A stretch of 64,000 bases of DNA from Mobula hypostoma (lineage: Eukaryota): positions 167,216,001-167,280,000 of the forward strand of contig NC_086097.1 in assembly GCF_963921235.1 (NCBI RefSeq), in the 5' to 3' direction. The notes under the pieces were generated by a model. That model searched no databases and was not told the DNA's origin. It saw only the letters and a list, made by a program, of their open reading frames with translations. Both the position numbers and the translations under genes were made by a program. Shown in pieces: positions 1 to 64,000 of this stretch (position 1 is its first letter; the number at the start of each line of letters is the position of its first letter).

Positions 1-59
1 TTCACACCTTGTACCCATCCTTCTATTACCTGAAAAAAAATCATTAAAATAATGTAAAA

Positions 60-751
60 TGTAAGGGGGTTTCATCTTTTATGTTACTGTGTAGGCTAAT
101 TAAAATGGCTTCTTTGTTATGTTATACTTAGGAATGCTTCTTTGTTATGTTAAACACTGAGAAAGTCCTTCCCGCTAGCAGTTTGTTTTGTACTAGCTAT
201 TGATATGAGGACGAATAACCAATTGGGATAGTTGTTATGGTCTTGGTGTATTTGAAGGTATTGTATGCGCGGGGTTTTGGGGAGAAGGCGGGAGAGAGGG
301 ACAGAGGATGAACCAGGTGCTGTGAGTCCGCTACCGGGGTCGGACCCCGAGGAGGGCGTTCGGCGAGGAGACGGAGACGGACTCGTGTGGAGCGTCTGGT
401 TGACCACCGTTGTTGGTCCCGGGCGGCCGGTCGAGGTGGTCCGAGGGGTCGCAGGGTGAAGAAGAAGGATCCCGAGCTCCAACTTTTCTGTGCACGAAGA
501 GACTGAACTTTGATAAGTGTGGCACCTTTTATTTTCCTTTTATATTTTATTCTCTATTAATTATATAGTTCCAGTAATATCTATAAACTGTAAATCATTT
601 AATCGTATCTGGTGTATTGTCTGTTATCTGGGCAGGAAGGGGTACATCACACAGCATCTACACAAACTAATTACCCAGTTTGCCGGGGCCGAGGGCTGTT
701 TCCCTAGACGACAGCGAGCCGAGCGACCCTGAAGCTGGCCGGGGGACTACA
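60..751. mobile_element. Solo LTR (LTR retrotransposon/ERV-like)
   Basis: Begins TGTAAGGGG (60), ends GGACTACA (751), giving TGTA...TACA termini. Flanked by a 4-bp AAAA duplication (56-59, 752-755). CpG-rich interior contrasts with the AT-rich flanks. No internal coding region. Confidence 0.7.
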
Positions 752-1994
752 AAAATAACAAATAAAATTAACTGTACTTATGAGGCCCACAAAGTTTCAA
801 TGGCTCCTTTCAAATAAATGCAAGTAAGTGGCTTCTTTCAGTGTTCTGATACCAACTGGATGATTTATCTGATCTTTGTCCCATCTCTATACCCACATCT
901 GCCCAGCTGTCCGACTCTTGAGTTTACAGAGGTACCCTATATATTTAGGCAAATGTTAAAGGGTCAAATCTCCACTAAATTCTCTAAATAATTATACTTC
1001 AAAAGATTGTTTAATACTTTAGCCCTAGTGGTCTGAGGTGAAATTTATTATTACAATCACACATTATTTAATTATTACTATCACACATGCCCTGGAATTT
1101 TCTCAGGCATTTAGCAATGAAATCTCTTGGATTGGAGTCAATACATCTCCTAAAAGATTCAGACTGAGAAATCTATAATATGCAGCATAAACCACGAAAT
1201 TATGCATAGAAATTGAAATGAAATGGCACAAAAAGGTAGTTAAGAACAAAAAAGGTGAAAGGGATAAAGAAAAAAGATAACAAGATGCTTTATTCCCCAG
1301 AAATATTTGAAATCTGAATAAATGAAACACCATTCTTGTGAAGTTAACTTTCTTTTGACAAGAAGGTTAATTGGCAGTAAATAAGATCTATATAACACGA
1401 GATATCCACACACTTGATTAGACAAACCTGAGAAGTTTAGTGATGGTTAAGTGAAAAATTAGCACAATCTAATGTATGAGACAAGCTAATTTATACAGGC
1501 AGAAGAGATTTAATTTAATTTGGCATCATGTTCAGCACAGACATTGTGGGCAGAAGGGCCTATTCTTGAACTCAATGCCTTGACTAACAAAGGCAAAATT
1601 GTTATATGCTTTCCTTAACAACCTATTGAATTGTGTGACCAGTATATGGTTGAAAAGTAGCAAAAGGGTGGAATAATTTGATCAGCAACTTCCACATATC
1701 CTGCCTCAACTACATGCCTATAGACGCTAGAGGTTGTATTTCATCACTTCTGGTCTTCTTGCGAGGCCACAGTGGAGATGGGACCTCAGGTGCTGTTTCT
1801 ACTGCAGCTCTGATCCCAGATTACCCTAAAGGCCTTTGTTCTAGATAACATTATTGTCATATACAATGAAATTCCTTGTTTGCATAAAGCTCCCAAGAGT
1901 ACAGTATGCATGTTAATAGTACGTATAATAAAGAGTACAAAACAACAGAAAAATGTAAACATTGTAGTGCAAAATAGTGACAGTAGGCTGAATC

Positions 1995-2860
1995 AAAGGT
2001 GGTGATGAACCAGCATATAGGGAGATTGAAAATCTGGTTGAGTGGTACCATAACAACAACAACATCTTACTCAATGTCAGCAACACAAGGAGCTGATCAT
2101 TAACTACAAGACGAGGAAACTGGAGGTCCATGAGCTGGTTCTCATTGGGGAATCAAAGGTGGAGAGGGTCAGCGATTTTAAAATCCTCAGTGTTATCATT
2201 TCGGAGGACCTGTCCTAGGCCCAACACGCAAGCGCAATTCTGAAGAAAGCATGGCAGTGCAACTACTTCATTAGAGATTTGTGAAGATTTGGCATGACAT
2301 TAATTCTTTGACAAATTTCTATAAATGGGTGGTGGAGAGTATGGCTGGTTGCTTCACAATCTGGTATAGGAACACCAATAAGCTTGAATGGAAAGTCCTA
2401 CAAAAACATAGTGGATATGGCCCATCACGGATAAAGCCCTTCCCTCCATTAAGCACTTTCTACGCTAGGCACTGTCACAGGAAAGCAGCATCCATCAGAG
2501 ACCCCCACCACCTAGGTCATGCTCTCTTCTCGCTGCTACCGTCAGGAAGGTGGTACAGAAGACTCAGGACTCACACCAACCGGTTTAGTAACAGTTATTA
2601 TCTCTCAACCATCCGGCTCTTGAACCAGTGGGGATAATTTCATTCAACTTCACTCACCCCAACACCAAACTGTTCCCACAACTTATGGACTCACTTTCAG
2701 GGACATTTCATCTCATGTTTTGATACTTATTATTTATCTGTTTATTATTATTTCCTTCCTTTTGCTCTTTTGTACTTGCACAGTTTGTTGTTTATTGATT
2801 CTGTTATGGTTCTTGGATTTACACAGTATGATAATAAATTTACTTTGAACTTTTGAACTT
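1995..2860 (+). mobile_element. Rex1/Babar-type LINE, 5'-truncated 3' fragment
   Basis: Degenerate RT C-terminus (ORF 2281-2637: ...HHLGHALFSLLPSGRWYRRLRTHTNRFSNSYY...). AATAAA plus (ACTTTGA)n-like tail near 2835-2860. Confidence 0.8.
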
Positions 2861-3186
2861 AGAACATCATTGTCTGAAAACATCAGCCACACGCCACTAA
2901 TATTTTCATTAGTTTAACAGTATACAGATTCTTCAGTCTAAACTTCAGCAATAATTTGGATAATGAGTCACAATACAATCGCTGCCAACCCAATGGTTGG
3001 CTTCAATCACGGCACAACCTTGAAAGTATGTGCAAATAAACAGAGCACAGAACTTCTAATTCTCATTACCGGTTATATAATGGGTTCAAGAAGCAAATTA
3101 TTACTAAAGCTGGAATATTGAAATAAAAACCAAACATTTGGGAAATACTTGGCATGCCAAGTGTGAACTATTGGGAAAGGATGGAA

Positions 3187-3783
3187 CAGGTTCAACATCC
3201 TTCATCTGAAATGCTTGTGATCAGAAGTGTTTCAGATTTTGGACTTTTTCAGAGTTTGGAATATTCGTATCTTTATAATGAAATACTTTGGAGGATGGAA
3301 TGACCACGTTGACTGTGTTAATTACCAAATTCCAGTGTTGTGATTGCCTTTATATCCACCATCAAACAGCTGCCCGTTCCAGAGCATCTACAGTGGAAGA
3401 GGGGCCAGTTTTATATATTTTTCATAATTTTATGCACGACAAAAATTACCTTCAATCTACAGTTTGTGGTGATAAATGTTTGTTCCCTGATCAGCATACT
3501 GTTAATCGTCAAATGTTTCATTCGACACTGATGAATCACAATCGAGATCTTAATTTTCTTGTTTTGTGCAGTGTTTTTCTATTTTTCATTAACTTCTGCT
3601 CATTACATAGCTGAGGTCACTTCTCAGAACTGTCCATGGTGCACAGAAACCTACACATCGTCTCGGAAATTTCTCAGCAAATTGTGGACTTTTCAATTTG
3701 AGATGTCATGGCAGTGCTCAAAAAAAAATTCAGATTTCAGAGGTTTTCGGAGTTTGGAATTGTAGAATGGGGTACTCAACCTG
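3187..3783. mobile_element. Non-autonomous Tigger/pogo (Tc1-mariner) DNA transposon, Tigger4/MER46-like
   Basis: Imperfect TIRs CAGGTTCAACATCC ... GGTACTCAACCTG, followed by TA. Subterminal GATTTTGGA/GAGTTTGGAAT repeats at both ends. Confidence 0.65.
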
Positions 3784-3979
3784 TATCTATGTTTCAGGAC
3801 AATGATCTCATCAAAATTGCTCAGAATAGTTTATTTTGATGAAATGTCACTGACCTGAAAGTTAATTCTCCCCTTGCTCTCTCTATATACAGATGCTGAT
3901 TGGTCCACTGAATGCTTTCAGCAATATTTTCCTTTTCATATTTTCCTTACTTTCAATTACAGTATTAGGAAGCAGCTGA

Positions 3980-4660
3980 CTGAGCAGCTTTATCAAGCTT
4001 TGGAGATGATGTAGAGGAGACTTGTCAGGGTGCTGCATGGATTAGAGAACATGTCCTCTAAGGAAACGTTGAGTGAGCTGGGGCTTTTCTCTTTGGAGTG
4101 AGGAGGATGAAAGGTAATGATAGAGGTGTATAACATTATAGTGGCATAAATAGAGTGTGCAGCCAGCATTTTTTTTTCCCCAGGGTGGCAATGGCTAATA
4201 CCAGATGACATCCTTTTAAGATGAGTGGAGGAAAGTTCAGGGGAGATGTCAGAGGTGGGTTTCTTGTTTTTACATAGAGAGTGGTAGGTACCTGGAATGC
4301 ACTGCTAGGGAGTGGCAGTAGAGTTTGATACATTTAGGATATTTAAGAGATTCTTAGATACACAAAACCGCATGATATTGCAGCAGAATTAGGATATTTG
4401 GCCCATCAGACCTGCTCCACCATTTCATCATGGTTGATCTATTTTTCTTCTCAGCCCCAATCACCTGTATCCCTTCATGCCATGACTAAACAAGAATCTA
4501 TCAACCTCTGCCTTAAATATACGTAAAGACTTGGCATCCACACATACAAGGATGAAAGAAAAATTGATGATTTGGGGCCCTGTAGGAGGGAAAGGTGAAA
4601 TTGATCATGGTGTAGGTTATAAGACCAGTACAATATCATGGGCTGAAGAGCCATGTAATT
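3980..4660 (+). mobile_element. CR1 LINE 3' fragment (with a short inverted CR1-tail/SINE insert at about 4370-4540)
   Basis: Degenerate CR1 RT C-terminal motifs (...GAGCTGGGGCTTTTCTCTTTGGAG..., ...CATAGAGAGTGGTAGGTACCTGGAATGCACTGC...). Confidence 0.7.
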
Positions 4661-7149
4661 ATGTAATTACTTTACTGAACTGCTTGTGAAGTTCCAAGTA
4701 CAGCTCATTATCTCTGTGCCCAATGGTGTACCCTAACTACTGACCAAATGGTTTATCAAATGATTAGATTAGAGGCCGCAATAACAAAGGATTGTTTACT
4801 AAATGCAGTTATCAATGACAAAAGTGTCCAATGTTATTCTGTACATTTAGCATATTGCTGGTTATAGAAAAAGCAATGCAGTAAAGTCATACAGTTTTTG
4901 AAAATATTTTAGCATTGTACTAAGTGGTTATTTAACAAGCAGATAATTTTATAGCAACACAACAAAATTGGGAGGTAAAATGAAAGAAAATGTTTATGAA
5001 AAGCTTATTTTAGGTGCTGGTATGATGAAATATTTATAGTTCAGTTCAAATTTAAATCCATACATTTAGCTGCATGACTACTCCTAATGCATCTTCTATT
5101 ATTTGGATACATAATTAACTCAAATAATGTTCTTCTATGAAAGAAAAAAATTCCCAGTCTACTATATCCTAAATATAAGATCTGCAGGTGTAGATATCAA
5201 AGGGAAACAAGGGATAGCTTGTAGCTTGCAGCAAATAAAGGAAAGTCTTAAATAAATAATTGTTTTAAAATATAGATTTATCAATGACATATTAAAAATA
5301 CATGTACTATGAAAACAAAATTCAGCTAATTTGATTTGGAGTATGCTGATGGCAGTAATATGGTGTTCATGACTTACTACATCAGTTAAAAATTCATTAA
5401 TTTTGCGTAATCTTTGTATTATTAGTACTTTTTCTTATGCTGATGCATCTTACTTTACAAATGACTACTTCAGAAAATATCCCACTGGCCGTAAAGCACA
5501 TTTGGAAATTCTGAGATCAAAAAGGAGTTGTATAATTAGAAACTTCTTATGCAATGCCAAAATTAAAATGTCTTTATCTGACAGTTATTCATAATCATCA
5601 CATTAACCGGCGAACTCATTTTAAGCCAAGCCTACTTGTAGCTGAATAGTGTCCTCAATGAAGCAACAGCTCGAGTTTTTGATTTAATTCTTCCTGTTCT
5701 ATAGGGGTGATCGGGACAGAAACAAATAATTTTGATGCTTTTGCAGGTAACTCAGTGTCAGCAAATAAAGTTCAGCAGCAGAAGTCTTAAACACTGGAGT
5801 TCAATTATCATTCTTTGCATTTTTATGTGAAGCTACAGAGTGCCTGTGGATTTTATCTTTTCTCAGTTCAGGTTAGCTCTGCATAGTTTATTTAAAACCT
5901 GTTACAGTAAAGTTGTTGTTGGCAGGCAACCTGGTTATTTGAGGAATAAATGGCAGTGGGGGGTGCATGCTACATGGGGAAATACAGACTATTTATTGAC
6001 AACACTGCATCAGTCAATGAGCTGCTGTATATAACCAATAAATAACAGACAGTCTACCCAAAGCAAGTCATTATTCAGATCTTTGTTTGCTCAAAGGTTG
6101 GTACAATATCGCTGGCCAAACTACCTGTACTGTGCTATAGTGTTCTATGTTCTATTCTGTTTAAGACTGGATGAAACAGAAGCTATAGCTCCGTCTCCCG
6201 ACACAAACTGGATAATTTCTCCATGAAAATGCAGTGGGTGAAAAATAGTTACATACAAATTGTGTGCATAAAATTGATCACAGTTATCAAAAATAACACA
6301 AGGTCACCAAATTTGACAGACAGGGAAAACTATCCAACATCTCCCATCTGGATAGTCAAAATATTAGTAAATACAACCATAAAATTAAAAGACTGTGCAA
6401 GAATTCTTTAAGAAAGTTCTTTCAGAGTTGAATTCATGGTCTGAAAAAGAACACACAGCTGTTTGGAAAGAGAATTAGTAACAGTATGGATTGAGGTGAT
6501 CAAATTAGCCGTGAAGTATGAAGCTTTCTCATTGCCAAAGCAGGGAGGTTTTGTCTGGCCTAGTCAATGTTACTACTACAGGGAGGTGGTATAATAGAAT
6601 AAAGGGGTATATTTCCAACAGTGGAGAAAAAAAAATTCTTGCTTGTTTACCTTCAAAGTACCCATATATTTGAGTGCAGAACTTCTAAGGACATACAGTA
6701 TAATGTGCGAGTGAAAAGGTTTTGGGCACTTTGCTCAATCCATAGCTTCTTAAATACCCAGAACCCAAAAGGGACCTCTTAGAAATAAGTGCACATTGTA
6801 CACATCTGACCCTCTGCCCATGTAACTACTCCACAGAATTTTAAATAAAGGACTTGGCAGTAAATTTGTGCCAACTTTATGAAGTTTAAACAGGACATAG
6901 TTTCTGAAAAAAATGTTTAATCTTCCAGGACACATTATAAATATTTGGCACTTTTTGTAATCAACTAAGCTGTTTTGTTTGACACCAATCTTTAGTTTTC
7001 ACTGAACCTTTATTAAATACCGATGCCCGTGTTGTCCCTGGATTAGAAAGTGTCAAATGGTTCAGGACAGGAGGAAGAGGGAAGACAGGAAACTACAAAC
7101 AAGCTCACTTGACGCAACTGTTGAGGAAATGCAGAATCTATGTTTACGG

Positions 7150-7575
7150 TTACAGCCACATAAAGTTACAAAGCAGAATCAACATGATTTTGTGACAGGA
7201 AATTATGTTTGAGAAATTAATATATTAATATCTGATATAACATTATGAGGCACAGATACAGTAGATAGCCACTCTGTTTCTTATGGCAAGTGTGTAAAAC
7301 TAGAGGGCAGAGGTTTAATGTCAGAGGGGGGAGTTTTAAAGGGTTTTGAGGGGTTAATATTTGAACAGAGCTGTTGGTATCTGCAATGGTCTGAGAGAGG
7401 TGGTTGAGGCAAGAATTGTACTAACATTCAAGAGGTACCTAGCCAAGTAATTTAAGAAGCAGAATATAGAGGGGTATGGAATGAGTGCAGGCATGCATGT
7501 TTTAGTAGAGATAGGCATGATGATCGGCCTAGACACAGTGAGCTGAAAGGCCTGTTTCTATATTGTATAACTCTG
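7150..7575 (+). mobile_element. CR1 LINE 3' fragment
   Basis: CR1 3' motifs (ACTAGAGGGCAGAGGTTTAA; GAGCTGAAAGGCCTGTTTCT tail). Confidence 0.6.
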
Positions 7576-7754
7576 ATACAGTATTTCTAAGGATGTAATG
7601 ACCCAAAATGCAAGGTGGGGGGGGGGGGGTGGTGCTGCAGGGATAGGGGAACTGTAGATGAAAATTACGTTTTTCTTTCCAAATTGCTTGGAAACAAAGG
7701 CTCTTGATGTTGGAGCACACAATAACTTGTAACTCGAGCTATGCTTATGAAATT

Positions 7755-8095
7755 AGAAGCACAGTGAGCAGAACTGCTGCCTTGCGGCTCCAAGTTGAAT
7801 CCTGGCCTCTGGCACTCTCAATGTGGAGTTTACACATTATCCATGACTGGCTTCATCCAGGTCTACAATTCCCCGCATATCGCTAGAGCCTACAGGTTGG
7901 TGACTCAATTAGCCACAGCAAAGTGCATCTAGTGAGAAGCTGAGTGACAGAATCTTGGGGGGGGGGGTGGCAGGGTCAGCTGGGAGCTGATGATAACGTG
8001 AGAAGAATTTTTAAAATGGGATTTGTGTTGTATTAGTGTAAATGGGTGGTTGGTTGGTCGGTATGGGGGCCAAAGCGGACATTTAGTGCTGTAAT
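7755..8095 (+). mobile_element. tRNA-derived SINE (HE1/V-SINE-like), decayed
   Basis: B-box-like TTGAATCC followed by the TGTGGAGTTT..CACATT core and a CR1-like 3' tail. Confidence 0.5.
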
Positions 8096-8649
8096 TTGGA
8101 ATGGTGACAAGTTAACAAGTGAAATGGCAGATTGTTATTGGGAAGGTGTCATGGGGATTAACGCAATTTAACCAACATGCTACAATTAAACTAAGGGAAG
8201 TCTGGGCCTACTTCCTGCTTGTGAAGTGTGTTTGGTGCACCATAGTCCTCATCGCTACCTGCTTGAGATTCTTTGTTATCTATTACTTGCATGGTAACTA
8301 GGAGATACCTCAGCCCTGCCTGATATTGGGCCTCTACAGTAAACCTCCCTTTGCTCAAACAGCTTGGTGTTGCAATGCTGCACATGTGGTGCACTGGTTG
8401 TAATCGTCAGACCATCACTACTGAAACTGGGATGCAGCCAACACATTCTTCCTCCCGAGAGGTTCGACTGTGAACCATCAGTTTTGATGGATGCAAAATA
8501 TCCATCCAACTGACTAGCCTGGAGATGGAAAATTTCGAATAATATTGACAACTGCCTCCAACTCAATTTCTTCTTGGCAAAGTAATAAGGAATTTGTGAG
8601 GACTATCATCCAAAAGGCCTTGTTGCAATAAAGCTTTTAAAAGAATCTT

Positions 8650-9710
8650 GGATTTAGTTCAGGAGATAACTATTGATGTCATGTACAATCAATGTGTTAT
8701 GCAAATTCTTACTCAAGTATCTCTATATGATCCAGAATAACAATTCCAATGCACAGGAACACAAGCAGCTGCTAAGTATAGTGGAATCAGCAAAATACAT
8801 CAAAAGCAAATCCATCCTCACCATCACTAATATCCACAGGAGTCACTGCTTCAAGAAGAAAACATCCTCACCATCAAGGCCACGCCATCTTCTTGCAGCT
8901 ACCATTAGTACCATTGGATTCAGAACCCCGAAGTCCCACACCATCAAGTTCAAGACCATTCAAATATTTGGTTCCTCAACCAAACAACACAACCAAAATC
9001 ATTACAGTTTAGCAACACTAACACTTTGACCACTTTTGCTTTGCTATGTTTCTGCTCTCATTGTGATCTCTTATTAATAAATGTGTAAAATTTATTATTA
9101 ATTGATATTTTTCTTGTGAATGCTGCTTATACAATGTTATATGCTTATGATGCCACTGCAAGTAAGTTTTTCAATGCATCTGTGCGTTTGTACACTTATG
9201 CATATGACAGCAAATTCAACAGCACCTCTACTTCATTAAAAGTTTGCGAAGATTCAGTTTGGCATCTAAAACTTTGACAAACTTCTATAGATGTGTTGTG
9301 GAAAGTATATTACCTGGTGCCATCACAGCCTGGTAGGGGAAGGCCAATGCCCTTGAATGGAAAATCCTACAAAAATGAGAAGATATGGCCATGGGTAAAG
9401 CCCTCCCCGCCATTGAATCTCTTGAGCAGTGGATAACTTCACTCACCTAATCACTGATCTGCCCCACAATTTATGGACTCACGTTCAAGGACTCTTCATC
9501 TCATGTTCTTGATATTTATTGTTTATTTTTTATTATTATTTCTTTTTTTTTCTTTTGTATTTGCAGAGTTGTTCTCTTTTGCACATTGGTTGTGTGGTCT
9601 TTCAATGATACTGTTATGTTTCTCAGATTTACTGAGTATGCCCACAAGAAAACATTGTATATGGTAACAGATATATACTTTGATACTAAATTTAACTTCT
9701 GAACTTTGAA
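8650..9710 (+). mobile_element. Two tandem Rex1/Babar-type LINE 3' fragments
   Basis: Degenerate RT C-terminal coding remnants (8673-9029) and two 3' UTR/tail regions ending at about 9210 and 9710. Confidence 0.65.
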
Positions 9711-12179
9711 AATGTTAGCAATGTAATTATAAACTGTAGTTACTTCGAATACATCACTAAAAATGATTACTCTACCAATATTTGCTCTGGTCTTCTTGAC
9801 AATTACTTCAGTGGTTAAGACTACAGACCAAATTCAGATAAAGAGGACTAAAATAGATAGTAAGTGGTTAGTGTAGACAGAATAGACCAGAGGATCTAGG
9901 CATGACTTTAATCAATCCTACTAAACAACAATTGCGAGAAGTTACAACACTCTTGGCCCTGAAATAACCATTGGCTCCTATTTCAAGGACCAGACGGAGA
10001 TAAGATCTTAAGGACCACCAGGTTTGTCAATTGTCTGAAATGCTCCATTCATCATTCTCCAAATCCTTGGTAATACTTTGATCTGAACTCATTATTAACT
10101 GTCTTAAACATTTTAAATTGTTTGTAGACTCCATTCAAAATGAAAGATTTGCTCCACTCATCTTCCAGGGCTATCTTACATCTCAGAGGAACAGAATACA
10201 AGTTAACAATTTCTCTGAAATTCACACCCCAGATTTGAAGAGTTTCATTTTTTGCTTAGTTTGAGAATGTTCTTTAAGCTTTCATTTGCACTTCACAATA
10301 CTGTGTCGCAACAATGCTTCAGTTCAGAGATGCATTTAATTTTGGTCTTCAAACAATAATACTAACTTAAAATTGATAACAACAAAAACATCAACTGTGT
10401 TTCTGACTTGATAAGAATTTTGTGTTTTTATTTTACATTCAAATTTATATTGAATTACTTAAATTTACCATGTCCCAAGATATTACTAATACCATCCAAC
10501 CAGCATACTTAATAAACAAACAAGATTATTCTATAGACTCGGTATCTTAAAGTGATGCAAGATTAACAAACGTGTTAGTTCTACAAATATAAGATTTACT
10601 GCCAGTAGTCCTATTGGTGAAAATGTTACTTTACATTAGACTTTATTTTACTTTAATGTAATTATTATTTTTAAAATGAGTCAGTGAGGAGGAGAGATAT
10701 ACTCTCTAGCATTTGACATTATCAGCCTGGGGAAAAGACTATCTACACTTTGACTGCCTCTCGTAATATTATATAATTCTATTAGCCTTTGCCTTTATAA
10801 ACCTCCCCAACCAGCTGCTCTGGACAGCCTCCTGATCTCAGAGGTACTAAGATTTTGGGAATTGAGGGTTTGCCAGTAAGATTCACATCTCAAGAAAGAA
10901 CGAACTTTAAAAAAAGTTCTGATTGACCCAAGTATTGCTGAAACAAAATTGTTCTTCACAAGTCTTAAAAGGAAAAACCGAAGAGCGTGGATACACCACC
11001 AGTGGATGCATTATGGATGGTGGTGAGTGGGTGGGAAGTGAAAGCAGAAGCTTTGCCAGAAATATAGCCAATGGATGTCAATTTATTCATTTTTCACCTT
11101 GAAGCTTATCAGCCGAAGTGCTCTCGCTACGCTAATGAAAATAAAGTAGAGGAGGTGCATCACCACAAGTCTATTTCCTCATTTCCAATTAATTTGCAAA
11201 ATCCTCTAAAATCTGAGATTTTTTTGAGAATTACATTCTAAAACAATTTTGTAAAAGTCCTACTTAAAATGTAACAGCAACAATAATGATGAAAAATCAT
11301 TGATCTAAAAGATTATCACGCACCCATACACCACCCTATAATTTCATCAGTGAATTAAGGATTTCTACATTACACAGCAAGTATGCAGAAGTTCTTGTTT
11401 TAACTTTAGATTGAATGGCTGAATTTCTCAGCTCCTTTCAGAATCAACAGCCACAACCAACATGATCTGATCTCTTTGCACTTTTCCTCTCTGTTCAGAG
11501 TCTTAATGACCTGCTGAGCATTTCACCTCATATTTCTCCTCAAAGTGACTGTCAACCATGCCTGCACCCAGAAACAAAACCTTCAAAAGTATTCGAATAA
11601 ACTTGTATACAATATATAAAATACATACTTTGCCACTTAGCTTTACTGAGGAAAAACAAATTGGGGCAGCGTGAATTCCATTAAATTCTCAAAATCATAA
11701 TTCTCCTATAAAGTTTCATTTTGGTACCTTGTGAAGAGTTACTGGTACCACTAATAGTTACCTCAAATTTCAATAAGAAAATCTTTTTTAAAAATAACCT
11801 GTGTTGTCATTTTCTTATACCAGTCTGTCACAGTTTTCAGTTTAATTTCCTCTATAACATTAAGCATGCAATCAAATTGTACGTTTGTATTTACTTTCCT
11901 TTAATTACCCAGTGTGACGGTCATGCTGAGAACAATGTAATTATTTGCAAGATTCACTTCTATCTTTGGCAAGCAACAAATTATTCAGGCATGTTTCTGC
12001 ACAAATACTGCCAGCTTGTTACTTTGTATTTTTTCAAAAACTTGTTCCAAACATTTATGACACTATTCAAGTACATTTACTTTTTGTGTATTATCAATTA
12101 AAAATAGAGCGTGGATGAGGAAGGTCACTTCCACGTGTTCAGGGATCCAGAATGAAGAACCACTGATTCAAACTTAATA

Positions 12180-12385
12180 TACAAAATGCTAAAACACTCA
12201 GCAGGTCACAGATCAGTCTGAAGCTCTGGAAAGTGTAATAGGGTTAAATGTTTCAAATCAAGATAATGGGTCTCAGGCCTGAAACATTAACTATTTTCTC
12301 CTTTTTCCACAGATGCTGCCCAACTACCGGGTGATTTCAGCATTTTCTCATTTTAATTCAGATTACTAGCATTGGCAGTTTTTAA
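12180..12385. repeat. Penelope-type short repeat (inverted pair, hammerhead-like relic)
   Basis: ACAAAATGCT..ACTCAGCAGGTCA on the left and CACAGATGCTGCC..CAGCATTTT on the right in opposite orientation. GGGTCTCAGGCCTGAAAC core. Confidence 0.55.
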
Positions 12386-12729
12386 ACTTGATTTAAAAAC
12401 TCTTGATTTGAGATTACAGGCAATCACACTTTATATAAAAAACGGACCATAATGTGGCACAGATAAAGGTTTAGTCTAAAATAGTAAGATGGCAGTAAAG
12501 TACAAGATGATGCCAGCAACTGACACAACTAACAGTGATGTCCTGCGGACAGTTCACAAAACTACTACTTTGTCACTATCTTTTAACTTCTACTAACTTG
12601 TGTGTGACAGGAGCCTGTAACTTACATTTTGATAATATGTTTTGGGCCAATTGTACAACCTGGCACCTTTGCTGTCTCCGAAGGAATTCTACATGCTTGA
12701 CAGCAAGTTTGAGAACAGTGTATGTGGCC

Positions 12730-13330
12730 TATTGGCGAAGCACAGAGCCATGATCATGACCAGCACTCGTTGATCTCACCAATTAAAGCGTTGAGCAAGG
12801 TTCAAATCAACAGGGGTGAGAGCAGAAGGCGAGCAGGTATTCAACAACAACTATCTGAGTTTGAAAAGGCTTCTCTCTCCCTTGCTGCCGCCAGAGGAAG
12901 GTGCAGGACTCTTGACCCTTGGGCAAGGTTTGATCAGTGCAGCTTGTGGATTGGACTTGTTTTTTGGAGGACTCTACAATTCAGGTTATGCATTTCCGGC
13001 TACTCCTTCTTTATTGCTATTTTGTGCGATTTTGGTCGGGGCAGGCTGGCGCTGCGGTCTGCAGTCACTGAATGACAAAGCACTAAATTGAACTGAACTG
13101 AACTAAACTAAACATTCCCAGACTGTTTCCAGTACTTTGGGGTTTAATGTTTATTATTCTGTGTTACTAACTCCTTTTTTGCCATTTGCGCAATTTGTTG
13201 GGTGTTCGATTGTTTATTTTCCCCAATCGGTTCCATGGTTTTACCTTGTTTCATGGCTGCCTGTGGGAAGATGAATCTCAGGGTTGTATACTGCATACAA
13301 ACTTTGATAATAAGTGTACTTTGAATGTTT
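12730..13330 (+). mobile_element. Non-autonomous retroelement with Rex-type 3' tail
   Basis: Internal (ACTGA)n microsatellite at 13085-13110. The 3' end GAAGATGAATCTCAGGGTTGTATA...GATAATAAGTGTACTTTGAA is shared with Rex tails elsewhere in the window. Confidence 0.55.
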
Positions 13331-14869
13331 AAAATAATACCAACACTCAGGACTTTATTGGAAACAAAGATGAAGAAATATTAGCTCACAGTAAGAGTAA
13401 AGGGTCTCCTTACTGCATGGAATTGTTGAAGTTGTTGACGCATGGGTGGCATTCCAATGCTCACTATAACCTTGAGCATATAAGGAACTCTACTACCCCA
13501 TTCCAAGTTGGACCCATCACCTCTATGTTAACACGCAATGATTCCGAGTCTGACAATAGCATTTTAAAACTCACATCATCATTTATAATTTCTTCCCTAG
13601 CATCACCACTTTCAAAGTATACAACCTCCAACACATCTATAACCCCATGAATAATTGAGGAATTTTCCATATCATCATAGCATTAATTGCCATGCGAATG
13701 TCCTGTGCTCTGGAATTTCCTCCTGAAATCCTTCAGATCTCCATTTCTCCTTTACAGCCCTTGTAGTATCCAACTCTTTGGCCAAGGCATGGATCATTTG
13801 GCTACCATTCCATGTACCATTCAATGCTGAGTTCAGTTTGATTATGTTGCTATGAATCTGCTTTACGATTCATGTTGCTGCAAGCAGCAGAACAGGAAGA
13901 CCTGTGAGATGAAAAATTTTGCAAAGAGACTCACCTGACATGAGCCAATTATGTAAAATGGCCTGCTTTTGTGATGTAAATTGCATGCAAATCAATCAAT
14001 TGTAACACCTGGTACACTTAATTCAATCTATTTCATGCTTTGGCATTTTGCCACAATTTCTATTTCATATTTACTTTCTTCCATTGCTGAACATTTCTTG
14101 TCATTTTACAATGGAAACCCCCAATGTCATACAACAGATCTAATTTTAATTCTTCACAAAGCACTTTACCATGTTATCTGAACCTTTAAAAGCAATTCAA
14201 AGTTAAAAATGATTTTCCTATAGCAAAAAGGACAGGGAAACAATACAATCTGAGTGTCGTTTACAATTCAGCTCAAATTTGAAGTTAATCTTATTTGCAT
14301 TTTCATGTTTTCAGTAAAGTTAGAGTTCACAGCCTTTAAAAGTTACAATCGTAGAAGGATCATTTGTTTTCCTCGTTGATCTTAAAGGTTATACTTGGAA
14401 AGTCACTGTGATAACAACCAAATGCATTTCTTTACAATTCAATGAACATTAAAACTGACAGAATCATCAATGATTCTGTTTCAGCATGTTCTATCATATA
14501 ATGATACAGCAGAGTAAAAGGTCATTCAGGATACCTTGCCTCTAACTCTTTAAAAGGGTCATCATGTGTTTCTCTCATTTATCCTTAATATTATTGGCCC
14601 AAATTAAACAGATTTTGCTCTTCACTGAGTATAGTTATCTTTCAGCACTTAATAGATATACCATCTAGTGACTGGTTGAATTTGCCACCCTCTACAGGGA
14701 ATTTGTAACATCTGTAATGGGGATCTTCAACCAATCACATTGAAGAATCTTCTGTGAGACAATGTGATCTGTGAATAAGGAAAAGTGGGGAACTATATCA
14801 CTCTACAGGAAGGAAAGCATAAACAATGGGAAATAAAAATGATAGAACAAATAGGAAAGCTATTAATTC

Positions 14870-15015
14870 TTTCCCCCCCTCCCACTATATTCTTGCTCTG
14901 ACCTCTCATCTTTTTCTCCAGTCCTGATGAAGGGTCTTGGCCCAAAATGTTGAATGTTTGCTCTTTTCCACAGATGCTGCCTGGGCTGCTGAGCTCCTCA
15001 AGTATTTTGTATGTG
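14870..15015 (+). repeat. Penelope-type short repeat with degenerate minimal hammerhead ribozyme motif
   Basis: CAGTC-CTGATGA-AGGGTCTTGGCCC-AAAAT: CTGATGA core at 14924-14930, stem II GGGTC/GGCCC, and AAAA where GAAA is expected. Followed by CACAGATGCTGCCTGGGCTGCTGAG. Confidence 0.6.
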
Positions 15016-17518
15016 AAGCTACCAAGTCTGCCACGTTCTTTAACCTACGACATTAATTTTCCAAAGAATCAAACTCCACAATTGAAAAGATAAATTACCA
15101 GAGCCAGAGAGGTTGTTCACTTATAACCATTACACTGGGCCACTGAAGTTCAGATGCTCCTGCAATTAGATCTCTTTAGAAAGGAAATAGTGAGAAATTA
15201 GCCCAAATTCACATCATGAACACATTCTCCAAAGGAGAACAGAGTGAAGTGTGGTAGTATTGGCAATAGGTTCTGGACTTCCTCAACCACACAATAGGAA
15301 ATGCTGCTCGCTTCACCAGTAATGATTGTTGCTGTGCTACAGATATTATACAGCTAAATCAGGGCCAATAATTTTTCAATTGTTTCCACTACCTTTTCAC
15401 GATTTTACATTCTACACCATTACTATTTTCAACACAAGATAATTCTCCTTTTCTTGGCTGCCTGGCCTGCTGCGTTCACCAGCAATTTTTATGTGTGTTG
15501 CTCTCCTTTTCTTGGATGGGCTTTTGCTGGAAATTACGTGAAGTCCATTTCCTTTGGTTACTAACACTTATGACAAGTGAAGAGTTGTGCTATTTTCACC
15601 TAAGCCTGGAAATTAAACACTCAAGTATTTATTGCTAATTGCTCTCTCTACTAAACCAATGGGGTTCAATGGAAGCACATTTCAGTCTGTTGTACAGAAA
15701 GCTTGTAAATTGTCCTTCATCTATAAGTTTCACCATAACATTTGTGTGCTCTCAGTCCCTGAAGAAATATTTGGACAGCATCAATATGTCAGTATAATGA
15801 CAAAACTATAATAATAGATGAATGATAACAACTGAATCTTGAAATTGGAAACCAATGTTACACTCGCCAGTTTACATCACAAGCAGCAATGCCTAAAACC
15901 AAAATATCCATGGCAGCACAAGTTAGATTGAGATTCTGCAAATTAATTTTTCTAGTTTGGATACCACGTCTGCCCATTTGGCTTTTGTGAAGTTTTACAC
16001 CCACCCCCTGATATTTCCTCAAAGCCTTAGTGTTTGTTACTTACGGTCAATTCTGAGCATTTCCATTGCACTTACACAAGCATCTGAGTAGCTCCACTGT
16101 GGTCCAGTAATTGGTCACTCACCAACGTAGGATGTAATACTGAGGATTTGACCATTACACGTTCTATAGGCATATCATTGCCATCTGACACAATGTTACT
16201 TCAAAACATGTATATGCTGAGCTAACATTTTGGATGAATTTGGACATGTTCCATGAGCTATTCATCAATTACAGACCAGGTTCAGTTTTCGGTAAGAATG
16301 ATCTGATAAGTGTGAAGATTGCACTGCTATCTAAACTAATAGGATTGACTTACTGCCATTAACACTATTAACTTTCATTTTGTTAATAGGTAATTTGGAC
16401 CTTGTTATGGAAGAAGGTGTAAAGTCCTATTGATTCAAGAATATTGCAAATCATTGCAGTTTGAAATCAATATGAAAAGAAGGAATCTTCTGCATAATAT
16501 TAAAGATATATTGAACAACATTATAATTGTTCCTTTCAATGTGACACAGCGCTATTCATGATCATGTGGATGAATAAAATGGTTGACGATAGTAACCGAA
16601 TGGAAAACCTCCATCTGGACCCAAAACATTGATTATCCATCTCCCTCTACAGATAATACCTGATGTGTTCTTCCAAAATTTTGTTTCCTTCTCAAGATTC
16701 CAACATCTGCAATCTCGTGTCCACGACAGACTGTGACATACGCAACTGCTGCATTGTTAACGCTTATCACCAGTGGTGCTTTCTTTTAAATACCGCTGCT
16801 GTTCAGATAACCTTATGTGGAAATGCATTGTTTTAGGAACTTCAGTTAATTCCGTATGCGAGTTATCCAGTCTCAACTGAACTAGCATCCCTTTCTATTA
16901 TAGAACAGTGCAGTGATGAAACAGGGCATTCTACAACTTAAATTGCACCCACCACCTCAGAGAGCAGGCATTTTTCAAAATTAACTACATATTAAAATAT
17001 ATTTTTCCCCCTCTTGTCCTTTCTGATTCCTCAGCGATCGCCATGACAAATGATTACACTGATGCCTCTAGGTCAGAGAACCAATGGATTCCTGTTCATA
17101 ATCACCATGATAAGATGAAAATGAGGAGTCCAGATGCCAGCACTACTGACCTGGGACTTGAGCTTGAATCTTGTTGTGTGGCAAGATAATTTCAATTGCT
17201 ATTTTTAAGTAACTAGGACTTATTATAAAATTCTATTCTTTCTCAAGAGAAAACCCAAATCCTGCCAATGACTTCCTTGCCGCCTTGCAGTGGAAACCTG
17301 GACTTACTGAGTTCCCCAGCACAGTCTGGGTAGCCTGCTCATTAACCTTGCACCAATTTAAACAGAGACACACAAAATTATTGACAGCGGGCACACCTGG
17401 ATTCATAATAATGGACAAAAAAAATATTTTTCATAGAAGAAGTTGGGCTTTTCCCAGTAGCATTACTTAGGCCCTACCATTCATGCTTGCCTTCCAACAT
17501 GTTCAAAGAACAGTATAC

Positions 17519-18522
17519 TTAAGATTCAAGATTCAAAAAACTTTATTGTCATTCTAACCGTACATCAGCTCTGCAGGGCAGAATGAGACAGCGTTTCCCA
17601 GGAGCAGTGCAATCATAACATAACAAGTGCAACACTAAATAATAAACATAACAATAAATAGTAAAACACAACAGCCACATGTCAGTTAAAATCAGTTATA
17701 AGTGTCCAGTGCAAGTTAAAAGTGTCCAAAGCAGAGTCCGGTGGAGCAGCTATTTAGCAGTCTGACTGCCTGTGGGAGGAAGCTGTTTAGTAGCCTTGTG
17801 GTTTTAGTTTTGATGCTCCTGTAATGTTTGCCTGATGGCAGAAGAACAAACAGTTCATGGAGAGGGTGTGAGAGGTCTTTAATGATGTACCGTGTCTTCT
17901 GGAGGCATCGACTCTGAAAGAGGTCTTGGACAGAAGGTAGGGGGACCCCAATAACCTTCTCCGCTCCCCTAACCACCCTCTGCAAGGCTTTTTTGTCGAC
18001 AGCACTGCAGCTGGAGTACCAGGTTGTGATGCAAAAGGTCAGCACACTCTCAACCACGCCTCTGTAGAATGTAGTTAAGATGTTAGTGGGGAGTGATGCT
18101 TGTTTAAGCTTCCTCAGAAAGTGCAATCTCTGCTGGGCCTGTTTCACAATCCCAGTGGTGTTCCTGGACCAGGTGAGATTGTCCGAGATCTGCACCCCAA
18201 GGAACTTGATGTTTTCCACTCTCTCCACTGTGGAGCCGCTGATGCTGAGGGGTGCGTGCTCAGGCTGAGACCGTCTGAAATCGACGATCATCTCTTTGGT
18301 TTTGGTAACATTAAGCATCAAGTTGATATCACTGCACCAGCTCTCCAGGTGTTTGACCTCCTCCCTGTACATTGTTTCGTCATTTTTGCTGAGCCCCACC
18401 ACTGTGGTATCATCAGCAAATTTAATGATCAGGTTCTCCTTGAATCTGGCTGCACAGTCATGTGTTAGCAGTGTAAACAGCAATGGGCTAAGCACACAGC
18501 CTGGTGGGGATCCAGTGCTCAC
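17519..18522 (-). mobile_element. Young 5'-truncated Rex1/Babar-type LINE with open RT C-terminal ORF (17716-18522)
   Basis: 268-aa open frame with [56 protein letters not shown] motifs. AATAAA plus (TTGAATC)n tail at 17519-17547. Confidence 0.9.
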
Positions 18523-18654
18523 CTTCGTCTTGCTCTGCAGGTTCCCAGCCTAGGGAATGATGACTTCCCAGCATGGAAGAATATATTGAAGGGAATGAGA
18601 CTGATGTGAGTTTTCTACTTGAAACTGGTATAGACTTGACAGTTTTATTTCATA

Positions 18655-18900
18655 CATGAGAGATTCTGCAGATGCTGGAAATTCAGAGGACATACACAAA
18701 CTGCTGGAGGAACTCAGCAAGTCAGGCAGCATCAATGTAGAGGAATAAGCTGTCAATATTTTGGGCTGAGACCCTTTATCAGGACTGAAGAGGAAGGGGG
18801 AAGAAGCTGAAATAAGAAAGTAGGGGAGCAGAAGGAATACAAGCTGGCTGGTGATGGGTGAGACCAGCTGGGGGGAAAGGTGGATGGGGGGAGGACAGAG
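18655..18900 (-). repeat. Penelope-type short repeat with hammerhead-like relic
   Basis: CTGCAGATGCTGGAA...CTGGAGGAACTCAGCAAGTCAGGCAGCATC on the + strand. The minus strand reads CAGTCCTGATAAAGGGTCTCAGCCCAAAATATTGAC. Confidence 0.6.
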
Positions 18901-20635
18901 TTGAAGAACCTTGGCAGAAACTAATAATTCTGGGATAACTACTTAATGCACTTGGACATTTTCACACATACTGAAATTTCAGCAGCCAGGAAGCAAGCAG
19001 CAAAATCAAACCAAATAAAATTAGACTGCAAGCTCAGGCACCAAGAAACTGTAATGTTAATTGCTTCCCTTCCCAGAGATGCTGCCTGGCCTGCTGAGTT
19101 TTACCTGCATTTGTTTTTCACCTTACTTACACTCTAACACCACTTCACACAATAAAGGTGACAGACTAAGAGTTCTTCATTCCCTCAGATGACAACTGAA
19201 GACCCAAGTAGGAAGACAAAGATACATGAAGGCTTCCAACTGTTTGGTCATGAAGATGAAAGACAAAGTGGACCTGAAGGTGAACCTTTCCCACATAAGC
19301 ATGATAGGTATATTGAACAAGCTGCCATAGGAAGTAACAGATACAAGTAAAATTGCAACATTTAAAAGACACGTGACAATAATTTTTAGATTGCTGCAAG
19401 AGATCCATTTTTTTTAAGAATTCAAGGATATATTATGAATTTCAATGTTGTTGACTGATAGTTTATCAATTTTGTTTCAATTGTGATCTCCATTTTCTGA
19501 CAATGAAACCAATTTAACCAAACTTGACCTTTGGTCTGTTTGGCACTATTCAGATGCTTTCTATTGGAAGATGGTAGGAATGGTGGAGAAAACAATAAAG
19601 TACCCCAGGACAACACTTATTTCTATAATCAAGTATGAAGAGCATCTACTTACGTGCACTGAAATTACAGTACACTTAATGTCCAATAAAGAGAAAACCA
19701 GAGGGATTTGAAAAAAATCCAAATGCATCCTATGCAGAGATTCAGGTGCTAACTAAGTACTTAACAAGTGTTAACAGATTTAGTCAAAATGCAATTCTCG
19801 TCTTGGGGTAATTTGAAGAATTAAAAATACTATCATTTTTTTTCTTCCATCAGCAATATGTTTACGGGTGGATGATTTCAAGCTACCTCACAGAAGCAAG
19901 CAGGTTAAGAGATATCACAGTCGAAACTGCCCAAGAGTATGTTCAAAGTAACACGTTATCGAATAGGAAGACAATGTCATTGATATAATTTACAGGTTGT
20001 GGAGTAAATGAACTAATGTTCAAAAGGAGAGGCAGAGAAATATTGAACAGAGAAGTCTGGAAAAGGCAATAGCACAGCTGACTATAAGGGAAATAAGCAA
20101 AATGGACTGCATCTCAATGTGGAAACATATCATTTAGTTTCTGTTCTACTGATCAGATCTGTGGCATACGAGACCGGTGATCTAGAACTATACAAGTAGC
20201 CCAGGTACGACCTATAGAACAACAAAGCAATTCCAATTGAAGTTAGAGATGGAATTGTACGCACGGCAGCTCTGGCAGAGTTTGCGGCCCATTATTTCCT
20301 ACAAGGCAAAATGTAACATTATGAATGACTGAGATGCTTCACTCCCAGATGAGCTCAATACCTTTTACATGCACTTCGAAAGGGAGAATAAAACTACATC
20401 TGTGCAAATCCCTGCGGCATCTGGTGAGACTGTAATCTCGGTCTCTGAGGCCAGCATCAGATCAAATTTCAAGAGGGTGAAACTTTGCAAGGTGTCAGGT
20501 CCTGATGGTGCACCTGGTAGGGCACTGAAAAACATGTGCCAACCCACAAGCAAGAGTGTTCAAGGACATCCTGAATCTCTTACTGCTGCAGCTGAAGGTT
20601 CCCACCTGCTTCAAAAGGGCGAAAATTGTACCAGT

Positions 20636-22162
20636 TTGGATTGGGGCATGGAGATACATCTCTACCAAAGGAGGTACAAGGCGCTCAATCCTTCCACTAG
20701 CCTGCGGGTCACCCTTGGGCAAGATGTAGCACCTGATTAGCAGGCCCCCCCCCCTCCCCTCCGATCAGGGTCAAATGAAGCCATGGGAGCAGCTGGTGCA
20801 CATCACAATTCCTGGTTGTGCAACTACTGATACCAAGCAAACAATCTCCAAAGAGTATTGATAATGGCTGGAGTCACCCGTCTTGTAAAGACACTGCACA
20901 GAAGTCAAATTATTTTTCATTTAACTATATACATGTATATAACCATATAATGTATATAGAAACGAGACGTTTCTCCAAACCTGGGTGTAAAAGCACAGTG
21001 GTACATAAAACACACAATAATTTGTTAAGGTAAGGATAAAATCTACAGATGGATCACACATAAATAACAAACTGAAGTGCATTAATATTAAATATTGTAA
21101 GGTACAGAACAGATTAACCAGTGACACTTGGAATATGATGCAGCAGGGAGTTCAGAAGCCGAATGGCTGGGGAAAGAAACTATTTTTCCTCCTGACCATT
21201 CTTGTTTTTGTACAATGTGGTCTCCTGCCTGAAGGGTGAAAGTCAAAGAGGATGTTGGATAGATGGGTGGGATCCTTAATAATACTAAGGACCCTGTGAA
21301 TGCAGTGCTCCTGATAAATGTCCCCGATGGACGGTAGGGAGACCCCTACCCTCACAATCCTTTGTCGGCACTTTTGGTCCGATGCTTGGCTGCTCCCATA
21401 CCAGAAGGAGATGTATCTGGTCAGGACGCTCTCAATGCTGCTCCTGTAAAATGCAGTTAAGATGGGTTGTGGGGGGTGGGGGGGGGGAAGCCTTGCTTCC
21501 CTCAATCTTCTAAAGAAGTAGAGGCGCCACTGTGTCTTCTTGTTCAGGGAGGTGAAATTAAGGACCAGGTGAGGTCATTCATGATGTGAACTCCCAGGAA
21601 CATCGTGCACTTACCTCTCTCTACGGAGAAGCTATGTATTCACAGAGGGGGGCGGTTTGTCTGCACTTCCTGAAGTTGACAATGATTTCCTTTGTCTTCT
21701 CCATGTTCAGGATTAGGTTGTTCTTCTCACACCAATCCACCAGCCGCTCCACTTCCTCTCTATACTCCATCTCATCATTATTCTTGATAAGGCCAGCACT
21801 ATTGTGTCATCCGCAAACCTGATGACACGGTTTGAGCTAGATCCTGCAACACAGTCGTGCATCAGCGGTGTGAACAGCAGCGGGCTGAGCACACAGCCTT
21901 GGGGAGCACCAGTGCTCAGCGTAATGGGACGGGAGATGTTGCTGCCCACACACACTGACTGTGGCCTCACTCTTAAGAAGTCCACTATCCAATTGCAGAG
22001 GGAGGTGTTGACAATTGCACAGAGTCCAGTATCCAACTGCGGAGAGAGAAGGTGGAAATGGCAAACAACTTCTATAGAAAAAATTGCCAAGAGCAATCAT
22101 GGTCAAACAACCATGATCACCCATGTCATGACACAGCACATAATGATGATGATGAATCACAG
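20636..22162 (+). mobile_element. RTE-type SINE-like repeat with (TGA)n tail, itself interrupted by an inverted Rex LINE
   Basis: Left part ends GACACTGCACAGAAG (about 20905). Right part ATGGCAAACAACTTCTATAGAAAAAATTGCCAAG...ATGATGATGATGA ends at about 22155. Confidence 0.5.
20905..22010 (-). mobile_element. Rex1/Babar-type LINE 3' fragment
   Basis: ORFs 21713-22096 ([29 protein letters not shown]) and 21152-21505. Confidence 0.85.
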
Positions 22163-24199
22163 CAGTGCCCAAGAAGAGCAGGATGAGCTGCCTCAAAGAT
22201 TATCACCTAGATGCATTCATATCTACTCTGATGAAGTGCTTTGAAAACTTGCTCATGGCTAGAAACAACTCTTGCCCAAAGACTTGGACACGTCACAATT
22301 TGCCCATGGCCACAATGGATCATCAGCAGATGCAATCTCACTGGCTCTCCACTCTGCATTGGACCACCTGGACAAAAACAAAACCTGTGCCAGACTGATG
22401 CTTATTGAATACAGCTCAGTGTTCAACACCATTGTACTGTCTGTACCAATCAACAAGCTCCAATTTCTAGTCCTCTGCAACTGGATCCCTGACTTCCTCA
22501 TCAGGAGACCAGTCAGTACAGATCTGAAATAACATCTCTCCCTTGCTGGCAATCACTGCTGCACCTCAACGATGCATACTTAATTCCCTGCTGCTCTCTC
22601 TCTACACCCACAAATGGGTGGCTAGGCACAACTCAGACAGCATTTATAAATTTGCTGACAACACAATTATTGTTGACAGAATTTCAGATGGTGACAAGTC
22701 GTCGTACAGGAGTGAGATAGATCAGCTGTTTGAGTGTTGTCACAACAACGAACTTACATTCAACATCAGTAACGTACTCAACATCAGTAACTGATAATGG
22801 AGTTCAGGAAGGGGAATTTGAGGGAACACACGCCAGTTCTCATCGAGGGATCAGCAGTGGACAGGGTGAGCGGTTTCAAGTTCCTGGAGGTCAATATCTC
22901 TGAAGGTCTACACTGCACCCAACGTATTGTTGCATTTACAAAGAAGGCACGACAGCAGTTATGTTTCATTCAGAGTTTGAGGAGATTTGGTCTGTCACCA
23001 AAGATGTACCATAGAGTGCATTCTAACTGTTTGTATCAGTGTCTGCTATGGAAGAGCCACTGCACGGAGTCATAAAAAGCTGCAGAAGGTTGCAAACTCA
23101 GCCAGCTCCATCGTGCACATTAGCCTCCCAGTATCAAGATCATCATCAAAAGGTGATACATCAAAAAGGCAGTATCCATTATTAAGGGCCCCTCACCACA
23201 TGCCCTCTTCTCATTGCTACCATTAAGGAGGCATGGAAACCTGAAGACACTCAACATTTTAGGAATAGTTTCTTGCCCTCCATCATCAGAGTTCTGAACA
23301 GACAATACACACATGCACACTACCTCACTATGTTGTTTTGGCTCTTTTTGCACCAATTTAATTTGAAATATATTTTACTGTATGTTATAGCTTTTGTTAT
23401 GTATTATGTACTGTCGCCAAAATACAAGAGATTTCATGACATATGCCTGTGATGTTAACATGGTTCTTATTCTGAGATAAACACTCTCATCATGTGCATA
23501 TGAATAATTCACACCCTAAAAGTCATGGTTAAAGTTTAGGTATCCTCTACCTGATAGGAGGATGAAGAAGAGAGAATGATTGAAGCAAGAGACTCCCTTC
23601 CCAAGGCAATGGGAAGTGTCAATGGAAGGAGGACTGGTTTGCGTGATAGACTGGGCTCCCTTCACAGCTACCTGAAGTTTAATCAGAACTTACACAGTTC
23701 GTGAGCTCAGAGCTCGTTAGTGGGACTTAATGCAAGTTAGAACAAGCAACTGATCTCACATTTACCTGAGTAAGGTGAAAGGCTGGGGGGAGTGGGGGAG
23801 GGGTAGTTAGCAGTGCACACAAATAGCCACGTCTGGATGGGCACTCCAGATTTGTGGTGACAGACCAAAAAAAATGTTCCCGACTATTGGATTTATCAGT
23901 ACGTTAACACACACATAAATTTACTTTTTAGGACATGAAGTTAACACAGAGGTACGACAAGCAATTAAAACATCAGATAATATTACAGAAACTACCGCAA
24001 GGTTTAAGTATGAGAGTAAAGATATTCCTCCAACCAAGACATAGGGCCTTGCTAAAACCACCTATAAAGTAGTGCCTGCAATTTTCGTCTGCTTAACCAA
24101 AGACAGGCATACATATTACAGTGCCGCACAGATCAACCAGACTGATTCCCGGGATGGCAGATCTGTCATAGGACAAACCAAGTAGGTTAATTCAAAAAT

Positions 24200-25170
24200 G
24201 CATGCAATACGTGGCACAGGTAAACAGTCAACAGCTCGCAGTCTTAGTGATGTGACCTCGGTGGTGGCAGGTTATTTGTTAGTCTCACAGCCCAAGAGAA
24301 GAAGCTGTTACCCAGTCTGGCGGTTCTAGTCCTGCCGCCTCCTGTACCTCCTTCCTGTTGGTAGTGAGTCAAAGAGATTGTGGGATGGCTGATAGGGATC
24401 TTCAACAATTTTTTCGGGCCCTTCATATTCAATGATTCCGATAAATGTCACAAATGGTGGGGAAGGGGAACACCAGTGATCCTCTCAGCAGCTTTTACTA
24501 TGCTTTGTGGGGTCTTGCCGTTTGATGCCTAGCAGCTTCCGTACAACACAATGATCAGGAGTAGTGCTCCTGTAGAAAGTTATTAGAATAGGGGTGTGGA
24601 GCCATGCACATCTCAATCTCTTCAGAAAGTGTAGACACTGCTGTGCCTTTGTGATTAATGAGGTGGTGTTGTGGGTCCAGGTTAGATCATCTGTTATGTA
24701 CACACCAAGGGACTTTGTGCTCTTCACAGCTGAGCCATTGATGTGCAATGGAGAGTGGTTGACCTGTGCCTTCCTTAAATCCACAATCATCTCTTTTATC
24801 TTGTCCACGTCAAGTCTCACACCATTTGACAAGCTCTCGACCTCCCCTTTTTATGCCGACTCACCATTGTTGCTGATGAGGCCAAGCACAATTCCATGAT
24901 CAGCAAACTTGATAGAGTTTGAGCTTGATCTAGCAGTGCAGTTGTGAGTCAGCGGCAAGTTGAACACACAACCCCGGGGGGGGGGGGTGAGGGGAGTGAG
25001 GGGCATCAGTGCTCAGCATGAGAGAGCTTGAGACGTTGCTGCCAACTTGGAATGATTGGTGTCTTTCCATCCAAAAGTCCAAGATTCAGTTACAGAGAGG
25101 GGTGTTGTATCCCAAGCCCGAACAGTTTACCCACCAGCCTCGGAAGGATGATCATGTTAAGTGACTACAA
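24200..25170 (-). mobile_element. Rex1/Babar-type LINE 3' fragment
   Basis: ORFs 24485-24832 (KEMIVDLRK, LGVYITDDLTW, KAQQCLHFLKRL) and 24244-24432. Confidence 0.8.
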
Positions 25171-26029
25171 CTTGGATTTTATTTTGGATTTTGAGTCACA
25201 TTAATGGAATGGCCAAGTAGAAAAACAGAACAGTAACCATGATCCTGGTGAGCATAAGGGGCCTCACAGAATAAACCAAGTCCTACTTCCTGTGTTGTTC
25301 TTATAAGTCAGCCTAACCTTGGCTTTTTCCTGCCTGAATATTGAACATTGGTCAATTGAATTCATTTAATAATTTTGCCAAATGTTCAGAGCAAGAAGCC
25401 CATTAAATAGAAAGATTCAGCTTTCATTTTTACTGGTAGCCAATTGAACCGATATTTAAATACATCAGCTGATCAGTTAAGCCTTTGCCAATGCACGGAC
25501 TGGCTCTTCCTTCTGGCAAGGGCTGCAAAGAGGGACTATTATAATAGGAAGTTATTTATAACAGCACACATTCATTCCAATCATGATTCAAAATAGAACT
25601 TCAGCAAATTTGCCTTACCCACAGGATTTATACAATGCATTAATAGAGTAAAATATTGCCAATCACCATGGAATGTGTATCTCAGAAGTAAGGCAGCATG
25701 CTTACATTGTTTATAGAAAGCAGTACAAGATAATATGAAAGCCAAGAACAATATTCAAAACAAAATACTATATTCCCATTCAATGGATAATTATGTATTT
25801 TGATGCAGAGTACAAAGTGCTTCATGTGATATTTTATAAACACAAAAAATGGCAAGTCAGTGATCATAAACCTGATCCCGACACGGAATGAGTTATTGCA
25901 TAAACTGCGGGTTTCGCACAAGTACTGTACTAAATACAATTCAATGCACAATGTCAAAAGCTACAAAGTAATGCCATTACATTCCAAAGATACTCTTCCA
26001 GAGAAATTTCGCAGATCCTACTTAGAGTC

Positions 26030-26350
26030 TTTGAGACATACAGCACAGAAAAAGGCCCTTCAGCTTAAGTCATTCATGCCAACCAAGATTCTTAGCTATT
26101 GTAAATTAATCTCATTTGCCCATGTTTCTGTACAAGCATCTTTTAAATGTTGTAATTGTATTTGTCTCCACTATGCCCTTGTGCAGCTTTCTATACTCAC
26201 CACCCTGTGTGAAAAGATACCCCACGTGTCCCATTGTAATTAATAACATTTCTCTCCTCACACCTTAAACCCACGCTCTCTTATCCTGGAAAAAGTGACT
26301 GACCATCCATTGTATCTATGGTTCTCATGATTTTATAAACACTACCTGTC
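26030..26350 (-). mobile_element. CR1 LINE 3' tail
   Basis: ACAGCACAGAAAAAGGCCCTTCAGC...CACCACCCTGTGTGAAAA...CACCTTAAAC, a typical reverse-strand CR1 3' end. Confidence 0.55.
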
Positions 26351-26439
26351 TCATCAAGCAGGTAATGTTTAGATCATTTTGAAACGTGGTTTAAAAAAAA
26401 AGCCAGAGCAGGTGCAGTACAAACAACACATTTGCACAT

Positions 26440-26800
26440 ATATAGACACAAGAGTTGGAAGATGCTGGAACTTTGTATGATATGTGTTTCTGTTTATTTA
26501 AAAGTGGTCTGAGACAATATCTGCAGATTTCTGGAGACATGAGACTGCTGATGGTGGAATCTGGAGCAACAGAAAAAGTTCTGGGGAAACTCAACAGGTC
26601 ATGGAGTATCTAGAGAAAGAAATTTCACATCGGGACTCTTCATCTGAACTCGTACCCAACACTTTACCCAAGAATGTTTATACTGGTTATCACCCTTCTG
26701 TCCTCTATACAAAATGAAGGATCTTCACCAGAAACTCCAACTGTCCATTTCCCTCCATAGGTGCTGTTGAGTTCCTCCAGCTCTTTTTCTGCTTCTGCAC
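26440..26800. repeat. Penelope-type short repeats in inverted arrangement
   Basis: GGAATCTGGAGCAAC...GGAAACTCAACAGGTCA on the left versus GGTGCTGTTGAGTTCCTCCAGC on the right. The ATGAAG core is present on both strands. Confidence 0.5.
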
Positions 26801-28815
26801 ATTTCTAATCATTAACAAATGCAACATGATGAAATTCAGAAGATATTCTGCCCATTTTTGTAGTCACAAAGCAATTAATCTCTGGTTAAATATCACTGAA
26901 GAATGTGAATTGTCTCAAGAACTATTCATTATTGAGCCATGACTTTGAGGAATGTGCTGATCAGCAGCTTGCATTGTAACCAGAAAGATCTCGGTGTGTG
27001 TACAATAATGATATTTCTGGTATACCCATGAAATATGTCCTCCAATTCAATGTGCCTCTATTTCTTTTTGCTGTTCAACAAGGGTTATGTATTCTACATA
27101 ACCCAAATGGACATGTTCATGATTTAAGTAATCCGTGATTATATGCCATAATATAATGCAGTAGTAAAAGTGTACAATACTGGAGTACACCTTGGGGAAA
27201 TTAACTGGCTTTTCATATCACTAAAATTTTTATTTCTATTTTTTCCTCTAGGACTGTGTCATTCATTTTCTTGTTTTTCAGTGAAAATCCTAAACTTTTA
27301 TAATCAGCAGTTAAACAATTGCATCTATCACAAAGGCTTCTTTTCCACTCAAATACCAGGCAAAAGGGTAAACAAAAATGTGATACTATCTGGAAGCAAG
27401 TTACACAGTACAACAATTAAAGTTTCACTACGGTAGTGAAAGTGTTCGAAAATGAAAATTTTGTTAAGGAAGTTAAATGACCTTAAGAGATGGAAAAAGA
27501 GAAAAGGAGATGGACCGTTGGCGAATTTTGTGAAATCAACTCAAATATAGAGTACAAAACATTAGATGCAAGAAGGAATACAAAATGACAGAAGGTTATC
27601 TGTATATTCCTCCCTGCGCTAATTCTATGAGAATTTTTACCCTCAGTCATTTAATTTGTTTTTGAAAGCTACCAAATGGATTTGCATCATCTTGTTTTTG
27701 GATTTCAGACGCAGTAAATTCCAGTTAATTGGGATACATTGGGATCAGTACACTTTGGCCCAATTACATCTAAGTTTCAAAGATATCGTTAAAATTGTAT
27801 TAAAAAAAGACAAACTACTGTTTAACTGAGGAACAAGTAATTAAACGAAATACAGAACAAATTAGAATATTACCAATGCTACAACAATGTTATAAAACTA
27901 TGTATTCGTTCCTAATAGTTATTGGAGAAATTCAGCCACGTATGGCATGTCCAGGAAGAGGCAGCACCTCTGTTGAAGGAGCTTATCGTGTCCATTCTGG
28001 GGCAGCTCATTCACCTTTGGTCCCCTCCAAGCACGACGCTCTCACCTGCAGCTGTTTGCATGCGACAGCAGCCACGCTCCAGTACTCTGCTTCAAAAGGC
28101 TGGCTCAATAAGATGAGAGTAGCTGGCAGGCACAATACCCTGGTGAAATAGGGACATGCCTGTCCTAGCATATGAAGTCAGCTCTGGCAGACTGAGTGAA
28201 TAAGATCAACACTGAGATCCAACGGTCAAGGTACTTGTGCAACACGTCACGGAGAGCGAAGGGTATGGATATCCACTGCAACCAAGGAAGACCTCAGTTT
28301 GTGATGACTACTGGTACCACTGGACCCTGTCTTTTGAGGTCGAGACAGTGGGACTGTCCCCTTGCAATGGCTTTGCCACCTTGACAACTCTCCTGCATGG
28401 GTTGCACTATCAGATATGACAGACAGCCAGCAGGCTGTCGTGTTCTCTTGATTGACTGTAAATGAACAAAATTAGCACAGACACCTAGTGCAGATAATGG
28501 ACTGCTTCCATACAATGCTTTCAACGATCGTATCCTCCAAATCTTCATTTTCATTGTAACTTTCAAGATGACTGTTGATACTTTCAAATTTTTCGTAGGT
28601 CTTAATTTGCTGAAGTAGTGGAATCATTTCATTTTTACTCCTGGCCATTTCTGCCATCTCCAAGCCCAAACGCTTGAAACCTTAGTGAGCAAAACAATTC
28701 TAAATTATCTTACCGCTTACTTCTCACCAACTATCAGTGACAAAAATCCCTGCTTTTTGAACACAATCACACACTACTGATGCTACTTTAAAAAAATGTT
28801 TGCTCTAAGCACAGT

Positions 28816-29027
28816 CAGCCATAGTGGCATCAGCGCCAGACTTCGGAGCGAATGGTCCTGAGTTCGAATCCAGCCGGCTCCTTTGCACGCTTTCCATCCA
28901 TGTTGGGTTGAGCGTCGAGCTAGCAACTCGACCTCGTAAAAATAAGAAAACCTGCTTTAAAAAAAAATGCCCTCATGACGGCATCTTGATGACTCCATTC
29001 GGAGTTAAGGGCTTTCTTCTTTCTTCT
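28816..29027 (+). mobile_element. tRNA-derived SINE with TSD
   Basis: A-box-like TAGTGGCATCAGCG and B-box GAGTTCGAATCC. (CTT)n tail. 12-bp TSD TCTAAGCACAGT at 28804-28815 and 29028-29039. Confidence 0.8.
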
Positions 29028-29186
29028 TCTAAGCACAGTGTAGTGTCTAACCTCCACACAGTCACGCAACCAACGCTAGTTAGAAACTGTTTGACAACAA
29101 ACTCCTGTCCCAATTAAGTGACACAGTGTCTCAAATAAATGAAGGGAATCCCGGCTATTTTCTTGATTAGTTTTTGTTCTTTAAGA

Positions 29187-30387
29187 CAGCGGTCCCCAAC
29201 CACCGGGCCGCGGACCGGTACTGGGCCGCAGAGCATGTGCTACCGGGCCGCGAGGAAACGATATGATTTGGCGATATGAGTCAGCTGCACCTTTCCTCAT
29301 TCCCTGTCACGCCCTGTTGAACTTGAACGCACGCGAGGTCATTACCCGCGCGTCATCCATGTTAGTGCGGGAAGGAGATCAACTCCTCCAGCTTGCAAAT
29401 GATGACGGGCTGAAAAGTATGTTTGACATAACATCTCTGCCAGCATTCTGGATCAAAGTCAAGGCTGAATATCCTGAGATAGCCACAAAAGCACTGAAAA
29501 TGTTTCTTCCATTTCCAACATATCTCTGCAATGAATGCAACGAAAATTAAATTGCGGAATAGACTGGACATAAGGAACCCCCTTCGAGTATCACTGTCTC
29601 CCATCACTCCTCGATGGGACCGTCTTGTTGCAGGGAAACAAGCCCAGGGCTTCCACTGATTCAGCGATATTGGTGCGTTGCAATGATTTTATATGTTCAT
29701 ACAGGGAAAATGTGTGCTGTGTGTTTAATATCCAAACGTTACTTAAGTGCTATGGTGCTATTGACTTACTTATATAACCATATAACAATTACAGCACGAG
29801 AAAAGGCGATCTCGCCCCTTCTAGTCCGTGCCGAACACTACTCTCACCTAGTCCCACCGACCTGCACTCAGCCCATAAACCTCCATTCCTTTCCTGTCCA
29901 TATACCTATCCAATTTGTCTTTAAATGATAATATTGAACCTGCTTCTACCACTTCTACTGGAAGTTCGTTCAACACTTACTTCAAGCTCCCCTGATAATT
30001 GACTTATCACTATATTCATGCGAGGAAAATATGCGCTGTGTGTTTAATATTAAATTCGCTAGATAAGCCCTTTTAGAAACGAAATTGAGTGTATTAGCCA
30101 CATAATCACCTATATTCCGTCGTGATTAACACTCCCCCCACCCCGAACAGAATCGCCAAAAACGACTTGTAGAGAGAAATCGGCAGGTACATGCACAAGT
30201 CACGCATGCGCACTGGTGCCCGCGCAAGGCTTCATGGTCGTTGTAGTCTTTCTCGGGGTAAACAACGTATTTGACTGCTACCCTTGCCCGTTGGCAACTC
30301 TACCCCTCCCCCCCACCCCGGGTTGGCCAGTCCGCAAGAATATTGTCAATATTAAACCGGTCCGCAATGCAAGGTTAGAGAACCCTG
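29187..30387 (+). mobile_element. Non-autonomous hAT (Charlie/Buster-like) DNA transposon
   Basis: Perfect 8-bp TSD CTTTAAGA (29179-29186, 30388-30395). Imperfect TIRs CAGCGGTCCCCAAC / GTTAGAGAACCCTG. hAT dimerisation-domain remnant FWIKVKAEYPEIATKALKMFLPFPTY in ORF 29263-29550. Confidence 0.85.
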
Positions 30388-31619
30388 CTTTAAGAGTTGT
30401 CCCAAGTAAGTCCCCGAATAGCTGATGGACCAATTAACTGGAATCCACTGTATTTTGTTCATTATTACAGTTTACCATATAAACAAAGGGATAGACATGC
30501 TAAAGAGCAGTTTGAAAGAAAAGTTTCTTGTGACTGAAAATAGCCATAATTACATGTACCGTATATACATTCTAAGAGTGAATTTAAAGTAGAAATAAAT
30601 GTTTAAATGCACCTTTTTTGAAAAAAAAAAGTACTGCTGTGATGTTAACTCTGTTCCTGTCTCCACTAGATGCTGCCCAATATTTTCCGAATTCTATCTC
30701 AGGCATACCGATCTGCATAATTTTGTATTTACAATATCACAAAAAATTTAGTGATATTAAGCATGTAATGTTCCAAGGTCAAGAAAAAACACAAATGCTA
30801 GAAATCCAAAATGAAAACAAATATACTGGAAATGCTCAGGACCTACAAATAGTCATTCACCTGAAATATTAACTGTTTCTTGTTTCCCAGGTGCTGCTCA
30901 ACCTGCTGAGTATATCCACCATTTTCTGGTATATATCAGATAATTATATATTATCATTTTAATTGCAAGATACGATTCCAACAAAAAAAAGTTAGCCACA
31001 GATTTTCTTGTTGAAGCCTGCAAACAAAAAACTTTCCAGAAAGTACTGTACAAATACTCATACTTATTAAATTAGCTTTTTTTTCTAAATCCAAGAACAA
31101 TGGCTTTAATTTTATTCTAGTGGGCTTGGGTATTCTTGAAAAATACTCACAAGCAGTAAGGTGGAAGCTGCACAAATCTTCCATTAAACTGACTCTTAGC
31201 TTCAAGATCTATGGCTCAAAACTTGGATGTGCCCCAGGAATATACAAGAATCTCTCAGGGTATTTTACAACCTGGACATTTATAGCATTTTACACACAAT
31301 AAAACATCTCAGAGTATTCTTCAATCTGTAGATAACATCTTAGAATCTGTGCAAGAGAAGGCAACATGGACAAATGTATGGAAATGTATTTTTTAAAATA
31401 CAATCAATCTTAATCTCCAAATCATTAACAGTCCGTTTTACTAAAAAAAACACCCAAGTCCAGCAAGATTATCTGACAGAATTACTACTTAATTATGGAT
31501 CTCCTCAACTGTTGCACAGTTAATATCGATTTCTTCCTCCATACAGCTTTTGGATATTTTAATGTAAGATTTTTCAAAGCAATATTGGTTGCAAAATTAT
31601 TCCATCTAAAACTGCCGCC

Positions 31620-32560
31620 ATAATTGCCCAGGCCAGACAACATCCCAGGCTGAGAACTCCGCGACTGTGCACACCAGCTCACTGACGTCTTTGTGTACAT
31701 CTTCAATATTCCACACATTCAGGCAGGCTGCTGTCCCCACATGCTTCAAATCAGCCACCATCATCCCTGTACCAAAGAACCCAACAACTTCAGAACTCAA
31801 ACTACTGCCTGGCTGCACTGATGCCAATCATCACGAAGTGCTCTGAACAGCTGATAATGGCTCATATCAAAAACTCCATTCCTGCCTCACTGGACACTCA
31901 CAAATGTGCATACCGACAAAACCATTCTATGACAAATGCCATAGCCCCTGTTGAGCACCTGGCCCTCACACACCGACAAAATAAGGACACTACTATCAGA
32001 AAGCACTTCTCATTACAGACCCCGGTCAGTTTGGATTGGCAACAACCCTCTTCCACACTCAACACTAGCACAGGTACACTACAAGGCTGTACACTTCGCT
32101 CCACGCTCTAATTGCTTTATAGTTATGATTGCGAGGCAACGCACAGTTCCAATGCCACATTTAAGTTTGCAGATGACACCACTGTCGTTAGCCGAATCAA
32201 AGCTGGTGATGAATCAGCATATAGGAGGGAGATTGAAAATCTGGCTGAGTGGTACCACAACAATCTCTCACTCAATGTCAGCAAGACGAAGAAGCTGATT
32301 ATTGACTATAGGAGGAAACCAGAGGGCCATGAGCCAGTCTTCATCAGGGGAATGGATCTGGAGGGAGTCAGCAACTTAAAATTCCTCACTGTCATCATTT
32401 CAGAGGATCAGTCCTGGGTCCAGCATGCAAGTGCCATTACAAAGAAAACACTGTAGCACCTCTACATTCTCAGAGGTTACAAAAGATTTAGTGGAGAGTA
32501 TATGACTGATTGCCTGGTTTGGAAACACAAAACCCTTGAAAATAAAACCCTCCATTTCAG
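31620..32560 (+). mobile_element. Rex1/Babar-type LINE fragments (RT region)
   Basis: ORFs 31821-32111 and 32112-32456 (FKFADDTTVV..AYRREIENLAEW..LNVSKTKKLIIDYRR). Confidence 0.75.
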
Positions 32561-35500
32561 ACACAGCACTGCCGCCCGATGGCTTTGCCAATCTTCACAA
32601 AGACAGGACAGCTCAGTCTTTTAAAGGTAGAGGGGGTGCAGCATGCTTAACTCAGTGCGATGCACAGAAGTAGTGGTTCTGTCTCAATCCTGCTCATCTG
32701 AACTGGAACATCTAGCAATCAAATGTCATTCATTTTATCTGCCGAGGGTGTTTTCCCACCTCAGGCCAACATCAGGCAGGCTGAGCTCCATGACCAGCAG
32801 TCACAAGACAGTGTCCCAGGATACCTCCTGATCATTGGAGGGGACTTCAGACAGGGCAGCATAAACGAGTTACAAAATTGCAACTGTTTGCCTGCCCTCT
32901 CACCGTGGAAAGAGTGACATCTATCTCTCCCTTGTTAGTGAGAGACAGAGAGAGAGCCTGAGGAAAGTCAAGATGTTGGAGTGAACAGTTGGATTTTAAC
33001 AGACCATGATCTCTCTTTGGGGGCTTTGCTTTTGCTTGCATGGTGGGTGGTGGGAATGCTGATACTTTCTGTGAAATAAGGGGGGAGGAGGAGTGGAGAG
33101 GGTTGATGCTGCTCGTGCATTGGTAGGGGGTAGGGGGCTTTGAGGTTCTTACTTGTTTTTCCTGTCATTCATTCTTTGGGATTTTTCTTCTGTTTTGAGG
33201 ATGTCTGTGGAGAGTGAGAATTTCAGGTGATATATTGTATACATTCTCTGATATTAAATGGAGCCATTGAACTATCACCAACATATCGCCTTGTGGAACC
33301 AGAGGAGCCAATACATTTGACCACAGTTACACCATCATCAAGCATGCTTACCATGCTATCACACACACACACTTTGGAAAGTTTGATCACCTGGCTGTAC
33401 TTCCACTTCCAGCACATAGGCAAACACTGCAGCACCAGTGTTGAGGACCAAGGTATGGTCAAGAGAGGCAGTGGAACACTTACAGGACTTTGAGTTGGTG
33501 GACTGGACAACATTCAGGGATTCATCTTTGAATACGCCACTGTTGTCACTGACTGCATCAAGACCTGTGTGGAAGAGTGTGTGCCTATGAGAACAACCCA
33601 GACATACCCAAACCAAAAGCTGTGGATGAACCAGGAGATTCATAGTCTGTGATATTCAAGACTGGTGACCCAGAATTATACAAGTAGTCCAGGTAGTCAT
33701 AGAAAACTACAGCACAGAAACTGGCTTTTTGGCCCATCTAGTCCATGTCGAACCATTTAAACTGTTTAGTCTCATCAACCTACACCCAGACCATAGCGCT
33801 CACATCCATGTAACCATCCAAACTTCTCTAAAATGTTGAAATGAAAATCGCATCCACCACTTGCATCGGTAGCTTGCTCCACACTCCCACCACCCTTTGA
33901 GTAAAGAAGTTTCCTCTCATGTTCCCCTTAAACATTTCATCTTTCACCCTTAACCCATGATCTCTAGTTGTAGTCTCACCAAACCTCAATGCAAAAAGCC
34001 TGCTTACACTTACCTTATCTATATCCCTCAATTTTGTTTACTTCTGTCAAATCTCCCCTTAGTTTTCAACTTTACAGGGAATAAATTTCTAACCTATTCA
34101 ATCTTTCCTTATAACTCAGGTCTTCCAATCCCAGCAAAATCCTTGTAAATGTTCTCTGTACTCTTTCAACCTTATTTACATCGTTCATGTAGGTAGGTGA
34201 CCAAAACTGCACACAATACTCCAAATACTCCACAATACACCAACATCTTGTACAATTTCAAAATAACATCCAACTCTTGTACTCAATACTTTGATTAGTG
34301 AAGATCAATGTGCTAAAAAGTTTCTTGATTACCCTGTTTACCTGTGATGCCACTTTCAATGAATTATGGATCTGTGTTCCCAGATCACTCTGTTCTACTG
34401 CACTCCTCAGTGCCCTAACACTCACTGTGTAAGATCCACCCTGGCTGGTCCTCCCAAAGTACACTTGTCTGCATTAAATTCCATTTGCCATTTTTCGGCC
34501 CATTTTTCCAGCTGGTCCAGATCCCGCTACAAGCTTTGATAGTCTTCTCCACTGTCCACTACACCCCAGAACTTGGTGTCATCTGCAAATTTGCTGATCC
34601 AGTTTACCACATCGAAATCATTGACGTAGATGACAAACAACAACAGACCCGGCACCGATCCCTGCAGCACATCACCAGTTATTGGCCTCCATTAAGACAC
34701 GCAACCATCAACTCTGGCTTCTAATGCAAAGCTAATGTCGTATTAAGTTACTACCTCATCAGGAATGCCAAGCTACTAAAAATTCTTGACCCTCCTCCCA
34801 TATGGGACTTTGTCAAATGTTTTGCTGAAGTCCCTGTAGACAACATCCACTGCCTTGCCTTTATCAATCTTCCTGGTGACATCCTTGAAGAATTCTGTTA
34901 AGATTGCTTGGAGACGACCTATTGCTCACAAAGCCATGCTGACCACCCCGAATCAATCCTTGTCTATCCAAATACTCCTATATCCCGTCTCTTAGAATAC
35001 CTTTCAATAACCTTCCCAGCACAGATGTCAGGATCACTGTTCTATAACCTCCAGGTTTAATCCTCAGGCCATTACTTCCTACAAAGTGATACCTCACATC
35101 GTGAATGGCTGTGATGCTTCACCCTCAGATGAGCTCAACACCTTTTATGTACGCTTTTAAAGGGAGAACAAACTACACTTGTGCTTATCCCTGCAGCATC
35201 TGGTGACCCTGTGATCTCTGTCTCAGAGGTCGACATCAGAGCATCTTTCAAGAGGGTCAACCTTTCCAAGGTGTCAGACCGTGATGGCATACCTAGCAGG
35301 GCACTGAAAACCTGTGCCAGCCAACTGGCAGGAGGGTTCAAAAACATCTTCAATCTCTCACTGTTGCAGGCGGAAATTTCCACTTGCTTCAAAAATGTGA
35401 CAATCAGACCAATGCCCACGAATAGGGTGAACTGCCTCAACATCCATCACCTAGTTGCACCCACATCTACTGTAAATGAAGTGTTTTGAGGTGTTGGTCA

Positions 35501-36670
35501 TGGCCAGAATCAACTCCTGCCTAAGCAGATATCTGGAGCCGCTGCAATCTACCCATCACCACAGAAGGTCTACAGCTGATGCAATCTCACTGGCTCTCCA
35601 CTTGGCCTTCGATCACTTATGCCAGGCTGCTGTTTATTGATTACTTGCAACTCAGCATTCAACGAAATCATAACCTCATTTTTGAGCAACGAGCTTCACA
35701 ACTTGGGTCTCTGTACCTCTCTCTGTAAATGTATCCTTGACTTTCTCACCAGGAGAACATAGTCAGTGCCGATCAGAAATAACATCTCCTCCTTACTGAC
35801 AGTTAACAATGGCACACCTCAAGGATACATACTTAGCCCTCTGCTCCACTTTAAACCCACAACTTGGCCAGGCACAGCTCAATCACCATTTATAATTTAC
35901 TGATGACACCACTCTTGTTGGCAGAATTTCAGATGGCGAAGATGAGGTGTACAGGAGCGAGATAGATCAGCTGGTTGAATTGTATTGTAATGATAACCTT
36001 GCACTCAATGTCAGCAATAGCAAGGGATTGATTGTGGACTTCAAGGGAACACACACCAGTCGCCATCAAGGGATCTGCAGTGGAAAGAGTGAAGAGCTTA
36101 AAATTCCTGGACCAAACATAACGACAGTGGCTATATTTCATGAGGAGTTTGAGGAGACTGGGTATATCAAAGACTTCCAAATTTCTACAGGTGTACTGTG
36201 TAGAGCATTCTAATTGGTTGCACCACTGTCTGCAATGGAGGGGCCACTACACAGGACTGGAAAAAGCTACAGAAAGTTGTAAACTCAGCCAGCTCCCTCA
36301 TGGGCACTAGCCTCCCCAGCATTGAGGATACCTTCAAAAGGTGATGCCTCAAAAAGGTGGCATCCATCCTTAAGAGCCCTCATCACCCAGGACATGGTCT
36401 CTTCTTATTGCTACCATCAAGGAGGTGGCACGGAAGTGTGAAGACACACGCAACATTTCAGAGACAGTTTCTTCAGAACTCTGAATGACAATGAACCCAT
36501 GTATACTTCTTCATTATTTTTCTCTCTTTTTGCACTACTTTTTTAATCTTCTTATATTACTTATTGTAATTTGTAGCTTATTATTATGTATTGCAATGTA
36601 CTGCTGCTGCAAAACAGCGAATCTCATGGCACGTGCCCATATGCCAGTAATATTAAACCCAATTCTGATT
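32560..36670 (+). mobile_element. Long decayed Rex1/Babar-type LINE (endonuclease to RT), interrupted by a SINE-like insert (about 32870-33270) and a CR1 (33697-35060)
   Basis: Endonuclease remnants (LEHLAIKCHSFYLPR; IIGGDF), linker (YPNQKLWMNQEI), RT remnants 35181-35489 and 35947-36213. Tail near 36670. Confidence 0.75.
33697..35060 (-). mobile_element. CR1 LINE (RT and 3' end)
   Basis: ORFs 33828-34031 (TRDHGLRVK..RGNFFTQRVVGVWSKLP) and 34258-34464. The minus strand has SKFADDT. Confidence 0.85.
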
Positions 36671-38045
36671 ATTGCTCCTCAACCATCAGGCTCTTAAACC
36701 AAAGGTGATAATGTCACTCAGCCCAACATTGAACTGTTCCCACAACCTATGGACTCATTTTCAAGGACTCTTCAACTCATGCTCTCGATATTTATTGCTT
36801 ATTTATTGATTTTTTTTTGTTTCTTTCTTTCTATTTAAGGAAATAATCTCAGGGTTCTATATGGTGACATATGTACCTCGATAATAAATTTTCTCTGAAC
36901 TCTGAATTTCATTCCAGCATTCAACACTATTGGCTATGACCATGGGAACCAAACTCCTACTTCTTGGTCTAATTACACAATTTCCAACTGGACGAATCAA
37001 CAGACTTCAGATTGCCAGGATGCATAACTACTCTGCCTTGCCCATAATCCTCACAGGCGCCAGCCAGGCAGTGCCCACTGCTGTATACTCGGTTCACACA
37101 TGACTACATAGCCAGACTCCTGAGTAGTCACATTTTCAATTCGACAATGACATCTCAGTGGTAGGGCTCATCACCAACAATGAGATGACAGAAGAGCTGG
37201 AGGTCTGGTGCCTGGCAACAACCTCTTCCTCAGTGTCAACAAGACAAAGGAGATGGCTATTGACTTCAGGAGAAATTGCACGACTCACACTCCTGTTTAC
37301 ATCTGCGGTACAATAGAAACCATGAGCAGTCTCATACTCCTAGGAGTGCACATCTTGCACAACCTCTCACGGTCCCAGATCACATACTGCACAATTAGGA
37401 AATCTCACCAATGCCTCTACAATCTGAGGAGGCTGAAGAGAGCTGGGGTATGCATCGCAATACTCAGGTCACTTCACAGGTGTACAGCAGACAGCATCCT
37501 AACATGCTGCATCACTGACTGGCGTGGAAGCTGGACTGCGACAGACAGAAAGGCATGAGAGAGCATGACTACAAAGGGTAATCAAAATTGCCCAGTGCAC
37601 CACCAGCACCACCCTACCAACCGTCAAGGTCAAAAATACAGAGAGCTCGCAGGAAAAGGCCAGTAACCTCACAAGGGATCCCACCCACCCTGCTCATGGA
37701 CTGTTTGTCCCACTCTTATCAGGGAGGAAACCACATAGCAGCCAAGACCACCATACTCAAAAACAATGACTTTCCCCAAACAGCAAGGCTGATCAATATC
37801 CCCAGCCACTAACCCACTCCATCACAATACTTCATTATTTCCTGTCAGAGTCACCTTGTGTACAGACACTCCTGTGCCCAGTGTCACACTATGGACATAC
37901 AATCAATGTATACTAGCTGTCTTATGTATTTATATTTGTGTGTGTTTTTTTTTAATGTTCTTATTTTTTTTAAGCTGCATCAGATCCGAAGTAATAATTA
38001 TCTTGTTCTCCTTTACACTTGTGTACTGGAAATGACATTTAACAG
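36670..38045 (+). mobile_element. Rex1/Babar-type LINE 3' fragments
   Basis: Tail fragment ending at about 36905, then ORF 37208-37558 (SVNKTKEMAIDFRR..LYNLRRLKRAG) and a 3' UTR. Confidence 0.75.
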
Positions 38046-38171
38046 TTTGTTAACCAAAGCAACTATTATTTCTGTCAAAATTACTGCTGAGTGCAATGGT
38101 GGAAAATGAGTAAAACCCACAGTATACATATTTTCATCTCACAAGTTACACTGAACGCAGAGCCTGGAAAG

Positions 38172-38642
38172 CTATATACCCACTACTATATACTCACCAA
38201 CTACTATATACCCACTACTATATACTCACCAACTACTATATACCAACTACTATATACTCACCAACTACTATATACCAACTACTATATACTCACCAACTAC
38301 TATATACCAACTACTATATACTCACCAACTACTATATACCAACTACTATATACTCACCAACTACTATATACCAACTACTATATACTCACCAACTACTATA
38401 TACCCACTACTATATACTCACCAACTACTATATACCAACTACTATATACTCACCAACTACTATATACCAACTACTATATACTCACCAACTACTATATACC
38501 AACTACTATATACTCACCAACTACTATATACCAACTACTATATACTCACCAACTACTATATACCCACTACTATATACTCACCAACTACTATATACCAACT
38601 ACTATATACTCACCAACTACTATATACCAACTACTATATACT
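38172..38642. repeat. Minisatellite: alternating 14-bp and 18-bp units (ACTACTATATACCA / ACTACTATATACTCACCA), 32-bp period
   Basis: Direct tandem repetition is visible in the sequence. It creates the spurious repetitive ORF 38091-38648. Confidence 0.95.
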
Positions 38643-39049
38643 GAATAAAAGTGCTGAGACAAATAAAGTACAATGCCACTTTCTTAAATGGAAGGATTCT
38701 GCATTGGGTATTTCTCATCCAGTCACAGTAATAGTTGAGAGAGCTCAGAATCAGTTTAAAGAAATAAAATATAAAGTATTACTTTGCAACAAAATTTTAA
38801 ATTATAAAAGCAGTGTAGGATGCCAACAAAAGCAGCCACATAACTGCTCGGTTTTAGCTGCTCCAATGTCCTTCAAATCTGAGTTTCACCCTTAATGATT
38901 TGGTAAGAATAGTAGGTTGAACAAAATCCAGATATCTTCCTTTTAAGTGGAACTGGGAGACATTGAAGCAGACACCAACCTTAGATCTATGCCTCGAGTG
39001 TTCAACCAAAATGTTATATTCTGATCACAGAAGAATAAAGGGTTTAACA

Positions 39050-39530
39050 AGTGCTTCAGGGAGGTTGCAGTGGAGATTTACCAGGATGCTGCCTGAATTA
39101 GAGAGCAAATCTAATAGGCTGAGTGAGCTGGGGCATCTCTCTTTAGAGTGAAAGAGGATAAAAGATGACTTTTATAGAGGGGTATAAGAGGCATAGAGTG
39201 GACAACCAGTGGCTTTTTCCCAGGGCAGAAATAGCTAATACAAGAGGGCATCATTTAGATGTTATTGGAGGAAAGTATAGGTGAGGGCATCTCAAAGGTA
39301 GTTTTATTTTAAATACAGAGAGTAAAGGTTGCAAGAAATGTGTTGCAGGACAAGAGGTAGATGCAGATACATTAGGGACATTTAAGAGACTCTTAGATAT
39401 GCACACAGATGAAAGAAAAATGGAGGACTACGTGGCAGAGAAGGGTTAGATTGATTCTGGAGGAGGTTAAATGGTCAGAACAATATTGTGGGCTGAAGAG
39501 CTGTACTATTATTGTCTATGTACTGAACCT
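39050..39530 (+). mobile_element. CR1 LINE 3' fragment
   Basis: RFTRMLPELE..RLSELGHLSLE in ORF 38963-39151, followed by a CR1 tail. Confidence 0.7.
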
Positions 39531-40169
39531 ACAAGTTAAACTCAACATAGGTTTAGCAACTTTCATTTCAATACACAGTAAGGGCTGCAAGAAAGAGGGA
39601 CAGGTTCACAGAATTTATTTGGTTGGATTAATTTAAATGCATCCAGTTTTTTAAAATATTATCCAGTGCTGTTAATTTCAAATATTTTAAAGAATAATAA
39701 GATTGGCATGGGCATGTGCAGTCTTATCAGGTCCAGCTACCTAGGAGTAGGCCATTAAGTCTTTCGTGTTCCTTCTACCACTTAATACCATGACAGATAT
39801 GTTTTCTTGGTACTACTTTACCATACATCCCTTTATTCTCTTAATATTATCAAAAAAAAATCTATCTGTCTTAAACATAGTCATCAACACTTTGCAGCCT
39901 TACAGATGCTGAATTTCAAAACTAATCACAATCCATTTGGTGAAAAAAAATCCTTTCTATCCTAAATGATTCACACCTTGAGTGCATAATTCTTTTTAGT
40001 TTGAGACACCCAGCTAGGGGAAACATTAACTGTGAAATAGCTCAGAGCTTTGCACATTTCACTTAGGTTACTTCTTATTCTTCAAGTCTAAAGGATTATA
40101 AATCCAGTGTGTTCATTTGCTCCTCATTAGAACAAACTAACCCAGGAATTCAACAAATAATCTGCTAGA

Positions 40170-40440
40170 GCTCCCCCACACAGATGCTGCTCTACCCAAT
40201 GAGTTCCCACGGCTGATTGGAGACACAGGAAGCTGCAGATGCAGGAATCTGGAGCACCAATCAGCATCTGTGGGAGAAAAGAAACTGCCGATGTTTTGGG
40301 TCGAAACCTTGCCCTGATATACGGCTTACACCAAAAACATTGACAACTCCTTTCCTGGAGCAGATGCCACTTGCCCTTGAGTTCCTGTAGCAGATCATCT
40401 GGTGTTCCAGATTCTAATGTCTGCACCCTCTTGTCTCTCC
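40170..40440. repeat. Penelope-type short repeats, inverted pair
   Basis: GAGACACAGGAAGCTGCAGATGCAGGAATCTGGAGCACCA mirrors TGGTGTTCCAGATTCTAATGTCTGCACCCTCTTGTCTC. GATGTTTTGG mirrors CCAAAAACATT. Confidence 0.6.
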
Positions 40441-43193
40441 ATCCCAGCAATCAATCTGATTCTTCCAAGTAATTTTATTCATCAGTAGGAGATATCAGAA
40501 GCAAATTTATCCAAAAGGTAATTGAGTAGTCTATTTCTCTCATTCTGCCTGAAGTTTTGCATAAAATCTGAATTGCATTCCTAATTTGCAATAAATAGGC
40601 AAACATTGTTCATGTGGACAATGCAATTTATTTGCGTTAGTAAGACACACCAAGCAAAGATGAATAATTTCTACAATACAAAACGATTTGCTCTCGTATG
40701 ATAATATCGATTTCTATTTTTTTAAAGAAAATTTAATAGCTGCCAATATGCTAAATCTTTGTTAAGTATAATGAAAAACTAAACAAGAACTAGGATAAAC
40801 AACTTTAGTAACTGAACTGTTAATGAAGCTTGAACAAGAATTGAAAGCCAAAACTTACACAGCCATGCAATGTATTCCTTGTGAGTTTCCTCCATATTCC
40901 TACATCCGTTTTTGCTAGCCAATCTGACCAAATGTTTCTTGCCTGAATAGGTTCAGGCAATTTCAAAAATTGTGAAATCTGTTAAGAATTAATATTTCAA
41001 TCCAGAGCCACAAGATTGTGAATGAATCAAAGTTTAAGACGGCATGTCTTTGTATTATAAGGGCAGGCTTGTATGCATCATCCCCTTCATATCCCCAAAC
41101 ACTTTACAGTCAATGAGGTCCTTTGAAGTGCAGTCACTGTTGCAAAGCAGGAAACCCAGTAGGCTATTTTGCACTGCAACCTCCAACATCAGATAAAGAC
41201 CAGATAATTTGAAGAACATTTTTTTAATGTTAAAAGATTTTCATTTGAGATAGCAGACACTGGATTCTTGGAAGAGGATAAAGTAGGGAGCCAAGATTTT
41301 GAGTTGTGACCTACTGCCTAAAGAAAAACCACTTAAGGTCAGCCAACATGTACAAGTGTTTTCAGAAATTCACTATAACATGCAGTTTCCTCATGCATGT
41401 GCTACATGTCAATACATAAGGATTTAATTTAAAGTGGTGCCACTAGTTTTAAAGTCTTATCTTTACAATGAAAATCTCTCTCAAGCTGTACAAGACCATG
41501 GATAGTTTTTTTTTTAAAAAATCAGGTTCTGGTTTCACCTATCTGACTGAATAACAATTGATTCCACTTAGAATTCTGTTTCTAAGCTATGAATTCAAGA
41601 AAATTGCTGAACTAATGCATAATAAGTAAATTCAGACTCCAATAAATACACTGCTGTATTTCTAGACTAATTATCATTCTACGCAGATATTCGCCCAACA
41701 GTAGGAAAATTCCATGTTCACAATAAACATGCGTTCTCATTCACTGATTGCCCAAATGCGACATGTATGTAAACATTGAAATCACACCATCATGTATTAT
41801 GTTACTATGATTGTGTCACCCTGGACAATGGAATGAAAACTACTGGTTGGACTCAGTAGCCAAGAAATGTCAAGTGCTCTGAGGTTCTAATACACCCTTT
41901 AAGAAGAAAGAGTTAATTCTGCATCACAAATTGCATGGAATGCAAATGAAAATGGCTCTGCAATGTTAGGTTCACACTAGGGTTTTGTCAACATTGACAC
42001 CAATCTATTCTCTCATTATTAAAATCATTGTAAGTATGGGGAATGAAAGAGAAAGAACAATGGGAAAAAGCGTGAATTAGAATCAACAAAAAGCAAAAGC
42101 CTGATGAAAGTCATCAAGTTGAATCGTAATTCCTTTTCATTCTCCCTCCACAGATGCTGCCTAACCTGCTGAGTATCTCCAACATTTTATGAATTAGTCA
42201 AATTGGTTCCAAAAGGCAGCAGAGATGGAAAGAAAGAATGGATTAAGAAAGATAAAAGACAATTAAACATGAAATATGTATTAACTAAAACATGCTAATT
42301 GTTTTATAGCACACAAGGGTGCAGGTAATATGAGAAGTGAAAAATTTTTTGGTTTTTAGCAAGGTTAGTGTAGAGTGATATGTTGTGCAATTCCAAAACA
42401 CAAAATTAATTGTAGAAAAGACGGGAGCCCAAGAGATGCAAATCTTAGCTTGTTTGTTTCCCACTTTAAGCAAGGTGCACATGTTTCTCATGGTAGAGTT
42501 AGACATATGCAATTCACTTCTTTTTGCATATAACCCATATGTATTATTTAAACAAAGAATGTTTAATCAACTACATATTTACAAGATTACTCAAATATTA
42601 CTGGAATATTAAATAGACAACACTCCTCTCTGTAATCTCAATGACTCTCCATACAGCTTTAGACCACGTGGACAACACAAAAACCTACGTCAGGATGCTG
42701 TTCATTGACTATAGCTCAGCATTTAATACCATCATTCCCGCAATCCTGATTGAGAAGTTGCAGAACCTGGGCCTCTGTACCTCCCTCTGCAATTGGATCC
42801 TTGACTTCCTAACAGGAAGATCACAATCTGTGCGGATTGGTGATATCGTATCCTCCTGGCTGACGATTAACACTGGCTCACCTCAGGGGTGTATGCTTAG
42901 CCCACTGCTCTACTCTCTTTCTACACATGACTGTGTGGCTAGGCATAGCTCAAATACCATCTACAAATTTGCTGATGATACAAGGTGGTGACGAGAGGGT
43001 GTACAGGAATGAGATATCTCAACTAGTAGAGTGGTGCCACAGCAACAACCTGGCACTCAATGTCAGTAAGACGAAAGAGCTGATGCTGGACTTCAGGAAG
43101 GGCAAGATGAAGGAACACATACAAATACTCATAGAGGGATCAGAAGTAGACAGAGTGAGCAGTTTCGAGTTCCTGGGTGTCAAGATCTCTGAG

Positions 43194-43266
43194 TATTTCC
43201 TGAGGTGCAACTGTAATGAAAACCAATTTCCCCCGGGATCAATAAAATATGACTATGACTATGACT
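43194..43266 (+). mobile_element. Very short 3' fragment of the (ATGACT)n-tailed Rex-type LINE
   Basis: GGTGCAACTGTAA..CCCCCGGGATCAATAAAATATGACTATGACTATGACT interrupts the host LINE frame. The same tail occurs at 44769-44825 (minus). Confidence 0.75.
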
Positions 43267-43695
43267 AACCTGGTCCTGACATATCAATGTAGTTATAAAG
43301 GCGGCAAGACAGTGACTATGCTTTATTGGGAGTTTGAAGAGATTTGGCATGTCAACAAATACTCTCAAAAACTTCTATAGTTGTACTGTGGAGAGCATTC
43401 TGACAGACTGCATCACTGTCTGGTATGGAGGGGCTACTGCACAGGACCGAAAGAAGCTGCAGAAGGTTGTAAATCTAGTCAGATCCACCTTTGGTACTAG
43501 CCTACAAAGTACCCAAGACATCTTCAGGGAGCGGTCCTTTAGAAAGGCAGTGTCCATTATTAAGGACCTCCAACACCCAGGGCATGCCCTTTTCTTACTG
43601 TTACAATCAGGCCTGAAGGCACATACTCAGCAATTCAGGAACAGTTTCTTCCCCTCTGCCATCCGATTCCTAAATGCACATTGAATCTTTGGACA

Positions 43696-43918
43696 TGTTG
43701 TGTATGTGGCCTGGTTACATAACAATGTTATTAATAAAAACGCTGGAGATGGGAGCTAAGTTTCATTGATCTTTACTGGCAGAATCCAAACTCGGCACAC
43801 ACGTACAGTTCAATACGTGCCTAATAGCGCGTGCTCAATATGCGCCTAATATTGCATGCAATGACGTGTTACTGGAACATAAAACAGTCCCTTATTATAA
43901 TGTAGGCTCTACAGTACA
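43696..43918 (-). repeat. 3' LTR of the SUDS3-carrying Gypsy
   Basis: + strand TGTTGTGTATGTGGC...CAGTACA, homologous to 47636-47828. Adjacent to the PPT. Confidence 0.9.
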
Positions 43919-43931
43919 CTTCTTCCCTTTT
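43919..43931 (-). other. Polypurine tract
   Basis: The minus strand reads AAAAGGGAAGAAG immediately before the 3' LTR. Confidence 0.8.
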
Positions 43932-44488
43932 ATTTTAATAGTGTATCAACTGCTTTTTAACTGGGGCATTATGCTAAACAAATATGCTTACCCTTAACAT
44001 ACAAACGCCAACCATTTGTTTACTTAGCAACTTAATAATATCAAAGGTTATCACAAAGTAATGTAATAATATCAAATTATAACAAGCCTTTTTTTTTAAC
44101 TTTTGGTCTAAGACCCATTTATACCAAGTCTCGTGGGGGGGCGGGGGGGTTCTTCTCTAGATTGTCCGGCACTGAAGCAAATAGGTCTTCACTCTATTGT
44201 TTGGAATACATTGAACAATCCACAAATTGGCAGGTTCCAGCCATAAAGAGTAGTCACCTTCATCTTGCAAAGGTGATGAAAGCAAAGTGAAATCCGTGAA
44301 GAGGTGAATGTTATTCTTAAAAATATGTACAATAATCAAATCTGAGATGGCATTGGAAAGTGTCTTCAAATAGTGTGTTCTTCAGTCTGTCAATAAACTT
44401 GTTTGTTTTAATACAGATTTCCATATAAAAGTCATGAACAGTTGACCTCTGAGCATAGGGAGTTAAGAAGATATGCACCTCCAACTTG

Positions 44489-46063
44489 CTAAGAGTTCGA
44501 GGCAGATCGCCTCCGTATAATGAAGACTTCTCTGTGCAGCTGTCCTAGATATATACGCATCTTTGTGCTATCGCTTGTCTTCCTTACCCATATCTCATTT
44601 GTTCCAATTGAGCTAATTACACAGCCAACCTTCGTATTCTCCTTAGATTCCAAATAGACAGTCTGACCTTTATGATACCACCTCTTATCGTAATATAACT
44701 TTCCATTTTATATTCGTGCTTCATATCTTTGTGCTGGTGATTCAGCAGGAGTGCTGCGAAGATACCATTGTCATAGTCATACTTTATTGATCCTGGGGGA
44801 AGTTGGTTCTCGTTACAGTTGCACCATAAATAATAAATAGTAATAGAACCATAAATAGTTAAATAGTAATATGCAAATTATGCCAGTAAATTATGAAGTA
44901 AGTCCAGGACCAGCCTATCGGCTCAGGGTGTCTGACCCTCCAAGGGAGGAATTGCAAAGTTTGATGGCCACAGGCAGGAATGACTTCCTATGACGCTCTG
45001 TGCTGCATCTCGGAGGAATGAGTCTCTGGCTGAATGTACTCCTGTGCCCACCCAGTACATTATGTAGTGGATGGGAGACATTGACCAAGATGGCATGCAG
45101 CTTGGACAGCATCCTCTTTTCAGACACCACCGTCAGAGAGTCCAGTTCCATCCCCACAACATCACTGGCCTTACGAATGAGTTTGTTGAGTCTGTTGGTG
45201 TCTGCTACCCTCAGCCTGCTGCCCCAGCACACAAAAGCAAACATGATAGCACTAGCCACCACAGACTCATAGAACATCCTCAGCATCGTCCGGCAGATGT
45301 TAAAGGACTTCAGTCTCCTCAGGAAATAGAAACGGCTCTGACCCTTCTTGAAGACAGCCTCAGTGACCAGTCCAGTTTATTGTTAATCTCAGGAGATGCT
45401 CAGGAGAAGACGGAGATGCTAGTCTTTTCGGAAATTTAAGCTTATTGAGAGTTGGAAGATCTTCCATTATCTGTTCACCTGTAAACAAGTAACTTAACTG
45501 CACAGGTGCAGGTTTTCGTCTTTTGTCCGTAATTGGAACAGGGTCATTAGGTCTCCTCCTTAGTTTCCTAGTCATTATTGGCTTTACCTCCATAGTATCT
45601 CCTGAGTTCCATTGTTAGCCTCTCATTCTCAATCATCTTTTTCTTTTCTTACACTCATTTTTTTTAAATCTTCAAATTCCTTCACTGCTGCTTTCTTCTC
45701 TTTAATATAATTCCCTTCCACTTTTTCTGTCTCCAGTTGCAGAAAAAGCTCTGCATTTCGTATTCTTTCCTTGTATTGTTGATCTAGTTTCTTCATCCTT
45801 TTCTGATACTCCTGCAAAGTGCCTTCCTGTAACTGCTGTAGCTGCTTTTTGAGAGATGTCAATTTCTCCTGGTACCTCTGTTCTTTTACTTCCAGGTAGT
45901 CTTCATCATCCTGCTTATTGGAAATATCTGTCTTACTTGCATCCTCTGTATCTTCATCCAAGTCGCGGCCATGGATACTGCGTTCGGTCTCATCGTCGAC
46001 GCTGTCTAGCTCCTCCTCGTCGTTGTAATAGTCAACAATGGGTGAGAGGAGCGCTGCGGACAT
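44489..46063 (-). pseudogene. SUDS3: Processed (intronless) copy of Sin3 histone deacetylase corepressor complex component SDS3, disabled
   Basis: N-terminal ORF 45629-46063 ([61 protein letters not shown]). Middle 45390-45593 ([44 protein letters not shown]). C-terminus about 44489-44757, translated by hand: [87 protein letters not shown]. All are colinear with vertebrate SDS3 as I recall it. Lesions: deletion/frameshifts at about 45595-45665, a LINE insertion and one in-frame TAA. Confidence 0.95.
44769..45390 (-). mobile_element. 5'-truncated Rex1/Babar-type LINE inserted into the SUDS3 copy
   Basis: ORF 44915-45286 (MFYESVVASAIMFAFVCWG..SHPLH..STERHRKSFLPVAIKL). AATAAAGT(ATGACT)n tail at 44769-44790. 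It splits SDS3 between PEHL and STPAES. Confidence 0.88.
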
Positions 46064-46066
46064 CTT

Positions 46067-46378
46067 TTACCCCGAGCTGCCCTCCTTTGTTGACACATCT
46101 AGTGCCTTGATGGTGTGCCAATCCAACTGGATTTTCCTGAGCCATTCATGTCCCAGCAATGGTGGTCCTCCATTTTTCAGTACATAGAGGTTCCGCTGCT
46201 GTGCTTTGTCTCCGTAGGTCACTGTCACTTTATTTTTACCTTTGGGATGCACTTTCTGTCCTGTGTAATTCTTTAGCAGTAGTTTAGTTCGGTTCAGAGG
46301 TATGTGAGAAAACAGTCGTTTGTAGTAGTGTACAGAGAACACTGTTAAAACTGAGCCTGTGTCCAACTCCATTTCCAC
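46067..46378 (-). CDS. Gypsy aspartic protease (retropepsin) domain, same frame as gag
   Basis: MELDTGS catalytic motif, LKNYTG, and GPPLLGHEWLRKIQLDW. Separated from gag by a single TGA at 46379-46381. Confidence 0.85.
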   Translation of the reverse strand: MEMELDTGSVLTVFSVHYYKRLFSHIPLNRTKLLLKNYTGQKVHPKGKNKVTVTYGDKAQQRNLYVLKNGGPPLLGHEWLRKIQLDWHTIKALDVSTKEGSSG

Positions 46379-47332
46379 TCATATTACAGTGATCCACATT
46401 ACTCTTCGATCATCTATCTCTTTCATGCTGTGACGTTGCAGACAAGACAATTCACTTTCGTCTGAGTCATTTTCATCAAAACTGCTTTCTTCCCTTTTGT
46501 GTGCATTGTTGTGTTTTCTTTTCTGGGGTTTCTTGTTTCTCTGTATTTTGTCCCTTTTCTGCTGTTTATTAGCTTTGCATACTCTGCCAGTGTGGCCCTG
46601 TTTGCCACAGTCTCTGCATTCTTTGTCTTTAAACCAACAGTCATCAGGGTCATGTGACATGTTCCCACAACAGTAACATTTCTTTCCTTCATTTCTGTTC
46701 AGTGACATTTTATTCATAGCATATTCCAAAGATTTCTGTTGTATCTCTGAAGCACCCTGTGCTGCTGTTTCCAATGATATTGCAATGTTCAGTGCCTTCT
46801 CTAATGTAAGGTCTCTTTCACCCAGGATCTTCTTCTGTGTAGTTTTACAGTGCGTGCCACACACTAACCTGCCCCTCAATGCATCCGATAGACCAGCTCC
46901 AAATTGACAATGTTCTGATAATTTGCACAATTCAGCACAATATTCAGAAATGCTTTCATTTTTGCTCTGCTTGTGTTTGTGAAATTTAAATCTTTCAGCA
47001 ATGGCCAGTGGTTTGGGGTTTGAATGCTGTTGGAGAGTGTCTACTATTTGCTTGAACATTTTGTCAGCTGGCTTTTCAGGGGTTAACAAGCTCCGTAGCA
47101 GCCCGTATGTTTTTGCTCCCATAATACAGAGTAAGATTCTGGCTTTCTTTTCATCATTAACACCGTTAGCCTCACAATATAACCCCACTCTCTCAATGTA
47201 AGTTGCCCAGTCTTCACTACCACTGTCAAATGCTGTAATGGTTCCAATCATCGCCATCTTTGTTATGTTAATTTGGCCCCATTTTCCCCTTGTTTTCTTT
47301 TTGACTTCACGTGTCCTTTTTGCTAGCACCAT
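46379..47332 (-). CDS. Gypsy Gag (open, 317 aa; likely start at the MAMIG Met near 47257)
   Basis: EDWATYIER..LLRSLLTPEKP..PKPLAIAERFKF..ESISEY..LRGRLVCG. Two CCHC zinc knuckles, CYCCGNMSHDPDDC and CRDCGKQGHTGRVC. Confidence 0.9.
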   Translation of the reverse strand: MVLAKRTREVKKKTRGKWGQINITKMAMIGTITAFDSGSEDWATYIERVGLYCEANGVNDEKKARILLCIMGAKTYGLLRSLLTPEKPADKMFKQIVDTLQQHSNPKPLAIAERFKFHKHKQSKNESISEYCAELCKLSEHCQFGAGLSDALRGRLVCGTHCKTTQKKILGERDLTLEKALNIAISLETAAQGASEIQQKSLEYAMNKMSLNRNEGKKCYCCGNMSHDPDDCWFKDKECRDCGKQGHTGRVCKANKQQKRDKIQRNKKPQKRKHNNAHKREESSFDENDSDESELSCLQRHSMKEIDDRRVMWITVI

Positions 47333-47620
47333 GAGTGCACTCTGTCTAAATGTGTGTGTCGCTCCTTTTTATCTCCCTTCTAGGGCAGGCAGACCCTCAG
47401 TCCCCAAGGGTCAGCGCCGGCTGTGGTCTCGCCTGGACGTGCTGCGGCTTCGACTGTGTCTCTTGGTCTCCCAACGTTCCTGACCCCGGCTGTGCTCCCA
47501 CTTCCTTTCGGACTCGCGGCCTCACTCTGCCTCCTTCTCCCGCTCTTTGGCTTGCGCTCTTCCTCCAAGTGCCGTTATCAACTAAAACCCAGCATTCTGA
47601 TAAAAGATGTACGTTCATGA

Positions 47621-47635
47621 ACCTTGCCACCAATT
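47621..47635 (-). other. Primer-binding site
   Basis: The minus strand reads AATTGGTGGCAAGGT directly after the 5' LTR end. TGG is complementary to the tRNA CCA end. The priming tRNA is not identified. Confidence 0.7.
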
Positions 47636-47828
47636 TGTTGTGTATGTGGCATGGTTACATAACGATGCTATTAATAAAAACGCTGGAGATGGGAGCTAAG
47701 TTTCATGGTTCTTTACTAGCAGAATCCGAACTCGGCACACACGTACAGATCACTACGCGCCTAATAGCGCATACAACGAGTTACTAAAACAAAGTAGTCC
47801 CTTATTATAATGTAGGATATATGGTACA
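47636..47828 (-). repeat. 5' LTR of the SUDS3-carrying Gypsy
   Basis: + strand TGTTGTGTATGTGGC...TGGTACA, homologous to 43696-43918. Confidence 0.9.
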
Positions 47829-50800
47829 GGACACTACCTCACTTTTTTTTTAAATATACAGTATTTCTGTTTCAACACGTTTTTTTAAATCTATTCAATA
47901 TATGCAATTGATTTATTTATTAGTTTTTATTTTATTTATTATTATTATCTCTGCTAGATTATGTATTGCATTGAACTGCTTCTGCTAAGTTAACAAATTG
48001 CACATCACATGCCGGTGATAATAAACCTGATTCTGATTATAAACTCTAATTCAATAGAGAGTGCATCTCAACTATATGCACGGTATATAATACAACTATA
48101 TACAGACATCCACAGTACAGTAAATTTAAAATTGTCCCAGTCAAAACTAAAGATTTAATCACTGTGGAGGCTTTCTAACTCTTGTGGGATAACGTCTTGC
48201 CTGACAAGGAAGGTCACTCTGCTCGGCAGGTGAGACCTATAGCTGTTCTGGGGTAGGAGTTGACTGAGACGGCAGTAAATGGTTTTGATAGTGCAGGCCG
48301 CCTTCCTTCTCTAACAATTGAATCTGCTCTCCTCAACTGATCGATGTGTCTGATACCACTTGGAGACAACACAATCTCCACTAGACAGAAGAGTAGTTGA
48401 GTTCTATCCTTAATCTCTCGGAACACCCACTTTTGATCACCTCTGTAGTTCTTTGCCAGGACTGCTTGTCCAGGAGTGAAACACCAAACCTTCTGGAATG
48501 AGGAGGCTTCAATTTGTCTCAGCTGTTTGTCCTGTATACTGCTTCTGAGACTGGGTTTGAAGAGACACAAGCTTGAACACAAGGGACGAACCAGGATCAG
48601 CACAGCTGGTGTGTTATTGGTTATAGAAAGTGCTGCACTGTGCAAGGAGGAAATTGGTGAGATCCTGATTCAGTGTCTGTGTAGTGTGTTCTGCTGACAT
48701 TGTTCATAATGTGTTCTTTAGACTCTGAACAAACCTTTCCACAAAGCATTTGTAGCTTGGTGGTATGGTGCAGATACAATATTTCTTATTCCATTCATTC
48801 TCAGGAATGACTGAAACTGCTCTGCAACAAACTGTGGTCCATTTTCACCGATATAAGTGTTCTGGAACAGTAGAAAAGGATGCAGTGGAGGCTATTTTTT
48901 GGTTTCCACTTGGATCATCACTGCTGTAATAGGAAGACTTTTGACTTCCATTAGGGAGAATACATCAAGGGGTGTATCTTTTTTTTTGTAATTTTTTCAG
49001 TTATTTCCTTTGCCAAGGAAAAACGGGACAATCCATCAACATTAGCATGATTAGCCATCCTCTTGAATTCAATCTTGTAACTGCGTCCTCCAAGAAACAA
49101 AGCCCATCTCTGCATTCATGCTGCTGCTGTTAGTGGAACAGCCTCTGTGGATTGAAAATGGACAATAGCAGTTGATGAACAGTAATGAAGGTAAACAGTC
49201 TCCCACACAAGTACTGGTTGAAACGTTTTACACCACAAACCAGAAGCAAAGCCTCTCTGTCAATCTGTGTGTAGTTATTCCCTGCAGTGGTAAGGGAATG
49301 TTAAGCAAAGACTACCGGGCGTTCACTTCCATCACTAATAACAATGTGACATGATAGCACATATATCATACGGCCAGGCATCACAGGCAAGCTTCACTCA
49401 ACAAGGCAAATCATGATGACAGTGTCCGACACCACCATTTCCTTTATCTTTTAGAAAGCCACCTCACACTGCTTTGTTCATTGCCATTTCTTCCCGATCT
49501 GCAATAGTGCGTAACCAGGTTTGACAGGAACCTGTTAAAGCACTTGACAAATCCTAAAATGGACTGGAACTGCAACATATACTTTGGCCTTGGAGCATCC
49601 ATCGTTGCTTTAATTTTCTCAGCACACTTGTGTAATCCTTATGTGTCAATAGTATGACCACAGTGGTGCTTGGTTTAAAGAATTCACACTTGTCACATTG
49701 TGCTTTGAGCCCATAATCTTCTAATCTTTTTAACACTGTCTTGAGATTTTAGAAATGTTCCTTGTCATCCTTACCTGTAACAATGATGTTATCCAGGTAA
49801 CACTGAGTGCCTGGACAGCCTTGCAGCACCTGGTCCACAGCTTTCTGTCAGAGTGAAGGTGCAGATGCTTCTTCAAAAATAAGCCCATTATAGTGATAAA
49901 GCCCTTTCTGAGTGCTTCTGGTAAGAAACACTTTGGACTCTTCTTCCATCTCCATCTGTAGGTAAACCTCAGTCATCGACTTTGCTGAAGTGCTTTCCTC
50001 CAGAAAGGTTTGCAAAAATATCCTTGATCCAGGGCGGAGGTCTATCTTCAGTACTGGTTGATGGTGACCTCAAAATCACCACAGATTCTGACAGAACCAT
50101 TCTTCCTGGCTGCTGGGAACACTAGCGTGCCCATGGACTCTACTCAACCTTGGAAAGAATTCCATAGCTTCCAAGCGATCTAGCTCACCGGTTACTTTGT
50201 CACAGATGGTATAAGGAACCAGATGGGCTTAGGAGAACTTAGGTGTGGCATTTTCATTTAACACCATTTTACCCTTGATATGTTTGAGATTTCTAATGCC
50301 AACCTTGAACACTGCTGTCACATCATCCAGTACCCTTTTTAATTAGCTTTCAGTTGACTTGCAAGGGATAGGACGTGCAAATGGTGGATGGATCTCTGAT
50401 CAAGTTCTAGTTGGATTAGCTACTCATGACCCCAAATGGTTGGCCCTCCTGCTTTTACCACATTTCAGTTCAGTGTGGCTTGTTGGTTGTTACAAATGTC
50501 ATTGCCATTGTAGTTATCTTTTCTCCAGTACAAGTTCTTAGTTGGATATCCATAGGCTTCAGTTTAGCATCCGTGAAATGCCGCTCAAATTCATTTTGGG
50601 AAATGACTGGAACAGCCAACCCAGTTTCCATTTTAATTCATTTGCTGTTCACTTCTGGTGTAAGCCATATTGCTTGATAGTTTTCACATTGTAAATTTAA
50701 TGCTCTTTTTGAAACTGCAACTTCTATCTTTTCCTCTTCCCTGTGCAGTCCATTTCCCAACATGCTCTTTGTACGTGTAATAGTAGGAAAATCTCTGCAA

Positions 50801-51684
50801 GTTTCACATTAAATCTGGATTTTTCTGGTGTACTGTAAGTGAGCTCCTGTCACAATGGTAACACAATTTGTTCATCCAGCCTGGCCTCTAGATGCCGCAA
50901 TTTTGTTCAGGCTCACTTTCATTCCTGACTGCAGCTCAATTGCGTCTTTGTCTACTGTTTCCATTGATACAGCTATTTCAACTGCACTTTTAAATGTTAG
51001 TTGTGCTTCTGTTAGGAGCTGTTTTTGAATGTTTTCTTGTAAGATTCCACAAACAAACCAATTTTTAATGCATCATTAATCCTATTACTGAATTGAATGC
51101 TCAGAAAATCTCTTCATTTCAGCCATGTACACTGAAGTGGACTCCTATTCCAACTAATTCCACTTATGATACCTGTAACATTCTGCAATACAATGGTTTT
51201 GGTTCTAAATATTCCTGCGTCAGATTCATGATATCAGAAATGCTCATTTCTGCTGGTTTGATTGGAGTTGTCAAACTCTTAAATGAACTGTATGCCTTTC
51301 AATCCAATGCACTCAGCAAAATTGGTACTTGTTTTTCAATGACTATTCCATTTGCTTTAAAATACTGGTCAATTTGCTCTCTATATTATATAGATTTCTG
51401 CCTACCTGACGTAGTCAGCTATTTCTGCCTTTTTTTTTTAAATAAAGTGATCATAACCCAGTACTGACTATTTATGAATGCCTGTATTCTTCCACTTTCT
51501 ACCTTTTTTTAATAACTTGACCGTGTCTTCCATTCCGAATACATGCTGTGCTACTTTTAAAAACAACTCTAATGTCTCACTCCACATGTAGATAATCATC
51601 TCAAGATCACTTTAAGAATACCTTGTCATCACTATTGTTTTGCAAGTCCAAAAGAGAAATTGAAGAAAAGATGGGAGCTCATGA

Positions 51685-51857
51685 CTTCTGGGGTGCCTCC
51701 AGTGGCAACTTATGTGGCAGCAGAATCTCCAATATACATATATTGTAATTGATTCACTTTTTCTTCTTCTATATTATGTAGCATTGTACTGCTGCTGCTG
51801 CTAAGTTAACAAATTTCATAACATATGCCAGTGATAATAAACCTGATTCGGATTCTG
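51685..51857 (+). mobile_element. Short Rex-type fragment inserted in the outer Gypsy 5' LTR
   Basis: 3' tail GCTAAGTTAACAAATTTC..GATAATAAACCTGATTCGGATTCTGA, as at 47985-48038. Confidence 0.65.
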
Positions 51858-52879
51858 AGATGAGAGTTTTAAGTGAGGTGAGCACGTATCATGTGGTGGT
51901 CTCATGACATATGCAATGTGCTTCTTTTTATATATAACCCAGAATGAATTACTTAAACAAAGAAAGTTTAATCAACATACTTACAAGACTACTCAAGTGT
52001 TCCTGAAATATTAAATACACGGCGTCGAGCAGCACAAGTCACCACACAATCTGTAGCCATTCAGAATGCTTGTATCATACGGCCACATTTGTTGGGATTA
52101 ATTTCAAATGAATATTTCAAACCATAAACCAATTACTATTAATTCTAAAGAAGTTTCTCAGAACGCTAATGCCCAAGAACGGAAAAGCCAACTCACATTC
52201 TTGGTATTATTTATTTTCCTTTTTGCACATTGGTTGTTTGTTAGTCTTTGTGTGCAGTTTTTCATTCACTCTATTGTATTTCTTTGTTCTACTGGGAATG
52301 CCTGCAAGAAAATGAATCTCAAGGTAGTTTATGGTGACATGTACCGTACATACTTTGATAATCAATTTACTTTAAACTTTGAGGTAGTACTACTTTGGAC
52401 AACAGCACAAGGAATTGCACGGACTGGTGAAACACTTGTAAAGGGACCCTGACAAGGAGAAATACTAACCAAACTTCTTTCAGACAGGTAGGTTTGAAAG
52501 CTAATATTTAAAAAGTACTGTTTGTAGGAGAGCGATTGAGTTTTAAATTTCACATTGTTATGTGTCAAAGAAAGGAAACTGCAGAAATTGGCTCATTTAA
52601 AGCAAAATAAATCTTGGAAATGAAAGACAGTTCCTGTTTTGGCAATTCACATCAGCTCTTACAGACATGATCTAAAAATTACACTATTGAAAAAAATGTA
52701 GTCATTGTTTTCATTTCTGTTTCTTATTGACAAAACGAATAGCATATTTAAAGATGCCATGATTATATATTAACTGTAGTGCTTCTTGAAAAGCAAATCT
52801 CATCGCATTCTATACAAAGTGGGGAAAAGTAACATGAAACAAATGTGCAATACACCCTTTCCATTTTTACACTAACACA

Positions 52880-54760
52880 GAAAGAACAGTATGACACAGG
52901 AATTGGCCCTTAGGCCCACCATGACTGTACTGAGCCAAGTTAAACCAAAATAGTTCTGCCTGTGTATGATCCATGTCCCTCCATTCCCTACATGCTCATT
53001 ATTTTAAACACCACTCTCAATCTGCTTTCACCACTACCCCCGACGTACAAGTAAAAAAGAACCTTGCCCCACACATCTCCTTTAAACATCCCCCCTCTCA
53101 CTTTCAATGCATATACATTAGTACCAGTACATGGCATCAAAGGTTACAGGGTAGAGGCCGGGGAGTGGGGCCAAGGAGGGGAAAAATAAAAGGATTAGCC
53201 ATGATTAAATGGTGGAGCAGATTCAATGGGCCAAATGGCCCAATTCTACTCCTATGATTTATGGTCTACTTGATATTTCTACCCTGGGAAAAAAGATTCT
53301 GACTGTCTACCCTATATGCTTTTCATATTTTTTTATAAACAGGTCTCCCCTCAGCATCTGACACTCCAAGAGCAAACAACTCAAGTTTATTCAACCTCTC
53401 CTTTTAACACATGCCCTTTAAATCAGGTTAGCATCCTGATAAATCTTTGTTGTACCTTTTCCAAAGCCTCCACATTCTTCCTGTAATGAGGTGACCAGAA
53501 ATGCACACAATACTCCAAGTGTGGCTTAATCGAAAGGTTTTGTGTAGCTGTAACGTGTCTTTGGTCTTCATATTCAGTGTCCTGATTGATTAATGCTTTC
53601 CTTTGCTACTCATGCTTTGTCAAACAGAAGGTCTTGCAGTTTTCTTGACTGCACTTCTCATACACGGTAGAGCTGACAGCTAGTTCAAGAACATGAGAAA
53701 ATGGGAGGAGTAGACTGCCAGCTCCTCAGGCCTGCTGTGGTATTCAATATGATCACGACTGATCTATGCTGGCCTCTTTGCTTTGCCAGTTCCCCACGAA
53801 TGCATTTAATGATCCAGATTCCACCACCTTTGGGGCAGAGAAATCCGGAGGTTTACTCCTCTCTGAGAAATGGTTGCAAGTAGCTTAGTTTTAAATGACT
53901 ATTCCATTGTTCATGACTCTCTGTCTAATGAAAACATCACAACAGCTACTCTGTCAAGCCTTCTTAGACACTTGTATATTTGAATAAGGTCAGCCCTCAT
54001 TCTTCTAAACTCCATGGAATACAGACACAAACAGTCCAGCTTCTCATGATAGGACAGCTCTGTCATCCCAGAAATTAACCTGTGAAATCTTTCTAATGCT
54101 ACTACATTCTTTTTCGGGTAAGGGATCCAAAATTGTGCACAGTATTCCAGATGTGGTCTTACCAACGCCCTATAAAAATGTAATAAAACTGCCCTGTCCT
54201 TGAACTCCAACTTCCTTGCAATGAAGTCTAAAGTGCAACTATTTTGTGATTTATACACCAGAACACTTAGATAGATCTGCCGGACATCACCTACTTGCAA
54301 TTTCTCTCGGTTTAATTTCCTTTTACCCAAGTACATGATCTCACACTTTCCTACATTAAACTTCATTTGGCTGGTTATAACCCACTGACTATATATCTCG
54401 TTTTGGAGAATCACATTGTCCTCATCACAACATGCCCTTCCACCTACCATTGGCAAACCACCTACCATGTACCATTGGCAAACTTGGAAACCTTGCATTT
54501 CTCTCCCTTTTCTCATTAACATAAATAGTAAGCAACTTGCTGGGATACTCCATGGGTTACAGCTCTCCGGCCTCAAAAGGTCCCACTTATTCTAACTTTG
54601 TTTTCTATGTGAATTTTCAATCCATGCTGATACACTTCCTCTTGGGGCTCTTTGTTTACTCACCAGCCTCTTAGGTGACACCTTGGCAAATGCCTTTTAG
54701 AAACCTAAATGCATTACAGCTACAGGTTCCCCTTTATCAACCTTCCCTGTCACTAACTCA
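52880..54760 (-). mobile_element. CR1 LINE fragments (at least two copies)
   Basis: ORF 53911-54576: MKFNVGKCEIMYLG..LHFYRALVRPHLEYCAQFW..LYSMEFRRMRADLIQIYK. A second 3' fragment lies at 52880-53610. Confidence 0.8.
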
Positions 54761-55749
54761 AAGGTTTTACAACATAGAAGCAGCTCGCACATGCCATCCT
54801 TTCTGCACATCTACTAACTCAACTTAATTAGATCTGTATTTTTCTAAGCCTGGCTATTTAAGTACCTACCTAAATTTCTCTTAAATGCTTGTGTCAGACT
54901 CCACCATCTCCTCTGGCAATGAGCTCCAGATATGAAACAAACTGCAAAAATAAACTTCCACTCAAATCCTCTTTAAACTCCTTCCTCTCATTTTTTTGAT
55001 ATCCCTACTACAGTATGTACAAGCCGTATGCTTCTATGCCCCTCCAATTCTACCCACAGCCCTCCCACCACCTCGTCAACTCTGAGCATGATTTCCCACC
55101 TGTCGGGTGTGTAGTACAAATATTCCCACAGTGCTAATAGGTAGATTCAGCAATTGGAGGGTTTATAATCTTCAGGTGGGATAAGAAGGGGAAAAAATGG
55201 CAGCATTCCAATCTTAACAAAAGACTCCATTAGTGCAATGATGAGGGAGGATATCCAAGAATTTTAAAATAAGACCACATGGTACTGCTTACAAAACAAG
55301 GGACAATCACTTTGCTGGGGGTATAATACAGGGTACACTCAGCAGAAGAGATACAAGGTAAACCACACAAACATGCAAGGATCATAGCTACATGGCAATT
55401 GTAAGAGATGTCAACTTCACAAACTTCTACTGAAATCATTGCAGTGTGAAAGTTTTAGACAGGGTGGAGTTTCTTTTAAATGTGACCCTCAAAGAATTTA
55501 CCTTTCATAAATTGACATTGACTACGTTTGATTATATTCAACCTTTCCACGTGATTGGTTACTTCTTTGGTTATTGACTCTAGCACGTTGCCAACAATAA
55601 ACTTAAGCTAACTGGGCCCTGGTTCCCTGTCTTTTTGAACTGGCTGTTTTCAGTCTTCTGGTACCCTCCCTAAATTTCAACACTGGGTCTGCTATCTCTC
55701 CTGTAGCTGGGCTTGGTTTTGATTGTGGCTCATCAATTTGATTATGGGC

Positions 55750-56425
55750 AACAAATTGATTGTAGACTTCAGGAAGCAGAAATCAGAAGATCACAGAGCA
55801 GTTCTGAAAGGGGTCAGCAATGGAAAGTATGAGCCGCTTCAAGTTCCTGGGTGTTAACATTTCTGAAGATCTGTCCTGAGCCCAACACACTGATGCAATT
55901 ACAAAGAAGCCATACCAGTGACTATATTCCATTCAGAGTTTGAGGAGATTTGGTATGTCACCAAAGACTCTAACAAACTTCTATAGATGTGTTGCATTCT
56001 GACTGGTTGTATCACTATCTGGTATGGAGCCACCAAACGTACAGGATTGGAGAAAGCTGAAGACGGCTGTAAGCTCAGCCAGCTCCATAATCGGTACTCG
56101 CCTCCCCACCACAGGACATCTTCAAAAGGCAATACCTTAAGAAGGTAGCATCCATTATTAAGGACACTCACCATCCAGGAATGTCCTCTTCTCCTTACTG
56201 TCATCAATGAGGTACAGCATCCTGAAGCATGTTTGAGGAACAGCATTCTGCCATTGTATTTCTAAACACTCCATGAACCCAAGAACATTACATCACTTTT
56301 TGCTTATGTTTGCATTTTTTATATATTCCTATTGTAATTTATAGTAATTTTTATGTCTTGCGCTCTACTGCTGTTATAGATCAAATTTCACAACATACAT
56401 CAGTGATAATAAAACTGGTTCCGGC
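55750..56425 (+). mobile_element. Rex1/Babar-type LINE 3' fragment
   Basis: TTGATTGTAGACTTCAGGAAG..TTCAAGTTCCTGGGTGTTAACATTTCTGAAGAT.., ending in a GATAATAAAACTGGTTC tail. Confidence 0.75.
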
Positions 56426-57829
56426 TAAACAGGTTCAGGCAACTGGCCAGCAAATTCACATTTGCCTTTAACCCCAACTTACCTGCTCAGGTGAAATCCA
56501 CAATGTTCATCCTGTGAACTCAGGTGAGGGTCTTACAGTATCCCCTTCTCCTGGACCCAGGTGACAGCCGCATCTCCAGCTCACAAGAGTGACCCACTTC
56601 TGGTTTAAAGATGCAGAGGAAATCCCCTGCCCCAGAACAAGAGAAGTGAACGTGCTTGATCCAGCCATGGGATGGGGTGCGGTGGTAGTAATTGGACAAG
56701 GAAGGTTGGGAGTGCAAACCCCTACTCTCTACGTCCCCAGCGCAAGCCGAACATACGACACACATTTCACCGTGCCTCGGCATGACAATGCACACAGCTT
56801 CTGCAGCCCAGCCTGCACAAAAACAAACTTTCTCTTGAAAGTTACTCACCGTCAACTCTACAATGGGTGCAAGAGGGAAGAAGTTTATTTGAACAAGCTC
56901 CCTGTCTGGATTTCTACCCCTTACATTCCAGCCAAGCGTAGGTTGGTAGAGGAAAGAAAATTGCAATCGTACATGAACTGTGTTGACAGACATTTAAACA
57001 TCCTATTTATCAAAAGAAACCCTCTCCCAGGTCATCATTAAGACTTCAATGGGGAGCTGGAACCTGGGCACATTCTGTCAGGAAAAGGCACCTGGAATAG
57101 TTCAATGACATATTTATTTCAAAAGTGAATTGTTCCCAGTATCATGTCAACCGGCTCCGTCACTAACTCACCTTAGAGGCAGAAGAAACCAGATTCAAGC
57201 CCCCAACCCAGAGACAAGACCTGAGATGCAAGTCCGGAGCCCAGCCTGGCGGTGAAGGACTATCTGTGTGGATGTGTGGGAGGGAGAAAAGAGACTTGTT
57301 TTCTGTTGCTGTTTTAATGCCTGTTGTTTCGTGTTTTACTGCTGAACATCCTGGGTATACTTTTTTGCACCGGAATACGTGGCGACATATACGGACTTGG
57401 CGCAGCAAATCCTTCCGTTGTGCTGGTTGTTAAAGCAAAGGACTATGTGTCGATGTATACGAGATTAATAAGTGCATCTGAATCTGAAGAATAGGGCTGA
57501 GGGAAGGCTGCACAGTCAAAGATGCAACCTTGCAATGTGCTATTACAAGTTAGACTAAAGGGTTCTCTGGCACAGTTTAGAAATATTCTATTTATTGTTG
57601 AATGCATGTCATAAAATTATATTTGCTCATTAGAAGGATCTTACTTTTCACGGGTTGGCTTTCTCAGGTTCCACATTACACTGTTTTCAAGAGTGCTTGA
57701 TTGGCTGCTAAGATGTGGAAGGAGCTATGCAAATGCAGGGAATTTTATTCATGGCTTTCAATCGGAATGACATTTAGGAAAAATATATACTTGAAATTAG
57801 AGGGACGATCAGGTTACTAATGCTGGAAA

Positions 57830-60600
57830 CAGCGGCACATCTGCCTCCCCTTCATTCGGTGGGCTTTTAGCTGCAAACTTCGAAGCTGCGTCGGAAACGA
57901 TCGAAAAGTCAGTTCTGTCCAAAGCCTGCCACTACTAGCCCCGCCGTGCCTCTCCCTAACCGGGGCCGCTTTCGTCCGAACCTGATAATGGGACCGAGAC
58001 TAATGAACCAGCCAGCCATCCAGTCCGCCCTACACTGCGGACGGGACAGCGATACAGTGTTAGATCCAAGCACAATTAAACTTGACTATCTCGGAAACTC
58101 CCGTAACTTGCAAAGACAATAAGAACTTTGTATTCATTTCCAATTCTGGTTTAAGCTGCAGCCATTTCTACCTCGACAGGTCACTTGGGAAAATCTCTGG
58201 CTGAAAGTTCCTTCCTGACTGAAAGGGTTTGATGAGGAGATCGTGATCTGTCCTGATGTTTACACGGAGCAAAATTGCCCGCGGTGTTAAAAGCATTTGG
58301 CTTGGGGCATTTTTTTCTTGAATTATGCGGGGAAATCTCGATTAGTTTTCGAATTCTGTCATCTCAAGGGGTAGTTGTTAGGGATAAAATGCACCTAATC
58401 AATTATAAAGTCGTTTTTCCTTTCAAAATCCCCCCATAACAATAAAAAAGTCACTATAACTGCTAGAAACGCAGTGTTATAGCATTGCATTTAAACAGCC
58501 GGACTTACAAACATTTTTTTTTAAAGAATTGTTTCCAAATAATGTAGCCTTTAGGGAAGTTTGCATTTATGGAGAGAAAGTATAAAGCAAGAGTGGAAGG
58601 GGTGATACAAAAAAAAACTCAGATACTTCCGTCGGTTTGGTCAAATTAACAGATCTTAAAAGGCTGTTATCTAGACGCTCTCTTACCAGCTACTAAACAG
58701 ATGGGCAGAAGCAGTCTGAAGATTAGGCCACACACCACTTCCGATGCCATTGTGAGTAAGACGGTTCTCTTCTCAACCCTACCGCGGGGAGGGGGTCAAA
58801 TACTCATCGGTTGCCCGCAGTTTATCATTCGCAACGTGCGAAAGAAAATAAGAAAATTCCATCAAATTCGGGCCGGATTTCAAAGCAACCTTCTCATGGT
58901 ATCCTTGGAAAGTTGTCTCGGCGTTAGCCTTCCAATCCCGGCAAATCTCAACAGATGGCTCGCATCGCCCGCACATCCAAGTACCTGGTCAACGGATGGA
59001 GCCTAAGGATCGTTACAGATAGTGTCCCGGGTGCCTCGACATTGTAAAGAACTTGCCGGTCTTTACTGAGAGGTGGGTCGGTACAACTGGACCAGTAACG
59101 AGTGCCTTTCTGGAAAAGCGGGACTTCACAGTGTTCCGCTGTAGATCCCTTATCCAGAATGACTCATCAGGGTAAGACAGCAACACGTTTCACTGATGGT
59201 ACCCCAGCCGATTACTGTCTGCGAGTATTCACTATCGGGCTGGCTCCCGCTGATCAATTTATTGGTTACCTTGATTTCACAAAAATAAGAGAGAAACTGC
59301 CTTTTTGTTTAGGAGCACGCCTATCTGTTCCCGAAGTTGGTGCTGCGATAGTTTTAATTCCCGCTGATCGTGGGTTGAAATTGCAGCCCGGTCTCGCTGA
59401 TGCCCCGTGCGAGTCTAAGTCCCCAGCCGCTGGCTGCTGCTCTGCAAGCTACAGTAGCCTATCCACCTTCAATGAAACTAAAGGCGAAACACCGCCCCAC
59501 TTGCCCTGATTGACTTTCAGTCCGACCATTCACAAATCGAGGAAGCGACATGCATATGTGGAAAAAGAACACACCCAATTTGCAGCCCGGCGAGTTGGAG
59601 GGGACTTGTGTCTTTGAGCCAGTTTTGAAACTCTCTGCGTTGTGCGTTCTCGAATTATCAGGAGGCCCTGTAATCTTCCAAATTAAACACTCAAAGCGAT
59701 AGCAGATAGTACTAACAATTTATAAAACTATGATTTTAAAGTCCCAAGTCTATAAATTAGAAGTTCGTTGCTGAAGATCGTGTGTTTTACCGTCTATTTA
59801 TAAATCAATTCGTAAACTAACAGGTGTAAAATGAAAGAAAAAAACATTTTAAAATAGAAAATATTTTTTAAAGTAAAAGCGCTAAATTGACAGTACTTAT
59901 GTACACGTTTCATCATATTTTTCGCGGTGTGCTCCGCAATGAACGAAAGATGGCCCGTGAAATAGAGCTAATTTTCCCCGTCTTTATTTCGCACCCAGAT
60001 TTACGCTCGACAATTCCCCAAGGGGTGTTCTTCCAGTTTCAGGTGTCTAAGAGCATCGAAACGGGAAACGGAAAGAGTCGCTGCTTTTCTTCACAGGAAT
60101 TTAACTTTTTATGCTCAGGATGTTTGAATAATTGAGAACGTTTTCCTGGGGAAAAAATGGTAGAGGATCTTTCAAAATCGTCAACAGGAAAGTGATTAAC
60201 TTAAAACACGTAGGGATTTTGCTCTGCACATACATTCTCCATTGAACGAAACAATTCAATATGCAATGAACCAACATATTTTAAACTTTCCTCTTAACTT
60301 TTGAAAACATGATTGTGTGATGGTGAGCATTTCTGCTATAGTGAAAATCAGAAATTAAACCGACCCATTGACGGTATTTTTTTAAGATGATCAAGCTATT
60401 GAGAATTTGTTCATAACAGCTTTGGTAATTGACATTATTATCCAGAGGCAAAAAAGAAGTTTCCAGATGCCGAAAACTGAAATATAAAACTAGAGCGCGG
60501 GAAGATCTCAAGAGGTTCAGTACTAAAGCAGGTTCTCCACCCGGAACGTCGGAACCCGGAACCTTCCTCAAAATTTGCTTGACCTAACGAGTTCTTCCAG
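57830..60600. promoter_or_regulatory. CpG-rich, mostly non-repetitive block (candidate CpG island/regulatory region)
   Basis: Visibly much higher CG dinucleotide density than the rest of the window. GC-box-like CCGCCC motifs (about 58025, 58966, 59493). No recognisable ORF. Confidence 0.5.
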
Positions 60601-62139
60601 CGTTGATTTTGTTTTTTTTAAAAAATATATAGTGTTACTGTAATAAGATGTTCAGTTGTTTTCTTTACACACTAAGGATTTAATTATTTATTACATTTAC
60701 GTTGAAGCACATTAGCCTTAAATAGTTGTAGATCTAATGGGCTAATGTGCATGGAGTCAAACACGGTGACTAATTAACTTGTCAGCCAAATAACAACATG
60801 CCACCTATTTATTGTAATTTTGTAATGTGATGGGAAAAAAAACTAGGTTAGTTAGCAAGCAGTTAATTGGGTGTATTTCCCAGCTGGTTATAAATGGGAT
60901 TCCTAATTAGCCTGAATGGTAGATAAATGATAGTTAAATACTTAAACAATTATCAATGCATGAATTGATTCACCTGGTGAAAGATGTAAATGTTTTATAG
61001 GAACACCACTTTGCTAATGAGCAATTAGTGATTTATTTGATAGTTATCTAAATAAGATTGGTCTCAGTTAAGCATTTAGAAAACTACTGTGAAGGATAGG
61101 ATGTATCATGACAAATTTCCTAGTGAGAAGGATATGCCGTCTCATGGAATATTTGGTGACCTTCACAAAACCCATGGGTTCAGTTAGCTAATAACCAGGA
61201 GAAAGCTGGCTTTCAAGGTTGATGCTAGACTTCACCTAATCTGAGACAAATTATAGGGACAGCATCTTGTTTATCAGCTGGGTAGTCTATAATCCAATGC
61301 ATTGAACCATCTAATTTCAGACTGTTTCCCCTCTCCACTTTTTCTTCCCTGATCTTCCTAGTTCATGTATGACTGCAATCTCCTTTCCAACTGTCCCCTT
61401 ATTTCTTTGCTCTTCTATGCTGCAATTTCTTCTCCTAGCAGATTCCGTTACCTACAGCCTTTTGTCACCTCCCAGACTCTGTTGCTGTTTCTATTCTCCC
61501 CTGCTCCATCTGTTTATCATCCTTTTCCCACAAGATTTACCTATTGTTTGCTAGCTCTTGACATACCCCATCTCCTTGCCCCCTCATAAAGGCTTTCTCT
61601 CCTCTATCTTTCATTCCAGATCATGACCTAAAATGTTAATGGGCCATTTCTCTTCACAGATGTGATCTCACCTGCTGATTTCCTCCAGCATTGTTGCTGT
61701 GTCAGGCTCCAGCATCTGCAGTCTATTGTGTCTCTGTTTGGCCATTGAGTTCTTGTACATTTACAATACCTTGAACACATGAGATTGATATTTCTATGCA
61801 CCACTGAAGAAGAGCTGCAATGGTTAGCTGTTCCATCTTTTGTCTGAGTTTTTAAACCAAGTCTCCCCCCCCCCCACCCCAGGCAATTGTAAAAGTTCCA
61901 ATGACAGCTTTCCTACAGAACTGCTGAGTTCTACCAGTTGCCTTGGCCACTAATGTTTCTTAACCAAAATGACTGAACTGTTGATTGGATCCTTTGCCTC
62001 AGTGCTGTGCCAGGCTGCCCACTGAATTTACAAGTGTACAAAATGACTTCACTCTGTAATGAGCTTAATTGCCTGTACATGCTTCTGAAGATTTGAAAGG
62101 GCCAAAAGGTCACCAATAAAATGGTGCATTGATACTGCA

Positions 62140-62660
62140 CTTAAGCGCTGCAATTCACAGCACCAGTCGCCCAGGTTCAATCCCCATGTGCTCTCTGTGC
62201 ACAGATAGCACATTCTCGCTGTGACAAATTGTGTTTTGCTGGTTTTCTCCCATATACCAGTGGCATACTGATGGGTTAGCTGGTTACCATAAATTATTAT
62301 AGGGCAGTGGCAAAAGAATCAAAGAAGAGTTGGCAGGAGAGTCTAAATTTCAGGAATGGGAGGTTACTCTGCAGGAAGCCAGCATGAACACAAAGAGCTT
62401 TATTTGTCACCTGTACATCAAAACATGCACTGAAGTGCATCATTTGCAGCAAATCAAATCAGTGAGGATTGCGCTGGGCAGCCTGCAAGTGTTGCCATGT
62501 TTCCAGGGCCAACATAGCATGCCCACAACTCACTAACTCTAAGCATACATCTTTGGAATGAGGGAAGAAACTGGAGCACCCAGAGGAAACCCATGTGATC
62601 ATGGGGAGAATGTACAAAGGCCTTACAGACACCAGTAGGAACTTTGAACTTACAACTGAA
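62140..62660. mobile_element. Two decayed HE1/V-SINE-like SINEs in opposite orientation
   Basis: CAGGTTCAATCCC B-box plus core on the + strand (62150-62390). TTTGGAATG..GAAACTGGAGCACCCAGAGGAAACCCA (reverse-strand core) at 62550-62600. Confidence 0.55.
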
Positions 62661-63097
62661 GCTGTAAGATCATAATTTTAAACTCCTACTTTGTAATTCT
62701 CATCAATTATCTTCACATCTTTTAGTTTCATTTATTCTTTTCTAAATACCTTTAGTTTTATTTTAATTTTTGGAATAATCGTTGCTGGTTTTCTTTGCAC
62801 CATTTCCAATGCACCAACTAGGGGCTGACAAGTACATATTAAGTATCAGTATCTGGGAAGTTGCAGTGAATATGTTTACCACAGTTTTGACTCTGAGTCA
62901 AACTAACACAGTTAATGCCTTTCTATTTACCTACCATTTCCACTGACTCACCCAAAGTTCTCAGTGGATCATCTCCTGTAATGTCTTGGCCACTCTTTCC
63001 TTATTTAAATCACTTGCTGTATCTTCTATTTTTTGTGAATTTTACTGGCAAGGCCTAATGCATCCTTAATTGCCCCTTACTCCATTTTGGAGTCAAC

Positions 63098-63510
63098 CCA
63101 ATGAAGGGTCTTAACCTGAAATGCTGACTATTTCTCTCCATAGATGCTGCCTGACCCAATGAGTTGCTTCAGGAGATTGGATTTTGCTGTCGATTCTGGC
63201 ATCTACCATCTCTCATGTCTCCAGGGCAGCCACATTGCTAGGGGCTGGTGTGATATATAAGCTAGAATGGCATCTTGACAGTGAATCAGAGAAATTTTAA
63301 TGAAACTCTGGTAGTTCACTGGTCACCATTTATTTAATTTGGGTAGCATGAGAAATAGAGCTAACATTTCAGGTTACTGATCCTTTGTTAGAACCTGAAA
63401 TGTTGATCACTCCTTCCATCCCAGAGATGCTACTCAGTCTGCTGAGTTCCTTGAGCAGATTGTTTGTTGCTCCAGATATCAGTGTCTGTAGTCTCTTGAG
63501 TCTCCAAGAG
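63098..63510 (+). repeat. Two Penelope-type short repeats
   Basis: ATGAAGGGTCTTAACCTGAAATGCTGAC..ATAGATGCTGCCTGACC (63102-63220) and a second copy at 63390-63505. Confidence 0.55.
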
Positions 63511-64000
63511 GAAAGAAGCAAGTGGATTTTAAAATTGCAGAGAGGTTTTGGGGTGAGATGTACAGAACTATATCAGATGAGGCTAGGTAAATGAGGTCTT
63601 CAAAACAATGGGTTAATAAATGAAGTTAAAGAGCAAAGGATCTTGAAATCTATGAGATGAGTGTAGAGAATCAGAACACAAAGCAATGTAAAAGTGCCCA
63701 AGCAATAGAGAGAGGAAACACTGAGCCACTGTCCCAGCTGAATGACCTGGCCTTTTAGGTTAGGAGAAAGGAAGTTACTTGAAATTTAAAAAAAAATTTG
63801 TTAAATCACATCCCCTGTAGTCTGCTGTGCAAATTTCACCACCAAGACATTGAGGGACAGATAGGCAGGCAGATTAAGTAAAGGTGTAAATTCAATAGCG
63901 TTGTTGTCATGGGGGACTTCAACTTAGACCATCAGGCCTTTTAACATTTGAAATGTTTCTGAGATTCCGCCCCCCCCCCCACCCCATTCTCCTGAACTCC

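Follow-up and report, generated by a model that had tools for sequence, protein, structure and literature searches.

Results

The locus studied here raises the question of how a spliced host gene, SUDS3, came to lie inside a Gypsy LTR retrotransposon of Mobula hypostoma, and whether the element gained anything from carrying it. Within the window, by which we mean the whole 64-kb stretch of DNA that was analysed, the element lies on the minus strand and is a Gypsy copy made up of a 5-bp TSD, LTRs, a PBS, gag-PR, spliced SUDS3 and a PPT. At its 5' end, one TSD copy (47829-47833; TGTCC on the minus strand, GGACA on the plus strand) adjoins a 5' LTR of 193 nt with TG...CA ends (47636-47828), belonging to the short length class; at its 3' end, an LTR of 223 nt (43696-43918), belonging to the long length class, adjoins the other TSD copy (43691-43695; GGACA on the plus strand). 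The TSD is a true duplication, since TGTCC stands only once where the flanking repeat is uninterrupted (L066 and L179). The LTR pair and GGACA TSD reported in a preliminary description of the locus are borne out, as is its PPT, which is conserved at the 3' end of the element (43919-43931). The PBS reported there is present (47622-47632) but decayed in this copy relative to its siblings, whose commonest form is the complement of the tRNA-Ser(GCT) 3' end, three of the four matching gene loci being called tRNA-Ser.

The gag region (46382-47257) has two CCHC knuckles and 292 open codons, with a weak, below-cut-off Pfam match to DUF7083, and ends in a premature stop (46379-46381) upstream of the protease motif. 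The adjoining aspartic protease region and start of the PR-RT linker (46083-46378) carry a DTG motif and align to pol-retaining copies, with no Pfam match. Next comes the 5' switch point (46076-46082), a 7-nt microhomology, GGGCAGC, present both in the SUDS3 5' UTR and in the pol-retaining element. It is followed by the 5' part of the SUDS3 mRNA (45394-46075), which comprises a short piece of 5' UTR, the ATG at 46063 and spliced, broken exons 1-10. A later insertion that sibling copies lack, namely a LINE 3' fragment (44765-45393) whose tail is a short tandem one, separates this from the 3' part (44159-44764), which holds exons 10-12 and about 340 nt of 3' UTR in its long form, without poly(A). 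From there on (43932-44158) the sequence is again that of the element, comprising the few final codons that are left of the integrase tail, and then its 3' untranslated region. LINEs are plentiful in the 64-kb window, and a Pfam ALKBH8_N match on the LINE insert presumably reflects a LINE-derived model, not a gene.

The SUDS3 sequence in the window shares 94% identity with the host gene after splicing, matches Pfam Sds3 (E 5.8e-8) and spans the ATG to the end of the CDS, with a stop at 45629-45631 and frameshifting indels. This copy is dead, with stops, frameshifts and the LINE insert of about 630 nt. The preliminary description was therefore right about an intronless gene running from ATG to CDS end and about its presumed 3' UTR, but it missed the stop, the frameshifts, a 24-nt deletion and the LINE insert; its open gag and protease stand as regards the 292 codons and the motif, though not the stop between them, and of the RT, RNase H and integrase that it considered lost, the first two are absent inside the element whereas the integrase tail's last codons remain.

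In contig C78, the 12 exons of host SUDS3 extend across 59 kb; in the element they follow one another directly, with an AT-AC intron among those removed. The host locus was singled out by an exon-6 peptide, a query with the last exon and UTR not being specific, and the exon boundaries were read by eye. A deletion of 24 nt (8 aa, residues 138-145 of host SUDS3) in exon 6 is common to all of the family; it falls in the coiled-coil region of Sds3 and leaves the cargo short of strict full length. L085/L098 was considered as a pre-deletion copy and rejected, as its states are the derived ones of the family and it contains a secondary insert.

Pol-retaining copies continue from PR into RT and RNase H, the integrase of this partner being known from its tail alone. 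Relatives at 75-79% identity encode single-ORF K02A2.6-like proteins of about 1310 aa with integrase, and the gag-PR element belongs to this same family of single-ORF Gypsy elements. Two CCHC knuckles and a single ORF are traits of Mag elements. Mag C elements are described as having short LTRs with the end motifs TGTNATRT and AYANAACA (PMC3601003), which the LTRs found here, of about 200 nt, match at the 3' end and partly at the 5' end. The element is a single-ORF K02A2.6-like Gypsy, probably of the Mag group.

The exact PR/SUDS3 junction occurs at 205 sites in the genome (control, 0; about 500 sites after calibration), and junctions of pol-retaining copies occur at 123 (about 300 after calibration), so that the chimeric family is more numerous than the pol-coding element by exact junctions. 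Each of the 22 complete elements that were checked has a 5-bp TSD of its own, within one mismatch, and 21 of them have the CA terminus; for these 22 loci, segmental duplication is excluded as the source of the copies. Many insertions sharing one junction, alongside a contemporary pol-coding partner, are what defines a non-autonomous family mobilised in trans, and the amplified family proposed from the single locus does exist, at hundreds of loci with different TSDs and together with a pol-retaining partner. No near-fixed gag-PR difference separates chimeric (n = 34) from pol-retaining (n = 5) copies. The tree of copies is star-like, with end branches of about 0.04. The window copy and L035 have in common a four-base, stop-containing variant of the junction, yet lie in different flanks; a stop-carrying template thus yielded at least two insertions. 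The family is extinct and its copies are decaying neutrally. LTR pairs differ by 0.10 (K2P), which at the rate measured in a shark, 7e-10 per generation (PMC10587355), would amount to about 7e7 generations; this is not credible, and we therefore claim no date.

Mapping of the switch points, which had been set as a test of capture, places them at microhomologies: 7 nt between host mRNA and pol-retaining partner at the 5' switch and again at the 3' switch of the short form, 11 nt at a SUDS3/YBX1 junction and 7 nt at a SUDS3/RNF213 junction, with none at the long-form 3' junction, so that four of the five mapped junctions have one. Neither SUDS3 junction has poly(A) or an internal TSD, and the host 3' UTR extends beyond both captured ends. 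Subfamilies contain spliced YBX1 in frame or spliced RNF213 in antisense; one or both are present in 34 of 84 sampled copies, mostly in place of the SUDS3 C-terminus, which several subfamilies have lost.

SUDS3 is in frame with gag-PR (modal length, 402 codons from the gag ATG to the SUDS3 ATG). Open frames occur naturally across the junction at two loci, where they run for 560 and 501 codons, and at one locus the open frame continues through the SUDS3 C-terminus. Frame was kept in all three length changes that spread (the 5' junction, the 24-nt deletion and the YBX1 junction), which has a chance of about 1 in 27, calculated post hoc. On the other hand, the importance that the preliminary description implied for a silencing-gene cargo finds no supporting signal of selection: private changes have N/S ratios of about 1 in SUDS3 and 0.8-0.9 in gag-PR, and changes common to several copies show no purifying selection in SUDS3 or YBX1. 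Near-fixed differences between host and family SUDS3, which are unpolarised, number 12 synonymous against 3 nonsynonymous, the former being about twice the number predicted from UTR divergence. In the UTR, near-fixed differences (10/340) match private divergence (3.3%), and there was therefore no long selected stem. Shared gag-PR stops, present at one codon in 44% of copies, were considered as a fixed break and rejected as CpG-decay hotspots.

In two Mobula species, the annotation lists several copies as SDS3-like proteins (287-480 aa), which show scattered radical changes. A junction-centred protein search (2 hits of 38 candidates) returned no annotated fusion protein. One contig from run X3, which we guess to be RNA, spans the junction; as it retains the 24 nt of the host form, and as the join may have arisen in assembly, it was not used as evidence of expression.

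Discussion

Our preferred explanation, which we hold to be probable, is that co-packaged SUDS3 mRNA was captured by RT template switching and the chimera amplified in trans, with the cargo as a passenger. A single-ORF Gypsy element would have co-packaged the spliced SUDS3 mRNA, and RT would have switched templates at short shared words, so that the mRNA replaced RT, RNase H and integrase; the chimeric junctions are observed, and template switching is the process that they suggest, as the preliminary description had proposed. Retaining LTRs, PBS, PPT and gag-PR, the chimera would then have been copied by a pol-coding sibling to about 500 sites in one burst; here too the amplification is observed, and the sibling's action in trans is what we infer from it. 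Later switches would have given the second 3' junction, the 24-nt deletion and the YBX1 and RNF213 captures. A plain minus-strand switch gives no explanation for the antisense RNF213 piece. Also counting against this explanation are the frame kept in all three length changes, the number of synonymous near-fixed SUDS3 differences and the long-form 3' junction without microhomology.

An origin by LINE activity, in which a SUDS3 processed pseudogene entered one Gypsy copy with loss of its pol, that copy then being amplified, would fit the abundance of LINEs in the window and the long-form 3' junction without microhomology, but it is largely refuted, and to us very improbable, given the lack of poly(A) and internal TSD at both junctions, the host 3' UTR extending beyond both ends and the 7-nt microhomologies at the 5' switch and at the 3' switch of the short form; the alternative of a unique junction made by a LINE-type insertion is excluded. 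Equally remote is the domestication of some copies as working SUDS3 retrogenes. The SDS3-like annotations in two Mobula species and the locus open through the C-terminus speak for it, but about 500 copies at about 5% divergence would leave some frames open by chance, the annotated proteins show radical changes, and the junction occurs in no run recorded as RNA, which is evidence neither way.

The question of whether the cargo protein aided the element is less one-sided, although we consider this unlikely. Sds3, which binds Sin3 and HDACs, dimerises via a coiled coil (PMC8800102), and YB-1 supports HIV replication (PMC6040738). A Gag-PR-SUDS3 protein, with the 8-residue deletion, in the place of RT might have formed dimers with host SDS3 and weakened Sin3/HDAC silencing, and a YBX1 fusion might have served as an RNA chaperone. 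The in-frame fusion, the long open frames across the junction, the position of the deletion in the coiled-coil region, the junction ratio of 205 to 123 and the role of YB-1 in HIV would all agree with this. However, neither SUDS3 nor YBX1 shows purifying selection among shared changes, several subfamilies lost the SUDS3 C-terminus, the stop-carrying template still gave insertions, and an anti-silencing benefit would go to every copy alike. Shorter non-autonomous elements, moreover, often outnumber their helpers without any need for useful cargo. SUDS3 is most likely a passenger, and the kept frame may have been of use to the RNA, in its stability or its packaging by the Gag that it encodes, and not as a source of useful SUDS3 protein. 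A wider scenario is likewise doubtful: in it, the element would have made a host corepressor subunit its own gene, the polyprotein with its coiled-coil deletion being a decoy against Sin3/HDAC silencing that let a defective element outgrow its helper, while the family went on sampling host mRNAs (YBX1, RNF213) as a gag-onc-like shuttle; the remaining genes that rank highest for retrocopies in sharks and rays would be cargo carried by elements of a similar type.

Capture of host genes by retroelements has several precedents. In acutely transforming, helper-dependent retroviruses of the gag-onc type, pol has given way to a host cDNA that is joined in frame to gag. The present family resembles these in helper dependence, gag fusion and replacement of pol, but has no envelope that we could see, moved by germline retrotransposition and carries a cargo whose benefit is only conjectural. 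The LTR-mediated retroposition chimeras of animals reported by Tan et al. 2016 (PMC5131818) likewise place host sequence without introns between the two halves of an element, show microsimilarity where templates were switched, lack poly(A) and include multi-gene chimeras, with secondary retroposition rounds predicted; those described there are young, mostly partial, few-copy retrocopies, whereas here a whole CDS in frame with gag-PR reached about 500 copies and exceeded its helper. Maize Bs1 (PMC5131818) is similarly an LTR element with pieces of three unlinked host mRNAs and identical switch points in all copies, but in a plant, with one to five copies and partial exons, in contrast to a vertebrate family of hundreds of copies with cargo sets differing by subfamily. 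CrocERV29 (KIT ligand) and CrocERV31 (nectin3) (PMC4299795) are also amplified vertebrate LTR elements with a spliced host CDS and short in-frame indels; these endogenous retroviruses, of nine and six copies, keep pol and carry the gene as a separate ORF with reported purifying selection, unlike the Gypsy family described here, with its lost pol, gag fusion and no selection detected. The mechanism is thus already known; what is unusual is the scale reached, the capture of several genes in series and the antisense orientation of one piece. Our literature search found no description of a SUDS3-carrying Gypsy family; Repbase or Dfam may have an entry. The names SUDS3 and SDS3 are absent from the main texts of the genome preprint on manta and devil rays and of PMC3597677.

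Together, these data document LTR-mediated gene capture at family scale in a vertebrate, with hundreds of copies of a whole host CDS and subfamilies that record successive captures, and they account for spurious 'SDS3-like' gene models in ray annotations. If the cargo protein did matter, this would be an animal retrotransposon exploiting a captured host silencing gene. A recent preprint (10.64898/2026.06.26.734816) lists SUDS3 among the five most retrocopied genes of cartilaginous fishes and attributes retrocopy numbers to LINE activity and germline expression. In this Mobula genome, SUDS3 copies go back to a few captures followed by amplification of the element, which offers an LTR-based explanation for the ranking of SUDS3 and makes the same origin testable for MIPOL1, SDF2L1, SLU7 and ZNF276, and for PIWIL2 and DND1 in amphibians.

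Results

On the minus strand of the window, a 5′ LTR (47636-47828) and a 3′ LTR (43696-43918) are bracketed by TGTCC duplications, a genuine target site duplication (TSD), because TGTCC is present once in uninterrupted copies of the host LINE-type repeat at two other loci (L066 and L179). Between the LTRs lie a PBS, gag, protease (PR) region, SUDS3, and PPT, as the preliminary description had it, but the copy is not intact: the gag frame encodes two CCHC knuckles and is closed by a stop after 292 codons, and the SUDS3 part, which has a Pfam Sds3 match and shares 94% identity with the host mRNA, is frameshifted and interrupted by a LINE fragment of ~630 nt missing from its siblings. This copy is dead. 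LINE RT remnants adjoin it (42617-43722, plus strand), and the 3′ tail of one flanking LINE remnant is that of the inserted fragment (60-nt inverted match). Just upstream, a decayed RNase H and integrase remnant (48160-49640, minus strand; weak rve match) belongs to a separate Gypsy element, and a low-complexity tandem array at ~38100-38700 yields long repetitive ORFs.

The host SUDS3 gene (contig C78:8380296-8439661) has 12 exons, with AT-AC ends at intron 7; an SRRM-family gene is located about 1 Mb away. All 12 exons are joined in the element, which upholds its description as intronless and identifies mature SUDS3 mRNA as the donor. The 30 best protease matches, when fetched, led into SUDS3 in 20 cases and into an RT linker in 10, of which eight contained RT sequence and two were internally deleted. 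Two loci (L138 and L147) are internal-deletion derivatives of the same element without cargo. Pfam confirmed RT and RNase H in this pol-retaining partner, whose nearest database relatives are fish single-ORF K02A2.6-like Gypsy proteins, and the gag-PR of 34 chimeric and five pol-retaining copies showed no near-fixed difference. RT-RNase H of one partner copy (L165:3505-4176) shares 75-79% identity with teleost elements and 70% with one from a skate, a closeness to teleosts that may, from sequence comparison, reflect horizontal transfer. The commonest sibling PBS form is complementary to tRNA-Ser(GCT), and general traits, alongside a partial LTR-end match, suggest that the element may belong to the Mag group.

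Microhomology was found at the 5′ switch (GGGCAGC, common to partner and SUDS3 5′ UTR) and at the short form of two alternative 3′ switches into the integrase tail (GACAGAC), but the long-form junction, that of the window copy, has no shared word; poly(A) is absent at both 3′ switches. Over the 30 nt leading up to the SUDS3 ATG, 36 of 40 copies stay in the gag-PR frame and have no stop; two others have a 1-nt deletion, and the window copy and sibling L035 have a common stop-containing variant. The modal distance from gag ATG to SUDS3 ATG is 402 codons, and at two loci the junction is crossed by a natural open frame (560 and 501 codons).

The suspected amplification was borne out. A 331-nt PR/SUDS3 junction query matched end to end at all 40 places scored among 659 candidates, namely the window and 39 others at 91-93% identity. 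Among 67 loci examined, the protease match was missing in three and both LTRs were resolved in 22 elements (21 chimeric, one pol-retaining), all with distinct 5-bp TSDs (16 exact, six with one mismatch). An 18-letter chimeric junction pattern gave 205 exact matches and its counterpart continuing into RT gave 123 (controls 0); calibrated on small sets, where the patterns recovered 11 of 27 chimeric copies that other queries had picked out, together with 4 of 10 non-SUDS3 copies, these imply roughly 500 chimeric and 300 pol-retaining copies.

The median LTR-pair divergence of the 22 elements is K2P 0.10. Nine of them pair LTRs of unlike length class (~198 versus ~223 nt, in both directions), namely the window copy (47636-47828 versus 43696-43918) and L048, L049, L050, L055, L058, L065, L096, and L169, which weakens LTR dating; the mixture could stem from strand transfer between molecules or from later conversion. 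A tree of SUDS3 codons 1-124 (71 copies plus host, leaving out copies with <330 nt of this stretch) is star-like, with end branches of about 0.04 and support on 2 of 69 inner branches, and between gag and SUDS3 all 34 chimeric copies contain at least one stop or frameshift. The SUDS3-carrying family is one old burst, now extinct. Two loci on contig C68 (L061 and L062) have nearly identical SUDS3 and probably represent a single insertion duplicated either segmentally or in the assembly. A 24-nt deletion of host residues 138-145 marks the family, and among 150 scored exon-6 peptide matches this region is whole only in the host gene. The same deletion is present in annotated SDS3-like proteins of Mobula hypostoma and M. 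birostris, and the PR/SUDS3 junction is spanned by contigs of sequencing runs from organisms K and H (X19 and X20); the family is therefore common to several species.

Further genes were captured. In the YBX subfamily, a switch at SUDS3 codon ~123, with an 11-nt shared word, joins SUDS3 to a Y-box gene on contig C75 (YB-1 cold-shock domain, E 2e-37), taking in its 5′ UTR and exons 1-7, and 28 of 42 YBX matches are near full length. The distance between the SUDS3 and YBX ATGs is a multiple of three in five of 10 measured copies (447 nt in three), and the other five have private indels. In other copies the captured gene is RNF213, of which at least six spliced exons are present in antisense, with a 7-nt shared word at the join (host gene C68:48816889-48833773; PDB match E 5e-16), as seen at L036, L037, L050, L052, L053, L055, L067, and L068. 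Because a minus-strand switch onto mRNA yields sense cargo, this orientation needs an antisense retrocopy transcript or a switch during plus-strand synthesis. Among 84 copies, a sample biased by the queries used, 45 were plain with the C terminus, 15 carried YBX, 19 carried RNF213 without YBX, and five were unclassed.

Discussion

Our analyses suggest that the cargo was probably a passenger and that selection, if any, favored no more than an open frame in its own right. Private changes are neutral (N/S-type ratio 1.0-1.1 in SUDS3, 0.8-0.9 in gag-PR), and those common to several copies come close to neutrality in both SUDS3 and YBX. In gag-PR, by contrast, there is some constraint on the common variants (36 N versus 30 S; p 0.007, or p 0.07 with CpG sites removed). 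The 12 S and 3 N near-fixed SUDS3 differences are skewed as expected from selection on the host gene alone; YBX has only 1 S and 1 N. Near-fixed UTR differences (10/340) equal private divergence (3.3%), indicating a short family stem, yet the near-fixed synonymous count in SUDS3 is about twice the UTR-based prediction. For a role of the kept reading frame speaks that three length changes that spread are all in frame (about 1 in 27, post hoc), but subfamilies lost the C-terminal SUDS3 domain, the frame ends within a few codons past RNF213 joins, and the stop-carrying variant of the window copy and L035 occurs at two unrelated insertion sites. Beyond passenger status, a part for the cargo in silencing evasion is possible but unlikely.

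The SUDS3 family probably arose by the same mechanism as the chimeras of Tan et al. 2016 (PMC5131818), which, in the parts consulted, sets out LTR-mediated capture, multi-gene chimeras, and secondary retroposition, and cites one to five copies for Bs1. In the sections consulted, crocodilian ERVs are reported with KIT ligand in nine copies and nectin3 in six (PMC4299795), and the survey of host fragments in TE consensus sequences by Abrusan et al. 2013 (PMC3597677) does not name SUDS3 in its main text. SUDS3 is one of the five genes ranked highest for retrocopies in cartilaginous fishes by a 2026 retrocopy preprint (10.64898/2026.06.26.734816), whose section on that ranking offers no explanation based on LTRs. 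Our literature search, which covered publications rather than repeat databases, found no description of a SUDS3-carrying Gypsy family. Together, these data show that the SUDS3-carrying family is real, and its probable mechanism is already known; what is striking is its copy number, the fusion of a whole coding sequence to gag, the serial captures, and the unexplained antisense spliced piece.
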